A program made the position numbers and the translations under genes. Under the pieces are notes generated by a model that did no database searches, was not told the DNA's origin, and was given only the letters and a program-made list of their open reading frames with translations. A DNA stretch of 64,000 nucleotides, from positions 124,001 through 188,000 of IMG/VR virus record IMGVR_UViG_3300037010_002844. The stretch is one strand, 5' to 3'. Below, piece after piece: positions 1 to 64,000 of this stretch; within the stretch, counting starts at the first letter, position 1, and every line of letters begins with the position of its first letter.

Positions 1-2886
1 ATCGATGAAACCCGCCAAGCCCCGGCCGCCTGCTGACTTGAACGACTTGACAAGTGCGTTCTTCTCAGGATCAAGGAAGTTGCTCAACGAATCGAGCGAT
101 GTGACCTTGGCGCCTGAAGCCTGGTTGATTGCCTTCAATGTGCTCTGCGTCGGACGCAATTCCGAAGACTTGACGAGGAACTTCTGATTGATGATCTTGT
201 TCAGAGGATCTTTGTCATTATTGTACAAATTTGTGATGGCCCGAGTAAGCGCGGCCTGTCGAGCAGGATCAGTGATTCCTTGCGAGTTGAAGAACGCAGC
301 GTCGGGCATCTTGACCTGGACTGCTACAACATCTGCATCGTCTGTCGTTGAGACAACATTGACAGGAATCATGTCAGCATAGGCATCGACCTTCCACCGA
401 GGGGCCGACGGCACCTGATTGCTAGGCAGCGGATTGCTCTTGCCTGCGTCGGACGCGGAATCGTAGATCTGACCCGGAGTCACGAACCAAGTCTTTTCTG
501 ACGGCGTGGTTCGTGACTTGATGATCTCCGGCGGTACCTTAAACTGGTTACCTGCATCAAAGTCAAGGCCAGAACTATCACCGAACTGTGCCACCGAATC
601 ACCACCCAACGTGGCTCCAAAGAGCCTGGCCAACGCGAATCGTGAGTAGTTGGTCGACAACAGGTTGCCCAGCCTCAATCGAACCAACGGTGATGCTGCA
701 ATCATCTGGCTAAACGGTTGGGTGAAGGCGTAGTTGTTGTCCTTGTCTGACAACCAACGACCTTCGCTGTACTGTGGATAGATGAGAGTCGTCAGCTTGT
801 TGATTTTGACCCACATGTCCTTGAAATCAGCCGGGCTCGTGGCGGCCACGTAGAAGCTGAGGCCGATCTTGCGGACGGTGCTCTTGTAGATCTTGACGGG
901 CTCTACACGCCCGAAGCCATCAGATGATTCATAGTTGGCCGTGTAATCGTCAGACAATGACGACAGGAAGGCGTGGAAGGCAATAATCTCGTTGGTCCTC
1001 ACATCGTGAAAATAGAACGGGATGTACTCAGCATCGAGAGCACGTTCCATGTTCCGCAACGTGACATCGTTGTCGTTATCAGAGCCCTTGCCGACCGGGA
1101 TACGATTGCCGTTCTTCTTGCTGGCATCGTTCGACAACAGGTAGTACTGCGCTCGAGTGTCTGCGTCTTCTGAGGCAATGCCTGATTGGAAGCTACCCAA
1201 GTTATCAGTCGTGGCCTGCAGCGCTAGCGTGGCATTCGGCAGCAGGTACAACGCAGGTGCTCTGTTAGAGCTCCACGCCAGCTTGAGATTCTTGCCATCG
1301 CCCATTCGGTTCTTGCCGATGACATTTGACGGAACGTCATCGGGCAGCTTGTCGATGCTCGAGCGCCTGACGGGCTCACCCGGGGCGCTGATGTTGTCAA
1401 AGTCACTGTCGGTCAAGATCTTGTCGCCCAACGTTGAAAACACGTTCAAGGCTGAGACCAACTTTGAATGCCTCAACACATCGAGCATCGACAGCAGGTT
1501 CTTAACGCCAGACACCAGGTTGTTGCTCTGAAAGATCTTCTTGATTGACTCGATGATGCTAGAGATTGAACGGATGACAGCACGTGCAACGACAGAGTTG
1601 TAGCCCGGCGCAGACGTGATGGCTGTGGCATCGATCGTGACCAGGGCACCAGCGGTGCCATCACTAGAAATGCCAAAGAATGCCAGCGTCCCGACCTTGA
1701 GGCAGTCCGAAAACCTATGCAATGTGGGCCTGATTCCCAAGAGGGCGCCGATGTCCAACGGAAAGTTCGGTGGGAATGCATTGGGATCAGCCAGCTTAGC
1801 CTTTGTTGAAGATCCCAAGATGAAGCGACCGTCTCTCGTCTTCTTGTCTTCTGGCGTTCCTTTGATCAATGACAACAATGAGGCCAGGCCCTCGAACAGC
1901 AACTGAACTCCTGCTGTCAAGGCAGTCGACAGGGCGATCATGCCCAATGACGTGATTCCTGAGTAGGTATCGTATGTGTTGTTCATAGATCCCCACGAGC
2001 CATTGGCGATCGACACCAGGCCTTGGTCGGGAATCTCGTCAGCGCTGATGGTCCGGAGGACGTCTTGCGCCTCCAACATCGACAGGTCAATCTTGGTCGT
2101 TCCCAGTTGGTTGAATGACGGCAAGATCGCCTTGGCTTCCATGCCGCCGGAGCTGGGATTCAGACCTTCCTTTGCGGAGTTCAGCTCGCGGGATGCACGC
2201 ACCGACAAGGCAACGCCGACCTGTGCCATTCGTTTGGTCGAAAATCGACCAAACTTGGGTGAGTACAATGTCGGATTATCACTGGCCCCATAGGGAGCGT
2301 CAGACGTAAAGCGATTGTTGGCCAACACAGACTTGGTGTAGTTGCCGACCGTCGTGCCGTCGACTGACCCGTCGGGCACGTCGGGCAGCAAATGATTGCC
2401 GTCAATCGCATCGGGCGGCGAGCCCAACTCTTTGCCTTTCTTGAGCTTGACGATCGCCGGATCAGGCGCGGTGTACTTCTTATCGTCAGTTTGCGCGCCC
2501 GTCATCCATCCCTTCAAATTTGATGTGGATGAAGTGCCGCCGATGATGCTCTTGCCTTTCGTGAAGAAGGTAGAATTTTCGGTGGTGTGATCGGGCGCTG
2601 GAATAGCGGGCGTCTGATTGTTAGGCGCGGAAGTACTGGCATCAGATGCCGTGCCATCGACGGGGTAGTAGTTGATCTGCGTCTTCTTACCCAAGTAGTC
2701 TGCCAGCGTCTTCTTGGTGGTGTTGCTGAGGTCCTTCTTGGGCGGGTCGTTCTTGTCAACCGTCAAGTCGCCTTTGTCTGTCGTCAGCGGGTAACCAGGC
2801 GCAGGCGGTGCACTCGGGTCGCCAACATCGTAGGTGTACGACTGACCGTCAATGTCGAATCCAGGAGTGCCTGTGTTGGTGCCCAT
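1..2886 (-). CDS. Large baseplate/tail-tube-initiator-like virion protein (gp48/gp54-like domain), truncated by window edge
   Basis: Not in ORF track. Manual translation from ATG 2886 (MGTNTGTPGFDIDGQ...) stays open to position 1 (...GLAGFID). Contains YIPFYFHDVRTNEIIAFHAFLSSLSDDYTANY..GFGRVEPVKIYKSTVRKIGLSFYV, typical of tube-fold baseplate proteins. Lies just downstream of the tape measure gene. Confidence 0.7.
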   Translation of the reverse strand, partial: MGTNTGTPGFDIDGQSYTYDVGDPSAPPAPGYPLTTDKGDLTVDKNDPPKKDLSNTTKKTLADYLGKKTQINYYPVDGTASDASTSAPNNQTPAIPAPDHTTENSTFFTKGKSIIGGTSSTSNLKGWMTGAQTDDKKYTAPDPAIVKLKKGKELGSPPDAIDGNHLLPDVPDGSVDGTTVGNYTKSVLANNRFTSDAPYGASDNPTLYSPKFGRFSTKRMAQVGVALSVRASRELNSAKEGLNPSSGGMEAKAILPSFNQLGTTKIDLSMLEAQDVLRTISADEIPDQGLVSIANGSWGSMNNTYDTYSGITSLGMIALSTALTAGVQLLFEGLASLLSLIKGTPEDKKTRDGRFILGSSTKAKLADPNAFPPNFPLDIGALLGIRPTLHRFSDCLKVGTLAFFGISSDGTAGALVTIDATAITSAPGYNSVVARAVIRSISSIIESIKKIFQSNNLVSGVKNLLSMLDVLRHSKLVSALNVFSTLGDKILTDSDFDNISAPGEPVRRSSIDKLPDDVPSNVIGKNRMGDGKNLKLAWSSNRAPALYLLPNATLALQATTDNLGSFQSGIASEDADTRAQYYLLSNDASKKNGNRIPVGKGSDNDNDVTLRNMERALDAEYIPFYFHDVRTNEIIAFHAFLSSLSDDYTANYESSDGFGRVEPVKIYKSTVRKIGLSFYVAATSPADFKDMWVKINKLTTLIYPQYSEGRWLSDKDNNYAFTQPFSQMIAASPLVRLRLGNLLSTNYSRFALARLFGATLGGDSVAQFGDSSGLDFDAGNQFKVPPEIIKSRTTPSEKTWFVTPGQIYDSASDAGKSNPLPSNQVPSAPRWKVDAYADMIPVNVVSTTDDADVVAVQVKMPDAAFFNSQGITDPARQAALTRAITNLYNNDKDPLNKIINQKFLVKSSELRPTQSTLKAINQASGAKVTSLDSLSNFLDPEKNALVKSFKSAGGRGLAGFID

Positions 2887-2888
2887 CT

Positions 2889-3149
2889 CTACCCTGTGGA
2901 GCCCGAAGTCGCGCTCTCACTGTTAACTACTTCCCTGTCTCCGGTGAGACCCCTGATCAGTTCGGCACACGCCTCTGGGTCGGCTACGACTTTCTCGGCA
3001 AATTCGTCCATCTGCGAAATCAGGTTGACGAACAACGGTTCCAACATCGCCTGGATCTTCTTGCGATCCTCTTCAGTGCCCGCGAGGATCGCTCGCCGAT
3101 AGAGAGGATCGTTGACTAGCAAGTCTCGAATTTGCTGCTTCGTGCGCAT
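2889..3149 (-). CDS. Hypothetical protein (86 aa)
   Basis: Fills the gap between tape measure and the next gene, with tight spacing. Confidence 0.7.
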   Translation of the reverse strand: MRTKQQIRDLLVNDPLYRRAILAGTEEDRKKIQAMLEPLFVNLISQMDEFAEKVVADPEACAELIRGLTGDREVVNSESATSGSTG

Positions 3150-3192
3150 GGCAATATCCTACTCCACAATTCCCACGATTATTCGTGGGTCA

Positions 3193-6100
3193 TCACTTGG
3201 CCGTCACGGGAGTATACGTGTAACCCGTTGCTGTATCGGGCAGTGTGGTCGAAGCAGTCTTGTCGGGCGAGCCCGTCGCAAAGTTGATGCGGTCCCTGAT
3301 GACCGAGTCCTTACGCAGGACGATCGCTTTCTCAACGTCAGAAGCACTCATCTCGATCTTGACGGTCATGTTGATGACGACGTCTTTCGCCTTGATCTCG
3401 TAATTGAACTTGCCGCCCAAACCCATGCCGTTGGCTAGCGTCTTCAACTTGGCGTCCAACTTCAAATCCGGGAGCTTGCCCAAGGCATCATTCAGACTCT
3501 GGGCCTTAGTGACCATGTCGTTGATTGCAATCAACGCGGTGCCGATGCCGTCCTTCGTCATGCTCTTGGAGATGGCCTCAAGGTCGCTACCACTCTTCAG
3601 AATGTCTGTGAAGTTGCCAAAGGCCTTCTTGAGGTTCTCGAGGGCTGCCTTCTGACCAGCGATCTTGCCGATGATCGGATCAGCCAGTGAATCGGAGATC
3701 AACTTCAGTGGGGCGTCGCCTTGTCCGACGCCGCTCTTGGTGATCTTCTCGAAGAACCAACCAATTTCATTCATGATGAGTGCCATCTTGAAACCAATGC
3801 CGGCGATCTGCGTGCCGCCCGACACCAGTGAGTTGACGTCCTTGATGACCTTCATGACATCATTAATGAGGCCGAACAGCAACTTTAGGCTATCGATTTC
3901 CGACTTCTGTCCTGCCAATGTCTTGATGATGGGCAATCCCAAGACGTAAGAAATCAGCTCCATCGGCGCGATGCCGGCGCCGACGCCGCTCTTGAAGATC
4001 TTCTCAAAGAACCAAGCAACTTCGTTGATGACTTCAGCCATGGCAAAGCCCTTGCCGTGGATGTCGCCGCCTTTGGCATCACCCGTCAATGACGTGATGA
4101 TGCCGGGAATCATACCTACGATGTCCATCAATGACTTGAAGACATCGATGCCTTGTTTCAAGGACTCGGGCTTGGTACCCTTCTGAAGATTTTCGATGCC
4201 CATTTTGAGGCTATCGAACAGGAAGGGCATCTTCTCGTTGATCGAGGTGAAGATCTTTGGAACGATGTCACCAATCTTGTCAATGAAAGTAACCACGTTG
4301 AGGTTGGGCACCTTGGCCTGTGCTAGTTGCGAGCTCTGCGCCGTGATCGCCTGGACCATGATGAACATCTGCTGCAACAGCGGGCCGATAAACTTCGTGG
4401 CAGCGGCGTCAGAATCACTAAAGTGCCAACTCGACATTGTCTGCAGCAGGGGTTCGATGGCACTGATGATAGCAGGAATCACCTTTGACAAACCGTCAGA
4501 AATTTGAGTAACGTAGGCACCCAGGGCCTGCATGTTTTCAGGCTTCAGGTTCTTGTCGTCACCGTGTGCAATGATGTTACCAGTGACATCCTTCAACGCC
4601 TCGATGGCGTTGGGTGAAGGTGACATGGCCTGTGCAATTGACACCACTGAACCCAGCAACTGACCCACAGCCGCCGAGGCCTTGAGTTGACTCTCGTTGA
4701 GTCCACCTTGCACGAGAGGCATGACCTTTTCGACGAAAACGTTAATCAGACGTTCAACGTTCTTTGCCGTGTCACCTGCGTACTGCGTCACCTTATCGAT
4801 GGCCTTGTGCACGTCCTCGCCGGTTGTCCACATGCTGTCGACGGACTCGAACAGCTTGTCAGGTGGCTTCATGGCGTTTGCCAGGCTGCCCATTGCGTTC
4901 AAGATCTCAGCAAATGCCTTGGCAGCCTCGAGCATCTCAGGGCCGCCAGAGACTAGAGCCTGCAACGTCTTGGTGATCGTCTCAATGATGCCGATGATGC
5001 CGGACCCGCCAGGTTGGCCGATCATCGCCTTCATCATCTCAGTGACGCTATGGATTCGCTCGACGGTGTCATCCTTGCCACTGAGCAACGTGATGAACGA
5101 CGGCTTGACGGCCTCCAAAATGGCAGCGATGTTCTTGCCAAAGTTGGTGATCGAGTCCATGATCTTGGTGAAGGCGTCGACCTTCTCCTTGAAGCCCTGG
5201 CCCATTGGCACCTCATTGAGCTTCTTCATGATCTCGATAGCGGCTTCACCCATGACAGCTACTGCCGCGACCAACGCTGTCATGCCAGCGGCCAACGCAA
5301 TCGCGCCGAGGCCCGATGTTGACATGATGATAGCACCGATGCCCATGGCAGCGAGGGTGACGAGGCTGACAGCCAGGAACACCTTCGACAGTTCCCACAA
5401 GACGTCGACGACATTCTTCATGCGATTGATGTCAACGCCCTTGAGAGCCAAATAGACGAGGCCCATAATGCCAACCATCGCAAGCAAAGCTAGACCCACC
5501 GCAAGCAGACCGCTGCCCGTGTTGGCATCAACATTGACCTTCGAGACGATCTTCAACGCAAGTGCTGCTGGAACCATAGCCAACGCAGCAAGGCCCACTG
5601 TCTTCAGGCCTTCGATCAATTCAGCGTCTTTGATGTTGAACTTACGAATGAGAATGATCGCGGCGAAGACGGCGACCATGCCGATGAGGATAACGCCGGC
5701 AACTGCCAACAAGAACGTTTTGACCTTGGCCCAGTTGATGCCAGTGCCACCTTTTTCAGCTGCCTGACCGGCCTTGATGATCTCTTCTGACTTGCCTGCG
5801 CTGGGTAGCGGTGAACCTGGGGCCTCAGGCGCTGACTTGACTGTGCCGGCTGCCTCCGCGATCTTCGGACCGAACTTCTTGAAGATAGCACCCGCACCTG
5901 CGATGAAGCCCTTACCCAGTGCGGTGGTCAATGCGGCCAGCGCGGCTCGCGTCAGTGCAGGTCCAAACAGCGTTCCCGCCAACATTGGAATGAACGGCTT
6001 GACGGCTGGTAGAACAGTGTTCTGGAGGAAGTTAAGGACCTTGCCACCCAATACTTTGAGCAGGTCCCAAATTGCAGGTGCTAGGACCTTCCACGCGTGC

Positions 6101-8235
6101 TTTAGGCCTTCCGCGATGGGTGCCAACAGGTCTCCCAGGAATCCCAAAGCGCCAGAGCCCCCGGGCACGCCCAACTCGACCTTGCCCGTGATGACGTCAG
6201 TGATCCAGACGATGACGTCCTTCATCTTGTCGGAGATCCACTTGATGGCCTCACCCAGCATCTTGCTAATCGTGAGGAAGAACTCCTTGAAGCCGTTGAG
6301 CACCCGCTTGCCAGCGCCCTCACTCTTGTTGAAGAAATCGAAGAACTTCTCTTTGAGGTTGTCCATCAACTTCGAGAACGAGTATTCGCCCTTGGTGAAG
6401 CCCTTGAAGAACTTGATCAGCTCATCAGTGATTCCATTGAACAGTGCGCCGAACTTCTTCGGACTGAAGAGCTCCGCGATTCCACCAAGAATATCCTTGA
6501 CGCCAGGGAAGGCCTCAACGAAGGCCTTCCCTAGCCTGACGCCAGCCTGTTCGACCAACAACATGCCACGTTTGATGTTCCAGATGATATCACGGAACTC
6601 CTTGGAGGCCTGAATGCCACCCAAGAACCCATGGAAGAATCTATCGAAGAAGCCCCCCTGCATGCTGGAGCCGCCTGCCATCACGATGCGCTCAATCGAG
6701 TCGGCCAACTTCTCCATGGCTTCGGCCTGGCTCAACTGCTTCTTCTCGGCCTGCTCGCTCTTCTTCTTGATGTCATCCAGGGACGCGCCTTGGTTCTTCA
6801 TCGAGAAGGCCATCTGCGCTGTCTTCTCATCGAGGCCCGTGGTCGAGGCCAACAACTTCTTCTGCTGACGATTGAATTGGGATGCATCAACACCGGCGGC
6901 AGCGAACTGCTTGCGGAGCATCTCGATCTGCGTCGCGGGATCCTGTGCCTCCATCAACTTGAAAGCATCGACGGAAATGCCAAAGGCTTGCGACAGCTTG
7001 GCAGCATTTTCAGCCGCTGAGTCGAACGTCTCGAAGGCATCAAGTATGCCGGTGATCTTGTCGAGCTCGAGGCCCAGCTTGCGGGCATAGACCGATGCTT
7101 GACCGATCTCCTTGACGGTGGCACCCGCAAAGTGCTTCACGTCGTTCATGGCCTTGACCATGTCCCGTGAGATGTGCTTCGAAGCAATGCCAAACTGCTT
7201 GCCCAGGTCCATCGCCTGCTTCTGGATGGGCATCAACTGGTCTGCCATCGTGGTACCAAAGATCTTGGCACGAGCGCCGATGGTTCCCATCATCTCGCCG
7301 CTGAGACCGAGGCCTTTCTGCCAGGCCAGCAAGGCACCACCATTATCGTGGAACTCCTGTGCGAAGTTCTCAAAGGTCGGGCCCATCTCCTGCGACAGCT
7401 TCAGGAATTCCTCGAGGCGGTGAGCCATGTCGCCGAAGACGCGCCAGGCTGACAGGCCCGTGTCAGAGAAACCCTTCAATTCTGTTGCCATCGCAAAGAT
7501 GGCCTTGGGCCCCGTCTGATCGAGGGCTCCAAACTCCTTACGAATGTTCTCGATGGCCTGTAGCAGCTCATTAGAGCCGCCCGCCGCATTGTTGGCGATG
7601 TCGACCAGGCCCTTGAACATCTTGAATGGAATCGCGATGATCGCGCCCGCGATGTTAACCAACGAATCGAGTAGGCCTCCCAAGAAGCCCATCAGGCCCT
7701 TGCCGATGGCCATGACGTTCTTGATGCCCTGTTTGAATCCCGAGATCGCGGCGGCCGAGATCGCCCAAGATGTTGGGAACTTCTTGGACAGGTAGTCGCC
7801 CAACTTCTGCAGCTGCTTGAGCAGCAACTTGGAGACCCCACCGGGCTCCTCGAGGGCCCTCAAGAAATCATCCATTTTCGTCTGGTTGACTCCCTGCGCG
7901 GCCTGTTGCGTTTCTTTCATGCGGCCAGTCAAGGCCTGAACGGAGGTCCCAGCAGTGGCCGCCTTCTTACCCAGTTCATCCAGGGTCGCCTGCTGCGTCT
8001 TGGACAGATCACCCATCTTGTCAATCAGGATCTTGAGACTCTGAGTGACCTGGTTCAGCTGGTTGACAGTCTCTCTGACATCGAGCGTGCCCATGGCCGC
8101 CGCGAGCTGCTTCATCGACTCAACCTGAGTCGCCTGAGCATCGTCGATCTTGTTAGACGCCGCGGCCATGCGGTCCATCAGGGCCGCCATCTTTGTCGCG
8201 ATGTCTAGTTGTTCTTTGTCAATAGGCCCTGCCAT
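3193..8235 (-). CDS. Tail tape measure protein (1680 aa)
   Basis: Very long Ala/Gly/Lys-rich helical protein with a central hydrophobic segment cluster, downstream of tube and chaperone genes. Confidence 0.88.
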   Translation of the reverse strand: MAGPIDKEQLDIATKMAALMDRMAAASNKIDDAQATQVESMKQLAAAMGTLDVRETVNQLNQVTQSLKILIDKMGDLSKTQQATLDELGKKAATAGTSVQALTGRMKETQQAAQGVNQTKMDDFLRALEEPGGVSKLLLKQLQKLGDYLSKKFPTSWAISAAAISGFKQGIKNVMAIGKGLMGFLGGLLDSLVNIAGAIIAIPFKMFKGLVDIANNAAGGSNELLQAIENIRKEFGALDQTGPKAIFAMATELKGFSDTGLSAWRVFGDMAHRLEEFLKLSQEMGPTFENFAQEFHDNGGALLAWQKGLGLSGEMMGTIGARAKIFGTTMADQLMPIQKQAMDLGKQFGIASKHISRDMVKAMNDVKHFAGATVKEIGQASVYARKLGLELDKITGILDAFETFDSAAENAAKLSQAFGISVDAFKLMEAQDPATQIEMLRKQFAAAGVDASQFNRQQKKLLASTTGLDEKTAQMAFSMKNQGASLDDIKKKSEQAEKKQLSQAEAMEKLADSIERIVMAGGSSMQGGFFDRFFHGFLGGIQASKEFRDIIWNIKRGMLLVEQAGVRLGKAFVEAFPGVKDILGGIAELFSPKKFGALFNGITDELIKFFKGFTKGEYSFSKLMDNLKEKFFDFFNKSEGAGKRVLNGFKEFFLTISKMLGEAIKWISDKMKDVIVWITDVITGKVELGVPGGSGALGFLGDLLAPIAEGLKHAWKVLAPAIWDLLKVLGGKVLNFLQNTVLPAVKPFIPMLAGTLFGPALTRAALAALTTALGKGFIAGAGAIFKKFGPKIAEAAGTVKSAPEAPGSPLPSAGKSEEIIKAGQAAEKGGTGINWAKVKTFLLAVAGVILIGMVAVFAAIILIRKFNIKDAELIEGLKTVGLAALAMVPAALALKIVSKVNVDANTGSGLLAVGLALLAMVGIMGLVYLALKGVDINRMKNVVDVLWELSKVFLAVSLVTLAAMGIGAIIMSTSGLGAIALAAGMTALVAAVAVMGEAAIEIMKKLNEVPMGQGFKEKVDAFTKIMDSITNFGKNIAAILEAVKPSFITLLSGKDDTVERIHSVTEMMKAMIGQPGGSGIIGIIETITKTLQALVSGGPEMLEAAKAFAEILNAMGSLANAMKPPDKLFESVDSMWTTGEDVHKAIDKVTQYAGDTAKNVERLINVFVEKVMPLVQGGLNESQLKASAAVGQLLGSVVSIAQAMSPSPNAIEALKDVTGNIIAHGDDKNLKPENMQALGAYVTQISDGLSKVIPAIISAIEPLLQTMSSWHFSDSDAAATKFIGPLLQQMFIMVQAITAQSSQLAQAKVPNLNVVTFIDKIGDIVPKIFTSINEKMPFLFDSLKMGIENLQKGTKPESLKQGIDVFKSLMDIVGMIPGIITSLTGDAKGGDIHGKGFAMAEVINEVAWFFEKIFKSGVGAGIAPMELISYVLGLPIIKTLAGQKSEIDSLKLLFGLINDVMKVIKDVNSLVSGGTQIAGIGFKMALIMNEIGWFFEKITKSGVGQGDAPLKLISDSLADPIIGKIAGQKAALENLKKAFGNFTDILKSGSDLEAISKSMTKDGIGTALIAINDMVTKAQSLNDALGKLPDLKLDAKLKTLANGMGLGGKFNYEIKAKDVVINMTVKIEMSASDVEKAIVLRKDSVIRDRINFATGSPDKTASTTLPDTATGYTYTPVTAK

Positions 8236-8243
8236 GGATCACC

Positions 8244-8957
8244 TCAGAGGGGCCAAGGCACGCCGAGAATGCGCTCGAACTCAGACGCTGTCATGTGCTT
8301 GACGCCGAGCTTCTGCATCACGCTCTCGACGGTGGCGCCTGGGCGGCGTAGTTCTTCCTGAAAGTTTCGGCTAGCCAGCATTGCATTGCTGACCGCGCGT
8401 ACTTGTTCGACGGTCCCGCGGATCTTAGTGTTGACAGCCTTACCGACAAGCCAGGCGCCCAGCGTGGTGAAGAAGATCTTCCCAAGCAGGTTGGTGTGAA
8501 GTTCGTTGATCGGCTGCTTTGATTCAATCGTCACGGATTTGGGGGCGTGCTTAGCTAGGTAGTCCCGAGCGCGATTTAGGATCCCAATATCGCGAGAGTT
8601 GCCTTCGCTCAAAAAGAGCTGTTCAGCCTCTTCAAACGTGACAGCGCGCACTTCCTCCATCTCGTAGTCGTGACCTCCCACCGGGCCCGTCCTGACCATC
8701 ATGAAGTAGTGCGTGATGCTGTACGATCCAATACCTGTTCCCAAGTTGCCATTCGGCAGCAACTTAGCCGGAACTCCGGCCTCTTCTTGGACCTCGCGGA
8801 GTGCCGTTGCCTCGATTCCCTCGCCGGGGTCAACTCGGCCCTTGGGAAAGCACCAAGGGCCGTAGTTGTTTGAGGGTTTACAAACGAAGACCCGATAAGG
8901 CTCTTCCATGTTGTCAAGAACCACACCGCCAGCAGATGTCCACTTGTCCTTCGGCAT
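8244..8957 (-). CDS. NUDIX hydrolase fused to a C-terminal domain of unknown function
   Basis: Nudix box GRVDPGEGIEATALREVQEEAGV in the first ~135 aa, followed by an unrelated ~85-aa domain ending PWPL. Confidence 0.85.
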   Translation of the reverse strand: MPKDKWTSAGGVVLDNMEEPYRVFVCKPSNNYGPWCFPKGRVDPGEGIEATALREVQEEAGVPAKLLPNGNLGTGIGSYSITHYFMMVRTGPVGGHDYEMEEVRAVTFEEAEQLFLSEGNSRDIGILNRARDYLAKHAPKSVTIESKQPINELHTNLLGKIFFTTLGAWLVGKAVNTKIRGTVEQVRAVSNAMLASRNFQEELRRPGATVESVMQKLGVKHMTASEFERILGVPWPL

Positions 8958-8975
8958 GGTTGTAAGTAGGCACGT

Positions 8976-9263
8976 TCAGGTGAATCGCCTCAGTCTCGAG
9001 GGCACCTGACTTCGCGCCTTGTTCTGCATTGACCTGATCTCAGGCGTGTTCTGATGCAAGGCCTTGGTCAACGGTTGCGGGTTGTCGCTGCCGTCTGTGT
9101 TCCCCTTGTTCAACTCTTTGACGATCCTCTCGATGAACCAGCGCTTGTACGCCACCGGGAGGTCATAGACCTCCCGATAGAGGAAGCCCCCGTAGTACAT
9201 CAACAAGAACGTCGGCTCTAGGATGAGCTGGACTTTGTCACTTGGCTGCAGGCCAAAGAAACG
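8976..9263 (-). CDS. Small tail/baseplate assembly ORF, probably a frameshift extension of the upstream chaperone
   Basis: Frame open from 9263 (RFFGLQPSDKVQLILEPTFLLMYYGGFLYREVYDLPVAYKRWF...), overlapping the last codons of the upstream gene; no clear RBS. Confidence 0.7.
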   Translation of the reverse strand, partial: RFFGLQPSDKVQLILEPTFLLMYYGGFLYREVYDLPVAYKRWFIERIVKELNKGNTDGSDNPQPLTKALHQNTPEIRSMQNKARSQVPSRLRRFT

Positions 9264-10101
9264 TCACACCCAGCGGCATCCCGACCTCCTCGGAGTGACC
9301 GCACGAAGGACACGAGGTCTCCTGCTTCATCACGATGCCAGGTTCATTGTCGCGAATGTAGTTACGCAGTGCTAGCGAATCACGAGCCGGCATCATGCGA
9401 ACGAAGGCCGCGATCTTGGCGCGGTCTTCGACTCCGTCGATCGAAACAATGCTGTACAGCAAGTTCGTCGTCACGCCGGCCTCGGTCGACAGGCCCAACT
9501 TCTTCTGCTTCTCAGCAGTCGACAGCATCTCTTCCTCATCGCGGCCTGACAGGAAGCGGAAACGAACAGTCTTCTTGCTGTAGGGCAACGTGAACTCGAA
9601 GAGATTCATGCCTTCGGCAACGGGTTCGATCTCTAGACGACGTAGAGGCAGCGCCGCCAAGTTGAACTGGTGAGGTGCCTTGGTCTGACACTCCGGACAC
9701 TCGATCTCGGCGTCGTATTCAGCACCGTAACCGGTGATGCGGACGGCAACCATCAGCGCATTGCGGTCACCGATCAACAGATCACGGGGATCGATGCGCT
9801 TGTCGATCAAGCACGACTTGATCAGTTCCGTGATGACGGTGCCCTTCTTCAACAGAGCCTTGCTCGTCAGGATGTCCTCCTCACGGGCCGTCATGGCACG
9901 AATCTCGACAGTCTCAAGACCGTGCAATGGAGAATCAACGGGGTAGGTCGCGCCGTTTGACGGCAGCGGGACGGTCTCGACTGGGATCTCTAGGCCAAAG
10001 TCTTGTTTAGCCTGAGCCTGTGTCGTTGTCTGGGGAATCCGAGGATCAACGCCGGCGGCGCCCTTGAAGATTTCGTTTCGCTGTTCACGCTGTTCTGACA
10101 T
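9238..10101 (-). CDS. T4 gp26-like baseplate hub/tail assembly chaperone
   Basis: VPLPSNG..IRAMTAREEDIL..DLLIGDRNALMVAVRITGYG, two CxxC motifs, ends FLWP; start moved to ATG 10101 (MSEQ). Confidence 0.8.
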   Translation of the reverse strand: MSEQREQRNEIFKGAAGVDPRIPQTTTQAQAKQDFGLEIPVETVPLPSNGATYPVDSPLHGLETVEIRAMTAREEDILTSKALLKKGTVITELIKSCLIDKRIDPRDLLIGDRNALMVAVRITGYGAEYDAEIECPECQTKAPHQFNLAALPLRRLEIEPVAEGMNLFEFTLPYSKKTVRFRFLSGRDEEEMLSTAEKQKKLGLSTEAGVTTNLLYSIVSIDGVEDRAKIAAFVRMMPARDSLALRNYIRDNEPGIVMKQETSCPSCGHSEEVGMPLGVTFLWPAAK

Positions 10102-10177
10102 TTGTGGTCCCTTGTGTGGTGATCTTACCCTCCTGTCACCACTGCGTAAATAGGGACCTGGCACACGTGTCGGCCGT

Positions 10178-10522
10178 CTATGGCATGTGAGCCAATTTGA
10201 CGGACGACGGACCGATCAAGACAAAGACGTTGGCGCCCGTCACTCCATCGACCCTCGCAATCTCTTCTTTGGTCGCCCGGCGAATGAGGCCCTCGTGGAC
10301 CAGGTCGTCAACGTATGACTCAGTTCGAGGAAGATTGAAGCCGATCTCGAGCGAGATTTCACCCAAATAGACGGGGCGGGATACCTTGTGGAAGTATCTG
10401 ATGATTTTTCCTGCCACCTCTTGAGGTGTCGGCCCGATGTGCCTTTTAACCCAAGTTGGCATTTTCAGGCTCCCCATGCCGTGCAGCTCTGCTCGACCTT
10501 GATCCATGAGTTCATGGTACAC
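10178..10522 (-). CDS. Putative winged-helix DNA-binding protein
   Basis: VYLGEISLEIGFNLPRTESYVDDLVHEGLIRR resembles a wHTH; start uncertain. Confidence 0.55.
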   Translation of the reverse strand: MYHELMDQGRAELHGMGSLKMPTWVKRHIGPTPQEVAGKIIRYFHKVSRPVYLGEISLEIGFNLPRTESYVDDLVHEGLIRRATKEEIARVDGVTGANVFVLIGPSSVKLAHMP

Positions 10523-10547
10523 CTCCCGCCCGCGGGCTTACATACGG

Positions 10548-10826
10548 TCAGTTGCGGTAACGTACCTTTGGCGGGACGGCCTTGAGCTGGTCGACAAAGT
10601 CCCACCGCCTGTCAATTTCCTGCTCAAACTCGAGGGGCGACCAACCAGAGGCCCGCAGGACTTCCTCATACTCCCTGTCGTACTCGTGCTGTGACAGTTC
10701 ACCCGACTGGTATCGCACGGCTAGATCGTCGAGGATTGGTGCCATCTCATCGTAAGGCATCTTCCGCGGTACGCTCGCGAGGTGTTCCTTGACCAGTGCC
10801 TTGATGAGGTGTCTGAAGCGCAGCAT
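10548..10826 (-). CDS. Hypothetical protein (N-terminus resembles the leader family)
   Basis: ATG 10826 lies 5 nt after a TATTTA motif; MLRFRHLIKALVKEHL. Confidence 0.65.
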   Translation of the reverse strand: MLRFRHLIKALVKEHLASVPRKMPYDEMAPILDDLAVRYQSGELSQHEYDREYEEVLRASGWSPLEFEQEIDRRWDFVDQLKAVPPKVRYRN

Positions 10827-10921
10827 GATCGTAAATAGCACGAAGGCCCCCAATATAGGAGCCCTCGCCAGAAAGATCGTCGCCTTTGCGGTGACAGGAG
10901 AATCGACGATCCCTGATGTCT

Positions 10922-11363
10922 TTAACTATGGTGATGTGCCAGCTCATGACAGTCGGAACTCAGGACGATGCCGGAGACCTCATGGGCAGCATGATAATCA
11001 GCAACCCAATGGACGTAAGCTTGATGGGTTACGAAGTCTTCCGTCACATCGCCCAAGATCTCCCGGGCTTTCTGGAGAACCTCCACAAAGCGTTCCTTGG
11101 TTGTGCCCCCAATTATTCTTCACTCGTGAATGATGACCATGGACATACTTAGCGAAACCGGTCTGCAACGTCCAGAATTTAGGAATTTGACCGCACCCAC
11201 AAGCGCACTCTGGCTACACGTTCTTGCAAAAGAGAGCAACATAAAGATCACGCGACGTAAGTTTGTGTTTCTTTTGGCAATGGATTCGAAGTGAATCGAG
11301 GTTGTCGATTTCATAATCCGCGCACTTAGGACACTTAAACGAGGAAGGGTCCATCGGCAGCAT
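10922..11363 (-). pseudogene. Decayed Zn-finger/HNH homing-endonuclease-like gene
   Basis: FKCPKC..LRIHCQKKH (C2H2), in-frame TAG at 11214-11216, PECACGCG..KYVHGHH; another frame carries VSGIVLSSDCHELAH*, a degenerate HNH tail. Confidence 0.65.
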
Positions 11364-11411
11364 TGTACCATGGACCCATAACCTGTATCTTCGACAGAAG
11401 TCGAAAGCGAT

Positions 11412-11903
11412 TTAGAATTGCAGGCACGCGTTGTCGAAGCGCAGTGTTAGGCTGATCTCAGCCGGGCCGCCGTCTTCATACGTCAGTTCACCGAAGTTGA
11501 CCTCGGTGCAGAATGCACCCTTGATGTCCCAAAGTTCCACGACGGTGCCCACGGGATCCAGCAGCTTCAACTGGACGTCACGCTTGTAGAAGTCAGCGTA
11601 ACCAGCACGGCCCGAGACGCTCTCGTAGCACGTACGGATCCACTCCATCACCTGCTGCGCGCCGGACGGTGCAATCGGATCGTGCAACGTCACCGGAATG
11701 GTGTTGAACGTCGTCTTGCCGGCCAGGTAGCGGCGTGAATTGATGAATGGAATCTCGACCTCTTCGGTGGCCACCGTCGGTCGTGAGGTCGTCTTGATGA
11801 TGTAGGCGTCGAGGCCTTCGATCATGAGGACCCAACGGTTCTTGCGCTTCGGCTCGAACTTGTTGGGCAGCATCGATGTAACGTCAAGTGTCTCAGCTGG
11901 CAT
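11412..11903 (-). CDS. Tail tube protein (T4 gp19-like)
   Basis: FEPKRKNRW..RYLAGKTTFNTIPVTLHDP..YKRDVQLKLLDPVG..W.IKGAF..LTLRFD; 163 aa; GGAG RBS. Confidence 0.92.
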   Translation of the reverse strand: MPAETLDVTSMLPNKFEPKRKNRWVLMIEGLDAYIIKTTSRPTVATEEVEIPFINSRRYLAGKTTFNTIPVTLHDPIAPSGAQQVMEWIRTCYESVSGRAGYADFYKRDVQLKLLDPVGTVVELWDIKGAFCTEVNFGELTYEDGGPAEISLTLRFDNACLQF

Positions 11904-11946
11904 GGTATTCTCCTGTCACCAACTCTAAATATTCGACCTTGTCAAT

Positions 11947-12220
11947 TCATCCTCTATGACGTAGAGTGCGCGACTCGTTCTTTTGGACGTCGCCTTCAGC
12001 TTGGAAACACAACCACGAACTTCTGCCGTCTTGTTGAATGGGTCGCTGTGTAGACACATGATGACAACACGGGCCGCGCCTTCAGGTGCTAGCTGGTGAG
12101 CGATCTCAAGCTGCCTGTGACATTGTCCATCACGGCATCGAGGGCGCCGGCAAAGTCCTGTCGACCGGCCTCAAGTTTTTCGCGAATGATCCTTCTGATC
12201 TGTCCAATGGTTGCCTTCAT
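11947..12220 (-). pseudogene. Leader-family small gene, apparently frameshifted
   Basis: MKATIGQIRRIIREKLE... stops at TAG 12089-12091 (43 aa); a protein-like continuation QLEIAHQLAPEGAARVVIMCLH..VSKLK runs in another frame to TGA 11947. Confidence 0.5.
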
Positions 12221-12221
12221 C

Positions 12222-12452
12222 TCAACCGCTCTTGCTCGGCTTCAGAAGCCCGACTTGAGACCCAAGAATGGCCCTCGAAAATTCTTCTTTTACTAGACGG
12301 TGTAGCTCCTGTTCGGTAATGCGAGATACACGCGGGTCGGACACAGACTCAGCGAGCGGTACGACCTCAGTGGGCACGAACCCCTCATCACGCAGCTGCA
12401 ATGCTGCCTCTCTGATCAGCTCGCGGAGCCTATTCGGAGAAATGAGTCGCAT
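12222..12452 (-). CDS. Small leader-family protein
   Basis: MRLISPNRLRELIREA, plus a second copy ITEQELHRLVKEEF. Confidence 0.7.
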   Translation of the reverse strand: MRLISPNRLRELIREAALQLRDEGFVPTEVVPLAESVSDPRVSRITEQELHRLVKEEFSRAILGSQVGLLKPSKSG

Positions 12453-12802
12453 CAGCCGTGCTTACCAACATGGGCCCAAGGATCCTTCGTCAAGGCCGTG
12501 CTTTGGGGATTGCCAAGCCACTTCATCACAGCATCGATGTTGGACTCGATCTGAGTGATTGCCCTCAATAGCTTCTGCGCCTTGTCCATGACGTCGCTGC
12601 CCGGGCCAGCATTCTGCAGCAACTCAGAGATCGCCTTCTTGGCACCCGCCTTGCCGAGCGCCTGTTTAGCAGACGATAGACTCCCGTGGAGCGCCTGCAG
12701 AGGAGCCTGGACCTTGCCTTGTTCCATCGTGATCTCGTCGAGCTCCTGCTCTTCAAGTGTCTCACGGATGATCTGACGGAGCTGCTTTTGGGTGATCTTC
12801 AT
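12452..12802 (-). CDS. Small leader-family protein (putative internal head protein)
   Basis: MKITQKQLRQIIRETLEEQELDE. Confidence 0.75.
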   Translation of the reverse strand: MKITQKQLRQIIRETLEEQELDEITMEQGKVQAPLQALHGSLSSAKQALGKAGAKKAISELLQNAGPGSDVMDKAQKLLRAITQIESNIDAVMKWLGNPQSTALTKDPWAHVGKHG

Positions 12803-12828
12803 CTGTTATTTCCCGCTGAATTTGACCA

Positions 12829-13041
12829 TCAGGGCGCGCGCGCGACAATGTCCTCAAATCGAGAACGCTCGAAAGGCCCGTCGCCCAGGGCTTCTGCAGT
12901 CTCAAACGTCATCCTGTTGACCATGTTCAAAACGCGAGACTTGAGCGTGGCCGCGAAGGCGGCCGACAGGGTGCTGATCAACTCAGCCCTGCCGGCTTCT
13001 TCCTTGATGATCTTACGCAGCTTTTGTGAAGTGATCTTCAC
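12829..13041 (-). CDS. Small leader-family protein
   Basis: GTG start, MKITSQKLRKIIKEE. Confidence 0.7.
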   Translation of the reverse strand: MKITSQKLRKIIKEEAGRAELISTLSAAFAATLKSRVLNMVNRMTFETAEALGDGPFERSRFEDIVARAP

Positions 13042-13054
13042 TGTCAGCTCTCAA

Positions 13055-16000
13055 TCACTGCTGGGTGATGTTGTTGGTGACCACGAAGTCCAAGGAGACG
13101 AACTCGATCGACTTGGTCGGCTGGACATAGATCTTACCGCGGATCGTGTTGTTCTCGATGTCCTGCTGCGTCGTGGTGCTGGAGTCGATAATAACCTTGA
13201 ACCGCTCGAGGCCCGCCTGAGCCTGGATGCGCTGCAGACGCGGGGTAACCGCGGCCGTGAAGCGGGCCAGGGTGGCAGCCCTGTTGGGCTCGAAAATGAT
13301 CGTCTGCGAGATGTCGCGGACCTGGCGGCGGATCTCGATCAGCAACCTGCGAACGTTGACGCGATCGAGAGCCGAGGCCGCGGCCTGCAGGGTCTTCTGA
13401 CCCCAAACCACCACGCCGCCCTTCGGGTTGGTGCCACCGACGGCAGTTCCCGGGAAGGCGACCAATGGGTTGATGGCGACATCGTAGAGTGCGTCCATGT
13501 TAGGCTTCGACAGCTGAACACGGGCCTCGAGGACAGTCGGCAACGCACCGCGGGTGACACCGGCTGGAGCAAACCAGGGGTGACCGACCGCATCATTCAA
13601 GGCCAGGGCGCCGAGGACCGCGACAGAAGGTGGCGCGACGACGTTGGTCTTGGTGTTAGGATCCGGCATCACCACGTCTGGGAAGTAGGCAGCGGCGAAG
13701 TTGTTGTCCATCGCGCGGTTGGCGAACGAGTTGGCGGTGTAGGTGACAGACGGCAGCTGCGAATCAGTGAAGACCTCAGTGTCAGTGTTGTCGAACTGCT
13801 CGATGTCCATGATGTAGAGAGCATCAAACCGTTCCTTGACCGCGTCAGCCGCTGCGTTGGTGACGATCGGGTGACGGATGCCAGGGATCGCCAGCAACTG
13901 GATGTCTGTGTTCACCACGTTCTTCATGATTTCCAGCGCCTTGGCGTAGGTCCGGACGTTTGAGCCCTGGTCCCTGCCACGGTTGGTGGCGTTCATGTCA
14001 GCCGTGATGGCTGCGTTGTTGATCTCTGCTGAGTCCTTGTCGAACAGTAGGATTCCGTCGAAGCCGCCTTGCAATAGGAAGCTGAACTTGGCGAACCGAC
14101 GGTTGGCCTGGACGAGATCGTCTGTCTTGAAGGCCCGCGTCTTGTTGGCATCGTTAGCCGTGATCGCACCACCACGCACGTACTGTGCTGAGACCCACTG
14201 CGTCGGGTCAGCCAACGTCGTGGATGCCGTGACGACCTGCAGGTTCTCGAGGGTGAACAGGTTGTTGCAGAACCTGTCGGCATCAATGATGCCCCACGCG
14301 CCGGTGTCGACCGCGCCGGTGTTGTCACCGACAGACACGTTCTGGTTGATCTCCGAGAAGTCCGGGAAGTACTTGGCAAACGACTTCAACGAAGCGTTCT
14401 TCAAGGTCGATGCATTCGGAGTCGCCAGGCTGGCCACGTGCTCGAACTGGACGCCCCAGTAGAGCAATGGGTTGACTTGGACCTTGGCGCCAGAACCTGC
14501 GGTGATGTTGGAACGCATCGGCAGCGGCGGCTCGATTGCGCGCTTCAGGTAGGTGGCCGCAGTCAAGCTGCCGTCAGTGACGCTTGTCAGAGGAGCAGAG
14601 CCAGAGGTGACGAGGTGCTCGACGCCGCGGAAGCCCATGGGCAGTGCCGTCGGATCGACGGTGCCGTTCTCAACCCCAAGATCGACCTCGACGCGGACGA
14701 GGTTCGACTGTGCCGGGTAGTTGCCGTCGAAGACGATCTTCTGGGCCGGCTCGGCGCGGTCGAAGTCGAAGAACACGTGAGCATCGCCGACAATCTTGGC
14801 GATGTAGCGATCCGAGCTCGGATCCAAGTTGACGCCGCGGAACTGTTCCAGCGGCTGCTGAGCAGCATCGCGGTCGTTCCAGTCGCGGAGAACCAGGTCG
14901 AAGGAACCAAACTTGTTGGCTGGGTCCGTCGACGGGGTGATGTTCTCGATCGAGATCTTGTATAGCGTCGAGACATTGGCGCCGGCATCCAGAGCATGCA
15001 ACCGGAAGAGATTGGAAGGCGAGCCACCAAACTTCTGCGAGATGATCCACGGGGACTTAGCGTGGCTGAAACGATCAGTGAAGGCCTCGTAGTTCGGGAC
15101 CGTGCTCGAACCAACGTTGCGTGCAAGAGAAGCTGTCGTCAGGAAGACAGCAGTTTCAGCACCCGGTTTGGGCGCCGTGGCCGCACCTGCACCTGACAGC
15201 GCGGAAACGAGGCCCGAGCCGGTGACCACTGCAGTAGCAGGGTGAACGTCCCAGGATGCATACAGGAAGTGACCAGCCTGCTGAATCTTGTAGGGATCCG
15301 TGTTCAGGACGTTGGCAAAGTAGTTCGGGCTCGTCATGTCGAACGAAGCCGTGATAACGTTCGGGTACAGCGGGTCCGTTCCCTGGTGACCGTTCAACAG
15401 CAGCACGAAGTCCGACTTTGCGACACCTGCGTCCATCAGGACGACGGTGCCGACCAAGCCACCGTGAGCGGTGCCATCGGTAGCAACGAGGTTCGACGGA
15501 GGGGCTGAAGAGTTACCGGCTGTCGAAGAAGACACGCGGAGGATAACGCCCGAGGGGGCCATCAGCATGCCTCGAACGATGACCGCGGCAGTGTCTGCAC
15601 CGGGAGTCGTTGAACCCAATCCTTGGATGCCGGCCGACGAGAAGATAGTCGAACCAGCAGACTCTGACATGAACGCGCCGAGGAAGTAGGCTCGACCCAG
15701 AGGAGAACCCAAAGCGCCCGAATTGGCGTACGGGTTACCGTCCAGCGTGCCATCTGAGGCGCGCGGCAACTGCTGTCCGACAGTGAAACCAGCGCCGTTG
15801 ACCGAGCCGTCATCATTCCGCGTGCGGCCATCGCCTGCGCCCAGGACCCTGAGATAGGTCACTGCCTGCGCCTTGCGCATCCACTCAGTGACAGCCAACG
15901 GGCCGAACTTCTTGCCGTCGGTCTTACCGAACTTGGCGTAGAAGTCATCGATCGTGCCGACGGTGACCGGGATGAATGCAGGTCCTTTCACTGCCGTGCC

Positions 16001-16102
16001 AATAACGCCTGCGGGAACACCGACTGGTTCCTGGGTCACTGGACCCGAAAGATCGATTTCCCTTGCCGTCACGCCAGCGCTTCCGAACTTTAGCTGTGCC
16101 AT
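13055..16102 (-). CDS. Tail sheath protein, paralogue B (gp18-like)
   Basis: SAGVTAREIDLS..GTAVKGPAFIP; C-terminal PWFAPAG..INPL..VWGQKTLQ..SALDRVNVRRLL..FEPN. Confidence 0.95.
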   Translation of the reverse strand: MAQLKFGSAGVTAREIDLSGPVTQEPVGVPAGVIGTAVKGPAFIPVTVGTIDDFYAKFGKTDGKKFGPLAVTEWMRKAQAVTYLRVLGAGDGRTRNDDGSVNGAGFTVGQQLPRASDGTLDGNPYANSGALGSPLGRAYFLGAFMSESAGSTIFSSAGIQGLGSTTPGADTAAVIVRGMLMAPSGVILRVSSSTAGNSSAPPSNLVATDGTAHGGLVGTVVLMDAGVAKSDFVLLLNGHQGTDPLYPNVITASFDMTSPNYFANVLNTDPYKIQQAGHFLYASWDVHPATAVVTGSGLVSALSGAGAATAPKPGAETAVFLTTASLARNVGSSTVPNYEAFTDRFSHAKSPWIISQKFGGSPSNLFRLHALDAGANVSTLYKISIENITPSTDPANKFGSFDLVLRDWNDRDAAQQPLEQFRGVNLDPSSDRYIAKIVGDAHVFFDFDRAEPAQKIVFDGNYPAQSNLVRVEVDLGVENGTVDPTALPMGFRGVEHLVTSGSAPLTSVTDGSLTAATYLKRAIEPPLPMRSNITAGSGAKVQVNPLLYWGVQFEHVASLATPNASTLKNASLKSFAKYFPDFSEINQNVSVGDNTGAVDTGAWGIIDADRFCNNLFTLENLQVVTASTTLADPTQWVSAQYVRGGAITANDANKTRAFKTDDLVQANRRFAKFSFLLQGGFDGILLFDKDSAEINNAAITADMNATNRGRDQGSNVRTYAKALEIMKNVVNTDIQLLAIPGIRHPIVTNAAADAVKERFDALYIMDIEQFDNTDTEVFTDSQLPSVTYTANSFANRAMDNNFAAAYFPDVVMPDPNTKTNVVAPPSVAVLGALALNDAVGHPWFAPAGVTRGALPTVLEARVQLSKPNMDALYDVAINPLVAFPGTAVGGTNPKGGVVVWGQKTLQAAASALDRVNVRRLLIEIRRQVRDISQTIIFEPNRAATLARFTAAVTPRLQRIQAQAGLERFKVIIDSSTTTQQDIENNTIRGKIYVQPTKSIEFVSLDFVVTNNITQQ

Positions 16103-16156
16103 CTTCTCGTAGCCTCTGCGTTGTAAGTATCAGATCGTTTTGCAATCCATACCGCG

Positions 16157-16202
16157 AAAGAAAGCGGCCCTAAACTAGAGCCAAGCTGCTAGTTAGGGCC
16201 GC
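16157..16202 (-). terminator. Rho-independent terminator between the two sheath genes
   Basis: GCGGCCCTAACTAG/CTAGTTTAGGGCCGC stem followed by TTTCTTT on the minus strand. Confidence 0.7.
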
Positions 16203-16225
16203 ATTTCACAGTTCGGATTTGTTCA

Positions 16226-19200
16226 TCACACGAACTGGACGCCGCTGTTAGTGATGATGAAGTCGATCGCGATATACTCGATGACCCTCGTCGGCACCAC
16301 GACGATCCGACCGCGGAGGCGGTTGAGGTCGATGTCTTCCTGCGTGTTGTTCGTCTCGTTCATGATAACTTGGAACGCTTCCACGCCAGCCTGGGACTGA
16401 ATTAGACCTAGTTGCAGGATTGCGTCGGCCACGAACTTGTTACGCACCTCGGGGGTGTTCTGCTCAAAGACCAGCTTCTGAGCGATACCCATGATGATGC
16501 GCTTGACCTCCAGGAGGAGGCGACGGACGTTGACCCTGTCGAGTGCCGACTTGTTGATCTGCAACGTCTTCTGGCCATAGATGACGAAGCCTAGCCTCGG
16601 GAAGGTTGCGATCGGGTTGATTCGTGAATCGTAGAGCCTGTCACGATCGGGCACATTGAGACGCACGCTGACGTTGGTGACAAAGTCCAGCGCTGCGCGG
16701 TTGAAGCCGGCAGGCGCGAACCATGGGTAGGCAACGCGATCGTTGAAGGCCAAGGCACCCATGGCGGCGACCGAGGCCGGAACCTTGACGCGGCGGCGGT
16801 TGGTCGCATCGTCAACGAAGACGTCCGGGTAGTACGTGCCAGCGTAGTTATTGTCCAACGCTCGAGCATCGAACTGGTTTGCCGTCTGATCGATCGAGGG
16901 CCGTGCTGCCGAGTCATCGTACAGACGGTTCGAGGAATCATCGTAGGATGGGATGTCCATCACGTAGTAGGCCAGACCGTAGTCGCGGACCTTGTTGAGG
17001 GCATACTCTGTGATAAAGCTCTCGCGGATGCCCGGCAACGCCAGGATGTTCGTGTTGACGACCAGAGGATCAGTCATGATGTCGATTGCCGTCTTGTAGG
17101 AAGCGACCGTCGCATTCTGCTGACCCGTCCCGGTCGGGTTGTAACCCAGACCAGGCGCCGAGTAACCGACCGCAGCACCGCCGCCAGCGTCGAAGGACGA
17201 GGCCTTGTCATTCATCCTCCTCGCATCGCGGTCGAGAACATTGACGCCGTCCCAGCCACCAGCCATGAAGGTGATGAACTTGGTGAACTGCGAAAAGCGA
17301 TTGAAGTCCGAGGCGCTGCCTTGAGCCAACAAGGTGGCCAATGTGACACGCGGTCCGAGGACCGGATCCTTGATGGTGTAGTTGGTCAGGTCGAGCTTGC
17401 CGTTACGGATGTAAGCTGCTTCCTTCATGTGATCCTGAACCGACGAGGTGATGTCAGTCAGGGCACCATTGGACAGTGCAACCTTCGCCAACGTGAACTT
17501 GTTGTTGTTCAGTTGGTCTGCGCCCGAGCCAGAGACCAAGGCGTCCAACTTAGGAATGCCCATGAACTTGGTGTACGACTCGAGCAGACCGTTCTTGTCG
17601 TTGATGAGGTTGGGATTGAGCGGCAGAGTGTTGCGCTCAAACTTGACGCCCCAGTAGAACTGGCTGAGTGTCAGCTCAGTCGAACCGGGCTGGCCAAGCC
17701 AGGCTGCGCCGGCCGGAGCATCGCCCTTCGTCACCTTGGTGCGGAAAGGAACGGGCGGGATGATCGAACCCGACAGGGAAGACGCGGAACCCACGCCCAG
17801 GACGCCAGCCAACCGTGCAGTGGCGGAAGACGGTGAAGCGTCGGTCAACAGGTCGTTGGTCTTCGGGACCACCGCGCCGCGGAAGCCGAAGGGTAGCGAC
17901 TTCTGAGGCACCAAAGCACGCTCAACCTGGTCCGCGATGACAACGCGGACATACTGCGAGACGTTCGGGTACTTGCCTGTGGCGACCACGCGGCGTTCAG
18001 AGTCCAACGTCGTGTCAAAGTTATAGCTGACCTTGCGATCGCCGATCAACTTGCCGATGTAGTGATCTGACATCGGATCCAGTGAACAGCCTGGGAACAT
18101 CTCCAGGACCAACGGATTGGTGTCCGTGTCGTTCCAATCGCGGATCTGGACGGTGAAGGTGCCGTACGGGTTGGAATCGTCCAGCGAAGCCTTGAGGTCC
18201 GTGATGGCGATCTTGAAGAGGTTGTTGGCGTATTCGCCGTCGTCCAATGCCTCGAACTTGAAGAGGTCGTACTCTGTCGTGCCGAATGGCTGCGAGATGA
18301 AGTACGTCGTGGACGGTGCACGGTAACGCGTGTCGAAGGCTCCAAAGACCTTCCTCATCGGAAGGGTCTTGTCACCCGAGGTGCTGCTGGTGTTGTTGGA
18401 GCCCGAGAGGACGCCGACCACAGTCGCAGTGGCGAGCTCATCATCGACCGGGAAGTCTGCATAGACCAGGTGCTGCTCCTGGACGAACTTGTCAGGATCC
18501 GTGTTCAAGATCTTGGCGAAGTAGTCTGGGCTCGTCGGATTAAGTGAGGCCGTGAAGATCCTGACGCCCGGGTTGCCATCCGTGTTCCAGAAGGCATTGC
18601 CCAAGGTCGAAGAAATCGCGAGTTTGAACTTGCCACCAACCATCAAGGCCGAGTCAACGTTGCTGCCGTTGAAGGCGCCGACGGCGGTGCCGTTGCCATC
18701 CAGGACCATGAGGCGCGCGGTGGTCGGCAGCATCACCATGCCGCGGACCAGGTTGACGGTCGATCCCGAGTAGGAATCGTTGTCCGTGAACATCGGGATT
18801 CCATAGGCCTCATCGCTCTGCAAGGTGTGCTGAGCTGCCAAGAACTGGATTGCGCCGTTGTGGCGGCCCAGCTTGTCGTCAACGGCCGGAGTGCCATCCA
18901 GGTGCATGCCAGCCGAGAGAACTCGACCCGTCTGCAACGTGTTGGCGATGTCTGACTGCGTTGCGTTGGCACCCGCGCCCAGGACCCTGAGATAGGTCAA
19001 TGCGCTGCGATGCTTTAGAAACTCGTTGACCGCATACGGACCAAAGAGCTTTGGATCAAGGTTGCCGAATGTGGCAATGAACTGATCGAAGTTCCCGACC
19101 GTGACAGGGACGAACGCAGGTCCCCTGTTTGCGGTGCCGACAACGCCGGCAGGCGTTCCGACCGGACCGACGGGTGTCGGGGTCGAAATGTCAATCTCGC

Positions 19201-19240
19201 GCTCGAAAAAGTTGGGCGACCTGAAAGTCTGCTCGGGCAT
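16226..19240 (-). CDS. Tail sheath protein, paralogue A (gp18-like)
   Basis: FRSPNFFEREID..RGPAFVP; PWFAPAGFNR..INPIATF..YGQKTLQ..SALDRVNVRRLL. Confidence 0.95.
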   Translation of the reverse strand: MPEQTFRSPNFFEREIDISTPTPVGPVGTPAGVVGTANRGPAFVPVTVGNFDQFIATFGNLDPKLFGPYAVNEFLKHRSALTYLRVLGAGANATQSDIANTLQTGRVLSAGMHLDGTPAVDDKLGRHNGAIQFLAAQHTLQSDEAYGIPMFTDNDSYSGSTVNLVRGMVMLPTTARLMVLDGNGTAVGAFNGSNVDSALMVGGKFKLAISSTLGNAFWNTDGNPGVRIFTASLNPTSPDYFAKILNTDPDKFVQEQHLVYADFPVDDELATATVVGVLSGSNNTSSTSGDKTLPMRKVFGAFDTRYRAPSTTYFISQPFGTTEYDLFKFEALDDGEYANNLFKIAITDLKASLDDSNPYGTFTVQIRDWNDTDTNPLVLEMFPGCSLDPMSDHYIGKLIGDRKVSYNFDTTLDSERRVVATGKYPNVSQYVRVVIADQVERALVPQKSLPFGFRGAVVPKTNDLLTDASPSSATARLAGVLGVGSASSLSGSIIPPVPFRTKVTKGDAPAGAAWLGQPGSTELTLSQFYWGVKFERNTLPLNPNLINDKNGLLESYTKFMGIPKLDALVSGSGADQLNNNKFTLAKVALSNGALTDITSSVQDHMKEAAYIRNGKLDLTNYTIKDPVLGPRVTLATLLAQGSASDFNRFSQFTKFITFMAGGWDGVNVLDRDARRMNDKASSFDAGGGAAVGYSAPGLGYNPTGTGQQNATVASYKTAIDIMTDPLVVNTNILALPGIRESFITEYALNKVRDYGLAYYVMDIPSYDDSSNRLYDDSAARPSIDQTANQFDARALDNNYAGTYYPDVFVDDATNRRRVKVPASVAAMGALAFNDRVAYPWFAPAGFNRAALDFVTNVSVRLNVPDRDRLYDSRINPIATFPRLGFVIYGQKTLQINKSALDRVNVRRLLLEVKRIIMGIAQKLVFEQNTPEVRNKFVADAILQLGLIQSQAGVEAFQVIMNETNNTQEDIDLNRLRGRIVVVPTRVIEYIAIDFIITNSGVQFV

Positions 19241-19310
19241 TACCGTTCTCCTCTACGGTGTGGAATCGCTATGATAAGTATCAAGCGCTCGTGTCGAAAA
19301 CCAACATCGG

Positions 19311-20606
19311 TCAGTCGTCAATGACCACGATCGCAAGGCCGCCGAGATCACTCGAGGGCGAATAGACAGTCTCACCGACTGACGGTGTCGTAGACAAAAT
19401 TCTCACGTACCGCGTCGCGGGACGGCCGTTCTGATCAATGACCGTGACCTTCTTGTAACGATTCGTCGGGCGCGAGCGCGGAAGTCCTGACAAGGCGGGA
19501 TCGTTCGGGTCGATCTCAGATGATTGTCTGTACAACCGACCACGTCCATCGCGGCGTTGGTCGCGGTTCCTGACTTCCCCGTCTGCCAGTGGCAGTGTCG
19601 GATCATCAGCACCCAAGAACGGATCATCAACTCCAGCCACGCCAGACTCTTCAGACACTGTAATGCCGGTCTCGAACTTGATGTCAGGCGCCGAGATATA
19701 GCGCTTGACAGGAATCGGCACGCCAGGTGCTGAACTTGCGAGGATGTACGCCGGCACCTTGACGTTGAACTTGTACTTGATGAGACGCTCGCCTTGCGAC
19801 ATGTCTTCGAAGTTCGTCTCAGCATTGTAAAGGTCATCCGCGACTGTCGCCACGAACCAGTAACCCTTGGGCGTATCGAGTCGCCAACCCTGGGTCTGTG
19901 GTAGGAAGGACGATAGCAACGTCTCAATGATCTGGTTCATATGATGAGTGTACTGGGTCCAGACGATGACCTCGTAGTTGAGGGTCACAAACTGTGGGCT
20001 CGGAATGACAAGCGTTTCATAGACATTGTTCGTTCGATCAGCCGCCAAAAACCCGCCATCATTCACTGTCGCATCGTCTGCCAGCTCGCCTATCTCCCTT
20101 AGGGTCGTCAACTGGCCTAGGTCGGCATCGTTGGGTCCAACTGCGAGCCCCTGCTGGTGCTTCAGAAAAATCCTGTTGATCAAGTTTTGGTAGCCACGGT
20201 CCGATTTATCGAGTTTTCTACGAATCGTGATCTCACCGGTGCGCTGGTTGATGCCACGACCCGTAATGTCATCAGCGCTACTCTGACCGATCGAGGGACG
20301 ACCCACGGTGATCAAAGGCAAGACAAGCGAATTGGTCTTATCGCGGATCGGTCGATTGCGCTTCAACATGGCCCACTTTTCGCCGCCAGCAAAGATGACG
20401 GGGACTTTTCTCATATCCGTCCCATCTTCACCGCCAGCCACGAGTGGAATCTCCTTGTCGAACAAGTTGAAGAACGCCACGTCGACGTCCTCCAGCCCCA
20501 CCGCAGGGATGACGAGGTCAGAGACGGGCCCGCCCTGCGGATAACCCGTGGGCAAAGGTGCGATTCCGTAGTTCTCGCGGGGCTTAGCATTGAAGCGATT
20601 GGGCAT
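19311..20606 (-). CDS. Tail terminator/sheath stabiliser (gp15-like)
   Basis: VPVIFAGGEKW..LPLITVGR..PQFVTLNYEVIVWTQYTHHMNQIIE; sits between neck and sheath genes. Confidence 0.7.
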   Translation of the reverse strand: MPNRFNAKPRENYGIAPLPTGYPQGGPVSDLVIPAVGLEDVDVAFFNLFDKEIPLVAGGEDGTDMRKVPVIFAGGEKWAMLKRNRPIRDKTNSLVLPLITVGRPSIGQSSADDITGRGINQRTGEITIRRKLDKSDRGYQNLINRIFLKHQQGLAVGPNDADLGQLTTLREIGELADDATVNDGGFLAADRTNNVYETLVIPSPQFVTLNYEVIVWTQYTHHMNQIIETLLSSFLPQTQGWRLDTPKGYWFVATVADDLYNAETNFEDMSQGERLIKYKFNVKVPAYILASSAPGVPIPVKRYISAPDIKFETGITVSEESGVAGVDDPFLGADDPTLPLADGEVRNRDQRRDGRGRLYRQSSEIDPNDPALSGLPRSRPTNRYKKVTVIDQNGRPATRYVRILSTTPSVGETVYSPSSDLGGLAIVVIDD

Positions 20607-21277
20607 CAGTCATCCTCACCATAGAATGCAGAACCCACCTTGTCAGGATCGCCTTTGGGTGACACCTCACGGGGGCCTGACAGCGGCTTTTCTAGGACTC
20701 CGTTGTCCTGCAATGCACGTCGATCAGCCGTCGGTCCCTCTTTGTTTTCAGACTGCCCGCGCTGTTGCACGAAGGTCGTCTGCACTGCATCAGGCTCAGG
20801 CCTCGAAATGTCCGTCGGTCCCAAGGTCAACGCCTTAAACAAGCTCTCACGGGCCTTAGTTCCCGTCAACTTGACGCCGTCCTTGTGTTCGGGCAGGCCA
20901 TAGATGTTACGCATGAAGACGCGGTCTGAAATCTCATAGAAGATGTCCGAGAATGAAAAGTAATCACCCAGGGAGACGTTGATCCCCTTTTCAACCAGAT
21001 CACGGTGCTGGACGTAGACCTCGATCTTGTACTGCGGATCGACGCCAAACTGATCGATCTTGGTGTCTGTCTGAAAGTTGTTGTCCACCAACGCATCGAT
21101 GGCGATTGGATTGTCGACCACCTTCTTGATGGCCTCATTGTAGACCGCATGCGTCTTAGTCTTGAGCTCAGAGACCGGGTAGTAGAAGATCTTCTGACCG
21201 ACAACATCCTTGATGAACTCCTTGGTGATGTCGGAGATGAAGTTCAGCTCTCGAGGCGTGATGTACAACCTACTCAT
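20606..21277 (-). CDS. Neck/head closure protein (gp14-like)
   Basis: GQKIFYYPV..VYNEA..QFGVD..GDYF; gene order. Confidence 0.7.
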   Translation of the reverse strand: MSRLYITPRELNFISDITKEFIKDVVGQKIFYYPVSELKTKTHAVYNEAIKKVVDNPIAIDALVDNNFQTDTKIDQFGVDPQYKIEVYVQHRDLVEKGINVSLGDYFSFSDIFYEISDRVFMRNIYGLPEHKDGVKLTGTKARESLFKALTLGPTDISRPEPDAVQTTFVQQRGQSENKEGPTADRRALQDNGVLEKPLSGPREVSPKGDPDKVGSAFYGEDD

Positions 21278-21280
21278 GGT

Positions 21281-22465
21281 TCACCCGATCACGATGCTCT
21301 TGCCGAGCGGCATTGGGATGTACTTCAACATCTTCTGCATGTTCTCTGCAACGTTAGCCTGCTGTTCCATCAGCTTAGCGTTCGTCAGGTTGTCCAAGAA
21401 CTCCTTGAGCTGAGTCTGAAGCTTGTCGCGGTCTTCCCGCGCCTGAGTGATCAGCGACTCGCCGTTCAACTGCAGGTCTGCGTTTGGGATCGGAATCCCC
21501 TGAAACTTTGACCTGTTGAGGCCCAAGATCTCACGGGCCAAGGCCAGAGTGTATTGCCTGATCCACTGGCGACCCGGCTGCGTGATGCTGCTAAATGGAA
21601 TGTTACCAAGAGGCACGTTCTGCGGACCCGAAACACCATAGATCGACTGATCTTGACCTTGAAGAGCAGACGGGTTCAACGGATCGAGCATGCCAGCCTG
21701 AACTTTCAGGTACATGCGGCCAGTGTCAAGGTCCGTCGTCGGCGTGGGATAAATCCTGACGTTGCTGCCCAAGATCTCATAACTGTAATTTGATCGACGA
21801 ACGCGGGAGGCCATATTCAACATGCCCCTCCTCAACACGTCCTCGAACACTGGCAGCACGTAGAAGATCGTCGAGTTAACGTAGCTCTCGTAGTTGAACT
21901 CAGTGGCCAAGAAGTTGGTAATGTTGCTAGCGTTCATCAAGAACTGCTGAGCAGCATATGGCTCGAAGTGAAAGACATCGATCACGCGGATCGGGCTCTT
22001 GGTCGTCATGTTCTGGTAAATGACTGAACCCGAGACTGCGTCCTTCAGCTCTGTGTAGATGTTGTAGTCCTGACGGCCGGGCTGCAGGTCGAAGTAACCC
22101 AGAGTCGCGTCATAGTTGCCTCCCATGCCCGCGTACGTCGAGTATGGCGAGGCCTGACGCATCAGGAACTCCAACGTCTGAAATGGGTACTTGTTCGTCA
22201 GATCGCTGGCGGATCCCGTGGGCATGCCCAAAACGTTGGCCAGTTCAGATTGGATCTTCATCTCGTGAATCTTTCGAGCGTACTCACAGCACGCTTCCTC
22301 GAAACACGCCCAGATCTCTTTGGATGTCAGCTCGACAGACAGGACATCGTCGCCCAGCTTACGCTTGACGAAGGTGACCATCGAGTCGGCTTCCTGCTGA
22401 AACTGCAGGTCGGAATCGAAGAACCCGAACGGCGTCGGGCGCAGGGTTTGCACAAAGCTCGGCAT
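21281..22465 (-). CDS. Neck/head-tail adaptor (gp13-like)
   Basis: RKLGDDVLSVELT..WIRQYTLALAREILGLNRSKF..LNGESL. Confidence 0.85.
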   Translation of the reverse strand: MPSFVQTLRPTPFGFFDSDLQFQQEADSMVTFVKRKLGDDVLSVELTSKEIWACFEEACCEYARKIHEMKIQSELANVLGMPTGSASDLTNKYPFQTLEFLMRQASPYSTYAGMGGNYDATLGYFDLQPGRQDYNIYTELKDAVSGSVIYQNMTTKSPIRVIDVFHFEPYAAQQFLMNASNITNFLATEFNYESYVNSTIFYVLPVFEDVLRRGMLNMASRVRRSNYSYEILGSNVRIYPTPTTDLDTGRMYLKVQAGMLDPLNPSALQGQDQSIYGVSGPQNVPLGNIPFSSITQPGRQWIRQYTLALAREILGLNRSKFQGIPIPNADLQLNGESLITQAREDRDKLQTQLKEFLDNLTNAKLMEQQANVAENMQKMLKYIPMPLGKSIVIG

Positions 22466-22507
22466 GTGACCTTCCGATCGTAAGTATGGAAGGCTTCAAC
22501 CGAGGAA

Positions 22508-23215
22508 TCAACGACGCTTGTCGCGGATGAAGCTACGTGCTAGTTCCCTGATCAGGCTCTCCTCGTCCTGCTGCTTGACAGGATGCTTCTTGGCGACCAC
22601 GACAGGTTGCTCGTCACGCTGTTTCTGCTCATATCGCTCGCGGAGCGTCATGCTAGCAGCATCTCTGGCAACCGGCATGTTCTCATTGACGTCAGGCGTC
22701 TTGGGCTTCGGATCAGGCGGTGGCCTCCGTGGGGGCGGTGCAATCACCGGTGCGACAGGTGGTGCCTTTACCGCAGACTTAGACTTAGACGCCTCTTCTA
22801 CGACGATCGGCTGAGGAGACGTCTTGGGCTTGTTGACGACGATCGGCGCCGCCGAGACCTTGATCTCGGGCTTAGCGTGCCGCGAAACGACATTGATCGA
22901 CTCAGCAACGACCTTGATGGCCTTCTTGAAGTTGATCTGAAAATGAACGGGCGCGAAGTAGCGATTCTCAATCAACACTTCGACTCGCGCCTGGTAGAGC
23001 CCTTCAGCCAACTTGTCCTTCATCTGCGGCAACACGAACTGGACGACACCGTCCTCGCCCGTGCCGTGCCCATTGAACATGTAGGCCATCTCACCGCCCT
23101 CGCAGACGAGCCTGACTTTGGCCGGAGCGGGTGCTGCGCCCTCCACCTTGATCTTGAAGGCAAGCTCATTGCTCTCCTCCATGTCGAGATCGACTGTTTC
23201 AACGAGGGGTTCCAT
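22508..23215 (-). CDS. Hypothetical protein, beta-rich N-domain and Pro-rich tail
   Basis: ORF track; start moved to ATG 23215, which follows a TACTTA motif. Confidence 0.7.
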   Translation of the reverse strand: MEPLVETVDLDMEESNELAFKIKVEGAAPAPAKVRLVCEGGEMAYMFNGHGTGEDGVVQFVLPQMKDKLAEGLYQARVEVLIENRYFAPVHFQINFKKAIKVVAESINVVSRHAKPEIKVSAAPIVVNKPKTSPQPIVVEEASKSKSAVKAPPVAPVIAPPPRRPPPDPKPKTPDVNENMPVARDAASMTLRERYEQKQRDEQPVVVAKKHPVKQQDEESLIRELARSFIRDKRR

Positions 23216-23239
23216 CGTCTCGTAAGTATCCCCCACGGG

Positions 23240-23593
23240 TCACTTCAGGCGCTTGATAGAGATCCGAATGTCTTCCCAGGCTTTTCGAACTCGCGTTGAA
23301 ACGTGTTCAATCAGAGAGACAGCATAGCTCGAGGCGCGATTGACTCGCACTCTGACGAAGCCCTCGACCTTGGCAGGCGGCGGCTCGTCGTTCAACCTAA
23401 TCATCTTTGCCCAGACGATAACCTCATCCAACTCGCGGAGCGCTCGCTTCGCACCCGACTGTCCAATTCTGACAATGCGTCGCAGGACTTCATGCAGAGG
23501 ACCGCCGTAGCCCTGAGTAACGAGACCGGCGCGGCCCGCAAGGCCACGCGAAGATCCCATTCCTCGCGTGACGATGCGGTTGATCGGCCTCAT
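23240..23593 (-). CDS. Hypothetical protein
   Basis: ATGA overlap with the upstream gene. Confidence 0.7.
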   Translation of the reverse strand: MRPINRIVTRGMGSSRGLAGRAGLVTQGYGGPLHEVLRRIVRIGQSGAKRALRELDEVIVWAKMIRLNDEPPPAKVEGFVRVRVNRASSYAVSLIEHVSTRVRKAWEDIRISIKRLK

Positions 23594-24072
23594 GGCACCC
23601 GAACACGATCGAACACTGCGTCCATCGACGGATTGCCAGTATCATCGTAGAGGTCAAACCTCGCAACCTCGGTAGCGTTATCTTCCTTGTAGAAGATCAT
23701 CTGATTGTTGGTGATACGCCAGCGACCGTATTGAATGTCGTACAACTGCTGAATCTGCGCGGCCAGCGGCAGCACGGCTCGCAGGGTGTCGTCCACCTTC
23801 GGGTTGTTTTCTTCAACGTTGTACTGCTCAGTGGCGTACGATGCTGTCAAGAACGCGGTGCCGGTATCCCACAGAAGTTGACCACGAAAGTTGTCGGGAA
23901 AGGTGATGTAGGCAGCGTAAATCCCGGGCGCCGTCTGGTAGACGCCTGTCGTTGTCCGTGGCATGACCGCAGAACCAGAGATGTCCAACAGGGTGTAACC
24001 CACGCCCGAAGAACCCGTGGCGTCGGCCTTCAATCGTCCGAAGTTAGCATTTCGTAGCTGCTGCAGCGGCAT
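23590..24072 (-). CDS. Hypothetical, probably virion protein
   Basis: GAGG RBS; coupled to the next gene. Confidence 0.7.
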   Translation of the reverse strand: MPLQQLRNANFGRLKADATGSSGVGYTLLDISGSAVMPRTTTGVYQTAPGIYAAYITFPDNFRGQLLWDTGTAFLTASYATEQYNVEENNPKVDDTLRAVLPLAAQIQQLYDIQYGRWRITNNQMIFYKEDNATEVARFDLYDDTGNPSMDAVFDRVRVP

Positions 24073-24078
24073 GTCACC

Positions 24079-24966
24079 TCAATGGTACATCACCGCTCGA
24101 TCAGCAAAGGCATAGCCCTTGTCGATCAAGCCTGACACAATTTCGGGTGAAAACGTCAGTGAATCTTGGACCAACGGCGCGTCAGGCATCACGACCCTCA
24201 CCGTCACCTTGCGGTACTGTGGATCGATGACCGAGAGATCGTTCTTTAGGCCACACATCTCAATGTCATTCTTAATGATCTGGTCAGACATGAGGTCGAC
24301 GGCGCGAGTCACTGCGTCAGGAACCGCGCGCTTCGATGTTGAATCCCATCGAGTCATCTCCTCGATGTTGGTACACATGATGACGTCAATCTCAGTTGCT
24401 CCGAGCCTAATTGCCTCGCCCAAAGGAGTCACGTTCTTGATGCCGCCGTCTGACCACAACTGGCCTTCGATCTCAATGGGCTGCAAGAAAACTGGAAAAG
24501 ATGCCGAGGCTAGAACCCACTTCGTAAAATTGGGATCACTCTCGCGGGTAAACCTGTGTTCTCCAGTGTCCAACGAGACAGCTCCGACCGCCAGCATGCG
24601 ACCGTTGGAGGCAACCTTCTCGAGATGTAGATTATCGCTGACAAGCTTGATCAGAGGAGACGAATCATAAACTGACTTCTCCCACAGTGAGTGCAAGCGT
24701 CCAAACGGGAACCAGCGCTTGTAGATGTTCTTCTGATTGACCTGCGTCCGCCAGAAGTTTTCCAACCAGGCAACCGCCTCCTTCGGCGAACCCTTGGGCG
24801 TCATGCCGATGCCAGCAGTGTTCAAGGCGCCGACTGAAACACCACAGATGATGTCATAATCGATGCCTTGTTCGCCCATCCACTTCTTCAGGACGCCCAC
24901 CTGAAAGGCACCCTTGACGCCTCCACCACTCAGAACAAGTGCTCGCATGGTGCCCAACTCCTTCAT
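24079..24966 (-). CDS. Patatin-like phospholipase
   Basis: LSGGGVKG oxyanion loop, GVSVG nucleophile elbow, ASASFP, DGG catalytic Asp. Confidence 0.93.
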   Translation of the reverse strand: MKELGTMRALVLSGGGVKGAFQVGVLKKWMGEQGIDYDIICGVSVGALNTAGIGMTPKGSPKEAVAWLENFWRTQVNQKNIYKRWFPFGRLHSLWEKSVYDSSPLIKLVSDNLHLEKVASNGRMLAVGAVSLDTGEHRFTRESDPNFTKWVLASASFPVFLQPIEIEGQLWSDGGIKNVTPLGEAIRLGATEIDVIMCTNIEEMTRWDSTSKRAVPDAVTRAVDLMSDQIIKNDIEMCGLKNDLSVIDPQYRKVTVRVVMPDAPLVQDSLTFSPEIVSGLIDKGYAFADRAVMYH

Positions 24967-24978
24967 GGCTAAGTATCT

Positions 24979-26298
24979 TCAGGCATCAGACTTAGTGACG
25001 CTGTAAAGGGCAATGGTGACCGTGCTACCAACGAATGGTCGATCATGACGTAGTTTGATCCTGATCTCGGCGCCGGCTGACGAGAGCAAATCGCGAGTCG
25101 TCTCATAATTGAATGGAAGTCCTTGAACTGGCGCCTGAGTGCCCCTCGACTTCTGGCGAAATTCCTCAAGAGACAACGTGAGGTCTGCGGAATTGGCGCC
25201 CAAAGCAGTGACCGGTGGATAAGCGCCTTGGGCTTCAGCAACGATCTGACCCATGCGCTTGTAGACTATCTGATCAATCATGATCTTCGTGCCAGAAGGA
25301 ACGAATCCACCAGCGACCAACTGAGGCGCCACCACATCAACCAATGCATAGATGTTGTACTCGACGGTGTCAGTCATGACGCTGTCGGTAGACACGTCGA
25401 CCTCGGCCTTGATGATTCGCAGCAAATTGCCAGGATCTGGTTGAACGTAGAACGTTGATCCATTCTGATAGGAGTAACTGACGACTGGTGGGCTTACGGG
25501 AGGCGAAAAGAACCTGACGCTGCCCGAGGCATACAACACCTCGTAATCTCCTCCTGACGTCTCGAGAGGTTCACGCATTGTCTTGAGCGAACCACTGACC
25601 TTAACGACCACACCGTAGCCGTGTGGATCGCCAGGATTTGCAGCCTGTTGCTTAGCAATCCACTTGTCCTCGTTGTGCATCCGCCCGGATGTCATGTCAA
25701 TCCAGAACGGGTGAGCCGAATTGAACGTCAATCCATCGCCGGAATCGACCAACGTCTCGTCATTGACTCGAACGGAATCGCCGAACCAGGTGCAGGGGTC
25801 GCACAGATTGTGTGACACAACGACAAGTTCAGATCCGACGGTCGGCGCCAAGGCGACCATGGGAGTGCCGTCGGTCTGCATCTGCGCAATGGTCATCAAA
25901 GGTGATCCAGAGGCAGTCTTGGGAGGCACCTGGGCAGCGATCCACGCGGGACTGACAGAAGACGTGATCCAACTCGACCCGTCGTACTGCATGCCGACGA
26001 ATGGAGACGTAGGTACAGCTTCGACCTCGAGCTGTGCTTCGGAAAACATCGATTGGAGCGTGCTTTGGACGTCCTCCGTCGAGGTTCCGGCCGGGAACAG
26101 ACCTGAGGTGAAAGGCTTCTCGATGACGAGCCCGCGGCGCAGAAGCAGATCCTCATCGCCCGTGATCCCGTGGACTGCGCTCTCAAACTTGGGCAGCGGG
26201 ACGATGTTGCTCGTGGGCGCTGTCAACCAAAAGACGCCGGCGACAGAGAATGAACCACCGTTCTGACTGTTGACGTTGAGGACTGTGATCTGTGCCAT
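24979..26298 (-). CDS. Putative virion structural/appendage protein
   Basis: Beta-rich 439-aa ORF in the fibre cluster. Confidence 0.55.
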   Translation of the reverse strand: MAQITVLNVNSQNGGSFSVAGVFWLTAPTSNIVPLPKFESAVHGITGDEDLLLRRGLVIEKPFTSGLFPAGTSTEDVQSTLQSMFSEAQLEVEAVPTSPFVGMQYDGSSWITSSVSPAWIAAQVPPKTASGSPLMTIAQMQTDGTPMVALAPTVGSELVVVSHNLCDPCTWFGDSVRVNDETLVDSGDGLTFNSAHPFWIDMTSGRMHNEDKWIAKQQAANPGDPHGYGVVVKVSGSLKTMREPLETSGGDYEVLYASGSVRFFSPPVSPPVVSYSYQNGSTFYVQPDPGNLLRIIKAEVDVSTDSVMTDTVEYNIYALVDVVAPQLVAGGFVPSGTKIMIDQIVYKRMGQIVAEAQGAYPPVTALGANSADLTLSLEEFRQKSRGTQAPVQGLPFNYETTRDLLSSAGAEIRIKLRHDRPFVGSTVTIALYSVTKSDA

Positions 26299-26309
26299 GG
26301 TGATCTTAC

Positions 26310-26972
26310 CTATTTGTTGAACATCGGCAATCGACGAGCTACGTAAGCCGGGCGCGCCACTATGCTGCCAAATTGCAGGACCGGTGATCCAGTTGGCGTC
26401 CAGACGCGACCATTGCCTGATCGATCAGTGTAAATGTCGTCATCAAACGGCGACCACACGATCAATCCTTCGGTGTTGACTGGGGCCGGTGACAAGTATT
26501 CCGCCTGGACGTTGAGGGCATTCAGTTCACGAGTCCAGATCCTCAGATCTCTGATGTTTCCATTGAAGTAATGTGTCGTGGGAAGAGACTGCAGGTTGCC
26601 GACGACGAGGCCTGTGTATGCTACGAACGTTGTCGTGTCTGCCACATCAACGACCTGCTTGCCGTTGACGTATCCTTTGATCTGTCGGCTAGTCGTCGAC
26701 GCATTTCTGATCGTCATGACGATGTGATACCACGTTGACACTGCCAGCAGCGGACCGTTGTGGTCCGCAGACGTGGTACCGAAGTCAATCGTCAGACCGT
26801 CAGTCGCCGTCTCGAGTTCAATATTGGGAGAAATGCCAACGATGACTCGATAGTTGGCCGTCACCACAGGCGGAATCCAGATCCAACAAGCAATCGTCAA
26901 ATCCTGTGTTGCAGCGCCAGTCCACGCCGCGTTGAGCCGTGACGAAGCTGTGTTCGGAATGAATACAGACAT
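26310..26972 (-). CDS. LamG/concanavalin-A-like lectin domain protein
   Basis: TIACWI..TWYHIVMT..YVNGK..FNGNIRDLRIWTRELN. Confidence 0.8.
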   Translation of the reverse strand: MSVFIPNTASSRLNAAWTGAATQDLTIACWIWIPPVVTANYRVIVGISPNIELETATDGLTIDFGTTSADHNGPLLAVSTWYHIVMTIRNASTTSRQIKGYVNGKQVVDVADTTTFVAYTGLVVGNLQSLPTTHYFNGNIRDLRIWTRELNALNVQAEYLSPAPVNTEGLIVWSPFDDDIYTDRSGNGRVWTPTGSPVLQFGSIVARPAYVARRLPMFNK

Positions 26973-28822
26973 CAGGTCAGCTGGCCGTTCACGCCCTGGT
27001 AGGTGACGCCGTAGCTACCCGTGGCGTTCAAGGCAGCGCCAGACTGATTGACGATGACAATGCCCCACTTAGCAGGCAAGCGATCGACGCCGTAGTTGCG
27101 ACAGAATGAAATGGGTCCCGCAGTGTAGGTCTTCAGGTTAGCGTTAGCAGTGAGCTGCGCCAACAAGACTAGATTAGGAGGTGTTGACAAGGTCGCCGCG
27201 CCGTCGACACCAGACAGGCCTTCAGGATAAGTGACACCATCGACAGTGCCATAGCCGTAGACGTTGACGTATCCTGTGGTAGAAACTGCTGTCGTCGCGG
27301 TGGTGAACTTGATGAATAGCAGCACGTCCTCATAGAGGCTGACAGTGTTATCGACTGCAGCGCTCTGGCGGGCTGCTGACGAGCCCAAGCTCGACAGAGT
27401 GATGGGCAGCACTACACCAGATGGGCCATACTGCGGCACATATCTGCCCGCAATGGGCTGAGGGACCATGCTGCCAGATGCAACGCCTGTCAACCTAACG
27501 AATAGAGGTTCGCCTGGAAAACTATTGGCGACCTCGATTCGATTGAGGTCATTCACCCACATCGCATTAGACGTCAAGACCGCTGAGGCACCCACAACCG
27601 CGGCGTTCTCAACCTGAAATGAGACATTCAACGGAACGTAGTTATCCGGGATCGCATTGGTGTGCTGTGCAACCGTGACACCGTTGATCGACAACGTGAC
27701 TGTAGCGCCTGTCGTGGTGATCAGGTACTGGTTTATTGCTGTTGTCAACGCAGAACCAGGTAGGGTGACCGTGGTGCTCTGCGTAACGTTGTTACCGGCA
27801 GCGGTGCGAAAGACAACCTGCGTGTTTCCCAACGTCGGATCAAAAATAACGACCGCGCGTTGACCGGATGCCGACAAAGGCACGTCAACGATCTCAACAA
27901 GACCAAACCACGGTGTCTGGTTCGGCACACGAGAAGTACATGCTACACGAGTATTGATGACCAGCGGCCCGTAGTCGACGAATCGATTAGCTGCGACAAT
28001 GGCGCCATTGCCCAAACTGTTGGACAATGTCATGTTTGAGTTGACATTGGCAATGCTACCGCCCGAAGACGACATCAACATCCATTGTGAGTAAATGCCA
28101 CCATTGCCAGTGGTGCCCGGATACGGCGAGACCAGTTCTAGTTGAGTATCGTTGCTGATTGATCTGACCAATGTCCAAGCAGAATCAGGATCAACAGTCC
28201 TCTTAATGTACTGCTGCGTGTCAAGTTGACGCGCGAACAGTGATCCGATGCCATTGACGTAAGTTGAACCCGACGTGAACGTGACAGTGCCACTAAGTGG
28301 CAACGTCAACGAGCTGATGAAGTTGTCGCGGAAGGATCCTTCATCCGTTAGTATCGGACCACGTGTCCGAAGTGATCCACCCGAGTCAACCAGAAGAGGT
28401 GCTGGAACTCTTATGTCAAGATTCTTTGGGTCTGGATAGCTACCGCCTTCAGCATCGGCCTGAGAGACGCCGGCGTCCTTTGAGAACACAACCAGGTTAA
28501 CGCCACCGAACGAAGGCGAAGATCCCGCGACTGTCCAGCTGACGAGCACCGTCGGAGTGATCGACAACAACAGTGTCACAGCCCCCGACGTGCCCGTCGC
28601 GGTGATCTCGGCAGACGCGACCACTTTATCAATGACGGTTGTCTCATTTGACGGATCGATTTCAGACAACGTGAATTGAAGGATGGGCGCAGTACCAGTC
28701 ACAGCACCGGTGATGTTGTAGACAAGGACGACCTCACCCGCCGGTCCGGCGCGGAAGACGTACGATCCATTGGAGGTGATCGTACTGTTAAGCAGTACCT
28801 GTTCAACCTTCACGGTGCTCAT
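26972..28822 (-). CDS. Putative tail fibre/appendage protein
   Basis: Ser/Thr/Gly-rich beta protein with GTVTFTSGSTYVNGIGSLF..SISNDTQLEL module common in fibres. Confidence 0.6.
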   Translation of the reverse strand: MSTVKVEQVLLNSTITSNGSYVFRAGPAGEVVLVYNITGAVTGTAPILQFTLSEIDPSNETTVIDKVVASAEITATGTSGAVTLLLSITPTVLVSWTVAGSSPSFGGVNLVVFSKDAGVSQADAEGGSYPDPKNLDIRVPAPLLVDSGGSLRTRGPILTDEGSFRDNFISSLTLPLSGTVTFTSGSTYVNGIGSLFARQLDTQQYIKRTVDPDSAWTLVRSISNDTQLELVSPYPGTTGNGGIYSQWMLMSSSGGSIANVNSNMTLSNSLGNGAIVAANRFVDYGPLVINTRVACTSRVPNQTPWFGLVEIVDVPLSASGQRAVVIFDPTLGNTQVVFRTAAGNNVTQSTTVTLPGSALTTAINQYLITTTGATVTLSINGVTVAQHTNAIPDNYVPLNVSFQVENAAVVGASAVLTSNAMWVNDLNRIEVANSFPGEPLFVRLTGVASGSMVPQPIAGRYVPQYGPSGVVLPITLSSLGSSAARQSAAVDNTVSLYEDVLLFIKFTTATTAVSTTGYVNVYGYGTVDGVTYPEGLSGVDGAATLSTPPNLVLLAQLTANANLKTYTAGPISFCRNYGVDRLPAKWGIVIVNQSGAALNATGSYGVTYQGVNGQLT

Positions 28823-30129
28823 CTGATCTCCAACCAGGTCATGTCAGCCTTGACCTGCGTCTTGCCCGCGCCCAAGTTCGAGGCCACAACTGTCAAGATG
28901 TCGTTGGCGTTTACTCCTATGCCCAAGAAACCTGCGTTGCGCATGATTCGACCGTACACTTGGAAGAACTTCTGCATGTCAATTGTCACCACGCCAAGGT
29001 CAGAATTGACGACGCCGCGGTACAAGACCTCGCCACCGGTGAATCCAGTGGCAGCAACATCGTAATCCACCAAACTGGTATTGCCCGAAGAGTTGAATGA
29101 AGCGCCCGTCAACACGGGATTAGCGATGATGCGGAAGGCAATCGGATAACCTTGTGTGCTGATTGACAACGACTTGGGTTGAATGATGCTGCGATTGGTG
29201 ATGCCGTTGTACGTTGACTTGGGCCTGATCGAGAGGACAGGGGCTTCAACCTGAGTGATCAACACCGAATTTGTGTTGCCCACGCCATAGACCCAGTGTG
29301 CAGGTTCAACAGTCTGAGCCTGTGCCGCCACACGAGCGCAGATCAGATCGAGATAACCAGCAGACGACGACACAAGATTCGTCACCTTGGCCTGCACTGG
29401 CAACTTAGCCGTACGCATGTATGGCAGCGTCAGGGTGTTGGCGTGCTTCGACTCGTGGACCAAGATGTCATCAATGAAATAACGTGTGGTGCCGACGCCG
29501 AACCACTGCACCTCGATCTCGTATAGGTTGCCCTTCGAGACATTGAGGTTAAGACCACTGGCGCCAAAGCCATTGACCGGGTCCTTGCTGAAGGCACTCT
29601 GCGAGATGACGGTCTCGACGACTACACCCGTCGCGTCAGACCTCTCGACGATGTTGAAGGACGTACCATTGAGACGAAAGAACAATCCGTTGTTGTCATC
29701 TACGTAGCCCCAGTCCCTGAGCTGGCCTGCCTGGCCGGTGTCAGAATTGATAACTGACATTCCGATCAGCTGAGTGTAACCTGCCTGGTACTTGTAGTAC
29801 GTGTTGGTCCTCAACGTTGCAGATGAACCAGAGGTGCCGACGACAGCTACACGAAGTGCTGACTCTGCGGGAACGTGAGTCACAGAACCCGCAGACGCCG
29901 TCAGCACGTCCCAGAGGCGAGTGTCGAGCTCATACTTGTTGGTGAGGTCCGCAAGCAGGTATAGGCCTGCAACGCGGAGCTCATCTGCAACAGTGGCGCG
30001 GATGTTGCTGCCGAATGAGTCGGCCAGCGTAGACTTGAACGAACCCGTGACCTGCGCCGAGACGGGGTTCGTCGAGGTGCCGATTGGGTTGCCGTTGATG
30101 TCTGTCTGTACCGGGCTCTGTAGCGGCAT
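28819..30129 (-). CDS. Putative virion structural protein (lectin-like fold)
   Basis: YKYQAG..WGYVDDNNGLFF..EVQWFGVG..PYMRTAKLPV..LSIRPK. Confidence 0.6.
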   Translation of the reverse strand: MPLQSPVQTDINGNPIGTSTNPVSAQVTGSFKSTLADSFGSNIRATVADELRVAGLYLLADLTNKYELDTRLWDVLTASAGSVTHVPAESALRVAVVGTSGSSATLRTNTYYKYQAGYTQLIGMSVINSDTGQAGQLRDWGYVDDNNGLFFRLNGTSFNIVERSDATGVVVETVISQSAFSKDPVNGFGASGLNLNVSKGNLYEIEVQWFGVGTTRYFIDDILVHESKHANTLTLPYMRTAKLPVQAKVTNLVSSSAGYLDLICARVAAQAQTVEPAHWVYGVGNTNSVLITQVEAPVLSIRPKSTYNGITNRSIIQPKSLSISTQGYPIAFRIIANPVLTGASFNSSGNTSLVDYDVAATGFTGGEVLYRGVVNSDLGVVTIDMQKFFQVYGRIMRNAGFLGIGVNANDILTVVASNLGAGKTQVKADMTWLEIR

Positions 30130-30160
30130 CGTTCACTTTCTGAGCAATGTCAACTCATCA

Positions 30161-31138
30161 TCACGTCAATTCGGTGACTCGAGCAGCACCGTTGGTGCTG
30201 TTCCAAAGACCATCGATCTGGCCCACGTAGCCAAACGGAATCTCGTAGTAGCCTCGGGCCGTGAGCTGCACCGTGTAGCTGGTGTTCGAGGCAGTGGCTC
30301 CCAACTTGACGTACAACGTCTGGTTGCTGTCATTGAAAATCGTCGCACCGATGCGGTTGACGTTGGCAGCCAACAGCGTGACGTTGGTCGTGGAGGACGC
30401 AACGCTCAAAGTAGTTGATGTGTTTGCCACCGGATCAGATGCCAAGTAGCCAGCCGGCGTGGTGCGCAAGGTCCTGACGACACCGAGCGGGTCGACGCCG
30501 CCGATGATGACCGGCGCTGCGTTATTAGCAGTTGAACCCGACAGGACGGGACCAACGACGACCTGGCGACCGGAAGCATCCGTCAATAGACCACGAACGA
30601 TGCCGCCGGAGTCAGCACCCGCAATGAGGACCGGATTACCCGTAGCAGTCGAGCCTGACTGGTTCTGACCAACGACGGTGACAGTGCCGGAGACCTGCTG
30701 GGCACCCTGCGTGAAGACTGAAACTCCACCAGTGATGCTGACAGAGCCTGAGACCTGCTGAGCGCCTTGGGTATAGACAGCGACGGAGCCAGTGACCTGC
30801 TGAGCTCCCTGAGTGAAGACAGAGACGCCGCCAGAGACGCCGACAGTTCCTGAAACGCCCTGAATGCCTTGTGTGTAGACTGAAAGACCTTGGGCAGTGA
30901 CGAACAACTTGCCTGAGGTGTCAGTCAAGAAACCGCGAAGGATGCCGCCGGAGTCAGCGCCACCGACCAACTGCGGGAATCCTGTAGTGGTTGAGCCAGA
31001 CTGAACCGGACCGACAGCAGAAATGTTGCCAGAGATTGAAACAGATCCCGAGGTCTGGACGGCCAATGGATTTGTTGGGACGCCGATCGGGTTGCCGTTG
31101 ACATCGTACAGAATTGCTAGCGGATTGGTGACTCCCAT
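30161..31138 (-). CDS. Repeat-containing fibre-like protein
   Basis: Internal peptide repeats plus C-terminal LLAANVNRIGATIFNDS..LYVKLG beta-sandwich domain. Confidence 0.65.
   Translation of the reverse strand: MGVTNPLAILYDVNGNPIGVPTNPLAVQTSGSVSISGNISAVGPVQSGSTTTGFPQLVGGADSGGILRGFLTDTSGKLFVTAQGLSVYTQGIQGVSGTVGVSGGVSVFTQGAQQVTGSVAVYTQGAQQVSGSVSITGGVSVFTQGAQQVSGTVTVVGQNQSGSTATGNPVLIAGADSGGIVRGLLTDASGRQVVVGPVLSGSTANNAAPVIIGGVDPLGVVRTLRTTPAGYLASDPVANTSTTLSVASSTTNVTLLAANVNRIGATIFNDSNQTLYVKLGATASNTSYTVQLTARGYYEIPFGYVGQIDGLWNSTNGAARVTELT
30460..31020 (-). repeat. Intragenic peptide repeats
   Basis: 4x V(Y/F)TQG(A/I)Q(Q/G)V(S/T)G and 3x G..SGST....P..GG.D..G..R...TD.SG; cagagcctg/gagacctgctg-type DNA repeats visible. 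Confidence 0.75.
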
Positions 31139-31150
31139 ATCGTTGGCCTC

Positions 31151-31837
31151 TTAGGTGATGACTCTTGTTCGAGAAGTCTCAAAGATCCCAGAGTAAGTAA
31201 TCGTGTCAGTCGCTGTTGCCAACAGCGTGATGCCGTCAGGTGCATAGACCTTCCACTGCACTGTTGAGAAGGTCTTGTTGGCGTTGTATGACACGATTTG
31301 TTCTGTGATCTTCTTCGTCCGGCCCACGTCAGCATACCAAATAGATGACGTTGGGAATGGTTGTGGTCCGGTATCACAATAAGTAGTTCCGAACGTCTCA
31401 TATGGGCCACCGCCTCCATCAGCGAGGTGAATCAGCTGCCTGATCGCCGCGTGTGAAGCAGAGTTATACGCAACGTTCTGACTGAAGATGTACTGCCCGC
31501 CAGGACCCGTATCAGTGACGTCGATGCCTGCAGAGCCCGTCAACTTACGAGCATTCGGCAAAGAACCCGTCAACGTGATCAGCGCGTAGGCAGCATTAGG
31601 ATCGCCTCCTCCATGCATTGATGACGAGACAGGCGTCCAGTACGAATTTGTGTCGTCTCGGCGATAGAGGATGTTGTTCGCGGTATTCCAGAAGATTTCT
31701 CCGGGCTGCGAGACAACCGGAAAAGATGATCCTGAAGGAATGATCAGCACGCCACCCAGGGTCCGATCGAACTCCCAGATCCCAGTGATCGTCTTATTCG
31801 ACGAGTCGTCAATGACGACCTGGACTACATGCATCAT
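31151..31837 (-). CDS. Putative fibre/virion protein
   Basis: PGEIFWNTANNILYRR and LTGSLPNARKLTGSAGI motifs typical of fibres. Confidence 0.6.
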   Translation of the reverse strand: MMHVVQVVIDDSSNKTITGIWEFDRTLGGVLIIPSGSSFPVVSQPGEIFWNTANNILYRRDDTNSYWTPVSSSMHGGGDPNAAYALITLTGSLPNARKLTGSAGIDVTDTGPGGQYIFSQNVAYNSASHAAIRQLIHLADGGGGPYETFGTTYCDTGPQPFPTSSIWYADVGRTKKITEQIVSYNANKTFSTVQWKVYAPDGITLLATATDTITYSGIFETSRTRVIT

Positions 31838-32325
31838 TAGAGCACCCGCGTCCGCGTCACAGTGATAATGCGACGGCGGCTGTCGTAGGTAGGTACTTCA
31901 ATGACCTGGGCCTTCAACGAACCGTCAGGATTGTAAGCGCTGCTGGTCATAGCATTGATAAACCTGTAGTTCGGGCCATAGACTACTGTGTAGTCCTGCA
32001 GCTTTTGGGTCTTAGCGATGTCCGTCCAAATGGTGAGGTTGGTCAGACCGATGGTGTTGTACTGCAGCTCCTCATAACCATTCGCTGCATTATCATGCGC
32101 CAGAGAATTCAACGCCTCGTGGGTCGGCTCATCGAGTCCCAACCTGCGAATGACGCCTTCCTCGTGAAAGAAGAAGCCGCTGCCAGAGACTGATCCGGAA
32201 ACGTAATAGATCTCGCCGTCAGTCGACGGCAATGAGGCAGAAACGAGCAGCAGCTGGATCGATTCATCGATCCGCTCACCAGGAAAGTCGTCAGGTGTGC
32301 GACCGCCGCCGAAGATTCCGCCCAT
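31837..32325 (-). CDS. Putative virion protein
   Basis: C-terminus resembles that of the next gene; coupled. Confidence 0.6.
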   Translation of the reverse strand: MGGIFGGGRTPDDFPGERIDESIQLLLVSASLPSTDGEIYYVSGSVSGSGFFFHEEGVIRRLGLDEPTHEALNSLAHDNAANGYEELQYNTIGLTNLTIWTDIAKTQKLQDYTVVYGPNYRFINAMTSSAYNPDGSLKAQVIEVPTYDSRRRIITVTRTRVL

Positions 32326-32340
32326 TCCGCAGCATAACTA

Positions 32341-32859
32341 TCACTTCTGGGGTCTGGTCTTCCGTTGCTTCTTGCTGGGGGCCGCTTGTTCTTCTTCGAC
32401 ACGTTCAGCTTCAAGCGGATGATCTTCAGGCAGGTAACCCACGGGTCGCTCTTTCAGGTTCTGCGGCACCTGCGATTCATACTGGGCGACTTCCGCGAGC
32501 TTAGCTCGTTCAGAGTCCCAAACCGCCTTCGCATCAGCAACAGCTTTCTTCATTGCCTCTGCCGCTCCATGAGACGCCAGCCTACGGGCCTCAGTGTCGG
32601 TGAACAACTGCTTCACCAGTTCAATGCACGCAGAGACGTACGACAAGGCGTGTTCGCCTTCCTTGAGGGGCAGCTTGCCCGTGGTGACGTCTTCCTTGAT
32701 CTTGCCTCTGTACTCCTCGAGACGGGCCCCCGCCATCCCGAAGGCTGTCTTCATGGCGTTGAACTGCTTGACTTCTTCTTCGTAGACTTCCTTGGCATTT
32801 TCCAGCCGGCTGCCCATCGAAAACGTCGCAGCGACCCTACCCTCGTGAAAATCACTCAT
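32341..32859 (-). CDS. Hypothetical helical protein
   Basis: 172-aa ORF with TACAAT 6 nt before the ATG. Confidence 0.7.
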   Translation of the reverse strand: MSDFHEGRVAATFSMGSRLENAKEVYEEEVKQFNAMKTAFGMAGARLEEYRGKIKEDVTTGKLPLKEGEHALSYVSACIELVKQLFTDTEARRLASHGAAEAMKKAVADAKAVWDSERAKLAEVAQYESQVPQNLKERPVGYLPEDHPLEAERVEEEQAAPSKKQRKTRPQK

Positions 32860-32906
32860 GCCCGGATTGTACCGAGCATGAGTGTCACGTTAACTGTGAG
32901 AGATCA

Positions 32907-34535
32907 TCACCCGCCGGTGAAGACCTCCATGGTGATGACCGAGCCACTTCTGATCTTCATCGGGAACTTGAGGTCGCCCGTAGCCGCAGAAGTGCCCGGG
33001 TAGACGTCGTTGGCATTGCCTGCCGAGGTGCCTGGGACCAACAGAATACCATTCAGGTAGATGTTGAGATCCTTGGCAAAGTCCCTGCCCACGTAGCTGA
33101 GCAACGGCGCGTCCAGGTTCGTCGGATAGGTCACGTTGACGTTCGGGTTGATGAACTGAGCACCTGTGGTGCCAGCCTGCGCCCGCTTGCGGTGTAGTGC
33201 ACCCGAGACTGCCGTGTAGATCGAGCTCGACAGGGCATCAAACGCGCCGAGAATCGAAGTTCCCGCGCCGAAGAGTGCACCAAACTGATCCCACTCCGCA
33301 ATGCTGTTCGAGAAGTTGATGCTCGATGACAGCGCACCGGTGCCGTACTGGTCATTGAACTGCAGGTTACCGCCTGGGTTCAGTGACAAGTTGACGCTGG
33401 GCTGCAGGAACAGGCTCAGGGCGCTGCTGATGACGCCTGGGTTCGAGGCACCGATGTCGATCGGGTTGTTAGAACCCGTGCCAACAGTGATGCCGCTCTT
33501 GAAGCTGACAGCGTCATTGACAAACGTTGCCAAAGTGGCGCTGACGATCATCTCTGTATACGTCGGACCTGCGAAGAGCGACCACATCTGCTGCGTGCCG
33601 CTCAAAAAGGTCCAGGACGTGCCTGCCGCCAGCTGAATGTTGGTGCCCGTGGTGTCGACGACAACAGTCGCACCCTGGTTGTCGATCGCCCTCTGCAGGG
33701 TGATGTCTGCCAGGGTGACCACAGAACCACCCGTAATTGGTTGCGGAATGTCGATGAAGATGTTGTTGGAGAGGTACGCATCCTCAGGCAGGTCCTTGAG
33801 GTCCGTCCTGCTGATGTAGGCGTAGTTGATCGTCCGACCGCCGATGTCAGAGGCAGGGACCGGTGCCAGCGACGAGGTGCCGTTGATCATCTTCTCGTAG
33901 ATGAACGAGATCTGAGTACGGTTGCTGACATCATCGAACGTGTTGCCTGTGGCAACGCCCGGTTCAGCCTGCATCAGGCCGAAGATCTCCTGCCCGCCGC
34001 CCAAGGAGGTGGTCAAGGTAGAGTGCGTCCAAGCGTCGCGGACGATAACCAGGTTCTTGGGAGTGATTGCCGACGAGCCAGAGACCTGTTCGATGCTAAA
34101 TGCACCGTAGGTTCCTGCGAGGGCAACCAACGTACCCGTGGCATATGGCTCCAGGCCGACGACTGCCGGGCTGGCGGGTGCCGTTCCTAGGGACACTGAC
34201 AGCAATGCAAAGTTTGAACCCGTCGCAATGTTGACCTGCGTGAGGTTCTGGCGGCGGAACAGGAAGCGGTGCTGTTCAAGATCGGCAAGATCGCTGCCCA
34301 ACGTGTTGACGCCTCGGGCAGGCACGATGCCGTAACCGCCCGACACCTGCGTCACCATGTCGTACCAGCTGCCTGTCATGCCGGCCCACAACAGCTGCCT
34401 GATCTGAGTCCTCAACGCATTGAGGTCATCCTCAAGGCTGAGAGAACCGGTCTGCAGGCCGTCGCCAACCAACAACGCGTCATTGTACGTGTCTGAATTG
34501 AAGATCTGGGTTGGCTGATCGACAAACGTCCTCAT
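32907..34535 (-). CDS. Putative virion structural protein
   Basis: S/T/G-rich; C-terminal IYLNGILL..DVY module. Confidence 0.6.
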   Translation of the reverse strand: MRTFVDQPTQIFNSDTYNDALLVGDGLQTGSLSLEDDLNALRTQIRQLLWAGMTGSWYDMVTQVSGGYGIVPARGVNTLGSDLADLEQHRFLFRRQNLTQVNIATGSNFALLSVSLGTAPASPAVVGLEPYATGTLVALAGTYGAFSIEQVSGSSAITPKNLVIVRDAWTHSTLTTSLGGGQEIFGLMQAEPGVATGNTFDDVSNRTQISFIYEKMINGTSSLAPVPASDIGGRTINYAYISRTDLKDLPEDAYLSNNIFIDIPQPITGGSVVTLADITLQRAIDNQGATVVVDTTGTNIQLAAGTSWTFLSGTQQMWSLFAGPTYTEMIVSATLATFVNDAVSFKSGITVGTGSNNPIDIGASNPGVISSALSLFLQPSVNLSLNPGGNLQFNDQYGTGALSSSINFSNSIAEWDQFGALFGAGTSILGAFDALSSSIYTAVSGALHRKRAQAGTTGAQFINPNVNVTYPTNLDAPLLSYVGRDFAKDLNIYLNGILLVPGTSAGNANDVYPGTSAATGDLKFPMKIRSGSVITMEVFTGG

Positions 34536-34596
34536 CGGTTGCGTCTCCTATGACCTAAGGTCGAGACTAAATATCGATGAGGAAGAATCAGAACGT

Positions 34597-35055
34597 TCAG
34601 TACGGATACGTCGCTCGAAAATTGCTACCCGACCTGTAAGGATGTAGCATGTGAACGATTGACCCAGAGACCAACACGTAGTCGGAATCAGACCCTTGTT
34701 CCTGTAGGATGCCGTTGTAGAAGAACATCAAGGCTGAACCAGGAGTCGGAGCAAATGATAGCGCAAAATCTCGATTGACGCCGTCGTTGAGGCCGACCGG
34801 TCGCTCCATCCACATCGTGGTGGACCCGGTCAACATTCCGGTGGCAGAGATGACCAGGTCGCCGCCCGGTCCCCCGTCCGTGATTGTCACGCCCGGGCCC
34901 TGAACCAGCCTGCGAGCGCTCGGGGGCTGCGTTCCAGCAACGCCTGAGACAATGACCCATGGTGTCGTATTGACGACCTGATCGAGCTGATCGTGAGTAA
35001 GTGTCCCTACACCTCCTAGCTCGCTGTGGTCATCTACTACCCGATATGCCGTCAT
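34597..35055 (-). CDS. Putative virion structural protein
   Basis: ERPVGLNDGVNRDFAL..FYNGILQEQGSDSDYVL module common in phage virion proteins. Confidence 0.6.
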   Translation of the reverse strand: MTAYRVVDDHSELGGVGTLTHDQLDQVVNTTPWVIVSGVAGTQPPSARRLVQGPGVTITDGGPGGDLVISATGMLTGSTTMWMERPVGLNDGVNRDFALSFAPTPGSALMFFYNGILQEQGSDSDYVLVSGSIVHMLHPYRSGSNFRATYPY

Positions 35056-35116
35056 CCTTCACAGTCCCTGCTAACGTGAAAATATACCCTGTCGTGAACG
35101 ACCGGGGCCGACGGAC

Positions 35117-35338
35117 TCACCGCGGGACTGTCAGAAATGATTTGATGACGATCCAACGTAGTAACCGCGAAATTCTGACCTGCTCAGTCAGATTGTCTGA
35201 GTCACTCAGCAGTTCTTCGCTGTCATCTACGTCCTCAGCGCCTGACTTCATCATGCCTGTCCTCGATGGACCAGGTTGATATGAAAAGACGCCTTCTGGC
35301 AACCTCACTTGCTTTTTCTTGTTTTTTCCGTGGGTCAT
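35117..35338 (-). CDS. Hypothetical protein
   Basis: GAGG RBS before the ATG. Confidence 0.45.
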   Translation of the reverse strand: MTHGKNKKKQVRLPEGVFSYQPGPSRTGMMKSGAEDVDDSEELLSDSDNLTEQVRISRLLRWIVIKSFLTVPR

Positions 35339-35404
35339 CTGGTTACCTCACGGCAGCAACTCAAGGTTTCTATCTTGTTGCAGCACGTTCATGCTGCATA
35401 ACTA

Positions 35405-36010
35405 TCACAGACCCAAAGCGCCAGACACTTCCGCGGGCGTCAGTTCATCTTCTGGCAGCGGCTCAGTCCCCTCGAAAGCACCTGTCAGGTCGACGGGTTC
35501 AACATCACCATGGCCGTCCATCCACCGACGGCTGCACTTGACGATGCGCTTGCCTGCTTCACGGAGATCCTCATTTGTGACATTGACGAAGAGAATGCAC
35601 TTGTCAGCTGCACGAGCTTGGGACTCAGCCATCAGATTGCCGCACAACTCTGACTGCACCTTCTGAAGGTGCGCAATGTCGGCTAGCTCGTCGAGCACGG
35701 CCCGTGTCAGGTGCATATCCTCACGAATTTCGCGGAATGATTCACCCGACTTCACCTGCCAATCCTTTATGCTCTTGAAAGAGGAATCGATGTGCATCCG
35801 CGGGTCGTTGAAAGCGCAGTCTTTGGTGACCTCAGCCAGCATCTTGTCATCATAGACCAGATGTGCCGCGATATCGTCGGTTCCCTTCAATGAAGTTCCG
35901 ACGCCGGCGTTCTTCCGACGCGCATAGTCAACGATTTCGTCGTTTCTTTCAGCCGCCATAATCGCGAGGGTCTCTTCTAGCGCAGCGCGGTCCAACTTAA
36001 AATCACTCAT
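35405..36010 (-). CDS. Hypothetical protein
   Basis: GAGGAG RBS and TATTTA motif upstream. Confidence 0.75.
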   Translation of the reverse strand: MSDFKLDRAALEETLAIMAAERNDEIVDYARRKNAGVGTSLKGTDDIAAHLVYDDKMLAEVTKDCAFNDPRMHIDSSFKSIKDWQVKSGESFREIREDMHLTRAVLDELADIAHLQKVQSELCGNLMAESQARAADKCILFVNVTNEDLREAGKRIVKCSRRWMDGHGDVEPVDLTGAFEGTEPLPEDELTPAEVSGALGL

Positions 36011-36047
36011 GTTATCTCCTCAAAAGCGCGGCAGCGCTCCACTGGAG

Positions 36048-36650
36048 CTAAATATTGACTCGAGTGAGCAGGATGGGTTCGCCGGCCAGCGGACGGGCCG
36101 TCTTCCACTCGGGATACGCAGCAAGGAACTCATCGACGGCAGGCTTGACGCCGTGCTTCTCCGTCTCGATCTTGGCAGTCGCGTCCTTGACGTCCTTGTA
36201 ATCAGGCCGCTCAGCATACCAGAGGTCCTTGTCAGACCACCGACCCTCGTAATCGTCAATGATGACCAGAGAGTGTGGATGACACAGGTCCTCGAGGTGC
36301 AGCAGCTCCTGTTGAACAGTGTGGAAGTTGTGATCGCCGTCCAACAGCACTAGATCGAACTTCATGCCTTGCGCGACCAACTTGGGCAAGACATCGAGGC
36401 TGTTGCCCTGAATGAGGAACAGTTGCTGGTTTGGGCTCAAGTCTAGGTTCCTCGACATGATGGTGACCTGCTCTTGGACCAGAATATCCACACCGACCAT
36501 GACGAACTGTTCCTTGGCCCGCGCCATGAAGGCTGCCAAAGGAAACAACGAGACGCCACGATCGACACCGATCTCGATGACAAACGGAGGATGAGGCAAC
36601 CGATGAATGAAGTTCTTCATCATCGGCAGATACCCGTGATATGCCATCAC
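36048..36650 (-). CDS. Class I SAM-dependent methyltransferase (Methyltransf_24-like)
   Basis: VIEIGVDRGVS, GNSLDVL, FDLVLLDGDH, VIIDDY. Confidence 0.85.
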   Translation of the reverse strand: MMAYHGYLPMMKNFIHRLPHPPFVIEIGVDRGVSLFPLAAFMARAKEQFVMVGVDILVQEQVTIMSRNLDLSPNQQLFLIQGNSLDVLPKLVAQGMKFDLVLLDGDHNFHTVQQELLHLEDLCHPHSLVIIDDYEGRWSDKDLWYAERPDYKDVKDATAKIETEKHGVKPAVDEFLAAYPEWKTARPLAGEPILLTRVNI

Positions 36651-36937
36651 GCCACCCGCCTCAGATACGTTGGCCTAATGTCATTGGGATCGAACCAAAC
36701 GCATTGGTGCTTCTCACGGCGTTTGACAGGCACATAGCGTCCATGAATGATCATGCGTTGCAGGGTGACGAGGATGCCGGGAGGCCTGTCAGAATCTCCA
36801 GGCTTATCAGGCACACACTCACGCGTATAGATCCGTGTGGCACGCACGTACGTGCCATTTTCTTTCTTAATGAACCCAGTGATCACCAATGGTGACATCT
36901 GGACCCGCTTCGCCTTCTTGTCGTTGTGACCCATCAC
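36647..36937 (-). CDS. Hypothetical protein
   Basis: Overlaps both neighbours by 4 nt. Confidence 0.6.
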   Translation of the reverse strand: MMGHNDKKAKRVQMSPLVITGFIKKENGTYVRATRIYTRECVPDKPGDSDRPPGILVTLQRMIIHGRYVPVKRREKHQCVWFDPNDIRPTYLRRVA

Positions 36938-37158
36938 TGCCCCGCGATCAGCGCCTGGACTGCGGTCTCTACGCGGCGACGTAGCTCTTCCGGCAGCGCA
37001 GACAACAAAACGTAGGTCTCAGCTTTGACCGATGAGACGAGTGGACCACCGACGGTGTGAACGTCAGCGGGTTGAACGCCGACGCGCAAGGCGATGGGTG
37101 GCGGGCCCTTACGGGCCGCCATGATCGGTGCATAGAGGTCGATCTTCTGGACTTCCAT
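36934..37158 (-). CDS. Hypothetical protein
   Basis: Coupled ORF. Confidence 0.65.
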   Translation of the reverse strand: MEVQKIDLYAPIMAARKGPPPIALRVGVQPADVHTVGGPLVSSVKAETYVLLSALPEELRRRVETAVQALIAGQ

Positions 37159-37161
37159 GGT

Positions 37162-37341
37162 TCAACCCTTCAGGACGCCCTTACCTTCGTTGAGTGCCTG
37201 ATTTGCCCGAGCGAGCTCCTTCAACAGAAGGTTTCGCTGTTCCTTGAGGGCCACCACGTTTTCTCCGCGGTTGGTCTTTTCGTTGATCTGGGTCTCAAGG
37301 TCCCTGATCTGCTCGGCTAGCAGTTCTGACGTTGCTGACAT
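37162..37341 (-). CDS. Small coiled-coil protein (59 aa; not in ORF track)
   Basis: AAGGAGAGG RBS; MSATSELLAEQIRDLETQINEK...GVLKG*. Confidence 0.7.
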   Translation of the reverse strand: MSATSELLAEQIRDLETQINEKTNRGENVVALKEQRNLLLKELARANQALNEGKGVLKG

Positions 37342-37616
37342 GGACTTTCCTCTCCTTGGTTGTCTTACACCATTCGTGCGCGGAGGGACTGGGATCTATA
37401 CCTTCTCGTCATTGTTCCATCGACAACATCGACGAGAACGTCTCCTTCCACGGACGATTTCCCGAGACCAGCGGGCACATGGTCCAACGTGGACACACGG
37501 AGCTTGAATCCTGCTGATTTTACCTTGACGTATGCAAATGCCAGTGCCTGGCCGCGCCAATCCCAACAACTGGTCTGTTTGGCATTTGTTGTCTTTCAGT
37601 TTGTAACTGTGATTCT

Positions 37617-38356
37617 CTAGTAGGACTTAACGACCTTTCCCGTCGTTCTGTCCCACGCCGCCATCGTGGCATCGATGAACTTGACCTGCTCGTCAAGCTC
37701 TAGTTCTTGATTGTTGACTCGAATTAGAAGGATGCCGCGTTTCACTGCCTCACGTTCCTCAAGTCAATCTCTGAATTGCATCGTCTCGAAATCATGACCT
37801 GCGTGCACCTGTCTGAAGTGCCATTCACCGTCAGATTCGACCCAAACTTTACCGTCGTCAGACACAATGTCAACATCGAACATTACACCGTCGATGGACA
37901 CCTGCTTGTGTCTCTTGAATCCTCGAGACCTCAGCAGTTCTGCCAAGGCGCGTTCTGCTTTTAAGGAAGAATGACGATTATCAACTCTCGATAAAAGAAA
38001 TCGATGCCGTAGCTCAACGTCTTGAGCAAGACGTTGTTTCATTGAGTTACTTTTCTTCTCACTTGATTCTTGCGTGAACTTACGACGAGCTGCACACGCC
38101 TTGGAACATGTTTTCTTGACGTACACTTTTCGTTCCGGTGAAAACAACACCTGAAAAGTAGTGCCACACTCACACGTGCGCTCTTCGGTCACGAGCGTCT
38201 TTTCACCGCACCTCTTTGCAGTGGAGGCGCGAGCGTTCTCTTTGATCTTTTCAAGGCCTTCTTTGAATACGCTTGGGGCTTATGTTGCCACCTCACGTGG
38301 TTAGCTTTAGCTTGAAAAGTCTCAAAGAGAAGTTCACATTCATCACATCGTCACAT
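37617..38356 (-). pseudogene. Decayed Zn-finger + PD-(D/E)XK (Vsr/DUF559-like) endonuclease
   Basis: ATG-TGA then RCDEC..KANHVRWQH (C2H2); frameshift near 38265; CECG..CSKAC; FDVDIV..WVESDGEWH; internal TGA at 37764-37766 followed in frame by LEEREAVKRGILLIRV to TAG 37617. Confidence 0.8.
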
Positions 38357-38402
38357 GACAATAACTACACGTCATTTCCGTGGAGGTGATCAAAATAGAA
38401 CA

Positions 38403-38774
38403 TGGTGGAGGCGCCCGGAATCGAACCGGGGTCCGTAACAGATCCTCTGAGGACCTCATCCACAGGCTTGGTCCGTCTTGTTGCTCAACCTCCGGACGGG
38501 TCTAGCGACGCGAAATTTAGCGAGCTGGTCACCAACTCGACACTACGTTTTACGTCCAGTGCTTTGACGTGTTCCGCTTAACGTCCGGTTCCCCGACGTT
38601 TTCCCTGGCTTTCTGTTTCTAGGCGCCAGGACCCCATTCCTCAGGCCGCGAGGGCGAGAGGAGCAACACCATTGTCGTTGGCGTTTATACGTCACATGGG
38701 TTTTGAACTGGTCCCTCGTGCACCAGTGCCTGCAGTCTACAGTCTCAATGCCACGTCGAAGCCTAGTCGCCCCC
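38403..38774 (-). ncRNA. ssrA: tmRNA (one-piece, 372 nt), tag peptide ANDNGVAPLALAA
   Basis: 5' GGGGGCG pairs with 3' CGCCTCC-ACCA including G3:U; T-arm CCCGG-TTCGATT-CCGGG; internal tag ORF 38682-38641 ending ALAA*. Confidence 0.95.
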
Positions 38775-38836
38775 GTGCATTTGACCGAACAGCTCAGTTG
38801 TCAAAGATCGATGGCCGTAATTATGGCCTCACAGCG

Positions 38837-39214
38837 TCACTTCTTACCGCGAGGTTTTCCACCGGGCGGTTTGGGGTGCCCGCCCTTGCGCGGGTAAGTT
38901 CCCGCCTCAAGGTCGTCATCGTCCAACGTCAAGAAGTTCTCGGGCCGGGCCATCTGCCGCAGGTCCTCGTTCTTCTTCTCCAGCTCTGTAATCTTCTCCT
39001 TCTGGACCTTTTCCCAGCTATCGAAAAGTTCATCGTCTGTTGGGCCAGCGCCTGATCTCGTCAGCGAGGAGATGATGTAGGCCCGTAGACGATTGTGAAT
39101 CTCACGCAAGGCTGCTTCATCTGAGCCTACCGCCACCGACAATTCGCTCTCAAGTGCCCGGACCAGTAAGTTGTACAAGGCCAGGAACTCTTTCGGGTGA
39201 ATATTCAACTTCAT
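38837..39214 (-). CDS. Hypothetical protein
   Basis: ORF track, tight spacing. Confidence 0.75.
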   Translation of the reverse strand: MKLNIHPKEFLALYNLLVRALESELSVAVGSDEAALREIHNRLRAYIISSLTRSGAGPTDDELFDSWEKVQKEKITELEKKNEDLRQMARPENFLTLDDDDLEAGTYPRKGGHPKPPGGKPRGKK

Positions 39215-39217
39215 TAA

Positions 39218-39817
39218 TCAGCTCCGGCCCTGGAGCCTGTATGTCGTGTCGACAGTCAGGAGCTTCGTCCACTGCTTCGGGAACTTGGGAACGTTGACTG
39301 TGATCCAGTCGTGATTAACGTAGAGATCAATCGATCTCCCATGACGTCGAACGAAGCCCACGTCCTCGTACTCGGTGTAACCGTCGAGCACTACATCGAC
39401 CTGGTCGCCTTCCACGTGTTCAAATTCGAGTGACTGAGAGTTGTCGGTCTTGACGACCGGCAGTGCATGCAGCACGGATGCCGAGATCGTCTCTTCCACG
39501 TTAGGCAGGGAACTATCATCTTCCGCCTCTTTGGCGACGTCTTCGTAGACCTCGTCCTCATCCTCATCGTCCATGATGAGGCTGCCATTTGGCTTGGACT
39601 TCAGGCGCACGCGCTCTTCGGAAACGTGACAATCATCGCTGCACTCGTGGTCGCACTCGTCAACATCATCTTCAACATCAAGGATAAAGTCGTTGAGCCG
39701 ACCACGAAGATTGCGAACACGCTCGGTAATCGTTGACGATTCAACCAGCGACCGTGTCTGTTCGTAGTGAAACAGTACCTTCGCCAAAAAGAGCGCCTCT
39801 ACCTTAGTCAGTCTCAT
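39218..39817 (-). CDS. Hypothetical acidic protein
   Basis: GAGG RBS. Confidence 0.75.
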   Translation of the reverse strand: MRLTKVEALFLAKVLFHYEQTRSLVESSTITERVRNLRGRLNDFILDVEDDVDECDHECSDDCHVSEERVRLKSKPNGSLIMDDEDEDEVYEDVAKEAEDDSSLPNVEETISASVLHALPVVKTDNSQSLEFEHVEGDQVDVVLDGYTEYEDVGFVRRHGRSIDLYVNHDWITVNVPKFPKQWTKLLTVDTTYRLQGRS

Positions 39818-39831
39818 GTTTGCCTCTCAAC

Positions 39832-39869
39832 GCCGCAAGGCCGGGAACCCGTAGGCACCCGGCCGCAGC
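39832..39869 (-). terminator. GC-rich hairpin, possible terminator or processing site
   Basis: GCTGCGGCCGGG...CCCGGCCTTGCGGC; weak U-tract. Confidence 0.45.
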
Positions 39870-39889
39870 AATGCACTTCCCTTACGGGA

Positions 39890-40147
39890 TTAGCGCGACT
39901 TGTTGGTCGCGCTGTAGTGCTTGTGCAGGAGGCGGTACATGGTGCGCGCCTCGGCACCCGTCAACCGCAGCGCACCTTCCGGGAAGTCGATGAAGACCGA
40001 CGTCGCGTTCGTGCGAGGGTTGGTCGACGCCGCGAACAACATTGCACCTTCGTCACGAAGGACGGTCTCGGTCCGGATGTTGCCCTTGCGGTCCTCACGG
40101 CTGTTGATGCGTGCGTTGCGGTTCGTCGAGATGTTGGATCGGCTCAT
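39890..40147 (-). CDS. Small basic hypothetical protein
   Basis: Strong TAAGGAG RBS. Confidence 0.8.
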   Translation of the reverse strand: MSRSNISTNRNARINSREDRKGNIRTETVLRDEGAMLFAASTNPRTNATSVFIDFPEGALRLTGAEARTMYRLLHKHYSATNKSR

Positions 40148-40255
40148 GGGATAATCTCCTTAGGCAGGTTGATTCCGTGCCCGTAGTAGAACATTACCCG
40201 CCCAAGTGGATCATGTACACGTCACAAAATCATTTCAGATCTTTGGATCATTTAT

Positions 40256-40678
40256 TCACACATCTCGGCCAGGGTTAGACACCGTCCGATTATCAGAAGA
40301 TTTTTCTAGGGGCCTTCTAATAAAGCCATAGAGGTACTTGGCGGCCTCGTCGAGCTGCAACTGGAAGAGTTGCCACCAGACGTTTCCGAGAATGTCGGCA
40401 CGTTCCTTGCCCAAGGTTTCCTTGACTTCAGCCTTGAAGTTTGTGTAGTCGATTTCGAGAGCACACTCTGCAACGACTCGGGACCACTCCTCGCGCCACA
40501 CGGCGACGCGGTACTTGTAGTCCGTGCCGCAGTCCTCCTCAATCGGAGATGAATTGACCTCGTAGGTCTCAATGAGACGCACCAAATCTTCTCGCACTCG
40601 TGTGCGAACCCAGATGATGCGCTCGTCCTTTTTGTCCTGAACGGCACTGTAAAAACCGTCCAACGTGAATAGCCACAT
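40256..40678 (-). CDS. Hypothetical phage protein
   Basis: MWLFTLDGFYSAV..VRTR..TDYKYR..IDYTNFK; start moved to ATG 40678. Confidence 0.75.
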   Translation of the reverse strand: MWLFTLDGFYSAVQDKKDERIIWVRTRVREDLVRLIETYEVNSSPIEEDCGTDYKYRVAVWREEWSRVVAECALEIDYTNFKAEVKETLGKERADILGNVWWQLFQLQLDEAAKYLYGFIRRPLEKSSDNRTVSNPGRDV

Positions 40679-40737
40679 ACAGTTCAATCGTATTCCAGCG
40701 TCCTGAGCAATTGCACTGTACACAATCGTTAGTGCTT

Positions 40738-40774
40738 AAACAGGCGAAGGCCCGCGTTTGCGGGCCCTCAAGCC
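40738..40774 (-). terminator. Terminator after the major capsid gene
   Basis: GGCTTGAGGGCCCGC-AAAC-GCGGGCCTTCGCC then TGTTT. Confidence 0.7.
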
Positions 40775-40795
40775 TTAGGATTTCCCTAGTGAACG

Positions 40796-42697
40796 TCAGA
40801 TGACGTTCATGTCCAACACTGTGACGGTCCCGTAGAAGTCCGTGCGGACCATCTTCTTGCCGTATCGGGTCATGACACCCTTGCGCGGCGTGAAGTCTTC
40901 CGGCGCAAAAATCGTCGGGGTGACGATCAGTGGCACGTACGGGGCGTACACGTAACCCGTCTCGAGATAGCTGCCGCCCTTGTAGCCGATCAGGATCTTG
41001 TTGCGGGGGAAGTACGGGTCCTTGTAGACCGTGAAGCGGTTGGACACCGTGCCGATCGCTTCCGCACCAATGGTAAACGGAGAGCCAACCTGTCCCTCGC
41101 CATCGATCGAGAACTTCGGCTTGTACAGCGTGGAAGCCTCGAGGATGGTGCAGACGTCCGGGCCGGTGACCATAAAGTTGGCCGAGCCGCGAAGGGTCTT
41201 ACGGTGAATGGTGTTCGCCACGTCGATGATCGTCTCGATCAACGTCTCGTACCACTCGCGGACCGTGCCCGTGAATTGCGGGCCGATACTCAAGGAGCTC
41301 GCCAGCTGCTGACGGTCACCCGTCAGCTTGTTCACGAAGCGGCCCGGCGAACGCGACCAGAAGAAGTTCGCGCCGTTGGCCTGAGAGACGAGATCATTCA
41401 AGATCTCGCGGTCGATCTCGAGAGCGATCTGCTCCGAAAGGATGCTCGTCAGCTCGACCTCAGCGTCCATCGAGTGGTACGCGTTGAGGTCCTGTGCGAG
41501 TTCAGGCGACCAGCGAGCGCGGAGCCTGCGGGTTGTCGCGGTGATTGCGATCGACTCGATCTTGATATCGATCTCGGGGATGGCCGGAGCCGGGGTCACC
41601 GAGAAGTCCGTCTCGAAGGAGGGAACAGTCAAGGTCGCGCCCGAGCCACCATCGACCATGAGGGCGTCGGCGATCGCCATCGAAACCTTCTGCGTCGCCG
41701 TGTTCAGCGTTGGAACCGAGCCGCCGTTCGACAGCTTCAGCACGAACTGAATGTGCGAACCATTCAGCGGGTTCGGCGTGAAGACCGAGCCGTTCCAGTC
41801 ACCGCGCTTGTTCAGACGACGGAGGTTCAGCAGGCCCTTGCCCGACTGGTAGGAGTCACCCCACTCAACGGCGCCGTTGTTCGCCTGGAAGCCGAAGAGA
41901 GCGATCTGCTCCGGAGCAAGGAAGTCACCCTTCGGGATCTGGGCTGCGATTGCCGCGACCGAGAGGTGGACGAAGGTTACATCCAGGAGGTTGCTGCCCA
42001 GGTCGACCTCAACCTGCGGATCGAACTGCAACATGCGGGCGTTGGTGCCCGAGAAGTCCGTGCTCGAGGCCACGATGCCGCCGGCGGCCCAAGCGTTGTT
42101 GGCACCGGTCCATGCGCCAAGGTCGAGGTTCGAACCCGAGACACCCAGCGAGGCCGAGTGCACCTTCGAGTAACCGACATTCACCAGGTCGTACATACCA
42201 CCCGTGGCGAGTGATCCAGACTGGATGCCCTTGCCGGTCGGGTTGTTGTAGATCGACTGGCCACGCTGGTAAGTCTCGTAGGCCGAGGAGTTACTAAGCT
42301 GCGAGCCAGCATCACCACCAACGTTCGAGCCGTAGGTGTAATCGAGATAGAAGATCAGACCAGACGGTAGGCTCATCGGCTGAATCGAGACAAGCTCGTT
42401 TGCAACGAGGCCACCGAAGACGCGGCGGACGATCGGGAAGGCGATGTTCGAGAAGCCCTGGATCTGACCCGAGGAAGCGACAGCGCCGCCGCCAGTGGAC
42501 AGGGAGTTCGACTCCTTCAGGACCTGGGCAGCCTGGTTCTCCAGGAGCTGCGCCATCGTCTCGCGCTTGAAACCGTCGAGACCGCGGAGCAAGCCAGTAC
42601 GGCTCCACTTCTCAACAAGACGGGCACGCTCAGCACCGACGTGCTTCTCGCGGATGCCCTGGGCCAGCTGGTCCAGTGTAAAAAACTTTGAAGACAT
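40796..42697 (-). CDS. Major capsid protein (T4 gp23-like)
   Basis: LLENQ, FPIVRRVF, VSIQPMSLPSGLIFYL, LRARWSPELAQDLNAYH, EIDREI, YAPYVPL, PRKGVMTRYG. Confidence 0.97.
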   Translation of the reverse strand: MSSKFFTLDQLAQGIREKHVGAERARLVEKWSRTGLLRGLDGFKRETMAQLLENQAAQVLKESNSLSTGGGAVASSGQIQGFSNIAFPIVRRVFGGLVANELVSIQPMSLPSGLIFYLDYTYGSNVGGDAGSQLSNSSAYETYQRGQSIYNNPTGKGIQSGSLATGGMYDLVNVGYSKVHSASLGVSGSNLDLGAWTGANNAWAAGGIVASSTDFSGTNARMLQFDPQVEVDLGSNLLDVTFVHLSVAAIAAQIPKGDFLAPEQIALFGFQANNGAVEWGDSYQSGKGLLNLRRLNKRGDWNGSVFTPNPLNGSHIQFVLKLSNGGSVPTLNTATQKVSMAIADALMVDGGSGATLTVPSFETDFSVTPAPAIPEIDIKIESIAITATTRRLRARWSPELAQDLNAYHSMDAEVELTSILSEQIALEIDREILNDLVSQANGANFFWSRSPGRFVNKLTGDRQQLASSLSIGPQFTGTVREWYETLIETIIDVANTIHRKTLRGSANFMVTGPDVCTILEASTLYKPKFSIDGEGQVGSPFTIGAEAIGTVSNRFTVYKDPYFPRNKILIGYKGGSYLETGYVYAPYVPLIVTPTIFAPEDFTPRKGVMTRYGKKMVRTDFYGTVTVLDMNVI

Positions 42698-42747
42698 TGT
42701 CTTTTTCTCCGTGACTTTCAGTTGATCAGATATCGTTCATGCACCAA

Positions 42748-44751
42748 TCACTTGATGCCAGCGAGGCGTGCCCATCGATCCGTCTCGTAGCCCTCATCGA
42801 GCTTAGTCGAGGCGGGGCGAGTTGCCCGTGAGGCCGAACCGATGACCTTGCGGCCGGCGGACTCTACCAGAGGACGGGAAGTGCCTGCCAAAGTCTTGGT
42901 CAGGCTCTCGTAGATGAGCTTGGCCTCACGGAGGCTCTTCGCCTCATCGAGCCGCTCGATGATCTCAGCCTTCTGCTTGCGCGAGAGTGCCTCGTTCTGG
43001 AGCAACTTGTTCGTGAAGACCAGCTTCGCGTTGAACAGATTCGTTTCTGCCAACTTGTTGCGGAGGTTTGCGTCGGCCTTTCCTTCCGCGGGCCGGATCG
43101 GGCTGCCATTCAGGCGAGCACCATTGCGAGACGCGACTTCCGCCAGCGTCTTCGTCATCTTCTTGACACGCATCACCGACTCGGTGAAGCGGCCGTGCAG
43201 GGCAGCGTGCTCCTTCTTTAGGGCAGCAACCTTACGTGAATCCTTCTTTGCCGTCGCACGAGTGGCTTCCTTCTTCAAGGCAGCAGCGCGGGTCTTAATC
43301 CTCTCCTGCAGGCGCTTCTCGAAGCCGACGCGACGCTTCAGCGCCTCCATCGTTGCACCTGGCTCGCGCGATTCCTTGCCAGACTCAGCGCCCGGACCCA
43401 TCGAAGCCGGAGCGACATTGCCGCCCGCCTCACGAGAATCCTCGGCCTGATCCATTCCGAAGTCCGTCTCATCAAGCTGGTCATCGTCCTGGTCGTCGTC
43501 GCCTTCATCCATCGTCAGTTCGCCATCGATCTCGTCGAGCTGGTCGTCATCCTCGTCACCCTCATCGGACTCCGTGGTGACCTCACCGTCGAGCCAGGGA
43601 TCGCCTTCCGACTTGCCGCCGCCGAACTGATCAATGACTGCGTCAACGCCGGCGCCCTTGGTGGACGGGACCGCATCCTCGCGGAGGGACTTCATCCGAG
43701 CAATCTCACGGCGGAGCATGCTCTCGTCAATTTCGACAATCGTGTCGTCGCTGAGCCGGCGTGACTCCATCTGGTCATCCTGACCCTGGTCCTCACCGCC
43801 CATGTCGAGGTCGCCAAGATCCATGTCCTCGCCACCCTCTTCATCGCCTTCTTCGCCGCCTTCTTCGCCGGCGCCGAGGTCAAGATCTTCACCGCCCTCG
43901 CCGTCTTCGTCTTCGCCAGTGATCAAGTCAACACCGACCGAATCAAGGTCAATCTCATCGGGCAGGCCAGTGAGCTTCAGCGTCACATCGCCTTCATTCA
44001 TCAAATCTTTGAGGCTCTTCTTCGACATCTTCTGCTCCTGGAGCTTGCTGAGTTCTTTGAAGTACGTTTCGAGTTTCGCTTCGTATGAACTCTTCCGTGC
44101 GGGATCCGTTACCGCCTCCTGCACGTAGTCATACATATTCTCCACTCGTGAAATCATATGAGTGATTTGCTCTGAGTAACCACGAGACTCCTTGACCACC
44201 TTATGGGCGGCCTTGAATGCTTGCAGTTGCTCACCGAGCCGGTAGAGACCGGCTTCGAGTTCCTTGATGATTCCTGACTTGGTTGCCTTGGCGACCGGCG
44301 TCAAGGCTTCCACGGATTCAAGGCTAAGCTCGTATTCATCTCCATCGACTGACGTAGGCTGCCCAAAGACAGGTGCAGGGACGGCTGCACCGATGGGGTC
44401 TGTCGCCAACGCATCAAGGTCGAGCGTGACCTTTCCTTCTGCATCAGGGACTGAGATGGCAGCCGCCGCCGTGCCACCATCGCCGGCTGCAGGAACCGCG
44501 CCGACGGGAGCAGTGTCAGTGACCAAGTCGCCCGGCTTGTCCGGGGTGCCCGGAGCACCTGAAACGATTTCAACGACTTCGACATCATCGTCATCATCGA
44601 AATCACCGTGCTCCTTGAGGAGCTCCTTCTCGATCAGATCCCGAATCCTCGGGGTCACTGCCTCGATCAGGGTACGCCTAGCATTATCCTCAGCGACTTC
44701 CTTCAATCGCTTGGCATCTGCTAGAGCCTCTTCGTACAGCTGCTTTGACAT
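42748..44751 (-). CDS. Prohead scaffold/core protein (gp22-like)
   Basis: Acidic low-complexity middle, coiled-coil, NLFNAKLVFTNKL..RWARLAGIK end; immediately upstream of the capsid gene. Confidence 0.8.
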   Translation of the reverse strand: MSKQLYEEALADAKRLKEVAEDNARRTLIEAVTPRIRDLIEKELLKEHGDFDDDDDVEVVEIVSGAPGTPDKPGDLVTDTAPVGAVPAAGDGGTAAAAISVPDAEGKVTLDLDALATDPIGAAVPAPVFGQPTSVDGDEYELSLESVEALTPVAKATKSGIIKELEAGLYRLGEQLQAFKAAHKVVKESRGYSEQITHMISRVENMYDYVQEAVTDPARKSSYEAKLETYFKELSKLQEQKMSKKSLKDLMNEGDVTLKLTGLPDEIDLDSVGVDLITGEDEDGEGGEDLDLGAGEEGGEEGDEEGGEDMDLGDLDMGGEDQGQDDQMESRRLSDDTIVEIDESMLRREIARMKSLREDAVPSTKGAGVDAVIDQFGGGKSEGDPWLDGEVTTESDEGDEDDDQLDEIDGELTMDEGDDDQDDDQLDETDFGMDQAEDSREAGGNVAPASMGPGAESGKESREPGATMEALKRRVGFEKRLQERIKTRAAALKKEATRATAKKDSRKVAALKKEHAALHGRFTESVMRVKKMTKTLAEVASRNGARLNGSPIRPAEGKADANLRNKLAETNLFNAKLVFTNKLLQNEALSRKQKAEIIERLDEAKSLREAKLIYESLTKTLAGTSRPLVESAGRKVIGSASRATRPASTKLDEGYETDRWARLAGIK

Positions 44752-44801
44752 GCTACCGTTTCCCTGCTGCAGTAAGTATCATCCCGTGATGCAGTTTCAC
44801 A

Positions 44802-45365
44802 TCACTTGAACTGTTCCAGACCCGACTTGGGATCTGGCATAGATGTGATGGTGCCTGCGTCGCCCAGGGTATTCGCATCATGGACCTTGCCACTCGTGGC
44901 CGTCGGGGAACGAGTTCCCGTGTTCGGTCCGCCGGGCACGTAGGTGGGCTTAACATCAGAAGACTTGATCTTCGGATTTGCCGACTTGTCGACGCCGTCT
45001 GTCTTGCCCGGCCCAGGAGATGATAGGTCAGGAACGTAGGAGTTCGCAGGATCTCCTGCGTTGACCCAAGCGTCATCAGCACCCTTCGATGTGTCAGGAG
45101 CCTGAATCGATGCCTTGGCGCCACCGTAGGTGAAATCAACACCATCCGGGAAGTGCTGCGCATCGCCAGCCTGAATGCCTGAAGTAGCGGCAGCACGGAG
45201 GATGTCGTTACCCTCCTTGGCCGCGTACTTGTAGGCGTCGGCCTGGTCCACGCCGTAGAACGGTGGCGACGTCGTCGAGTCCCCCTTGAAGAGGTTCTCA
45301 AAAAACGTCCTCCGCGGTGACTTCGGCGGAACGTATGTCGTGTACTTTCCCTTACCAGCAGGCAT
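44802..45365 (-). CDS. Hypothetical head-module protein
   Basis: AAGGAG RBS; Pro/Gly-rich. Confidence 0.75.
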   Translation of the reverse strand: MPAGKGKYTTYVPPKSPRRTFFENLFKGDSTTSPPFYGVDQADAYKYAAKEGNDILRAAATSGIQAGDAQHFPDGVDFTYGGAKASIQAPDTSKGADDAWVNAGDPANSYVPDLSSPGPGKTDGVDKSANPKIKSSDVKPTYVPGGPNTGTRSPTATSGKVHDANTLGDAGTITSMPDPKSGLEQFK

Positions 45366-45380
45366 CTTCGTTCTCCTTGA

Positions 45381-45632
45381 TCAGACGCCCTTACGGATCG
45401 ACTTCATAACCCGGGCCCTGGTCTCGACGATCTTGTTGAGACGAGCGCGAAGGCGCAACTCTTCGACCTTCAACGCCTTGGCGTAGTCGATCTTCTTCTC
45501 AAGAGCGTCAGCATACTCGTCCGCATCCACCTCGTCGGTGTCCTTGGCGCGCTTCTCCGGGTCTTCCATGTCCCCGAACTTACCGACTTCTTCTTCAATG
45601 ATCTTCTTGAGTAGCTTTGACGTGAGCTTCAT
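45381..45632 (-). CDS. Small leader-family protein
   Basis: MKLTSKLLKKIIEEEV. Confidence 0.8.
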   Translation of the reverse strand: MKLTSKLLKKIIEEEVGKFGDMEDPEKRAKDTDEVDADEYADALEKKIDYAKALKVEELRLRARLNKIVETRARVMKSIRKGV

Positions 45633-45686
45633 CTATGCACCCTCTCCTGCGTTTAGTGCTACGTCTAAATAGGCATCACCCCGCGA

Positions 45687-46160
45687 TTACGCGGTTTTCT
45701 TGGCCGGTGCATCCATGAAAGCCAGGTTGGCCCACTTTGACGCCGCCTCTTCACCAAAAACCTCTTCAGGTGAGCCAACGAACTTTTCTTCCTGCACGAC
45801 GCGGGACTGGGTGCCTTCAGACGGACGAGCCGCTGAGTCTCCGGCGCCCAACATCTTGGGCAAGGTCGTCATGGCGGTGTCTGCCAGAATGTCTGCCATC
45901 AGCGCGTTGCCGCGTGCCTCAGCTTTGATGGCCTGAGCCAGTGCCTCAGTCGGGCGTCGCCCGTTGGGCAATGTCTGCATGTCAAGCGGCGACTTTCCTC
46001 GAGCGACCGGACGCTGAGGAGCGCGAGATTCAGTGACGGGCAGCGTCATTCCCATCGAAGCGCCAGCACCCGATCCCAGGCCTTCCTGCAAGATCTCAAC
46101 GAGGCACTCTTTGACGATTGCCTTCAGTTGCTGACGTGACATTTTGCCTGTTCCAGACAT
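45687..46160 (-). CDS. Head-module protein with leader-like N-terminus
   Basis: KMSRQQLKAIVKECLVEILQE. Confidence 0.75.
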   Translation of the reverse strand: MSGTGKMSRQQLKAIVKECLVEILQEGLGSGAGASMGMTLPVTESRAPQRPVARGKSPLDMQTLPNGRRPTEALAQAIKAEARGNALMADILADTAMTTLPKMLGAGDSAARPSEGTQSRVVQEEKFVGSPEEVFGEEAASKWANLAFMDAPAKKTA

Positions 46161-46162
46161 GA

Positions 46163-46666
46163 TTACCCCATCGCCTTTTTCGAAAGATTTTTGTGGGCCA
46201 TCCTGCGCTCCATTGGGGAGGCACGATCGAGCATCAAGACACCATTTAGGTGGTCGACCTCGTGCTGCACAATTCGCGCCAAGAAACCGTTGAGGAAGGC
46301 GTGTTGAGTCTGCCCGGAGACGTCCTGGTACTCGATTTCAATCTCCGTCGAACGAGCAACATTGACAGCAACTCCAGGAATCGACAGGCAACCCTCTGGC
46401 CCGAACTCGACTTCCTTGGAAGACCAGACAATCACGGGATTGACCATGAAGATCATCTCACAAGCTTGTTCACCTGCTGACGGATCGACAACAATCAAAC
46501 GTTGATTGATGCCAACCTGTGGAGCGGCTAGGCCAACGCCGCGTGAGGCGTACATGGTCTCGGCCATCTTCTCGAGTTGGATCTTGAGCTCGGGCCCAAA
46601 GTCATCGACACGGTCGCAGGTCGCCTGCAAGCCCTGGTCGGGGAAGAGAACGACCTGCATGATCAA
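46163..46666 (-). CDS. def: Peptide deformylase
   Basis: All three motifs present: GVGLAAPQVG, EGCLS, QHEVDHLNG. Confidence 0.96.
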   Translation of the reverse strand: MIMQVVLFPDQGLQATCDRVDDFGPELKIQLEKMAETMYASRGVGLAAPQVGINQRLIVVDPSAGEQACEMIFMVNPVIVWSSKEVEFGPEGCLSIPGVAVNVARSTEIEIEYQDVSGQTQHAFLNGFLARIVQHEVDHLNGVLMLDRASPMERRMAHKNLSKKAMG

Positions 46667-47067
46667 CCGACTCCCTGCCAGCCCGCCGAGCCGTCACCCA
46701 GAGTGCCACTCAACTGCGGCATTTCGACAGCATCGATATTTGTCAGGCCACCACAGAACGCAAAGGCTGGCGAGCTGGAGTCGCCAGCAAAATAGACTGC
46801 TGTCACTCGAAGTTCCAGCGTCACCGTCGCATTGGGGCCCACCAGGTAGTAGTTGCTACCCAGGATACCGTTACGAGTGAAACCGACGCGGAGCTTGTTG
46901 GTGCCGTCCAGGTTTGAAACTGTCAGCGTCCTGCTGATCTTGGGCAGGTCAATCCTCAAACAACCCGAAGTTGCCTGAGGTGCGACAGACGACGTGACAA
47001 AAGGCAGCGCAGAAGACTGAAACTCTCCTGCGTAACCAATGCCACCTTTGGGGTTGTTGAGACTCAT
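46663..47067 (-). CDS. Hypothetical beta-sandwich virion protein
   Basis: Coupled ORF in the head module. Confidence 0.65.
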   Translation of the reverse strand: MSLNNPKGGIGYAGEFQSSALPFVTSSVAPQATSGCLRIDLPKISRTLTVSNLDGTNKLRVGFTRNGILGSNYYLVGPNATVTLELRVTAVYFAGDSSSPAFAFCGGLTNIDAVEMPQLSGTLGDGSAGWQGVG

Positions 47068-47073
47068 CTTGCA

Positions 47074-47721
47074 TTACCTCTTGTACGACAGGATGTCGTT
47101 TAGAACCCGGTCAATCCGGTCGCTGCGGTTGAAGATCCGCTTCAGCTCGCCATCGCTTAGCTGGCGACCTTCTGGAATCATGAAGGCACCAGGCGTTGAA
47201 GGCTCAGAAACGTAGTCCCAACAGATCAACTGAAAGTCATCCTGAACCACGTAGTAGTCGCCATCCTTCCGAGTTGACCCCACGCCCCGCGAGGAGATAC
47301 CCAACTTGACGTTGCTCTCGGCCAACGACTGCAGGATCTGACCCGAGGGGGTATTCAGGATCTCGACGGTTCCCATCACTGTTCCGTTCTCGAGGTAGGC
47401 CTCACGGACAATGTGGGAAACGTTCTTCAGGTTGATGACCGAGGAATCAGGGTGATCGAGCTCACCAAGAGCACGATTCTCAATGATGAACTTCTGGTAG
47501 TTCCTGACCTCGCGCTCCAACACACGGAGCGGATAGATTCGGCCGTTCTGGTTTAGGGTGTCTGCCTTCTGCAGGATTCCCTTCATCAGGATCTTCTTGA
47601 CAGCGGGCACCTTGACAGCGTTGCCCTGAGAATCTTCAGTAATGGTCTCAGGCTTGACGACCTCGGTGACCAGCTTGTAGTCAAAGATGTCGTAGGTATT
47701 CAGTAGCCTCTGGTTGCTCAT
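47074..47721 (-). CDS. Prohead core protease (T4 gp21-like)
   Basis: NQNGRIYP, ALGELDHP, VSH, TPSGQI, LGISSRGVGS, DYVSEPSTPGA. Confidence 0.95.
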   Translation of the reverse strand: MSNQRLLNTYDIFDYKLVTEVVKPETITEDSQGNAVKVPAVKKILMKGILQKADTLNQNGRIYPLRVLEREVRNYQKFIIENRALGELDHPDSSVINLKNVSHIVREAYLENGTVMGTVEILNTPSGQILQSLAESNVKLGISSRGVGSTRKDGDYYVVQDDFQLICWDYVSEPSTPGAFMIPEGRQLSDGELKRIFNRSDRIDRVLNDILSYKR

Positions 47722-47725
47722 GACA

Positions 47726-48580
47726 TCACTCCTCACCGTTTAGTTCGGTACTCAACTTGGTGTAAAGCATGAAGCGAGTCACTGTCTCATCATTGACCAC
47801 ATCGAGGGTCTCGGAGATCAGGCGCTCTCGGGCCTCGTTCAGCTTTTCATTGACGTACTTGTTAGCGTTTGCTGCAGTGTACTCGTCCATTCGTTGCAAC
47901 AGGTCAGACTTGATCTCTGCCAGTTTCTTGTGAATGACGGTCGGATCATCGTGAGCGGCCGAAAAGACATACGCCTTGACGAGTGACTTCTGATCATCGT
48001 TCAGGACACCAGCGTACTTCTCGTTCAACTTCTTTGTCATGACCTTCATCAACAGGCGAGCAGTTCCGTTAGACTCTTCACTGATGACATGATCATCAGC
48101 CTCTGGTCGTTCAGACACCAACCACTGGACCAACTGGTCCTCGTAGGTCGCCATCCTCGACAAGTCCTTGTCGGTCGATCGCCAATCATTGAGCAGCGTC
48201 TGCACGGTGGCATACATCCTGTACTCATTGATCTGTTGATCATAGAAGTTGTCATCTTTGATCGAGTAGTTGATGTGCTTGATGAGCAGCGACTTCTCGC
48301 GGTCCAGAGTCTGGATGTCGTGAGATCGGGCCGCCGAGCGCGCCTCGTTCAGGATGTTAGCAGCGACTGCCTCTGACGTCACCTTCGTCTTAATCAACGA
48401 ATTGACGAGCCTAAACTCTCGGTACAGCTCAGAACCAGGCTTGAAGTGCTTTCGGAGGATCTTCAACGCCACGGCAGACTTCTTCTGGTTGCCCTCGACG
48501 AGGGCGGTCGAAATGGTGCGGACAAGGAACTCGTAGAGTAGTCCAGCATTACGCTTCTTGTTGTGGCCCTTGCTGCTCAT
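47726..48580 (-). CDS. Helical head-assembly-region protein
   Basis: HNKKRNAGLLYEFL; lies between portal and protease. Confidence 0.7.
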   Translation of the reverse strand: MSSKGHNKKRNAGLLYEFLVRTISTALVEGNQKKSAVALKILRKHFKPGSELYREFRLVNSLIKTKVTSEAVAANILNEARSAARSHDIQTLDREKSLLIKHINYSIKDDNFYDQQINEYRMYATVQTLLNDWRSTDKDLSRMATYEDQLVQWLVSERPEADDHVISEESNGTARLLMKVMTKKLNEKYAGVLNDDQKSLVKAYVFSAAHDDPTVIHKKLAEIKSDLLQRMDEYTAANANKYVNEKLNEARERLISETLDVVNDETVTRFMLYTKLSTELNGEE

Positions 48581-51500
48581 GACTCGTCATCCTCGTTGTC
48601 ATCATCGATGATAAGTACATCGCCTTCGTTAATGGCGCTGCCTGTCAGACCCGGTTCGATCGACTCATCAATCTCGATGTTGATCTCTTGGTCCTCTTTT
48701 ATCAAACCATTCTTCGATCCGCGCTCACCAGGGAACTTCTTTTCCCAACTTAGCAACGCAGCGACCACGTCGCCAGGAAGCCGCTGCTGACGTGCGACGC
48801 TTTCGCCGAATGGGTCGCTGACGACAGACTTCAAGAAGTCGGTATCGTAAGGATCCTCCATCGCTCGATTGTCAGTCGAAGTCATCTTCCTGAAGTCAGG
48901 CATGTGCGTCTTAGACGGTCCGTGCGTCAAGTGACGGCTACGGTTGTAGAGCACGCGGTCAAGCTGCTTCTGAGCCTTGACTGGAATCTCGACGTCCTTC
49001 ATGGCGCCGACGCGGAGCCCAAATGTCTCATCGTCATCATTGTCGTCAGCTGACGTCAGGAGCTGAACACCAGGCGTGGTCTCCTCTTCTGGTTCCTCAC
49101 CTGCGTTTTCCTCGGGAGGCGTCTCTTCTCCGCCTGCGGGTTCCTCACCGCCTCCACCTTCATCGCCGCCGCCAAAGAGGTCTTCGCCTCCCCCGCCGCC
49201 ATCCCCTCCAGCACCCGCGCCGGACTCGATGGCTGCGTCAACGACCTTATCTTTCATGCGATTCTTGTCGATCTGCTTGCACTCCTGATCGTTGAGGCCC
49301 CAGATCTCCTTGCGGACAAAGTCCTTATCAATGAAGCCTTCAGGGGCCGAGCCGCCGATCTCAAACTTGGCACGCCACAGTTCTAGCTTCTGTTGCTGTG
49401 CGACAGTCGACGGGTTGGACAGATGCAACGTAAAGTTCTGCAGATCATCACCGTCATACCCGTGTGCATAGAGGTGGATGATCGCCAGCTTGTTGAGCTC
49501 GGCAAGGATCGTCTTCTGAATGACAGCAATGGTACGCGAGAACCTGATGTCCTCCTGCGCCAACGTGGCCTTGCTGCTAAGCATCTCATCGTAACCCAAG
49601 TAGGCGCGTGGGATCTTCAGAGCAGCAAACAGCTTCTTCTGAATGTAGGCCACGTCCTCGACGGCGGCAGTGTTCTGGCCTCCCGCGAGGGTTTCAATGC
49701 GAGTTCCAGACTCTTGGCCACGAACTGGGATGAAGTAGTCCTCATCGACGCTCTGAAACGCAAATATTAGTCCTACACCACCACCACCACCATGAGGTGA
49801 TTGTGCACCTTTCGCAGCATTTTCACCACCCACGGCAAGATTGTGCCATCGATCAACGGTAACACTGTACACATCTTCAGTTGTATCGATGAGCTCAACA
49901 GAAATGACGACGTGGTTGTTCGCACCGTCAGAAGCAACAACGCCGGTGTCAACGTTGTTGACGTACTGACGACCCAAGGCCGCAGGATGGTGCGCAGCCC
50001 AAACTGCCTTCCAGTTAAGGTAATCGGCGATGATGAACTTACCGACGACGTTTTTATGCAGCGATTTCGCGAGATCGTGAGCCAGATGAGCGTTCGTTGC
50101 TGCGTAGAGCTTCATGAACGTTACGTCGGACTTCAACCGTCTCAGGAACGCATCGAGCCCCTCGAACCTACGAAGCGATCTGATGACGTTGATAACGTAG
50201 ACCTGGCACTCAGGCGACCAAACATAGCGCATGTTCTGTCGGGCACGCTCCCTTCGTTCAGGGTCAGCCCACATCGTAGACATCGCTTCAGAACGTTTGA
50301 CGTAATGCTCAGCGTTCGTTATCAACTGCAGGTTGCCAGTTGAGTTGTTGAGCTTGTCAAAGTTGACGTGATGAATTGTCTTTCCCTGCTGTGAGATGTG
50401 CCCGTTCCGATAGACCTCGAGCCCGAACGCATGAGCCGCGATCAACTCGTGGGTAAAGATGCGTGTTCCGAACGATGGATCGAGCACCTTTTCGTAACAG
50501 TGCTTGTCAACTTCAGAAACTTCAGCGCCTGACATCGGTGCATATGTAACGTGCAACGGCATCAAGCTGTCGCCCGAACGTAGATCCTTCGCTTTAACGT
50601 GAGAACCATCACGAAGCATCATCCTATGTTCAGGTGTGACATTGATGACGCCGCCGTCGTCCAGCGTCACCCTGACAAACTGTTTCGTAGTACCTGACTT
50701 CCCGGCCCAGATCACCTTGCCGGGTACCAACCTACCCCCCGCTTCGAGATCAAGGGAATAAGTCTCATGGTCTCGGCGCCCTTCATTCCACTCCTTGACT
50801 AGCTCATCGATCCGCAGCATCCTACCATCCAACAATGGTATCTGAACGTTCGCTGCGAAGCACAGTGGATTGTACCTGAGGTCCACACGACCAGAAGAGC
50901 GATCAATGACCTGATTCGTCCTGAGGTTCTTCCTCTGCTCTTCAACATAAAGAGGCACGTCCTGCGCTGGAACGTTGGCAACGTCGATGTAGAAGACGCG
51001 GCGTTCAGGTGCCCTGACGACGCGGTACACCAACATTGCATCTTCGATGAGGATCAACTGACGCCAAATGCGGCGGGCAGGCTCAATGATCGATGACCCG
51101 TAAGGCAAGAACATGTCGTTGCCCAAGAGCCGAAAGTGAGTGATCTCCCAGTTCTCGAGGACTCGATTACCTAGGGTGACCCAGCGATACCTGACCGCAA
51201 ACGGATCGTCACGATCGTAGTTCTCTTCGCGCTCGATCTCGTTGACAGGGATCGGGAACGCTGAGACGACTCCGTACGTTGGAGAAACGTCATTATAGAG
51301 GAAGAAGTCGCCGTACTTAACAAGATTGCGCGCCCAGGATCGCAGGTTGAACTCGGTGTTCAACGTATTGTAGAAAAGGTCCTCGAGCACCTCGCGAATC
51401 TTCTCATTGTCCGAGTAAATGTGGAGGACGCGGCCTTTCTCATCCTGTGCACACGTTTCGTCGGCATAGATGTCAAGAGCAGCCGCGATCTCAGGAGTAT

Positions 51501-53088
51501 TGTGCGAGATCACACTATCGGTGGCAAAGTTCTTGTACCCGTCAACGGTGAGGTCGTAGAGAGGGATCTCACCGACATACTCAACGGAAACTACCTTACA
51601 GTTGTTGTAAGTCTCCTGAAAGTCACTAAACTTCTTGAAGCCATTCTGCGACAACCTGGAGATAATCGTGTTCTTGTTGGCGCCAAGCTTTTCGGCGAGA
51701 CGAGGCAACGTCACGCTGGGTGTATATGCATCACAGATCTGTTGGAACGTCAGTGAATTACCGTTCGAACCTCGTGGACGACCGCCCTTTCGGACGCTCT
51801 TAATCTGATTGACGGTCACTTCCTCGTCGTGATACCCCATTGTTGAACGCAACTCTGTCCACGACATCCGGGCGCGGCGGGCCAAAAACTTGTCAAGTAC
51901 GTTGACAGTGCAACCGAGCTTAATGCACAAAGAACGCTTCGTGTCACCAGCAGTCATCGAAGACTTCAATAGCTCGAGGCTCAAGTCCCGTGTCAGTAGA
52001 CCGGGTCGGTTGTTGATCATAGAATCAGCTTGACCGCCAGCATATGCCGCAACAAATTTATTGAACGTTGAGAATCCGTGGGTCGCCAATCGTTCATAGA
52101 TCAGGTTCCATGTGACATCAAGAGCATTTGCAATCGCCGGCATGCTGAAACCAACACGTTCAGCAGTCTCTAGGATTCGAGCAAAAGTCACATCCCTGCG
52201 AGCGCCAGGAGCATTGTCACGCATCCGAGCTGCATGGTTCTTCTTGAACTCTTCGATCCACTCACGGTTTTCGGGTGCCCACTTCACCCCGTTGTTGATC
52301 GCGGCGTGGTAACTGTCATGGGCAGACTTCGTCATGATCCTGAGATTTTCAGGACGATTATCAGTCTTAATGAAGTTGATGTGGTGGACAACCTCATCTT
52401 CGTTGAGCTGACGACCGGCAACCCACTCAGCGATCAGTTGGTGCTCTTTGGTCCAACCGCGGAACCTATCGTCCATCGTGTAGATCCACGAGTAGCCAAG
52501 GGTGCCTTCTTTGGCATCAGCAAAGATGTCTTTGCGGTAGAAGGGCATCATTGCATCGCCGGGTTTCAGGTCCTCAACACGACGGTATGTACCGTCACGA
52601 AGCATCAGTCGATGTTCCGGTGATGCAACAATCTCTTTTCCATTATCAAATTTGATCTTCCAGGCACTATCGACACAGGTCTGACGAGCCTGTTTACCGA
52701 ACGCCGGAACGATGCGCTTCAAATTGTGATCGTACGAATAGACAATGAAGATGTGATCCGGATTTTTCTCACACTCTTGCGCTAGCTCACCTATAGTCTT
52801 GAAACCATCTGAGGTTGCGATCTTAGTGTCAATCGCAAGTGAATACTCCATTTCTTGAAAGTCCTGATAGCGCATCAAGCGCTCGCTCAGGTTGTAGGCA
52901 TTTGCCGTGATGGTCGCGTAGGTCGGCGCCAGCGACTTCTGAAAGAGCAACGTGCCTGACGACTTAGTCTTGTCAGCGACCGCGATCGTCGTGTCGGCGG
53001 TGCGGATCTTCTTCTTGATGACAGGACCACTTCGAAACAGTCGCGTCAGTCGTCGGAAAAGGCTTTGAGGTGCTTCTTTTTTTGCCAT
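48577..53088 (-). CDS. Portal protein (T4 gp20-like) with two inteins; ~685 aa after splicing
   Basis: PEIAAALDIYADE, KYGDFF, LIEDAMLVYRVVRAPERRVFYIDV, EDYFIPVRG, KKLFAALKIP, QEDIRFSRTI. Confidence 0.95.
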   Translation of the reverse strand: MAKKEAPQSLFRRLTRLFRSGPVIKKKIRTADTTIAVADKTKSSGTLLFQKSLAPTYATITANAYNLSERLMRYQDFQEMEYSLAIDTKIATSDGFKTIGELAQECEKNPDHIFIVYSYDHNLKRIVPAFGKQARQTCVDSAWKIKFDNGKEIVASPEHRLMLRDGTYRRVEDLKPGDAMMPFYRKDIFADAKEGTLGYSWIYTMDDRFRGWTKEHQLIAEWVAGRQLNEDEVVHHINFIKTDNRPENLRIMTKSAHDSYHAAINNGVKWAPENREWIEEFKKNHAARMRDNAPGARRDVTFARILETAERVGFSMPAIANALDVTWNLIYERLATHGFSTFNKFVAAYAGGQADSMINNRPGLLTRDLSLELLKSSMTAGDTKRSLCIKLGCTVNVLDKFLARRARMSWTELRSTMGYHDEEVTVNQIKSVRKGGRPRGSNGNSLTFQQICDAYTPSVTLPRLAEKLGANKNTIISRLSQNGFKKFSDFQETYNNCKVVSVEYVGEIPLYDLTVDGYKNFATDSVISHNTPEIAAALDIYADETCAQDEKGRVLHIYSDNEKIREVLEDLFYNTLNTEFNLRSWARNLVKYGDFFLYNDVSPTYGVVSAFPIPVNEIEREENYDRDDPFAVRYRWVTLGNRVLENWEITHFRLLGNDMFLPYGSSIIEPARRIWRQLILIEDAMLVYRVVRAPERRVFYIDVANVPAQDVPLYVEEQRKNLRTNQVIDRSSGRVDLRYNPLCFAANVQIPLLDGRMLRIDELVKEWNEGRRDHETYSLDLEAGGRLVPGKVIWAGKSGTTKQFVRVTLDDGGVINVTPEHRMMLRDGSHVKAKDLRSGDSLMPLHVTYAPMSGAEVSEVDKHCYEKVLDPSFGTRIFTHELIAAHAFGLEVYRNGHISQQGKTIHHVNFDKLNNSTGNLQLITNAEHYVKRSEAMSTMWADPERRERARQNMRYVWSPECQVYVINVIRSLRRFEGLDAFLRRLKSDVTFMKLYAATNAHLAHDLAKSLHKNVVGKFIIADYLNWKAVWAAHHPAALGRQYVNNVDTGVVASDGANNHVVISVELIDTTEDVYSVTVDRWHNLAVGGENAAKGAQSPHGGGGGVGLIFAFQSVDEDYFIPVRGQESGTRIETLAGGQNTAAVEDVAYIQKKLFAALKIPRAYLGYDEMLSSKATLAQEDIRFSRTIAVIQKTILAELNKLAIIHLYAHGYDGDDLQNFTLHLSNPSTVAQQQKLELWRAKFEIGGSAPEGFIDKDFVRKEIWGLNDQECKQIDKNRMKDKVVDAAIESGAGAGGDGGGGGEDLFGGGDEGGGGEEPAGGEETPPEENAGEEPEEETTPGVQLLTSADDNDDDETFGLRVGAMKDVEIPVKAQKQLDRVLYNRSRHLTHGPSKTHMPDFRKMTSTDNRAMEDPYDTDFLKSVVSDPFGESVARQQRLPGDVVAALLSWEKKFPGERGSKNGLIKEDQEINIEIDESIEPGLTGSAINEGDVLIIDDDNEDDES
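49753..50862 (-). mobile_element. Intein 2 in portal (370 aa, HNH-containing, Cys1...Phe-Gln/Ser+1)
   Basis: YNPL|CFAANVQIPLLDG, block B VTPEHRMM, IHHVNFDKLNN, VYSVTVDRWHNL..IFAFQ|SVDEDYF. Confidence 0.88.
51499..52842 (-). mobile_element. Intein 1 in portal (448 aa, HNH-containing, Ser1...His-Asn/Thr+1)
   Basis: EMEY|SLAIDTKI, ASPEHRLM, VHHINFIKTDNRPENL, LYDLTVDGYKNF..SHN|TPEI. Confidence 0.92.
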
Positions 53089-53165
53089 GATGTTCGCCCG
53101 ACTATTTCAGTCGCGGCTCAGGGTTAATAGTAAGGTTCACTGCTGCAGCGTATACGGTAGCGTGA

Positions 53166-53477
53166 TCAAACGTCCCCTTCACCCTTCACGGGCTTCAAAG
53201 AAACCTTCTTTGGTTCGACCTTCTTCTTCTCGACGTAGGATCCAGGCGTACTTACCATGTCCTCGAGAATCTTTTCCATCTGTGCAAGATGAGGCGTCAG
53301 CGCATTGATCATCGGCCCGTTGGCTGACTTCTGAAATACCTCGACCGCCGCCAACAGCTTGGAGGCGCCATTGACGACTTCACGAATTGATGCATGGTCG
53401 ACGGCCTCGTTGACCGAGGAAGACAGTTCCTCAGCAATGATCTTCCGAAGACGTGGTAGGGTAATCTTGTTGCTCAT
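53166..53477 (-). CDS. Small leader-family protein
   Basis: MSNKITLPRLRKIIAEELSSSVNE. Confidence 0.8.
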   Translation of the reverse strand: MSNKITLPRLRKIIAEELSSSVNEAVDHASIREVVNGASKLLAAVEVFQKSANGPMINALTPHLAQMEKILEDMVSTPGSYVEKKKVEPKKVSLKPVKGEGDV

Positions 53478-53517
53478 CGCGAGACCTTCTCTGCAGTGTA
53501 AGTATTGGTGACCAGCG

Positions 53518-55146
53518 TCACCGTAGCAACCAGCTAAAATCGCTCACGTCAGCATTCTTGATCTGCGATGGATCGCGGGGCTTGTGAACGTTGTAAGGAT
53601 TAACGCCCCTGATGTTAGGATTGATCAGCGGCTGTGCTGACTGAATGTCACCTGGCATCTGCGCTGAGTCCCTGCGCGCGACCTGCGTGGCCTTCAACAT
53701 GGCCATCGCCATCTCATGAGCCTGTTCATTGACTCCTGAACCGCCGTTGGTCAGCCAAATGCCAATCGCTAGACTCATAATCAAGTCGTCATGACTGTCA
53801 CGGGTGGCCTGAGCCTTGGACCCCTGCCAGATGAAGGCCTGCATCTGATCGTAGAAGCGTTGCGAGTAGATTTTGACAATCTTGTTGCGGATGATCTCCT
53901 CGAGCTTCGCCAGGATCTGCGGACGAGTGTTACCTTGCGTCTCAAAGCCAGGAATTGCCTCTGGGTCGCTCGAGATGTACTCGAACATGTCGCCTGTCAT
54001 ATTGCGATAATACAGACGCTTGTAGCCGATGTCTCTGAGTCTGACAGCCGTCATGTAGCCAAAATTGTTACGCTCTGGGCACAGCAAGGCAGTGTTATAC
54101 TTCTTGCCGTAGTCAGCTAGAAGGTCGGCCAACTTGTCAGGCGGAATCTTGCCCATGTATTCTGCGACGACTTCACAATCATTTACGTCAATGACGTGCA
54201 TCGTCGAATAGTCGGCAGCGTCTCCACGGGCCACGTCAGATGAAATAACATACTTCTTGCCCGGCTCAGGATCAGACCAGATCCAGACAGCATTCTGCGG
54301 TCCTTCTTTGCGAATCGGACTGTCGATCATGCTCCTGAGATAGTCCATCTCCGTGGGTTGCAGGAATGTGTCACCTGACGAGATGAAGTCGCAAAGGAAC
54401 TCCTGGGCAACTTTTCGCTTTGGCAGGTTCTTGGTTTCCTTGTCAAACCATGCCTGATCGTGCTCGGGATGAACGTGCCATGGAAGATTGATAGTGTTGA
54501 ACTCATTGACCTGTGCTATTGCGTCGGTCCACAACTTGTAGTACATGCCGCCGACGCCGTTAGGCGTGGAAATAATGATCGCAGAACCGCCCGTGGAGAT
54601 AGTCGGATAGAGACCGGTCCAGATCTCTTCAAAGTCTCTGATGAATGCGGCCTCATCGACGATGAGAAGTGACAAGGCCTCCGAACGACCAGCGTCTGGT
54701 GAGGTCGGTACGGCCGCGATGACTGACCCATTGGCAAACGTGATCTGTTGCTTGGTCGATTCGAACTTGGTGAGGAGCAACCACTTGGGCAGGCCGTCAA
54801 GGATTGTCTTCACCTTCTTGATGAAGTTCATGGCGGTCTGCAACTTGGTAGCGATGACCAGGACGTTCTTGTCCTTCTTGAAGATCGCGTACCAGACGGC
54901 GTAGGCCGCGGTGACGGTTGACAGGCCCAGCTGACGTGACTTCAGGACGATGTTGAAGCGATTCTCTTCAAATGCCTTGATGCAGTCATCCTGAAAGTAG
55001 TAGGTGTCGAACGGGATCAGGCCCCTCTTGGGGTGCTGGATCTTCGCATAGTTCTTCATGAAGTAGACGGCGTTTTTGCCGCACTTCAGAATCTCGCGGA
55101 CCTGTTCTTCTCTACCGAGCGGACCGTTGGACGTGGCAATTGACAT
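53518..55146 (-). CDS. terL: Terminase large subunit (T4 gp17-like)
   Basis: LKSRQLGLST Walker A, LLIVDEAAF Walker B, ISTPNG, DVARG and HDDLIMSLA nuclease motifs. Confidence 0.96.
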   Translation of the reverse strand: MSIATSNGPLGREEQVREILKCGKNAVYFMKNYAKIQHPKRGLIPFDTYYFQDDCIKAFEENRFNIVLKSRQLGLSTVTAAYAVWYAIFKKDKNVLVIATKLQTAMNFIKKVKTILDGLPKWLLLTKFESTKQQITFANGSVIAAVPTSPDAGRSEALSLLIVDEAAFIRDFEEIWTGLYPTISTGGSAIIISTPNGVGGMYYKLWTDAIAQVNEFNTINLPWHVHPEHDQAWFDKETKNLPKRKVAQEFLCDFISSGDTFLQPTEMDYLRSMIDSPIRKEGPQNAVWIWSDPEPGKKYVISSDVARGDAADYSTMHVIDVNDCEVVAEYMGKIPPDKLADLLADYGKKYNTALLCPERNNFGYMTAVRLRDIGYKRLYYRNMTGDMFEYISSDPEAIPGFETQGNTRPQILAKLEEIIRNKIVKIYSQRFYDQMQAFIWQGSKAQATRDSHDDLIMSLAIGIWLTNGGSGVNEQAHEMAMAMLKATQVARRDSAQMPGDIQSAQPLINPNIRGVNPYNVHKPRDPSQIKNADVSDFSWLLR

Positions 55147-55529
55147 CAGCTGAGCTCAAACACTGTCTTGCGGCGGTAATAAGCAGTGCGCTTTGGATTG
55201 TGAATGCCGAAGTTGATGACCTCGACTGAATCATCGGAGGCTCCCTCAGAAGTCTTCAGGGCCTTGCCAGCGAGTTCCTTGTACGTGGCCTTCACCTTCT
55301 TCATGACGGCGCTGATGATGGCTTGCGACTCCTCAGAGTAACGCCTCTTCATCAGGATCATTTCCTTCTCCGTGCCAAAGTTGACAACTGCGGCGTAAGA
55401 GGCGATGATGCGATTACCGTGCAGGGTAAACTTCACAGAGTAACCTGCCGTATTGGGCGTTGATGAACGGCCCCATGAGGTGTCGATTGCCTGACCCAAG
55501 GCATTGAAGTCGATTTTCACGTCTGCCAT
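55146..55529 (-). CDS. Hypothetical protein
   Basis: AGGAG RBS and TACTTA motif; coupled to terL. Confidence 0.75.
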   Translation of the reverse strand: MADVKIDFNALGQAIDTSWGRSSTPNTAGYSVKFTLHGNRIIASYAAVVNFGTEKEMILMKRRYSEESQAIISAVMKKVKATYKELAGKALKTSEGASDDSVEVINFGIHNPKRTAYYRRKTVFELS

Positions 55530-55561
55530 GTCCCGTTGCTCCTGGCCTAAGTATAGGGCGC

Positions 55562-55864
55562 TCAGTCGATCTCGAGGTCGACGACCAACGGAGGCCTACC
55601 TGCGACCTCAGCATCCAACGCGGCGCGTTCGGGTCGCCAGCCAGCAGCCCATTCCTTGCGCCTCGGGGCAGCCCAAGCCAAGGCGCAACGATTGCAGCAG
55701 GCAAATTCATGCCACGCTGCCTCATCGTCTTGCGTTCTCATCACCGTCCCACAGACAGCACAGGACAGCGGCACGCTCGGGGAGGCCTCACACGGAACGA
55801 TAACGCAGTAACCGCCCGGTCTCCGAGAGATCAGACGGTCACGTAGGTACGGTTGACGATCCAC
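55562..55864 (-). CDS. Putative Zn-finger protein
   Basis: CAVC..CCNRC. Confidence 0.65.
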   Translation of the reverse strand: MDRQPYLRDRLISRRPGGYCVIVPCEASPSVPLSCAVCGTVMRTQDDEAAWHEFACCNRCALAWAAPRRKEWAAGWRPERAALDAEVAGRPPLVVDLEID

Positions 55865-55878
55865 CGAGCGATCTTACA

Positions 55879-58464
55879 TCACTCGTAGACTACCTTGGTG
55901 TCCTTTTCATTCTTGGTGATCTCAAGAACGGTGTCGGCAGAATCCTTGACGCCATCAACGTGAGTGATAATCATGACCGTTCTGAAGTGGCGCTTCAACG
56001 AAGACAACAAACGATTGCAAGCCTCGACGCCAGCGTCGTCCAGTGCACCAAAGCCCTCATCCAGGATGAACATGTCAGTCTTGGGCAGCGACGAGACGTT
56101 GATCAGCGCCACACGGATGGCGATCGAGCTGATCATCTTCTCCATGCCTGAACCCAACTCAACGATTCGCCGTGAGTCGCCGTAGTTGATGTAGACGTCC
56201 ATCCAGTCAGACTCTGGGTCAACCTCGAGTTCTACCGTGAAGTCAACAATGCCAGTCAAGATCTTGGCGATCTCTGCGTTGATGACCGGCAACTGCGATG
56301 TCACGATTACGCTCGGGATTCCCTTTCGTGAAAAGGCGTTGGCAACGAGCTCATAGACCTTCATGCCCTGCAAGAGGGTCTCGCGGTTCTTCTTCTCATT
56401 CAATGCTTTTTCTGCGTCCGAAATAAGCTTACCTTTGTCGGCGGCGGCTGTCATCTTCTCCCCGTCGAGCCTCGCAATGACCGCCGTGAGTTCATCAATT
56501 TCAGTGCGGAGGGAAACCACCTCTGCATTTTCGTCATTTTTCAGAGCCTCTTCTAGTTCATCCAGCTTGGCCTTAGAAATCTCAAGACTGGAGATCTGGG
56601 TCTCTTGCTGCGTCTCGAGCTTCACCAGTTCGATTTGCTTGTTTGATAGCTCGACCTTCAACCGCGAGTGAAGCTCATGCAACTTCTGAATCTTCTCGAC
56701 TTTGTCTCGAATGTTTTCCGTCTTCAGTTCGTCCAACGAGACGGCGGCTCGGTCAAGCTTCTCCAAGGCGCGACCAGTCTTGTCACGTTGCGATTCGATC
56801 TTGCCTTTGACAAAGTGTGCATCCTTGATGAACTTGCAGGTTGGGAACTTGTCGCCACACGGGACGTCATCAAGGATCTTCAGGGAACGCTCCTGTTGCT
56901 TCAACAGAGCGGCTTCCTTCTCGTGAGAGTGCTTCAACGATACGACAGTCGACTCAAGGGCGTTGAACGCCTTCAGGCGCTTCTTCAACTCTTCGATGTC
57001 GTGTTCTTCCTTGAGGGTGTCGATCGTCGACACCTTGCCTTCAATCTTGCCGATCTCCACGCGGAGGTCGACGATCTTGGCGGCAACAGACGCCACCTGA
57101 CGCTCCAGAGTGATGACCTTGTTACGTTGCGATTCGACCTGCGACTTGCTAACTGGTGTGAAGTCACTGTGACGAGCGAGCTGAGCACGAACCTCAGCTA
57201 GACGCTCTGCGGCCTCCTGCTCCTTGTACGTCTTGTCGTCGATGGCTGCCGACAACTTTTCGAGCTTTGACTTCAGGTCAGTGGCAACCTGATTCCAATC
57301 CTTGTCGGGATAGGCACGCAGCTGTGCCTTAGCGTTGTTGACATCCTTGTTGGCTAGGTCGTACATCCTGTCAAAGACGTCGAGGTCGAGGAACCGCGAC
57401 AAGATCTGCCGGCGGCGCGAGGAACCCTGCTGAATGAACTGATTGATCTCACCTTGTGCCGAAAGCGAGGTCAACAAGAAGTCGTCTTGGCTGCCGATGA
57501 GGTTTCTGATGACCTTTTCGGTGTCATTTCGCTGTTCACCCGCTAGGTCGATAACGTCGCCAGATTCTGTGACACGGTACGCATTCAATGAAGTGACTGC
57601 GTGAACAATGCCTCTCCGAGCATTCTCGTGTTTGACAGTCTGACGCTCGAAGACGTAATCGGTGCCTCCAACGTTGACGATGGCACGAGTGTAGCAGTAG
57701 GGCTTGCGAGCGTTGATGACGTGCAGGTTCTTGATCGAACCGCGGTCAGTACTGTTGAACAGCGAGTACATGATCGAGCCGACGATTGACGACTTGCCGG
57801 CGCGGTTCTGACCGAAGATGCCAACGATGCCCTCGAGCCCGTCAAAGTTGATGTGATTGCCCTCGCCGTAGGCAAAGACATTGTCAAACTTCAAGTCACG
57901 GAGAGACCACTTCGTGTTCCGCGGAGCCTCCTCCATGCCAGTAACAGCGGCGAGGTATGTCTTGACCTGCTCACCGACGCGGGTCCAGACTTCATCCGGG
58001 TAGTTTGAGTCTACGTGGTAGTTGCGAATCAGGCCCATCAGGATGTCAGGATTGCGTAGGTCCGCTCGGGCCAGCGTCTGAGTGCCAGCCGTTAGCGTTT
58101 CCTTGTTGATGTGCTGGTCAACTTTGAAGGTGACTTCCGTCGCATTCATCGTCTGCTTCAGCATCGATGTCAACGACTGGACTTCTTGTTGCGCGACGTG
58201 CGTGCGACTCTTGATCCTAAACCGTGAACCATGAGGATATGTGCTAGCAACCTCGAACGTCTTCTTGACGTCACCTTCCCAGTCGACGGTAACAAAAGGC
58301 TTCGGGTTGGGCAGCTGCCTGAAATCCACGCTAAAGCTGTTACGATCCTTGATCGACCAGCTCAAGTACCCGTGTACCAGGTCTTCCGCGTAGTTCTGCT
58401 GGACTGTCGAACCCGGGTATGCAATCCAACCCTGGTTAACCTTGATACGAACTTTCTTGCTCAT
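55879..58464 (-). CDS. sbcC: SbcC/Rad50 (gp46-like) ATPase carrying the C-terminal part of SbcD at its N-terminus
   Basis: IAYPGSTVQQNYAE (SbcD motif), then GQNRAGKSS Walker A, coiled-coil with PCGDKFPTC hook, GSGMEK signature, ILDEGFGALD, ITH. Confidence 0.9.
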   Translation of the reverse strand: MSKKVRIKVNQGWIAYPGSTVQQNYAEDLVHGYLSWSIKDRNSFSVDFRQLPNPKPFVTVDWEGDVKKTFEVASTYPHGSRFRIKSRTHVAQQEVQSLTSMLKQTMNATEVTFKVDQHINKETLTAGTQTLARADLRNPDILMGLIRNYHVDSNYPDEVWTRVGEQVKTYLAAVTGMEEAPRNTKWSLRDLKFDNVFAYGEGNHINFDGLEGIVGIFGQNRAGKSSIVGSIMYSLFNSTDRGSIKNLHVINARKPYCYTRAIVNVGGTDYVFERQTVKHENARRGIVHAVTSLNAYRVTESGDVIDLAGEQRNDTEKVIRNLIGSQDDFLLTSLSAQGEINQFIQQGSSRRRQILSRFLDLDVFDRMYDLANKDVNNAKAQLRAYPDKDWNQVATDLKSKLEKLSAAIDDKTYKEQEAAERLAEVRAQLARHSDFTPVSKSQVESQRNKVITLERQVASVAAKIVDLRVEIGKIEGKVSTIDTLKEEHDIEELKKRLKAFNALESTVVSLKHSHEKEAALLKQQERSLKILDDVPCGDKFPTCKFIKDAHFVKGKIESQRDKTGRALEKLDRAAVSLDELKTENIRDKVEKIQKLHELHSRLKVELSNKQIELVKLETQQETQISSLEISKAKLDELEEALKNDENAEVVSLRTEIDELTAVIARLDGEKMTAAADKGKLISDAEKALNEKKNRETLLQGMKVYELVANAFSRKGIPSVIVTSQLPVINAEIAKILTGIVDFTVELEVDPESDWMDVYINYGDSRRIVELGSGMEKMISSIAIRVALINVSSLPKTDMFILDEGFGALDDAGVEACNRLLSSLKRHFRTVMIITHVDGVKDSADTVLEITKNEKDTKVVYE

Positions 58465-59114
58465 GCGTCTCCGAGGACGGTGGCGCCTGGGTATTTGTCG
58501 AGGTCGCCTTCATCGATCACAAGTTCAACTTCACGAGAGCGAAGGAACTGCAACTTATGGATGTCGCCCAGGAGGGCAAAATCATAATCTTTGAAAAAGT
58601 CAAGATTGAGACCTTCCTCGATCAACCAATCGGTCTCCGTCCGCGCACCGTACACCGGTCCGTGATAACACGCAATGTTGATCTTACCGGGTAGCGGTTT
58701 GACTGCTGCCCAACCTTCAACATCAAAGAGGCTGTAGATGCACCAAACGTAACCCGGTGAGAACTCATAGCAACCGCTCTGCTTGTAGAGATGAATCATC
58801 GGGTCCTTCAATGCCTCGACGATGGGAGTGACAGCATCCTGTCGCGAGAGGTTGACAAGGTTCCCGTCATGATTTCCGAGCGTCAAGTGAACCTCGGCGA
58901 CCGATGACATTGACTTGAGCCACCTCGTCAACTCATCGATGTACTCTGGGCTAAGGCCCGTCGTCTTGGTATGGAAGATGTCGCCACCGACAAAGATGTG
59001 CTCGATCCCCTGATCCTTGACGTCCTTGACAAAGGCATCAAAGACCTCACGGTACTCATCGTGCCGCGAAAGGCCTCGCCAGTGCACGTCTGCAATATGT
59101 GCTATCTTGAGCAT
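58461..59114 (-). CDS. sbcD: SbcD/Mre11 (gp47-like) nuclease, N-terminal part
   Basis: HIADVH, GGDIFH, GNHD, YHG, GDIHK; ends before the YPGS motif. Confidence 0.88.
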   Translation of the reverse strand: MLKIAHIADVHWRGLSRHDEYREVFDAFVKDVKDQGIEHIFVGGDIFHTKTTGLSPEYIDELTRWLKSMSSVAEVHLTLGNHDGNLVNLSRQDAVTPIVEALKDPMIHLYKQSGCYEFSPGYVWCIYSLFDVEGWAAVKPLPGKINIACYHGPVYGARTETDWLIEEGLNLDFFKDYDFALLGDIHKLQFLRSREVELVIDEGDLDKYPGATVLGDA

Positions 59115-59174
59115 GTGCCCTATCCAGAGGGTATAATTGAGCGCCCTGCCTGTACAAATACAATGGCGCTAACA

Positions 59175-60173
59175 TCACATTCTGATACGTAGGGGCACAT
59201 TGGTCGCTCGTGACAGGCGATCGAAGAATGAACTCGACCAGGTCGGTTCCTTCGCAGCCTCGACGGCAGCCTTGAACTGTTGCTTCGTCATCTTGCCTGG
59301 GTCGCCCCACTCACGGACATCGACCAGTGCCACGTCAACTGCGTATTCTTGCAACTTCTTGGCGATCCTGGGCGCCTTCGTCGCCCACATGTCACCGTCC
59401 AACGCTAGGGCAATGGGCGTACAATTAGCGATGATCTGAGAAAACAATCGTGACTCTTCGTTGAGGTCTGAGCCCAACAAAGGCACTGCGTTCTCACCAC
59501 ACTTCATCAGATCGAATGGCCCCTCGCAGATCACCAGACGACGCTTCCAGTCAATGTTGATCTCGTTGAATACGATGGATAGCTTGTCGTCCTCGGGATT
59601 GTCGTACTTCGGGCGCTTGTCCCACTCATCGACGCTACGACCCACGTAGAAGTTCAACTTGCCTTCCCAATCAAATGAAGGCATGATGACGCGGCGGCGC
59701 CAACGATGTTCACCTGAGACGCCAAGCTTGAAGTACCACGCGTCTCTACGAGTGACGTTCCTTTTCTTTAGGTAGGTCCAGGCCGCGAGGACGTCTGGAT
59801 CTGATAGCGACGCCAACGTCAGCAGCCTGAAGTCCTTGGGCAGCTCGAGAGGCTTTTTGTCGTTGTCGACGTCAATGTACCTGAGACGAGCGCGAACATC
59901 CTCAGGCATGAACTCATCGCGGTAGCGATTGAGTTGCGCCTGCGTTCCGTACTTCTTGATCAGGGGTGCCAGCGTGTGGGCCTTCCATCCGCACGACCAG
60001 CAGTGATTCACGTCATCTTCTACACGGATGACCAGCTTGCGCTTACTCGAATCCTTGTGCGAGTGACACGTGGGAATCGGACAGCGCACCCCGAAGTTCT
60101 TGCCGTTTGCAGCAAGGTGTCCCTTCCCAAATACGCTCTCGTAGAACTTACATTTCTCAGAGAGGCTCTGCAC
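59175..60173 (-). CDS. DNA primase (Zn finger + Toprim)
   Basis: CPIPTC..HCWSC, YLKKR, ICEGPFD, LDGD, DPG. Confidence 0.85.
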   Translation of the reverse strand: MQSLSEKCKFYESVFGKGHLAANGKNFGVRCPIPTCHSHKDSSKRKLVIRVEDDVNHCWSCGWKAHTLAPLIKKYGTQAQLNRYRDEFMPEDVRARLRYIDVDNDKKPLELPKDFRLLTLASLSDPDVLAAWTYLKKRNVTRRDAWYFKLGVSGEHRWRRRVIMPSFDWEGKLNFYVGRSVDEWDKRPKYDNPEDDKLSIVFNEINIDWKRRLVICEGPFDLMKCGENAVPLLGSDLNEESRLFSQIIANCTPIALALDGDMWATKAPRIAKKLQEYAVDVALVDVREWGDPGKMTKQQFKAAVEAAKEPTWSSSFFDRLSRATNVPLRIRM

Positions 60174-60197
60174 GCTTACATTGTCCCGCTCAGGACC

Positions 60198-60776
60198 TCA
60201 TATGTTCATGAGACAGGCAGCACGGGCAATAACGTACGCATCGGTTGCATCACGCGACCAATCGACGGAGGTACCGTTCTTCTTGGTCGGCCACTTCACA
60301 TGTGACAAATCGTGCTGTGCCATGTGATCGAAGACCTGCTCCTTCTGGCTCTTGCCTGCTACCGAAGGCTTCTGCAGCTTCAAGCCACACTGCTTGCGGG
60401 CCGTGGGTGCAGAGATGTAATTGGGCTCTACGTTGAAGGTGTTCCGTGAGATATACGAGACGATCCCGTTGAACCTCAGCAACGAGGCAATGGTCGTGGC
60501 AGACGACATCCCCTGTCGAAAGCCCAGTAGAGGTTCTTCAATTGCGACGGCAATCTCGGCATTAGCGTGATTGACGTGCAATCCGTTTAGGTAGTGAGCC
60601 ACCACGTCGGCCTTGTCCCACAGCGTCTTACACTTCTTGAACTCGATATGATCGAGGTGGACAATGTGATTGCCAGTCCCGTCGGGGACCACGTCACGGT
60701 CGATCAAACAGACGCCCGTAATCGACGTAGAAACATCGAGTCCCAACACGTAACGGCGTTTCATCTTCAGTGGCAT
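60198..60776 (-). CDS. RuvC-like Holliday junction resolvase
   Basis: VLGLDVSTSITG, AIEEP, DATDAYVIA. Confidence 0.85.
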   Translation of the reverse strand: MPLKMKRRYVLGLDVSTSITGVCLIDRDVVPDGTGNHIVHLDHIEFKKCKTLWDKADVVAHYLNGLHVNHANAEIAVAIEEPLLGFRQGMSSATTIASLLRFNGIVSYISRNTFNVEPNYISAPTARKQCGLKLQKPSVAGKSQKEQVFDHMAQHDLSHVKWPTKKNGTSVDWSRDATDAYVIARAACLMNI

Positions 60777-60816
60777 GTCATAACTGTGGACCCTCGCGGC
60801 CTCTCGTAAAATCGAG

Positions 60817-61233
60817 TTACAATAGACCTAGGCCCTTCAATTCACGCTCTGTGATTACTCGGAGGGCCACGCCGTGATCACGGCACCATATTCCAGCGGC
60901 CTCTAGCTTCTTGACAACCGTCGGACGGGTCAACCGCTTGGAAGGCTTGATTTCGACCACCTCGATGCGACCATCATCATACTCGATCTTGAAGTCTGGG
61001 ATATAACGGCGAACGCGGCCCGTCTTTTTGTTACTGATGTAGTCGATGGTAAATGCCTCGTACCACCAGGTCTTCACTGAAGCCTCACCGTCGAGGTACT
61101 CCATGAACTTGAGCTCCCATCCAGAGCGATACTTACACGCCGCGCCCGTCTTCGTCGAGGTGTATGTCCCCGTGATGTAGTGACCCTTGCGCTTCCGGCG
61201 CTTACGCTTGACGGGTGCTTTCTTGGCGGCCAT
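60817..61233 (-). CDS. Head completion nuclease (T4 gp4/TnsA-N-like)
   Basis: YRSGWELKFMEYLD, WWYE, RRYIPDF, EIKP, ITE. Confidence 0.85.
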   Translation of the reverse strand: MAAKKAPVKRKRRKRKGHYITGTYTSTKTGAACKYRSGWELKFMEYLDGEASVKTWWYEAFTIDYISNKKTGRVRRYIPDFKIEYDDGRIEVVEIKPSKRLTRPTVVKKLEAAGIWCRDHGVALRVITERELKGLGLL

Positions 61234-61269
61234 CTGTGGATTGTATTGCGTCCCACCAGATGAGCAACA

Positions 61270-63777
61270 TCAAAAGTCGATCCCGACTTTGAAAAGAATC
61301 CGATCCCCGTGGCGCTTGACGATGGGCTGAGCGAGTTGGGTCTTCGCCACCACGTTCAAGTTCTCGTCATGAAAATTGAGGCCAGTGATGTAGACGTAAT
61401 TGGGATCGTTGTCAGTCTTGAAGCCCGAGGCAGGTAGCAGCTTGAAGTTCGGGTTGGAACTTGAGTTGAGCTGATTTTGGGCCGCAATCACCTCTAGCTT
61501 TAGCGAGTGAATCGACTGGACACCTCTAAACGAGACCTCGAAGTGATCCTTTCCGTAGAAGTAGAGGTGCGGGTTCTTGATGACAATGATTCCCTCGTCG
61601 TAGAAGACGTTGCCCACAGAGTTCCATGTGGATGCTGAGGTGAAGGTGTCGGCGCGATAGATGTTACCGTTGCCGTCGTCCTTCAGGGTCATCGGCACAC
61701 GGCCATTTGAGCCAGTCATGCCGCTCTCGTAGAGCTCAAGGGTGCCAGGCATAATTCTTTGGCCATAGTACAGATTACTGACGTCAAAGAATGTCACCTG
61801 GTTGGATGAGGGATCACGAGTACGTTGGTAGATCGTCAGCGGGGCATTGTTTTCAACGCCCGGAATGTAAGTGCCCGATGCCACTGATTGAGTTAGCTTA
61901 CGCATGAACCCAACGTAGGCTCGGCCAGGCTGATTACCCGGTTGCTCTGGCGTGAACCCGATCAACTCGTCAATGAACCTATCGGCATCTGCGGCCGCCA
62001 CACCCTCCACGTCTTCAAAGGCGCTGCCAAACAAGATGGAGGCAGTAGACAGCATGTTGCCTAGGTGAACGTAGCTCAGTTCTTCGACCCCGTCGTCACC
62101 GACCATGATGGTCCTAAGGCTCTCGCTCGCCAACAGTTCATAGGCAGGGATAAAGTTGCCATCGTCGCACGGCAGGATCAGCAAGTTCCTAGCACGGACC
62201 TTGGGATCATCGTACAGAAAATCGTTGGCGGCTCGAGCCTCTGTGGTGTAGTCAATGACCGACGCCGACAGATCGTGAGCCCGAGGGAAGACGTCGCTCG
62301 CAAAGTCACGCAGGTAATTTTCAATGTTGATGTAGTGACCATTGACGCCGAACGACATGGCCACGTTGAACGGTGACTGCGTGGTGCCGTCGACCTCAAA
62401 GAAGGGCGTCTGCATGATGCCACCGTGAGTGCCGACGAACTGCCTGAAGGGCGATTCCTGAATGAAGAACGGAGGCAAATAGAAGGCGACCAGGTTCCAG
62501 TCGAGCAACTTGGGCCCCTGAGACGCAGAAAACACGATGTCATCGTTGCTCATGTAGAAGCGCTTGAGCGCCACGTCATGAAGTTCAGCATTCAACGGGT
62601 GATTGAAGGCTACCGCAGCTGAGATTGGCGCGTCGATTCCAACCGTGCCATTGAGTTGCGTCAGACCCTCACGGAGGGCCGGATCTGCCGCAAAGAACAA
62701 TGATTGCTCATTGTTGCCTTTGTTGGTCCCCTCCCAATAGTTGCCAACGCACAGAACCGATGGCATGCCCTGGGCAGGGTCGCCAAACAACAAGGGCGCC
62801 ACTGTGCCGCTTGGAATGACGAACAACCCCTTGTCAACGCCGTCAATGTTGAAGCTGCCAGTTCCTTGGTTGATGAGACTCGTGCCCCAGCGAACCACCA
62901 CGTGGTGCCAGCGATTCCACTGCAACGAGTTATCGTCAGACAAGAACACAAGATCGTTCGGATAATTTCCTGGCAATGCCTCTGACGGCCGCGTGTCTGC
63001 GCTATGGCTCAACTGGAGCAATAGACGATAGCCAAGAGGCCGACCATTTTGGTCCTTCGCTGAGCCAGTGACCAACGACAAGGCATAGCACGATGAAACG
63101 TGCATGATGGTGCCAGCCTTGAACTGGCCATTGGGCTCCTCTGTCTGGTAACGTGGATTGATGTAGAAATCGAACGAGAATGAACCACTCAATGAGTAAT
63201 TGAGCGCCACGTAACCCTCGTGAGCCTGGTCGCTCATAGAGACATCGTAGTTCGGATACAACAGCACTGAACTCGTCGGAACAGAAGATGCGGTGAAGAA
63301 GTTCAGGGAGTTGTAGTTGGAGTAGGCCCAGTGCGCCGACGGGTACGACGTCCTGTAGTATTTCATCAAGATGTCCTTGACGATCAACTTCCTCGTGGTG
63401 TTTGAGCTGAAGTTGACGGAAGGCGTGAACCTGATGATGTCGAGAATCTTCTGCTTACGCGCTGAGATCGCCTGGCTGTCGACCTTGGACAAGTAGTCAT
63501 CCAGCATCCCAGGAAACTTCTCTGCGATGGTACTGACGTACTTAGCCAGACGCCCCAGCATCGTCAACTGACCGATGGTTGCGTTGAGGTCAGAATCGTC
63601 TTTCGTCGCATCAACGAACCCGGGTAGGGAGGTGACGTCTTTTTCGATCGACGACCGTCGAGCAAAAACGTGAACTGACCCAGTCACGCCCATCGACGAC
63701 GAGGAATATTGCCTAATCGGATTGGCGATGACGCTGAACGACTCTAGGTCGTTCTGGCTAACGGGGGTGAGTGACAT
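61270..63777 (-). CDS. Virion/baseplate structural protein with LamG-like domain
   Basis: WHHVVVRW LamG motif; C-terminal DDGNGNIY..VGNVFYDEG..YITGLNFHDENLNVVAKTQLAQP. Confidence 0.65.
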   Translation of the reverse strand: MSLTPVSQNDLESFSVIANPIRQYSSSSMGVTGSVHVFARRSSIEKDVTSLPGFVDATKDDSDLNATIGQLTMLGRLAKYVSTIAEKFPGMLDDYLSKVDSQAISARKQKILDIIRFTPSVNFSSNTTRKLIVKDILMKYYRTSYPSAHWAYSNYNSLNFFTASSVPTSSVLLYPNYDVSMSDQAHEGYVALNYSLSGSFSFDFYINPRYQTEEPNGQFKAGTIMHVSSCYALSLVTGSAKDQNGRPLGYRLLLQLSHSADTRPSEALPGNYPNDLVFLSDDNSLQWNRWHHVVVRWGTSLINQGTGSFNIDGVDKGLFVIPSGTVAPLLFGDPAQGMPSVLCVGNYWEGTNKGNNEQSLFFAADPALREGLTQLNGTVGIDAPISAAVAFNHPLNAELHDVALKRFYMSNDDIVFSASQGPKLLDWNLVAFYLPPFFIQESPFRQFVGTHGGIMQTPFFEVDGTTQSPFNVAMSFGVNGHYINIENYLRDFASDVFPRAHDLSASVIDYTTEARAANDFLYDDPKVRARNLLILPCDDGNFIPAYELLASESLRTIMVGDDGVEELSYVHLGNMLSTASILFGSAFEDVEGVAAADADRFIDELIGFTPEQPGNQPGRAYVGFMRKLTQSVASGTYIPGVENNAPLTIYQRTRDPSSNQVTFFDVSNLYYGQRIMPGTLELYESGMTGSNGRVPMTLKDDGNGNIYRADTFTSASTWNSVGNVFYDEGIIVIKNPHLYFYGKDHFEVSFRGVQSIHSLKLEVIAAQNQLNSSSNPNFKLLPASGFKTDNDPNYVYITGLNFHDENLNVVAKTQLAQPIVKRHGDRILFKVGIDF

Positions 63778-63827
63778 TCCTGCTCCTCATCATAACTATA
63801 CCCCGTTGCATCGGGGGCCTCAGTCCG

Positions 63828-63965
63828 TCAGATGTTGCAGATGACACACTGGTTGGTCACCTGGCCATGTCGTGCCGTGGAACATTTGACTGAACAGAAC
63901 TTCTTGTCCTTCTTGTAAGACTCGAAGGGCTTTAAACACGTTTGGCATGTGTATTGATAACGCAT
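63828..63965 (-). pseudogene. Truncated Zn-finger N-terminus of an endonuclease-type gene (45 aa)
   Basis: MRYQYTCQTCLKPFES..KKFCSVKC..NQCVICNI*; breaks off at a hairpin (63801-63817). Confidence 0.5.
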
Positions 63966-64000
63966 GCCAAATCGTACAACTTTCTGTTTGACTGCTTACC

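What the first reader, a model, noticed from the sequence alone, without database searches (positions are those of the whole stretch)
55879..59114. SbcD nuclease split inside its catalytic domain, with the C-half fused to SbcC
Seen: the 217-aa ORF has the phosphoesterase motifs through GDIHK, then a 26-aa tail (RSREVELVIDEGDLDKYPGATVLGDA*). The next ORF overlaps by ATGA, has a GGAG RBS, and starts MSKKVRIKVNQGWIAYPGSTVQQNYAE, i.e. the missing YPGS motif and capping domain, before a complete Rad50 ATPase from about residue 185. Known: in SbcD/Mre11 the GHxH-type motif and YPGS lie a few residues apart in one chain. Inference: a fused SbcDC re-split at a new point. The clean coupling argues against a sequencing error, and the acidic tail and basic head peptide could zip the halves together.
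Basis: partly seen in the sequence, partly recalled or inferred. Interest (0 to 1): 0.7.

Follow-up and report, generated by a model that had tools for sequence, protein, structure and literature searches.

The report
Phage SbcD-SbcC nuclease gene in two pieces
A jumbo phage encodes its only SbcD/Mre11-SbcC/Rad50 DNA-end nuclease as two coupled genes cut through the middle of the nuclease fold. This is a natural "fractured gene" of a kind first noted in 2009 and linked to a homing endonuclease, not an error and not a new kind of system.

Summary
ORF1 (58461..59114, minus strand, 217 aa) carries all five phosphoesterase motifs plus a 26-aa acidic tail. ORF2 (55879..58464, 861 aa) starts in an ATGA overlap behind a GGAG. 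It has a 12-aa basic head, then the YPGS strand and capping domain, then a complete SbcC/Rad50 ATPase.

It is not an error. Four assemblies give the identical junction, and hundreds of metagenomic relatives share the split, with conserved tail and head but varying stop/start geometry.

Most relatives are single fused SbcD-SbcC proteins of about 1040-1090 aa, with only 10-26 residues between GDIH and YPGS. In the split-site relatives I looked up, a 297-314 aa TnsA-like nuclease gene, a putative homing endonuclease, sits exactly between the halves. Seven contigs and LR756508 show this. The window carries the endonuclease-free allele.

Complex prediction supports reassembly by beta-strand complementation (0.92 against 0.00 for the best control). 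Tails average charge -5.6 and heads +4.8.

Dassa et al. 2009 described one such "SbcD-like" fractured locus, with a 25-aa tail and a 9-aa head. This is therefore a new member of a known kind. The breadth, the re-fusion and the patchy phylogeny add to it. Function of the two-piece enzyme is inferred, not shown.

The parts
58461..59114 (-). ORF1: N-terminal piece of the SbcD/Mre11 nuclease (217 aa). It carries all five phosphoesterase motifs: DVH 59082-59090, GGDIFH 58971-58988, GNHD 58866-58877, CYHG 58659-58670, GDIH 58557-58568.
   Evidence: ORF list and sequence. PF00149 E 1.5e-11 covering 1-190 of 191 profile positions, and phrog_100 'SbcD-like'. The motif residues are invariant in 32 relatives.
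58464..58541 (-). Acidic C-terminal tail of ORF1 (residues 192-217, net charge about -6). It is absent from short-linker fused relatives. By homology to the P0124 model it forms strand, short helix, strand.
   Evidence: Comparison with fused relatives. Tail consensus R.VEL.IDE.DL.KYPGAEVIE has 65-70% column identity. Mean tail charge is -5.6 over 120 clusters. Tail residues lie in the predicted interface. Secondary structure comes from the unsplit homologue.
58469..58472 (-). GGAG Shine-Dalgarno for ORF2, embedded in the last tail codons of ORF1, 4 nt before the ATG.
   Evidence: Read from the sequence. Relatives have GAGG/GGAG-type purine runs in the same acidic tail codons. Its function is inferred.
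58461..58464 (-). ATGA stop/start overlap. This is the fracture point, and it is the empty site that an endonuclease gene occupies in some relatives.
   Evidence: Junction geometry varies among relatives. An endonuclease gene sits at exactly this point in L008, L037, L038, L039, L041 and L003.
58429..58464 (-). Basic N-terminal head of ORF2 (MSKKVRIKVNQG, net charge +4). It is absent from short-linker fused relatives and is predicted to be a beta-strand pairing with the tail.
   Evidence: Mean head charge is +4.8 over 106 clusters. Residues 2-12 lie in the predicted interface.
57910..58428 (-). C-terminal part of the SbcD/Mre11 module (ORF2 residues 13-185). It holds the WIAYPGS strand (YPGS 58408-58419), the HGYLSW strand, the capping domain and the linker.
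   Evidence: It aligns to residues about 200-385 of fused relatives. The P0124 model matches E. coli SbcD 4LTY at E 1.6e-13. In the predicted complex, ORF2 strands 13-17 and 33-38 pair with ORF1 strands 179-183 and 3-7.
55879..57909 (-). SbcC/Rad50 ABC-ATPase with coiled coil (ORF2 residues 186-861 plus stop). Features: Walker A 57790-57813, Cx6C hook-like CGDKFPTC 56836-56859, signature 56137-56154, Walker B 56053-56070, H-loop 55960-55971.
   Evidence: AAA_23 at 42.3 bits (cut-off 27). SMC_N and SbcC_Walker_B score below their cut-offs. phrog_77 'SbcC-like' E 1e-63. Motifs located. It is the only SbcC-like gene in the 309 kb genome.
60817..61233 (-). Context only: a 138-aa stand-alone TnsA-like PD-(D/E)xK nuclease ORF. 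It shares the nuclease domain (GRVRRYIPDF.IEY) with the endonucleases that occupy the fracture site in relatives. It is syntenic in relatives and is not itself in the fracture.
   Evidence: PF08722 E 1.8e-14. It is the only PF08722 match in the genome. The same small ORF sits at the same place in L037, L038 and L051.

Best explanation
ORF1 and ORF2 are the two pieces of a naturally fractured SbcD-SbcC (Mre11-Rad50) fusion gene, the phage's only one.

The break lies in the turn of a small beta-hairpin-like insert, between phosphoesterase motif V (GDIH) and the YPGS strand. ORF1 therefore holds every metal-binding motif. ORF2 supplies two core beta-strands, the capping domain and the whole Rad50-type ATPase.

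The pieces are translated separately from one message. Translation is coupled: an ATGA overlap, with the SD sequence inside the acidic tail codons. The pieces then reassemble non-covalently by beta-strand complementation, helped by the oppositely charged tail and head.

The fracture site is the home of a free-standing TnsA-like endonuclease gene, a putative homing endonuclease. The window carries the endonuclease-free allele. Either the endonuclease was lost here, or the allele is an uninvaded target.

Shown: the anatomy, the conservation, the phyletic pattern and the endonuclease association. Inferred: separate translation, assembly, activity, and that the endonuclease caused the fracture.
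For: Anatomy and coupling.

Real sequence: four assemblies are identical.

Selection:
- 13 IMG/VR loci at 69-77% identity share the split, with conserved tail and head but different stop/start arrangements. These are ATGA, GTGA and TTGA overlaps, TGA directly followed by GTG, TAG-t-ATG, and a 14-nt overlap.
- There are 395 clusters of N-half size.
- Deep lineages L050 and L051 are also tightly coupled.
- All motif residues are invariant.
- This is the only SbcC-like gene in the genome.

Ancestral or alternative state: fused proteins of 1030-1090 aa with 10-26 residue linkers dominate.

Structure:
- The AF2 model of the natural unsplit long-insert relative P0124 (70% identical to the window protein) has pLDDT 93.
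- It places the break in the turn between strands 213-219 and 222-234.
- Its fold matches E. coli SbcD 4LTY at E 1.6e-13.

Binding:
- Complex prediction of ORF1 with ORF2(1-190) scored 0.92 against 0.00 for the best of 3 controls.
- In the tool's calibration, that mark was reached by 58 of 80 solved complexes and 2 of 110 mismatched pairs. These counts hold only roughly, because my own alignments were used.
- The runs agree on at least 97% of contacts, and the partner pLDDT is at least 75.
- The ORF2 strands slot beside ORF1 strands 3-7 and 179-183.

Charges: tails average -5.6 and heads +4.8. In unsplit long inserts the equivalent segments are only -3..+1 and 0..+2.

Endonuclease:
- Homologous 297-314 aa ORFs (PF08722, mostly with a ROS/MucR finger) lie exactly between the halves in 7 of 7 contigs examined and in LR756508.
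- The C-half start overlaps the endonuclease 3' end. The overlap is 8 nt in L037, L038 and L039 and 4 nt in L008; in L003 and L041 the genes are adjacent without overlap. This fits the gene-fracture model of Dassa et al. 2009 (PMC2677866).
Against: - No experiment or RNA/protein data exist for this phage. The two-piece enzyme's assembly and activity rest on conservation and a predicted complex. That complex could score high simply because the halves come from a fold known as one chain.
- The read evidence is Logan contigs, not raw reads. Three of the four samples are flagged as possibly being the source.
- Unsplit proteins with the full-length insert exist (P0124, P0243, P0245, P0285). The insert could therefore predate both the split and the endonuclease, in which case the endonuclease merely colonised an existing gap.
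- Endonuclease occupancy is low: 1 of 13 IMG/VR split loci, and about 7 endonuclease clusters against hundreds of split clusters.
- No cleavage activity or homing has been shown for this TnsA-like family.
Confidence: 0.75

Rival explanations
1. The split arose on its own, by a stop/start mutation in the exposed loop of a pre-existing hairpin insert of a fused SbcDC. The TnsA-like endonuclease gene only later colonised the resulting intergenic gap, as free-standing phage endonucleases commonly do. The window allele never had the endonuclease.
For: Unsplit proteins carrying the full 45-46 residue insert occur in at least three places in the tree. Intermediate hairpin linkers of 19-27 residues are common. 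Most split alleles lack the endonuclease. Within the near clade, a single origin of the insert-bearing state is not rejected (p-AU 0.32).
Against: P0124, the unsplit long form nearest the window, is nested inside the split clade. It looks like a secondary re-fusion rather than an ancestor. Homologous tails, heads and endonucleases occur in two host-gene clades that cannot be made one clade (AU p 1e-127). That pattern is easier to explain if the cassette travels with the endonuclease. The full-length ROS/MucR+TnsA family was found only at this site.
Confidence: 0.3
2. Programmed recoding: a -1 frameshift or stop read-through at the ATGA junction yields a single fused SbcDC protein, so the split is only apparent.
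For: ORF2 is in the -1 frame relative to ORF1 and overlaps it. A natural 1077-aa fused relative with the same insert exists (P0124).
Against: There is no slippery heptamer at the junction. Relatives place ORF2 in the -1, 0 and +1 frames, with overlaps of 4 or 14 nt or gaps of 0-1 nt. Some have a 0.9 kb endonuclease gene in between, so no single recoding mechanism is conserved. Every relative keeps its own start codon and an upstream purine-rich SD. Charge complementarity is strong in split forms and weak in unsplit long-insert forms.
Confidence: 0.04
3. Artefact or decay: a sequencing or assembly frameshift, or a recently inactivated pseudogene, in an otherwise fused gene.
For: Fused forms are the family norm. 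The window comes from a metagenome assembly.
Against: Four separately assembled runs have the identical junction with no indel. Hundreds of diverged relatives share the split with conserved tail and head. All catalytic and ATPase motifs are intact and invariant. This is the only SbcCD in the genome.
Confidence: 0.01
4. Split-intein trans-splicing: the tail and head are intein halves that ligate the two pieces into one chain, as in most 'fractured genes'.
For: The same genomic layout (N-piece, endonuclease, C-piece) is typical of split-intein fractured genes (PMC2677866).
Against: The tail (26 aa) plus head (12 aa) are far too short for an intein. No intein or Hint family was hit. There is no conserved Cys/Ser/Thr nucleophile at either junction. 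Dassa et al. themselves noted that the SbcD-like locus lacks a split intein.
Confidence: 0.01

Closest known systems
'SbcD-like' fractured gene from the Lake Gatun GOS metagenome (Dassa, London, Stoddard & Pietrokovski 2009, NAR 37:2560, PMC2677866)
   Same: Two adjacent ORFs equal to the N and C parts of an SbcD-like nuclease, with no split intein. Extra residues are present at the break and absent from unsplit homologues: 25 C-terminal and 9 N-terminal there, 26 and about 12 here. A free-standing endonuclease gene lies between the halves and overlaps the downstream start. That is the layout I see in the window's relatives L008, L037-L041 and L003.
   Different: The window has no endonuclease between the halves. 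The downstream piece here continues into a full SbcC/Rad50 ATPase, which is not mentioned for the GOS fragment. The intervening ORFs found here hit TnsA-like PF08722 with a canonical E...PD...ExK pattern and give no Vsr hit, whereas the 2009 ORF was called Vsr-like. I could not retrieve the 2009 sequences (no supplement is held). Identity of locus type is therefore inferred from the description.
Aeromonas phage Aeh1 NrdA-a / MobE / NrdA-b, a 'genes in pieces' ribonucleotide reductase (Crona et al. 2011, PMC3045599)
   Same: An essential phage DNA-metabolism enzyme is cut inside its catalytic core at the site of a free-standing endonuclease gene. The pieces are translated separately and reassembled without RNA or protein splicing. 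Oppositely charged tail peptides are unique to the split form.
   Different: The enzyme and the endonuclease family (HNH MobE) are different. In Aeh1 the tails were shown experimentally to be essential, for dimerisation rather than for heterodimer formation. Here nothing has been tested. The polarity is reversed: the Aeh1 C-tail is basic and the N-tail acidic. The SbcD fracture is widespread and mostly endonuclease-free.
Fused SbcD-SbcC proteins of related phages, e.g. Microcystis phage Mel-JY01 WWT39521.1 (1066 aa) and LR756501 (1202 aa)
   Same: Same domain order, with Mre11 nuclease, capping domain and Rad50 ATPase in one reading frame. Same neighbourhood, with a primase-like gene upstream. 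They are 26-36% identical to the window proteins.
   Different: They are one chain, with only about 5-9 residues where the window has tail, stop, start and head.
Canonical two-gene SbcCD / Mre11-Rad50 (E. coli SbcD+SbcC, structures 4LTY and 6S6V; T4 gp47+gp46, recalled from memory)
   Same: Same phosphoesterase motifs and the same fold. The P0124 model against 4LTY gives E 1.6e-13. An ABC ATPase with a coiled coil is present.
   Different: Canonical systems are divided at the nuclease/ATPase boundary, and the subunits bind through a helix-loop-helix on the coiled coil. Here the division runs through the nuclease beta-sandwich, and the rest of the nuclease is covalently fused to the ATPase. The coiled-coil apex has Cx6C instead of the CxxC zinc hook.

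Membership tests
SbcD/Mre11 nuclease (calcineurin-like phosphoesterase plus capping domain) | Five phosphoesterase motifs: DxH, GD, GNH[DE], H, G[HD]xH | tested here: met
   All five lie on ORF1 and are invariant in 32 relatives. PF00149 scores 45.5 bits against a cut-off of 21.5.
SbcD/Mre11 nuclease (calcineurin-like phosphoesterase plus capping domain) | Mre11/SbcD three-dimensional fold, nuclease plus capping domain | tested here: met
   Tested indirectly. The AF2 model of the unsplit relative P0124 (70% identical to the window protein) has pLDDT 93. Its top 50 Foldseek PDB hits are all SbcD/Mre11, the best being 4LTY at E 1.6e-13, probability 1.00. The window pair itself was only modelled as a complex.
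SbcD/Mre11 nuclease (calcineurin-like phosphoesterase plus capping domain) | Nuclease domain made from one polypeptide | tested here: not met
   There is a stop/start between motif V and the YPGS strand. The split is shared by hundreds of relatives.
SbcD/Mre11 nuclease (calcineurin-like phosphoesterase plus capping domain) | Mn2+-dependent exo/endonuclease activity | not testable with these tools
   Needs biochemistry.
SbcC/Rad50 ABC ATPase | Walker A, signature, Walker B/D-loop and H-loop, separated by a long coiled coil | tested here: met
   Motifs lie at ORF2 residues 218-225, 771-776, 799-804 and 832-835. AAA_23 scores 42.3 bits against a cut-off of 27. SMC_N spans 202-856 but at 26.1 bits is below its cut-off of 40. 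phrog_77 gives E 1e-63.
SbcC/Rad50 ABC ATPase | CxxC zinc hook at the coiled-coil apex | tested here: not met
   The window has CGDKFPTC (Cx6C). This spacing is conserved in all 120 relatives scanned. Whether it binds zinc is unknown.
Fractured gene / genes-in-pieces made by a free-standing homing endonuclease, without an intein | Adjacent co-oriented ORFs that are consecutive parts of one protein found unsplit elsewhere | tested here: met
Fractured gene / genes-in-pieces made by a free-standing homing endonuclease, without an intein | Extra tail and head peptides at the break, absent from unsplit homologues and oppositely charged | tested here: met
   One caveat: four unsplit relatives carry a weakly charged version of the insert.
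Fractured gene / genes-in-pieces made by a free-standing homing endonuclease, without an intein | Endonuclease gene between the two pieces | tested here: not met
   In the window the ORFs overlap by 4 nt, and the genome has no full-length copy of that endonuclease. The feature is met in relatives L008, L037, L038, L039/L040, L041, the P0392 contig and LR756508.
Fractured gene / genes-in-pieces made by a free-standing homing endonuclease, without an intein | The pieces assemble into an active enzyme, and the tails are needed | tested here: inconclusive
   Only a predicted complex is available: 0.92 against 0.00 for the best control. In the tool's calibration 58 of 80 solved complexes and 2 of 110 mismatched pairs reached the mark. 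No experiment has been done.
Split intein (trans-splicing) | Intein N and C blocks with nucleophilic junction residues | tested here: not met
   The tail is 26 aa and the head 12 aa. There is no Hint/intein Pfam hit and no conserved Cys/Ser/Thr at the junctions.
Programmed ribosomal frameshift or read-through | Conserved slippery site and a fixed frame relation between the ORFs | tested here: not met
   The frame relation and spacing differ among 13 close relatives and two deep lineages. No slippery heptamer is present.
Homing endonuclease (for the TnsA-like ORFs in relatives) | Presence/absence polymorphism at one conserved site in homologous genes | tested here: met
   The same site is occupied in 7 of 7 contigs looked up, and occupied alleles are scattered among empty alleles on the host-gene tree.
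Homing endonuclease (for the TnsA-like ORFs in relatives) | Site-specific cleavage of the empty allele, followed by copying of the gene into it | not testable with these tools
   Needs enzyme assays or crosses.

The most novel reading that the evidence does not exclude
The tail, the stop, the (optional) TnsA-like endonuclease gene, the start and the head form one mobile cassette that carries its own protein 'zipper'. By homing with co-conversion of flanks it converts fused SbcD-SbcC alleles of distantly related phages into two-piece genes that still work. This would be a splicing-free way for a selfish endonuclease to neutralise its insertion into an essential gene. The abundant endonuclease-free split alleles, such as the window's, and the re-fused long-insert proteins would be its fossils.
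Probability: 0.4. Interest if true: 0.65.

Novelty: new member of a known kind. Interest (0 to 1): 0.42.

Why it matters
This is a natural case of an Mre11-type nuclease cut through its beta-sandwich core that still appears to be under strong selection. It says something about how robust the fold is. It also offers a ready-made pair of complementing fragments, with short charged beta-strand tags, for split-protein engineering.

For mobile-element biology, it extends a single 2009 metagenomic anecdote into a large family with several states:
- empty split alleles and endonuclease-occupied alleles;
- a probable re-fusion;
- a phylogeny that rejects a single vertical origin.

That makes the question of how endonuclease-fractured genes arise and get neutralised without splicing directly testable with two or three cloned alleles.

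For annotation, it warns that 215-245 aa 'metallophosphoesterase' ORFs followed by 860-aa 'AAA/SMC' ORFs in large phages are one enzyme.

Tried and rejected
- **No close phage relative.** Megablast of the locus against GenBank phages gave no match. Only tblastn found relatives.
- I dropped those rows and did not resend them.
- **Endonuclease search.** The search for related loci with the L008 endonuclease found only itself. The protein search was needed.
- **Endonuclease against PDB sequences.** Only a weak Ros zinc-finger match came up. There was no TnsA, Vsr or I-Bth0305I hit. Whether it belongs to the 2009 'Vsr-like' family remains open.
- **2009 sequences.** The supplement of Dassa et al. 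is not held, so I could not align their SbcD-like locus.
- **Weak N-domain tree.** The tree of 138 representatives is poorly supported, with 12 starred branches of 135. I relied on full-length trees instead.
- **Near-clade monophyly.** Monophyly of insert-bearing alleles within the near clade is not rejected (p 0.32). Multiple events are claimed only across the deep split. That grouping was named after seeing a tree.
- **Promoter/terminator scan.** It found nothing beyond chance between the ORFs.
- **Explanations considered and rejected.** Sequencing error, pseudogene, frameshifting, split intein, and an intron (there is no room for one). See the rival explanations.
- **RNA.** No RNA run was listed for the region in the run search (kind 'any', which is not a search for RNA), so transcription was not examined.

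Full report
**1. What is in the window**

On the minus strand, ORF1 (58461..59114, 217 aa) and ORF2 (55879..58464, 861 aa) overlap by ATGA.

ORF1 matches the calcineurin-like phosphoesterase family over the whole profile (PF00149, positions 1-190 of 191, 45.5 bits). It contains motifs I-V: DVH, GGDIFH, GNHD, CYHG and GDIH. After GDIH it runs on for 31 residues and ends in the acidic tail RSREVELVIDEGDLDKYPGATVLGDA.

ORF2 starts MSKKVRIKVNQG. It continues with WIAYPGSTVQQNYAE and about 170 residues that align to the rest of the nuclease and the capping domain of relatives. A complete SbcC/Rad50-type ATPase follows:
- Walker A at residues 218-225;
- a long coiled coil;
- the signature motif, Walker B and the H-loop.

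A GGAG lies 4 nt before the ORF2 ATG, inside the last tail codons of ORF1.

The window is part of a 309 kb IMG/VR virus record, a jumbo phage estimated 91% complete. This pair is its only SbcC-like gene. The other two Metallophos hits in the genome are partial and unrelated in context.

**2. It is not an error**

Logan contigs from four runs (sediment and microbial-mat metagenomes, four samples) cover 57500-59500 with no substitution, indel or joint. These are contigs, not raw reads, and three of the samples may include the source, so on their own they are modest evidence.

The comparative evidence is decisive:
- Thirteen IMG/VR loci, 69-77% identical in the N half, have the same two-ORF arrangement.
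- A search of 5.8 billion proteins found 395 clusters with E <= 1e-5. The best 120 are all 214-233 aa long and 67-83% identical.
- About a hundred clusters are C-halves of about 860 aa beginning M.KK[IV][KR]I[KR]...W[IM][AG]YPGS.

The tail consensus is R.VEL.IDE.DL.KYPGAEVIE, with 65-70% mean column identity. The head has 61%. Both are conserved about as well as the capping domain, which also has 61%.

**3. No recoding, intron or intein**

Among close relatives the junction takes several forms:
- ATGA, GTGA or TTGA overlaps;
- TGA directly followed by GTG;
- TAG-t-ATG;
- a 14-nt overlap.

Two deep lineages show a 1-nt gap (L050) and a 14-nt overlap (L051). In some relatives a 0.9 kb gene lies in between. 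ORF2 is therefore found in all three frames relative to ORF1, always with its own start codon and an upstream purine run. No slippery site is present.

That pattern fits independent, coupled translation of two proteins and no conserved frameshift. The tail plus head (38 residues) are too short for an intein, give no intein hit and have no conserved nucleophile. With overlapping ORFs there is no room for an intron.

**4. What the unsplit state looks like**

The nearest annotated phage relative, Microcystis phage Mel-JY01, encodes one 1066-aa protein, downstream of a primase-like gene as in the window. The 735-kb phage LR756501 encodes one 1202-aa protein reading GDIHLRQFFKKKSMAYPSS. IMG/VR loci L017-L033 encode fused proteins of 1044-1054 aa.

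A profile search of 1.84 billion representatives found 3615 relatives. Of the best 150, the great majority are 1030-1090 aa. In these, GDIH and YPGS are separated by 10-26 residues.

So the family norm is a covalent SbcD-SbcC fusion, and the window's tail and head amount to an insert of about 33 residues at the break.

Four unsplit proteins (P0124, P0243, P0245, P0285) carry a 45-46 residue linker that aligns with tail plus head.

**5. Where the break falls in the fold**

An AlphaFold2 model of residues 1-400 of P0124 has mean pLDDT 93. P0124 is a natural unsplit long-insert protein, 70% identical to the window protein. All of the model's top 50 Foldseek PDB matches are SbcD/Mre11, the best being E. 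coli SbcD 4LTY at E 1.6e-13.

In the model the GDIH strand (180-184) is followed by, in order:
- a long strand (190-202);
- a short helix (203-208);
- a strand (213-219);
- a two-residue turn;
- a long strand (222-234) that runs into the YPGS motif.

The stop/start of the split forms maps to that turn. ORF1 therefore keeps all metal ligands. ORF2 contributes core strands of the sandwich.

**6. Do the halves reassemble?**

Complex prediction with ORF1 and ORF2(1-190), using my own alignments, scored 0.92 in all three runs. The best of 3 controls scored 0.00.

In the tool's calibration this mark was reached by 58 of 80 solved complexes and 2 of 110 mismatched pairs. Those counts hold only roughly here, because my own alignments were used. 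The runs agree on at least 97% of contacts, and the partner pLDDT is at least 75.

The most confident contacts are ORF2 13-17 (WIAYP) against ORF1 179-183 (the GDIH strand), and ORF2 33-38 (YLSWSI) against ORF1 3-7 (the motif I strand). This is beta-strand complementation that rebuilds the Mre11 sandwich. Tail residues 192-217 and head residues 2-12 are also in the interface.

The model supports binding but does not show it. A pair cut from a fold known as one chain may also score high from memory.

Independent of the model, charge complementarity is a family trait:
- Net tail charge averages -5.6 (n=120).
- Net head charge averages +4.8 (n=106).
- In the four unsplit long-insert proteins the same segments are only -3 to +1 and 0 to +2.

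**7. The endonuclease**

In LR756508, a 484-kb phage whose halves are only 27-33% identical to the window's, the gene is split at the same place. Its tail is recognisably similar (EVEEMVVEEDELEKY...) and so is its head (KYRVKRVW...). A 305-aa ORF lies between the halves.

In IMG/VR locus L008, a close relative of the window, a 306-aa ORF lies at the same place. The two ORFs are 39% identical over 187 residues (E 3e-38). That is more alike than their host genes. Both have a C-terminal TnsA-like PD-(D/E)xK domain (PF08722) behind zinc-finger modules: ROS/MucR in L008, and repeated Cys pairs in LR756508.

A protein search with the L008 ORF found 15 relatives. I looked up eight of them:
- All five with similarity over all or the nuclease half lie exactly between a 216-239 aa Metallophos ORF and an 857-872 aa ORF. 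These are P0392, P0394, P0395, P0396 and P0398.
- Gene order in those contigs is otherwise the same as the window's: small TnsA-like ORF, RuvC-like, primase-like, N half, C half, two small ORFs, terminase.
- Three more distant TnsA-domain ORFs sit elsewhere: beside a fused SbcDC, beside a ligase and beside an epimerase.

In L037, L038 and L039 the start of the C half overlaps the last codons of the endonuclease by 8 nt, and in L008 by 4 nt. In L038 the endonuclease start also overlaps the N-half stop. Removing the segment between the two ATGs gives exactly the window's geometry.

This is the presence/absence polymorphism expected of a free-standing homing endonuclease. Cleavage and homing are not shown.

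**8. History**

On a full-length tree with the insert columns removed (34 rows, 1039 columns), the window sits in a starred 13-row clade. That clade holds ten endonuclease-free split alleles, two occupied alleles (L008, L038) and P0124.

P0124 is sister to the window, which suggests that it re-fused secondarily. Other occupied alleles (L039, L037) branch outside this clade, and a fused short-linker clade (L017-L023) is nested among them.

Within this near group, a single origin of the insert-bearing state is not rejected (p-AU 0.32).

Across the family the picture differs. LR756508 and L041 (both split and occupied) group with fused Mel-JY01 on the far side of a 100%-supported branch. Forcing all nine split rows into one clade costs 396 log-likelihood units (p-AU about 1e-127). 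The group was defined after seeing a tree, and long branches are involved, but the margin is very large.

There are two possible readings:
- The split state is ancestral and was precisely re-fused many times.
- Homologous tail/head/endonuclease cassettes have moved between distant SbcD-SbcC alleles.

With 127 of 138 representatives short-linker fused, I favour movement. I hold this at moderate confidence.

**9. Comparison with what is known**

Dassa et al. (2009, PMC2677866) catalogued 'fractured genes', in which a free-standing endonuclease gene separates two gene halves that usually carry split inteins. They reported one exception without an intein.

That exception was a Lake Gatun locus with the N and C halves of an SbcD-like exonuclease. 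It had an intervening 'Vsr-like' ORF, 25 extra C-terminal residues on the upstream ORF and 9 extra N-terminal residues on the downstream ORF. The endonuclease 3' end overlapped the downstream gene. That description fits the relatives found here almost exactly.

Crona et al. (2011, PMC3045599) showed for phage Aeh1 NrdA, split by mobE, that oppositely charged tails unique to the split form are essential for function. They proposed such tails as a general, splicing-free remedy for fragmentation.

The window is thus a further member of a known kind. It is the endonuclease-free allele of the fractured SbcD-like gene.

What this analysis adds:
- The fractured gene is a full SbcD-SbcC fusion.
- The split form is abundant and mostly endonuclease-free.
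- Unsplit insert-bearing forms exist, and at least one looks like a re-fusion.
- The endonucleases at this site are TnsA-like by Pfam.
- The break maps to a hairpin turn, and the predicted complementation is strand-for-strand.
- The host-gene phylogeny rejects a single vertical origin.

**10. Verdict**

The most likely mechanism has two coupled-translated chains that rebuild one Mre11-Rad50 enzyme by beta-strand complementation. Charged tail and head peptides help the assembly. The fracture is associated with a TnsA-like homing endonuclease, and was probably created by it.

Activity, assembly and homing remain to be shown experimentally. Interest is moderate. This is a neat and now well-populated example rather than a new principle.

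Noticed in passing
window 56836-56859 (ORF2 residues 536-543): The coiled-coil apex has CGDKFPTC (Cx6C) where Rad50/SbcC normally has a CxxC zinc hook. The C-G-D/E-x-F/Y-P-T/S-C spacing is present in all 120 relatives scanned.
   Followed up: partly
window 60817-61233 (minus strand): A stand-alone 138-aa TnsA-like nuclease (PF08722, E 1.8e-14), the only one in the genome. It is syntenic in relatives, lying upstream of a RuvC-like ORF and a primase-like ORF. It shares the GRVRRYIPDF.IEY core with the endonucleases that occupy the SbcD fracture elsewhere. PHROGs label its family 'head closure', which looks like a misannotation.
   Followed up: partly
window 58464-58541 versus 58384-58464: In the window the tail resembles the head plus YPGS segment (SREVELVIDEGDLDKYPGATV against SKKVRIKVNQGWIAYPGSTV). 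The local score is 39, reached by 0 of 5000 shuffles, which hints at an internal duplication with charge inversion. The similarity is not significant in L012, L003, L050 or L051 (p 0.6-0.9), so it may be clade-specific or convergent.
   Followed up: partly
L043:5150-6765 (ENA contig k141_254692): A thymidylate synthase appears in two pieces (a 221-aa ORF and a 245-aa ORF), with a 296-aa NUMOD3-containing ORF between them that overlaps the second piece. This may be another fractured gene, or an intron with an endonuclease. The same contig also has a NUMOD3+TnsA-like ORF.
   Followed up: no
L037:47-1027 and the P0392 contig 387-1166: Relatives carry further TnsA-like ORFs: 326 aa with NUMOD3, and 259 aa directly upstream of the N half. 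L042 has a 263-aa TnsA-like ORF immediately upstream of a fused 1054-aa SbcDC. This suggests a diverse family of free-standing TnsA-domain endonucleases around this gene cluster.
   Followed up: no
P0125, P0126, P0128 (C-half relatives, 962-963 aa): Some split C-halves are about 100 residues longer than the usual ~860 aa, although their N-termini are normal. They have an unexamined insertion somewhere in the ATPase or coiled-coil part.
   Followed up: no
window 53518-61233 (minus strand): There is a conserved gene order shared with distant relatives: TnsA-like ORF, RuvC-like ORF (DUF3882 in L038), primase-like ORF, SbcD N piece, SbcD C piece fused to SbcC, two small ORFs (100 and 127 aa), and large terminase (542 aa, 53518-55146).
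   Followed up: partly
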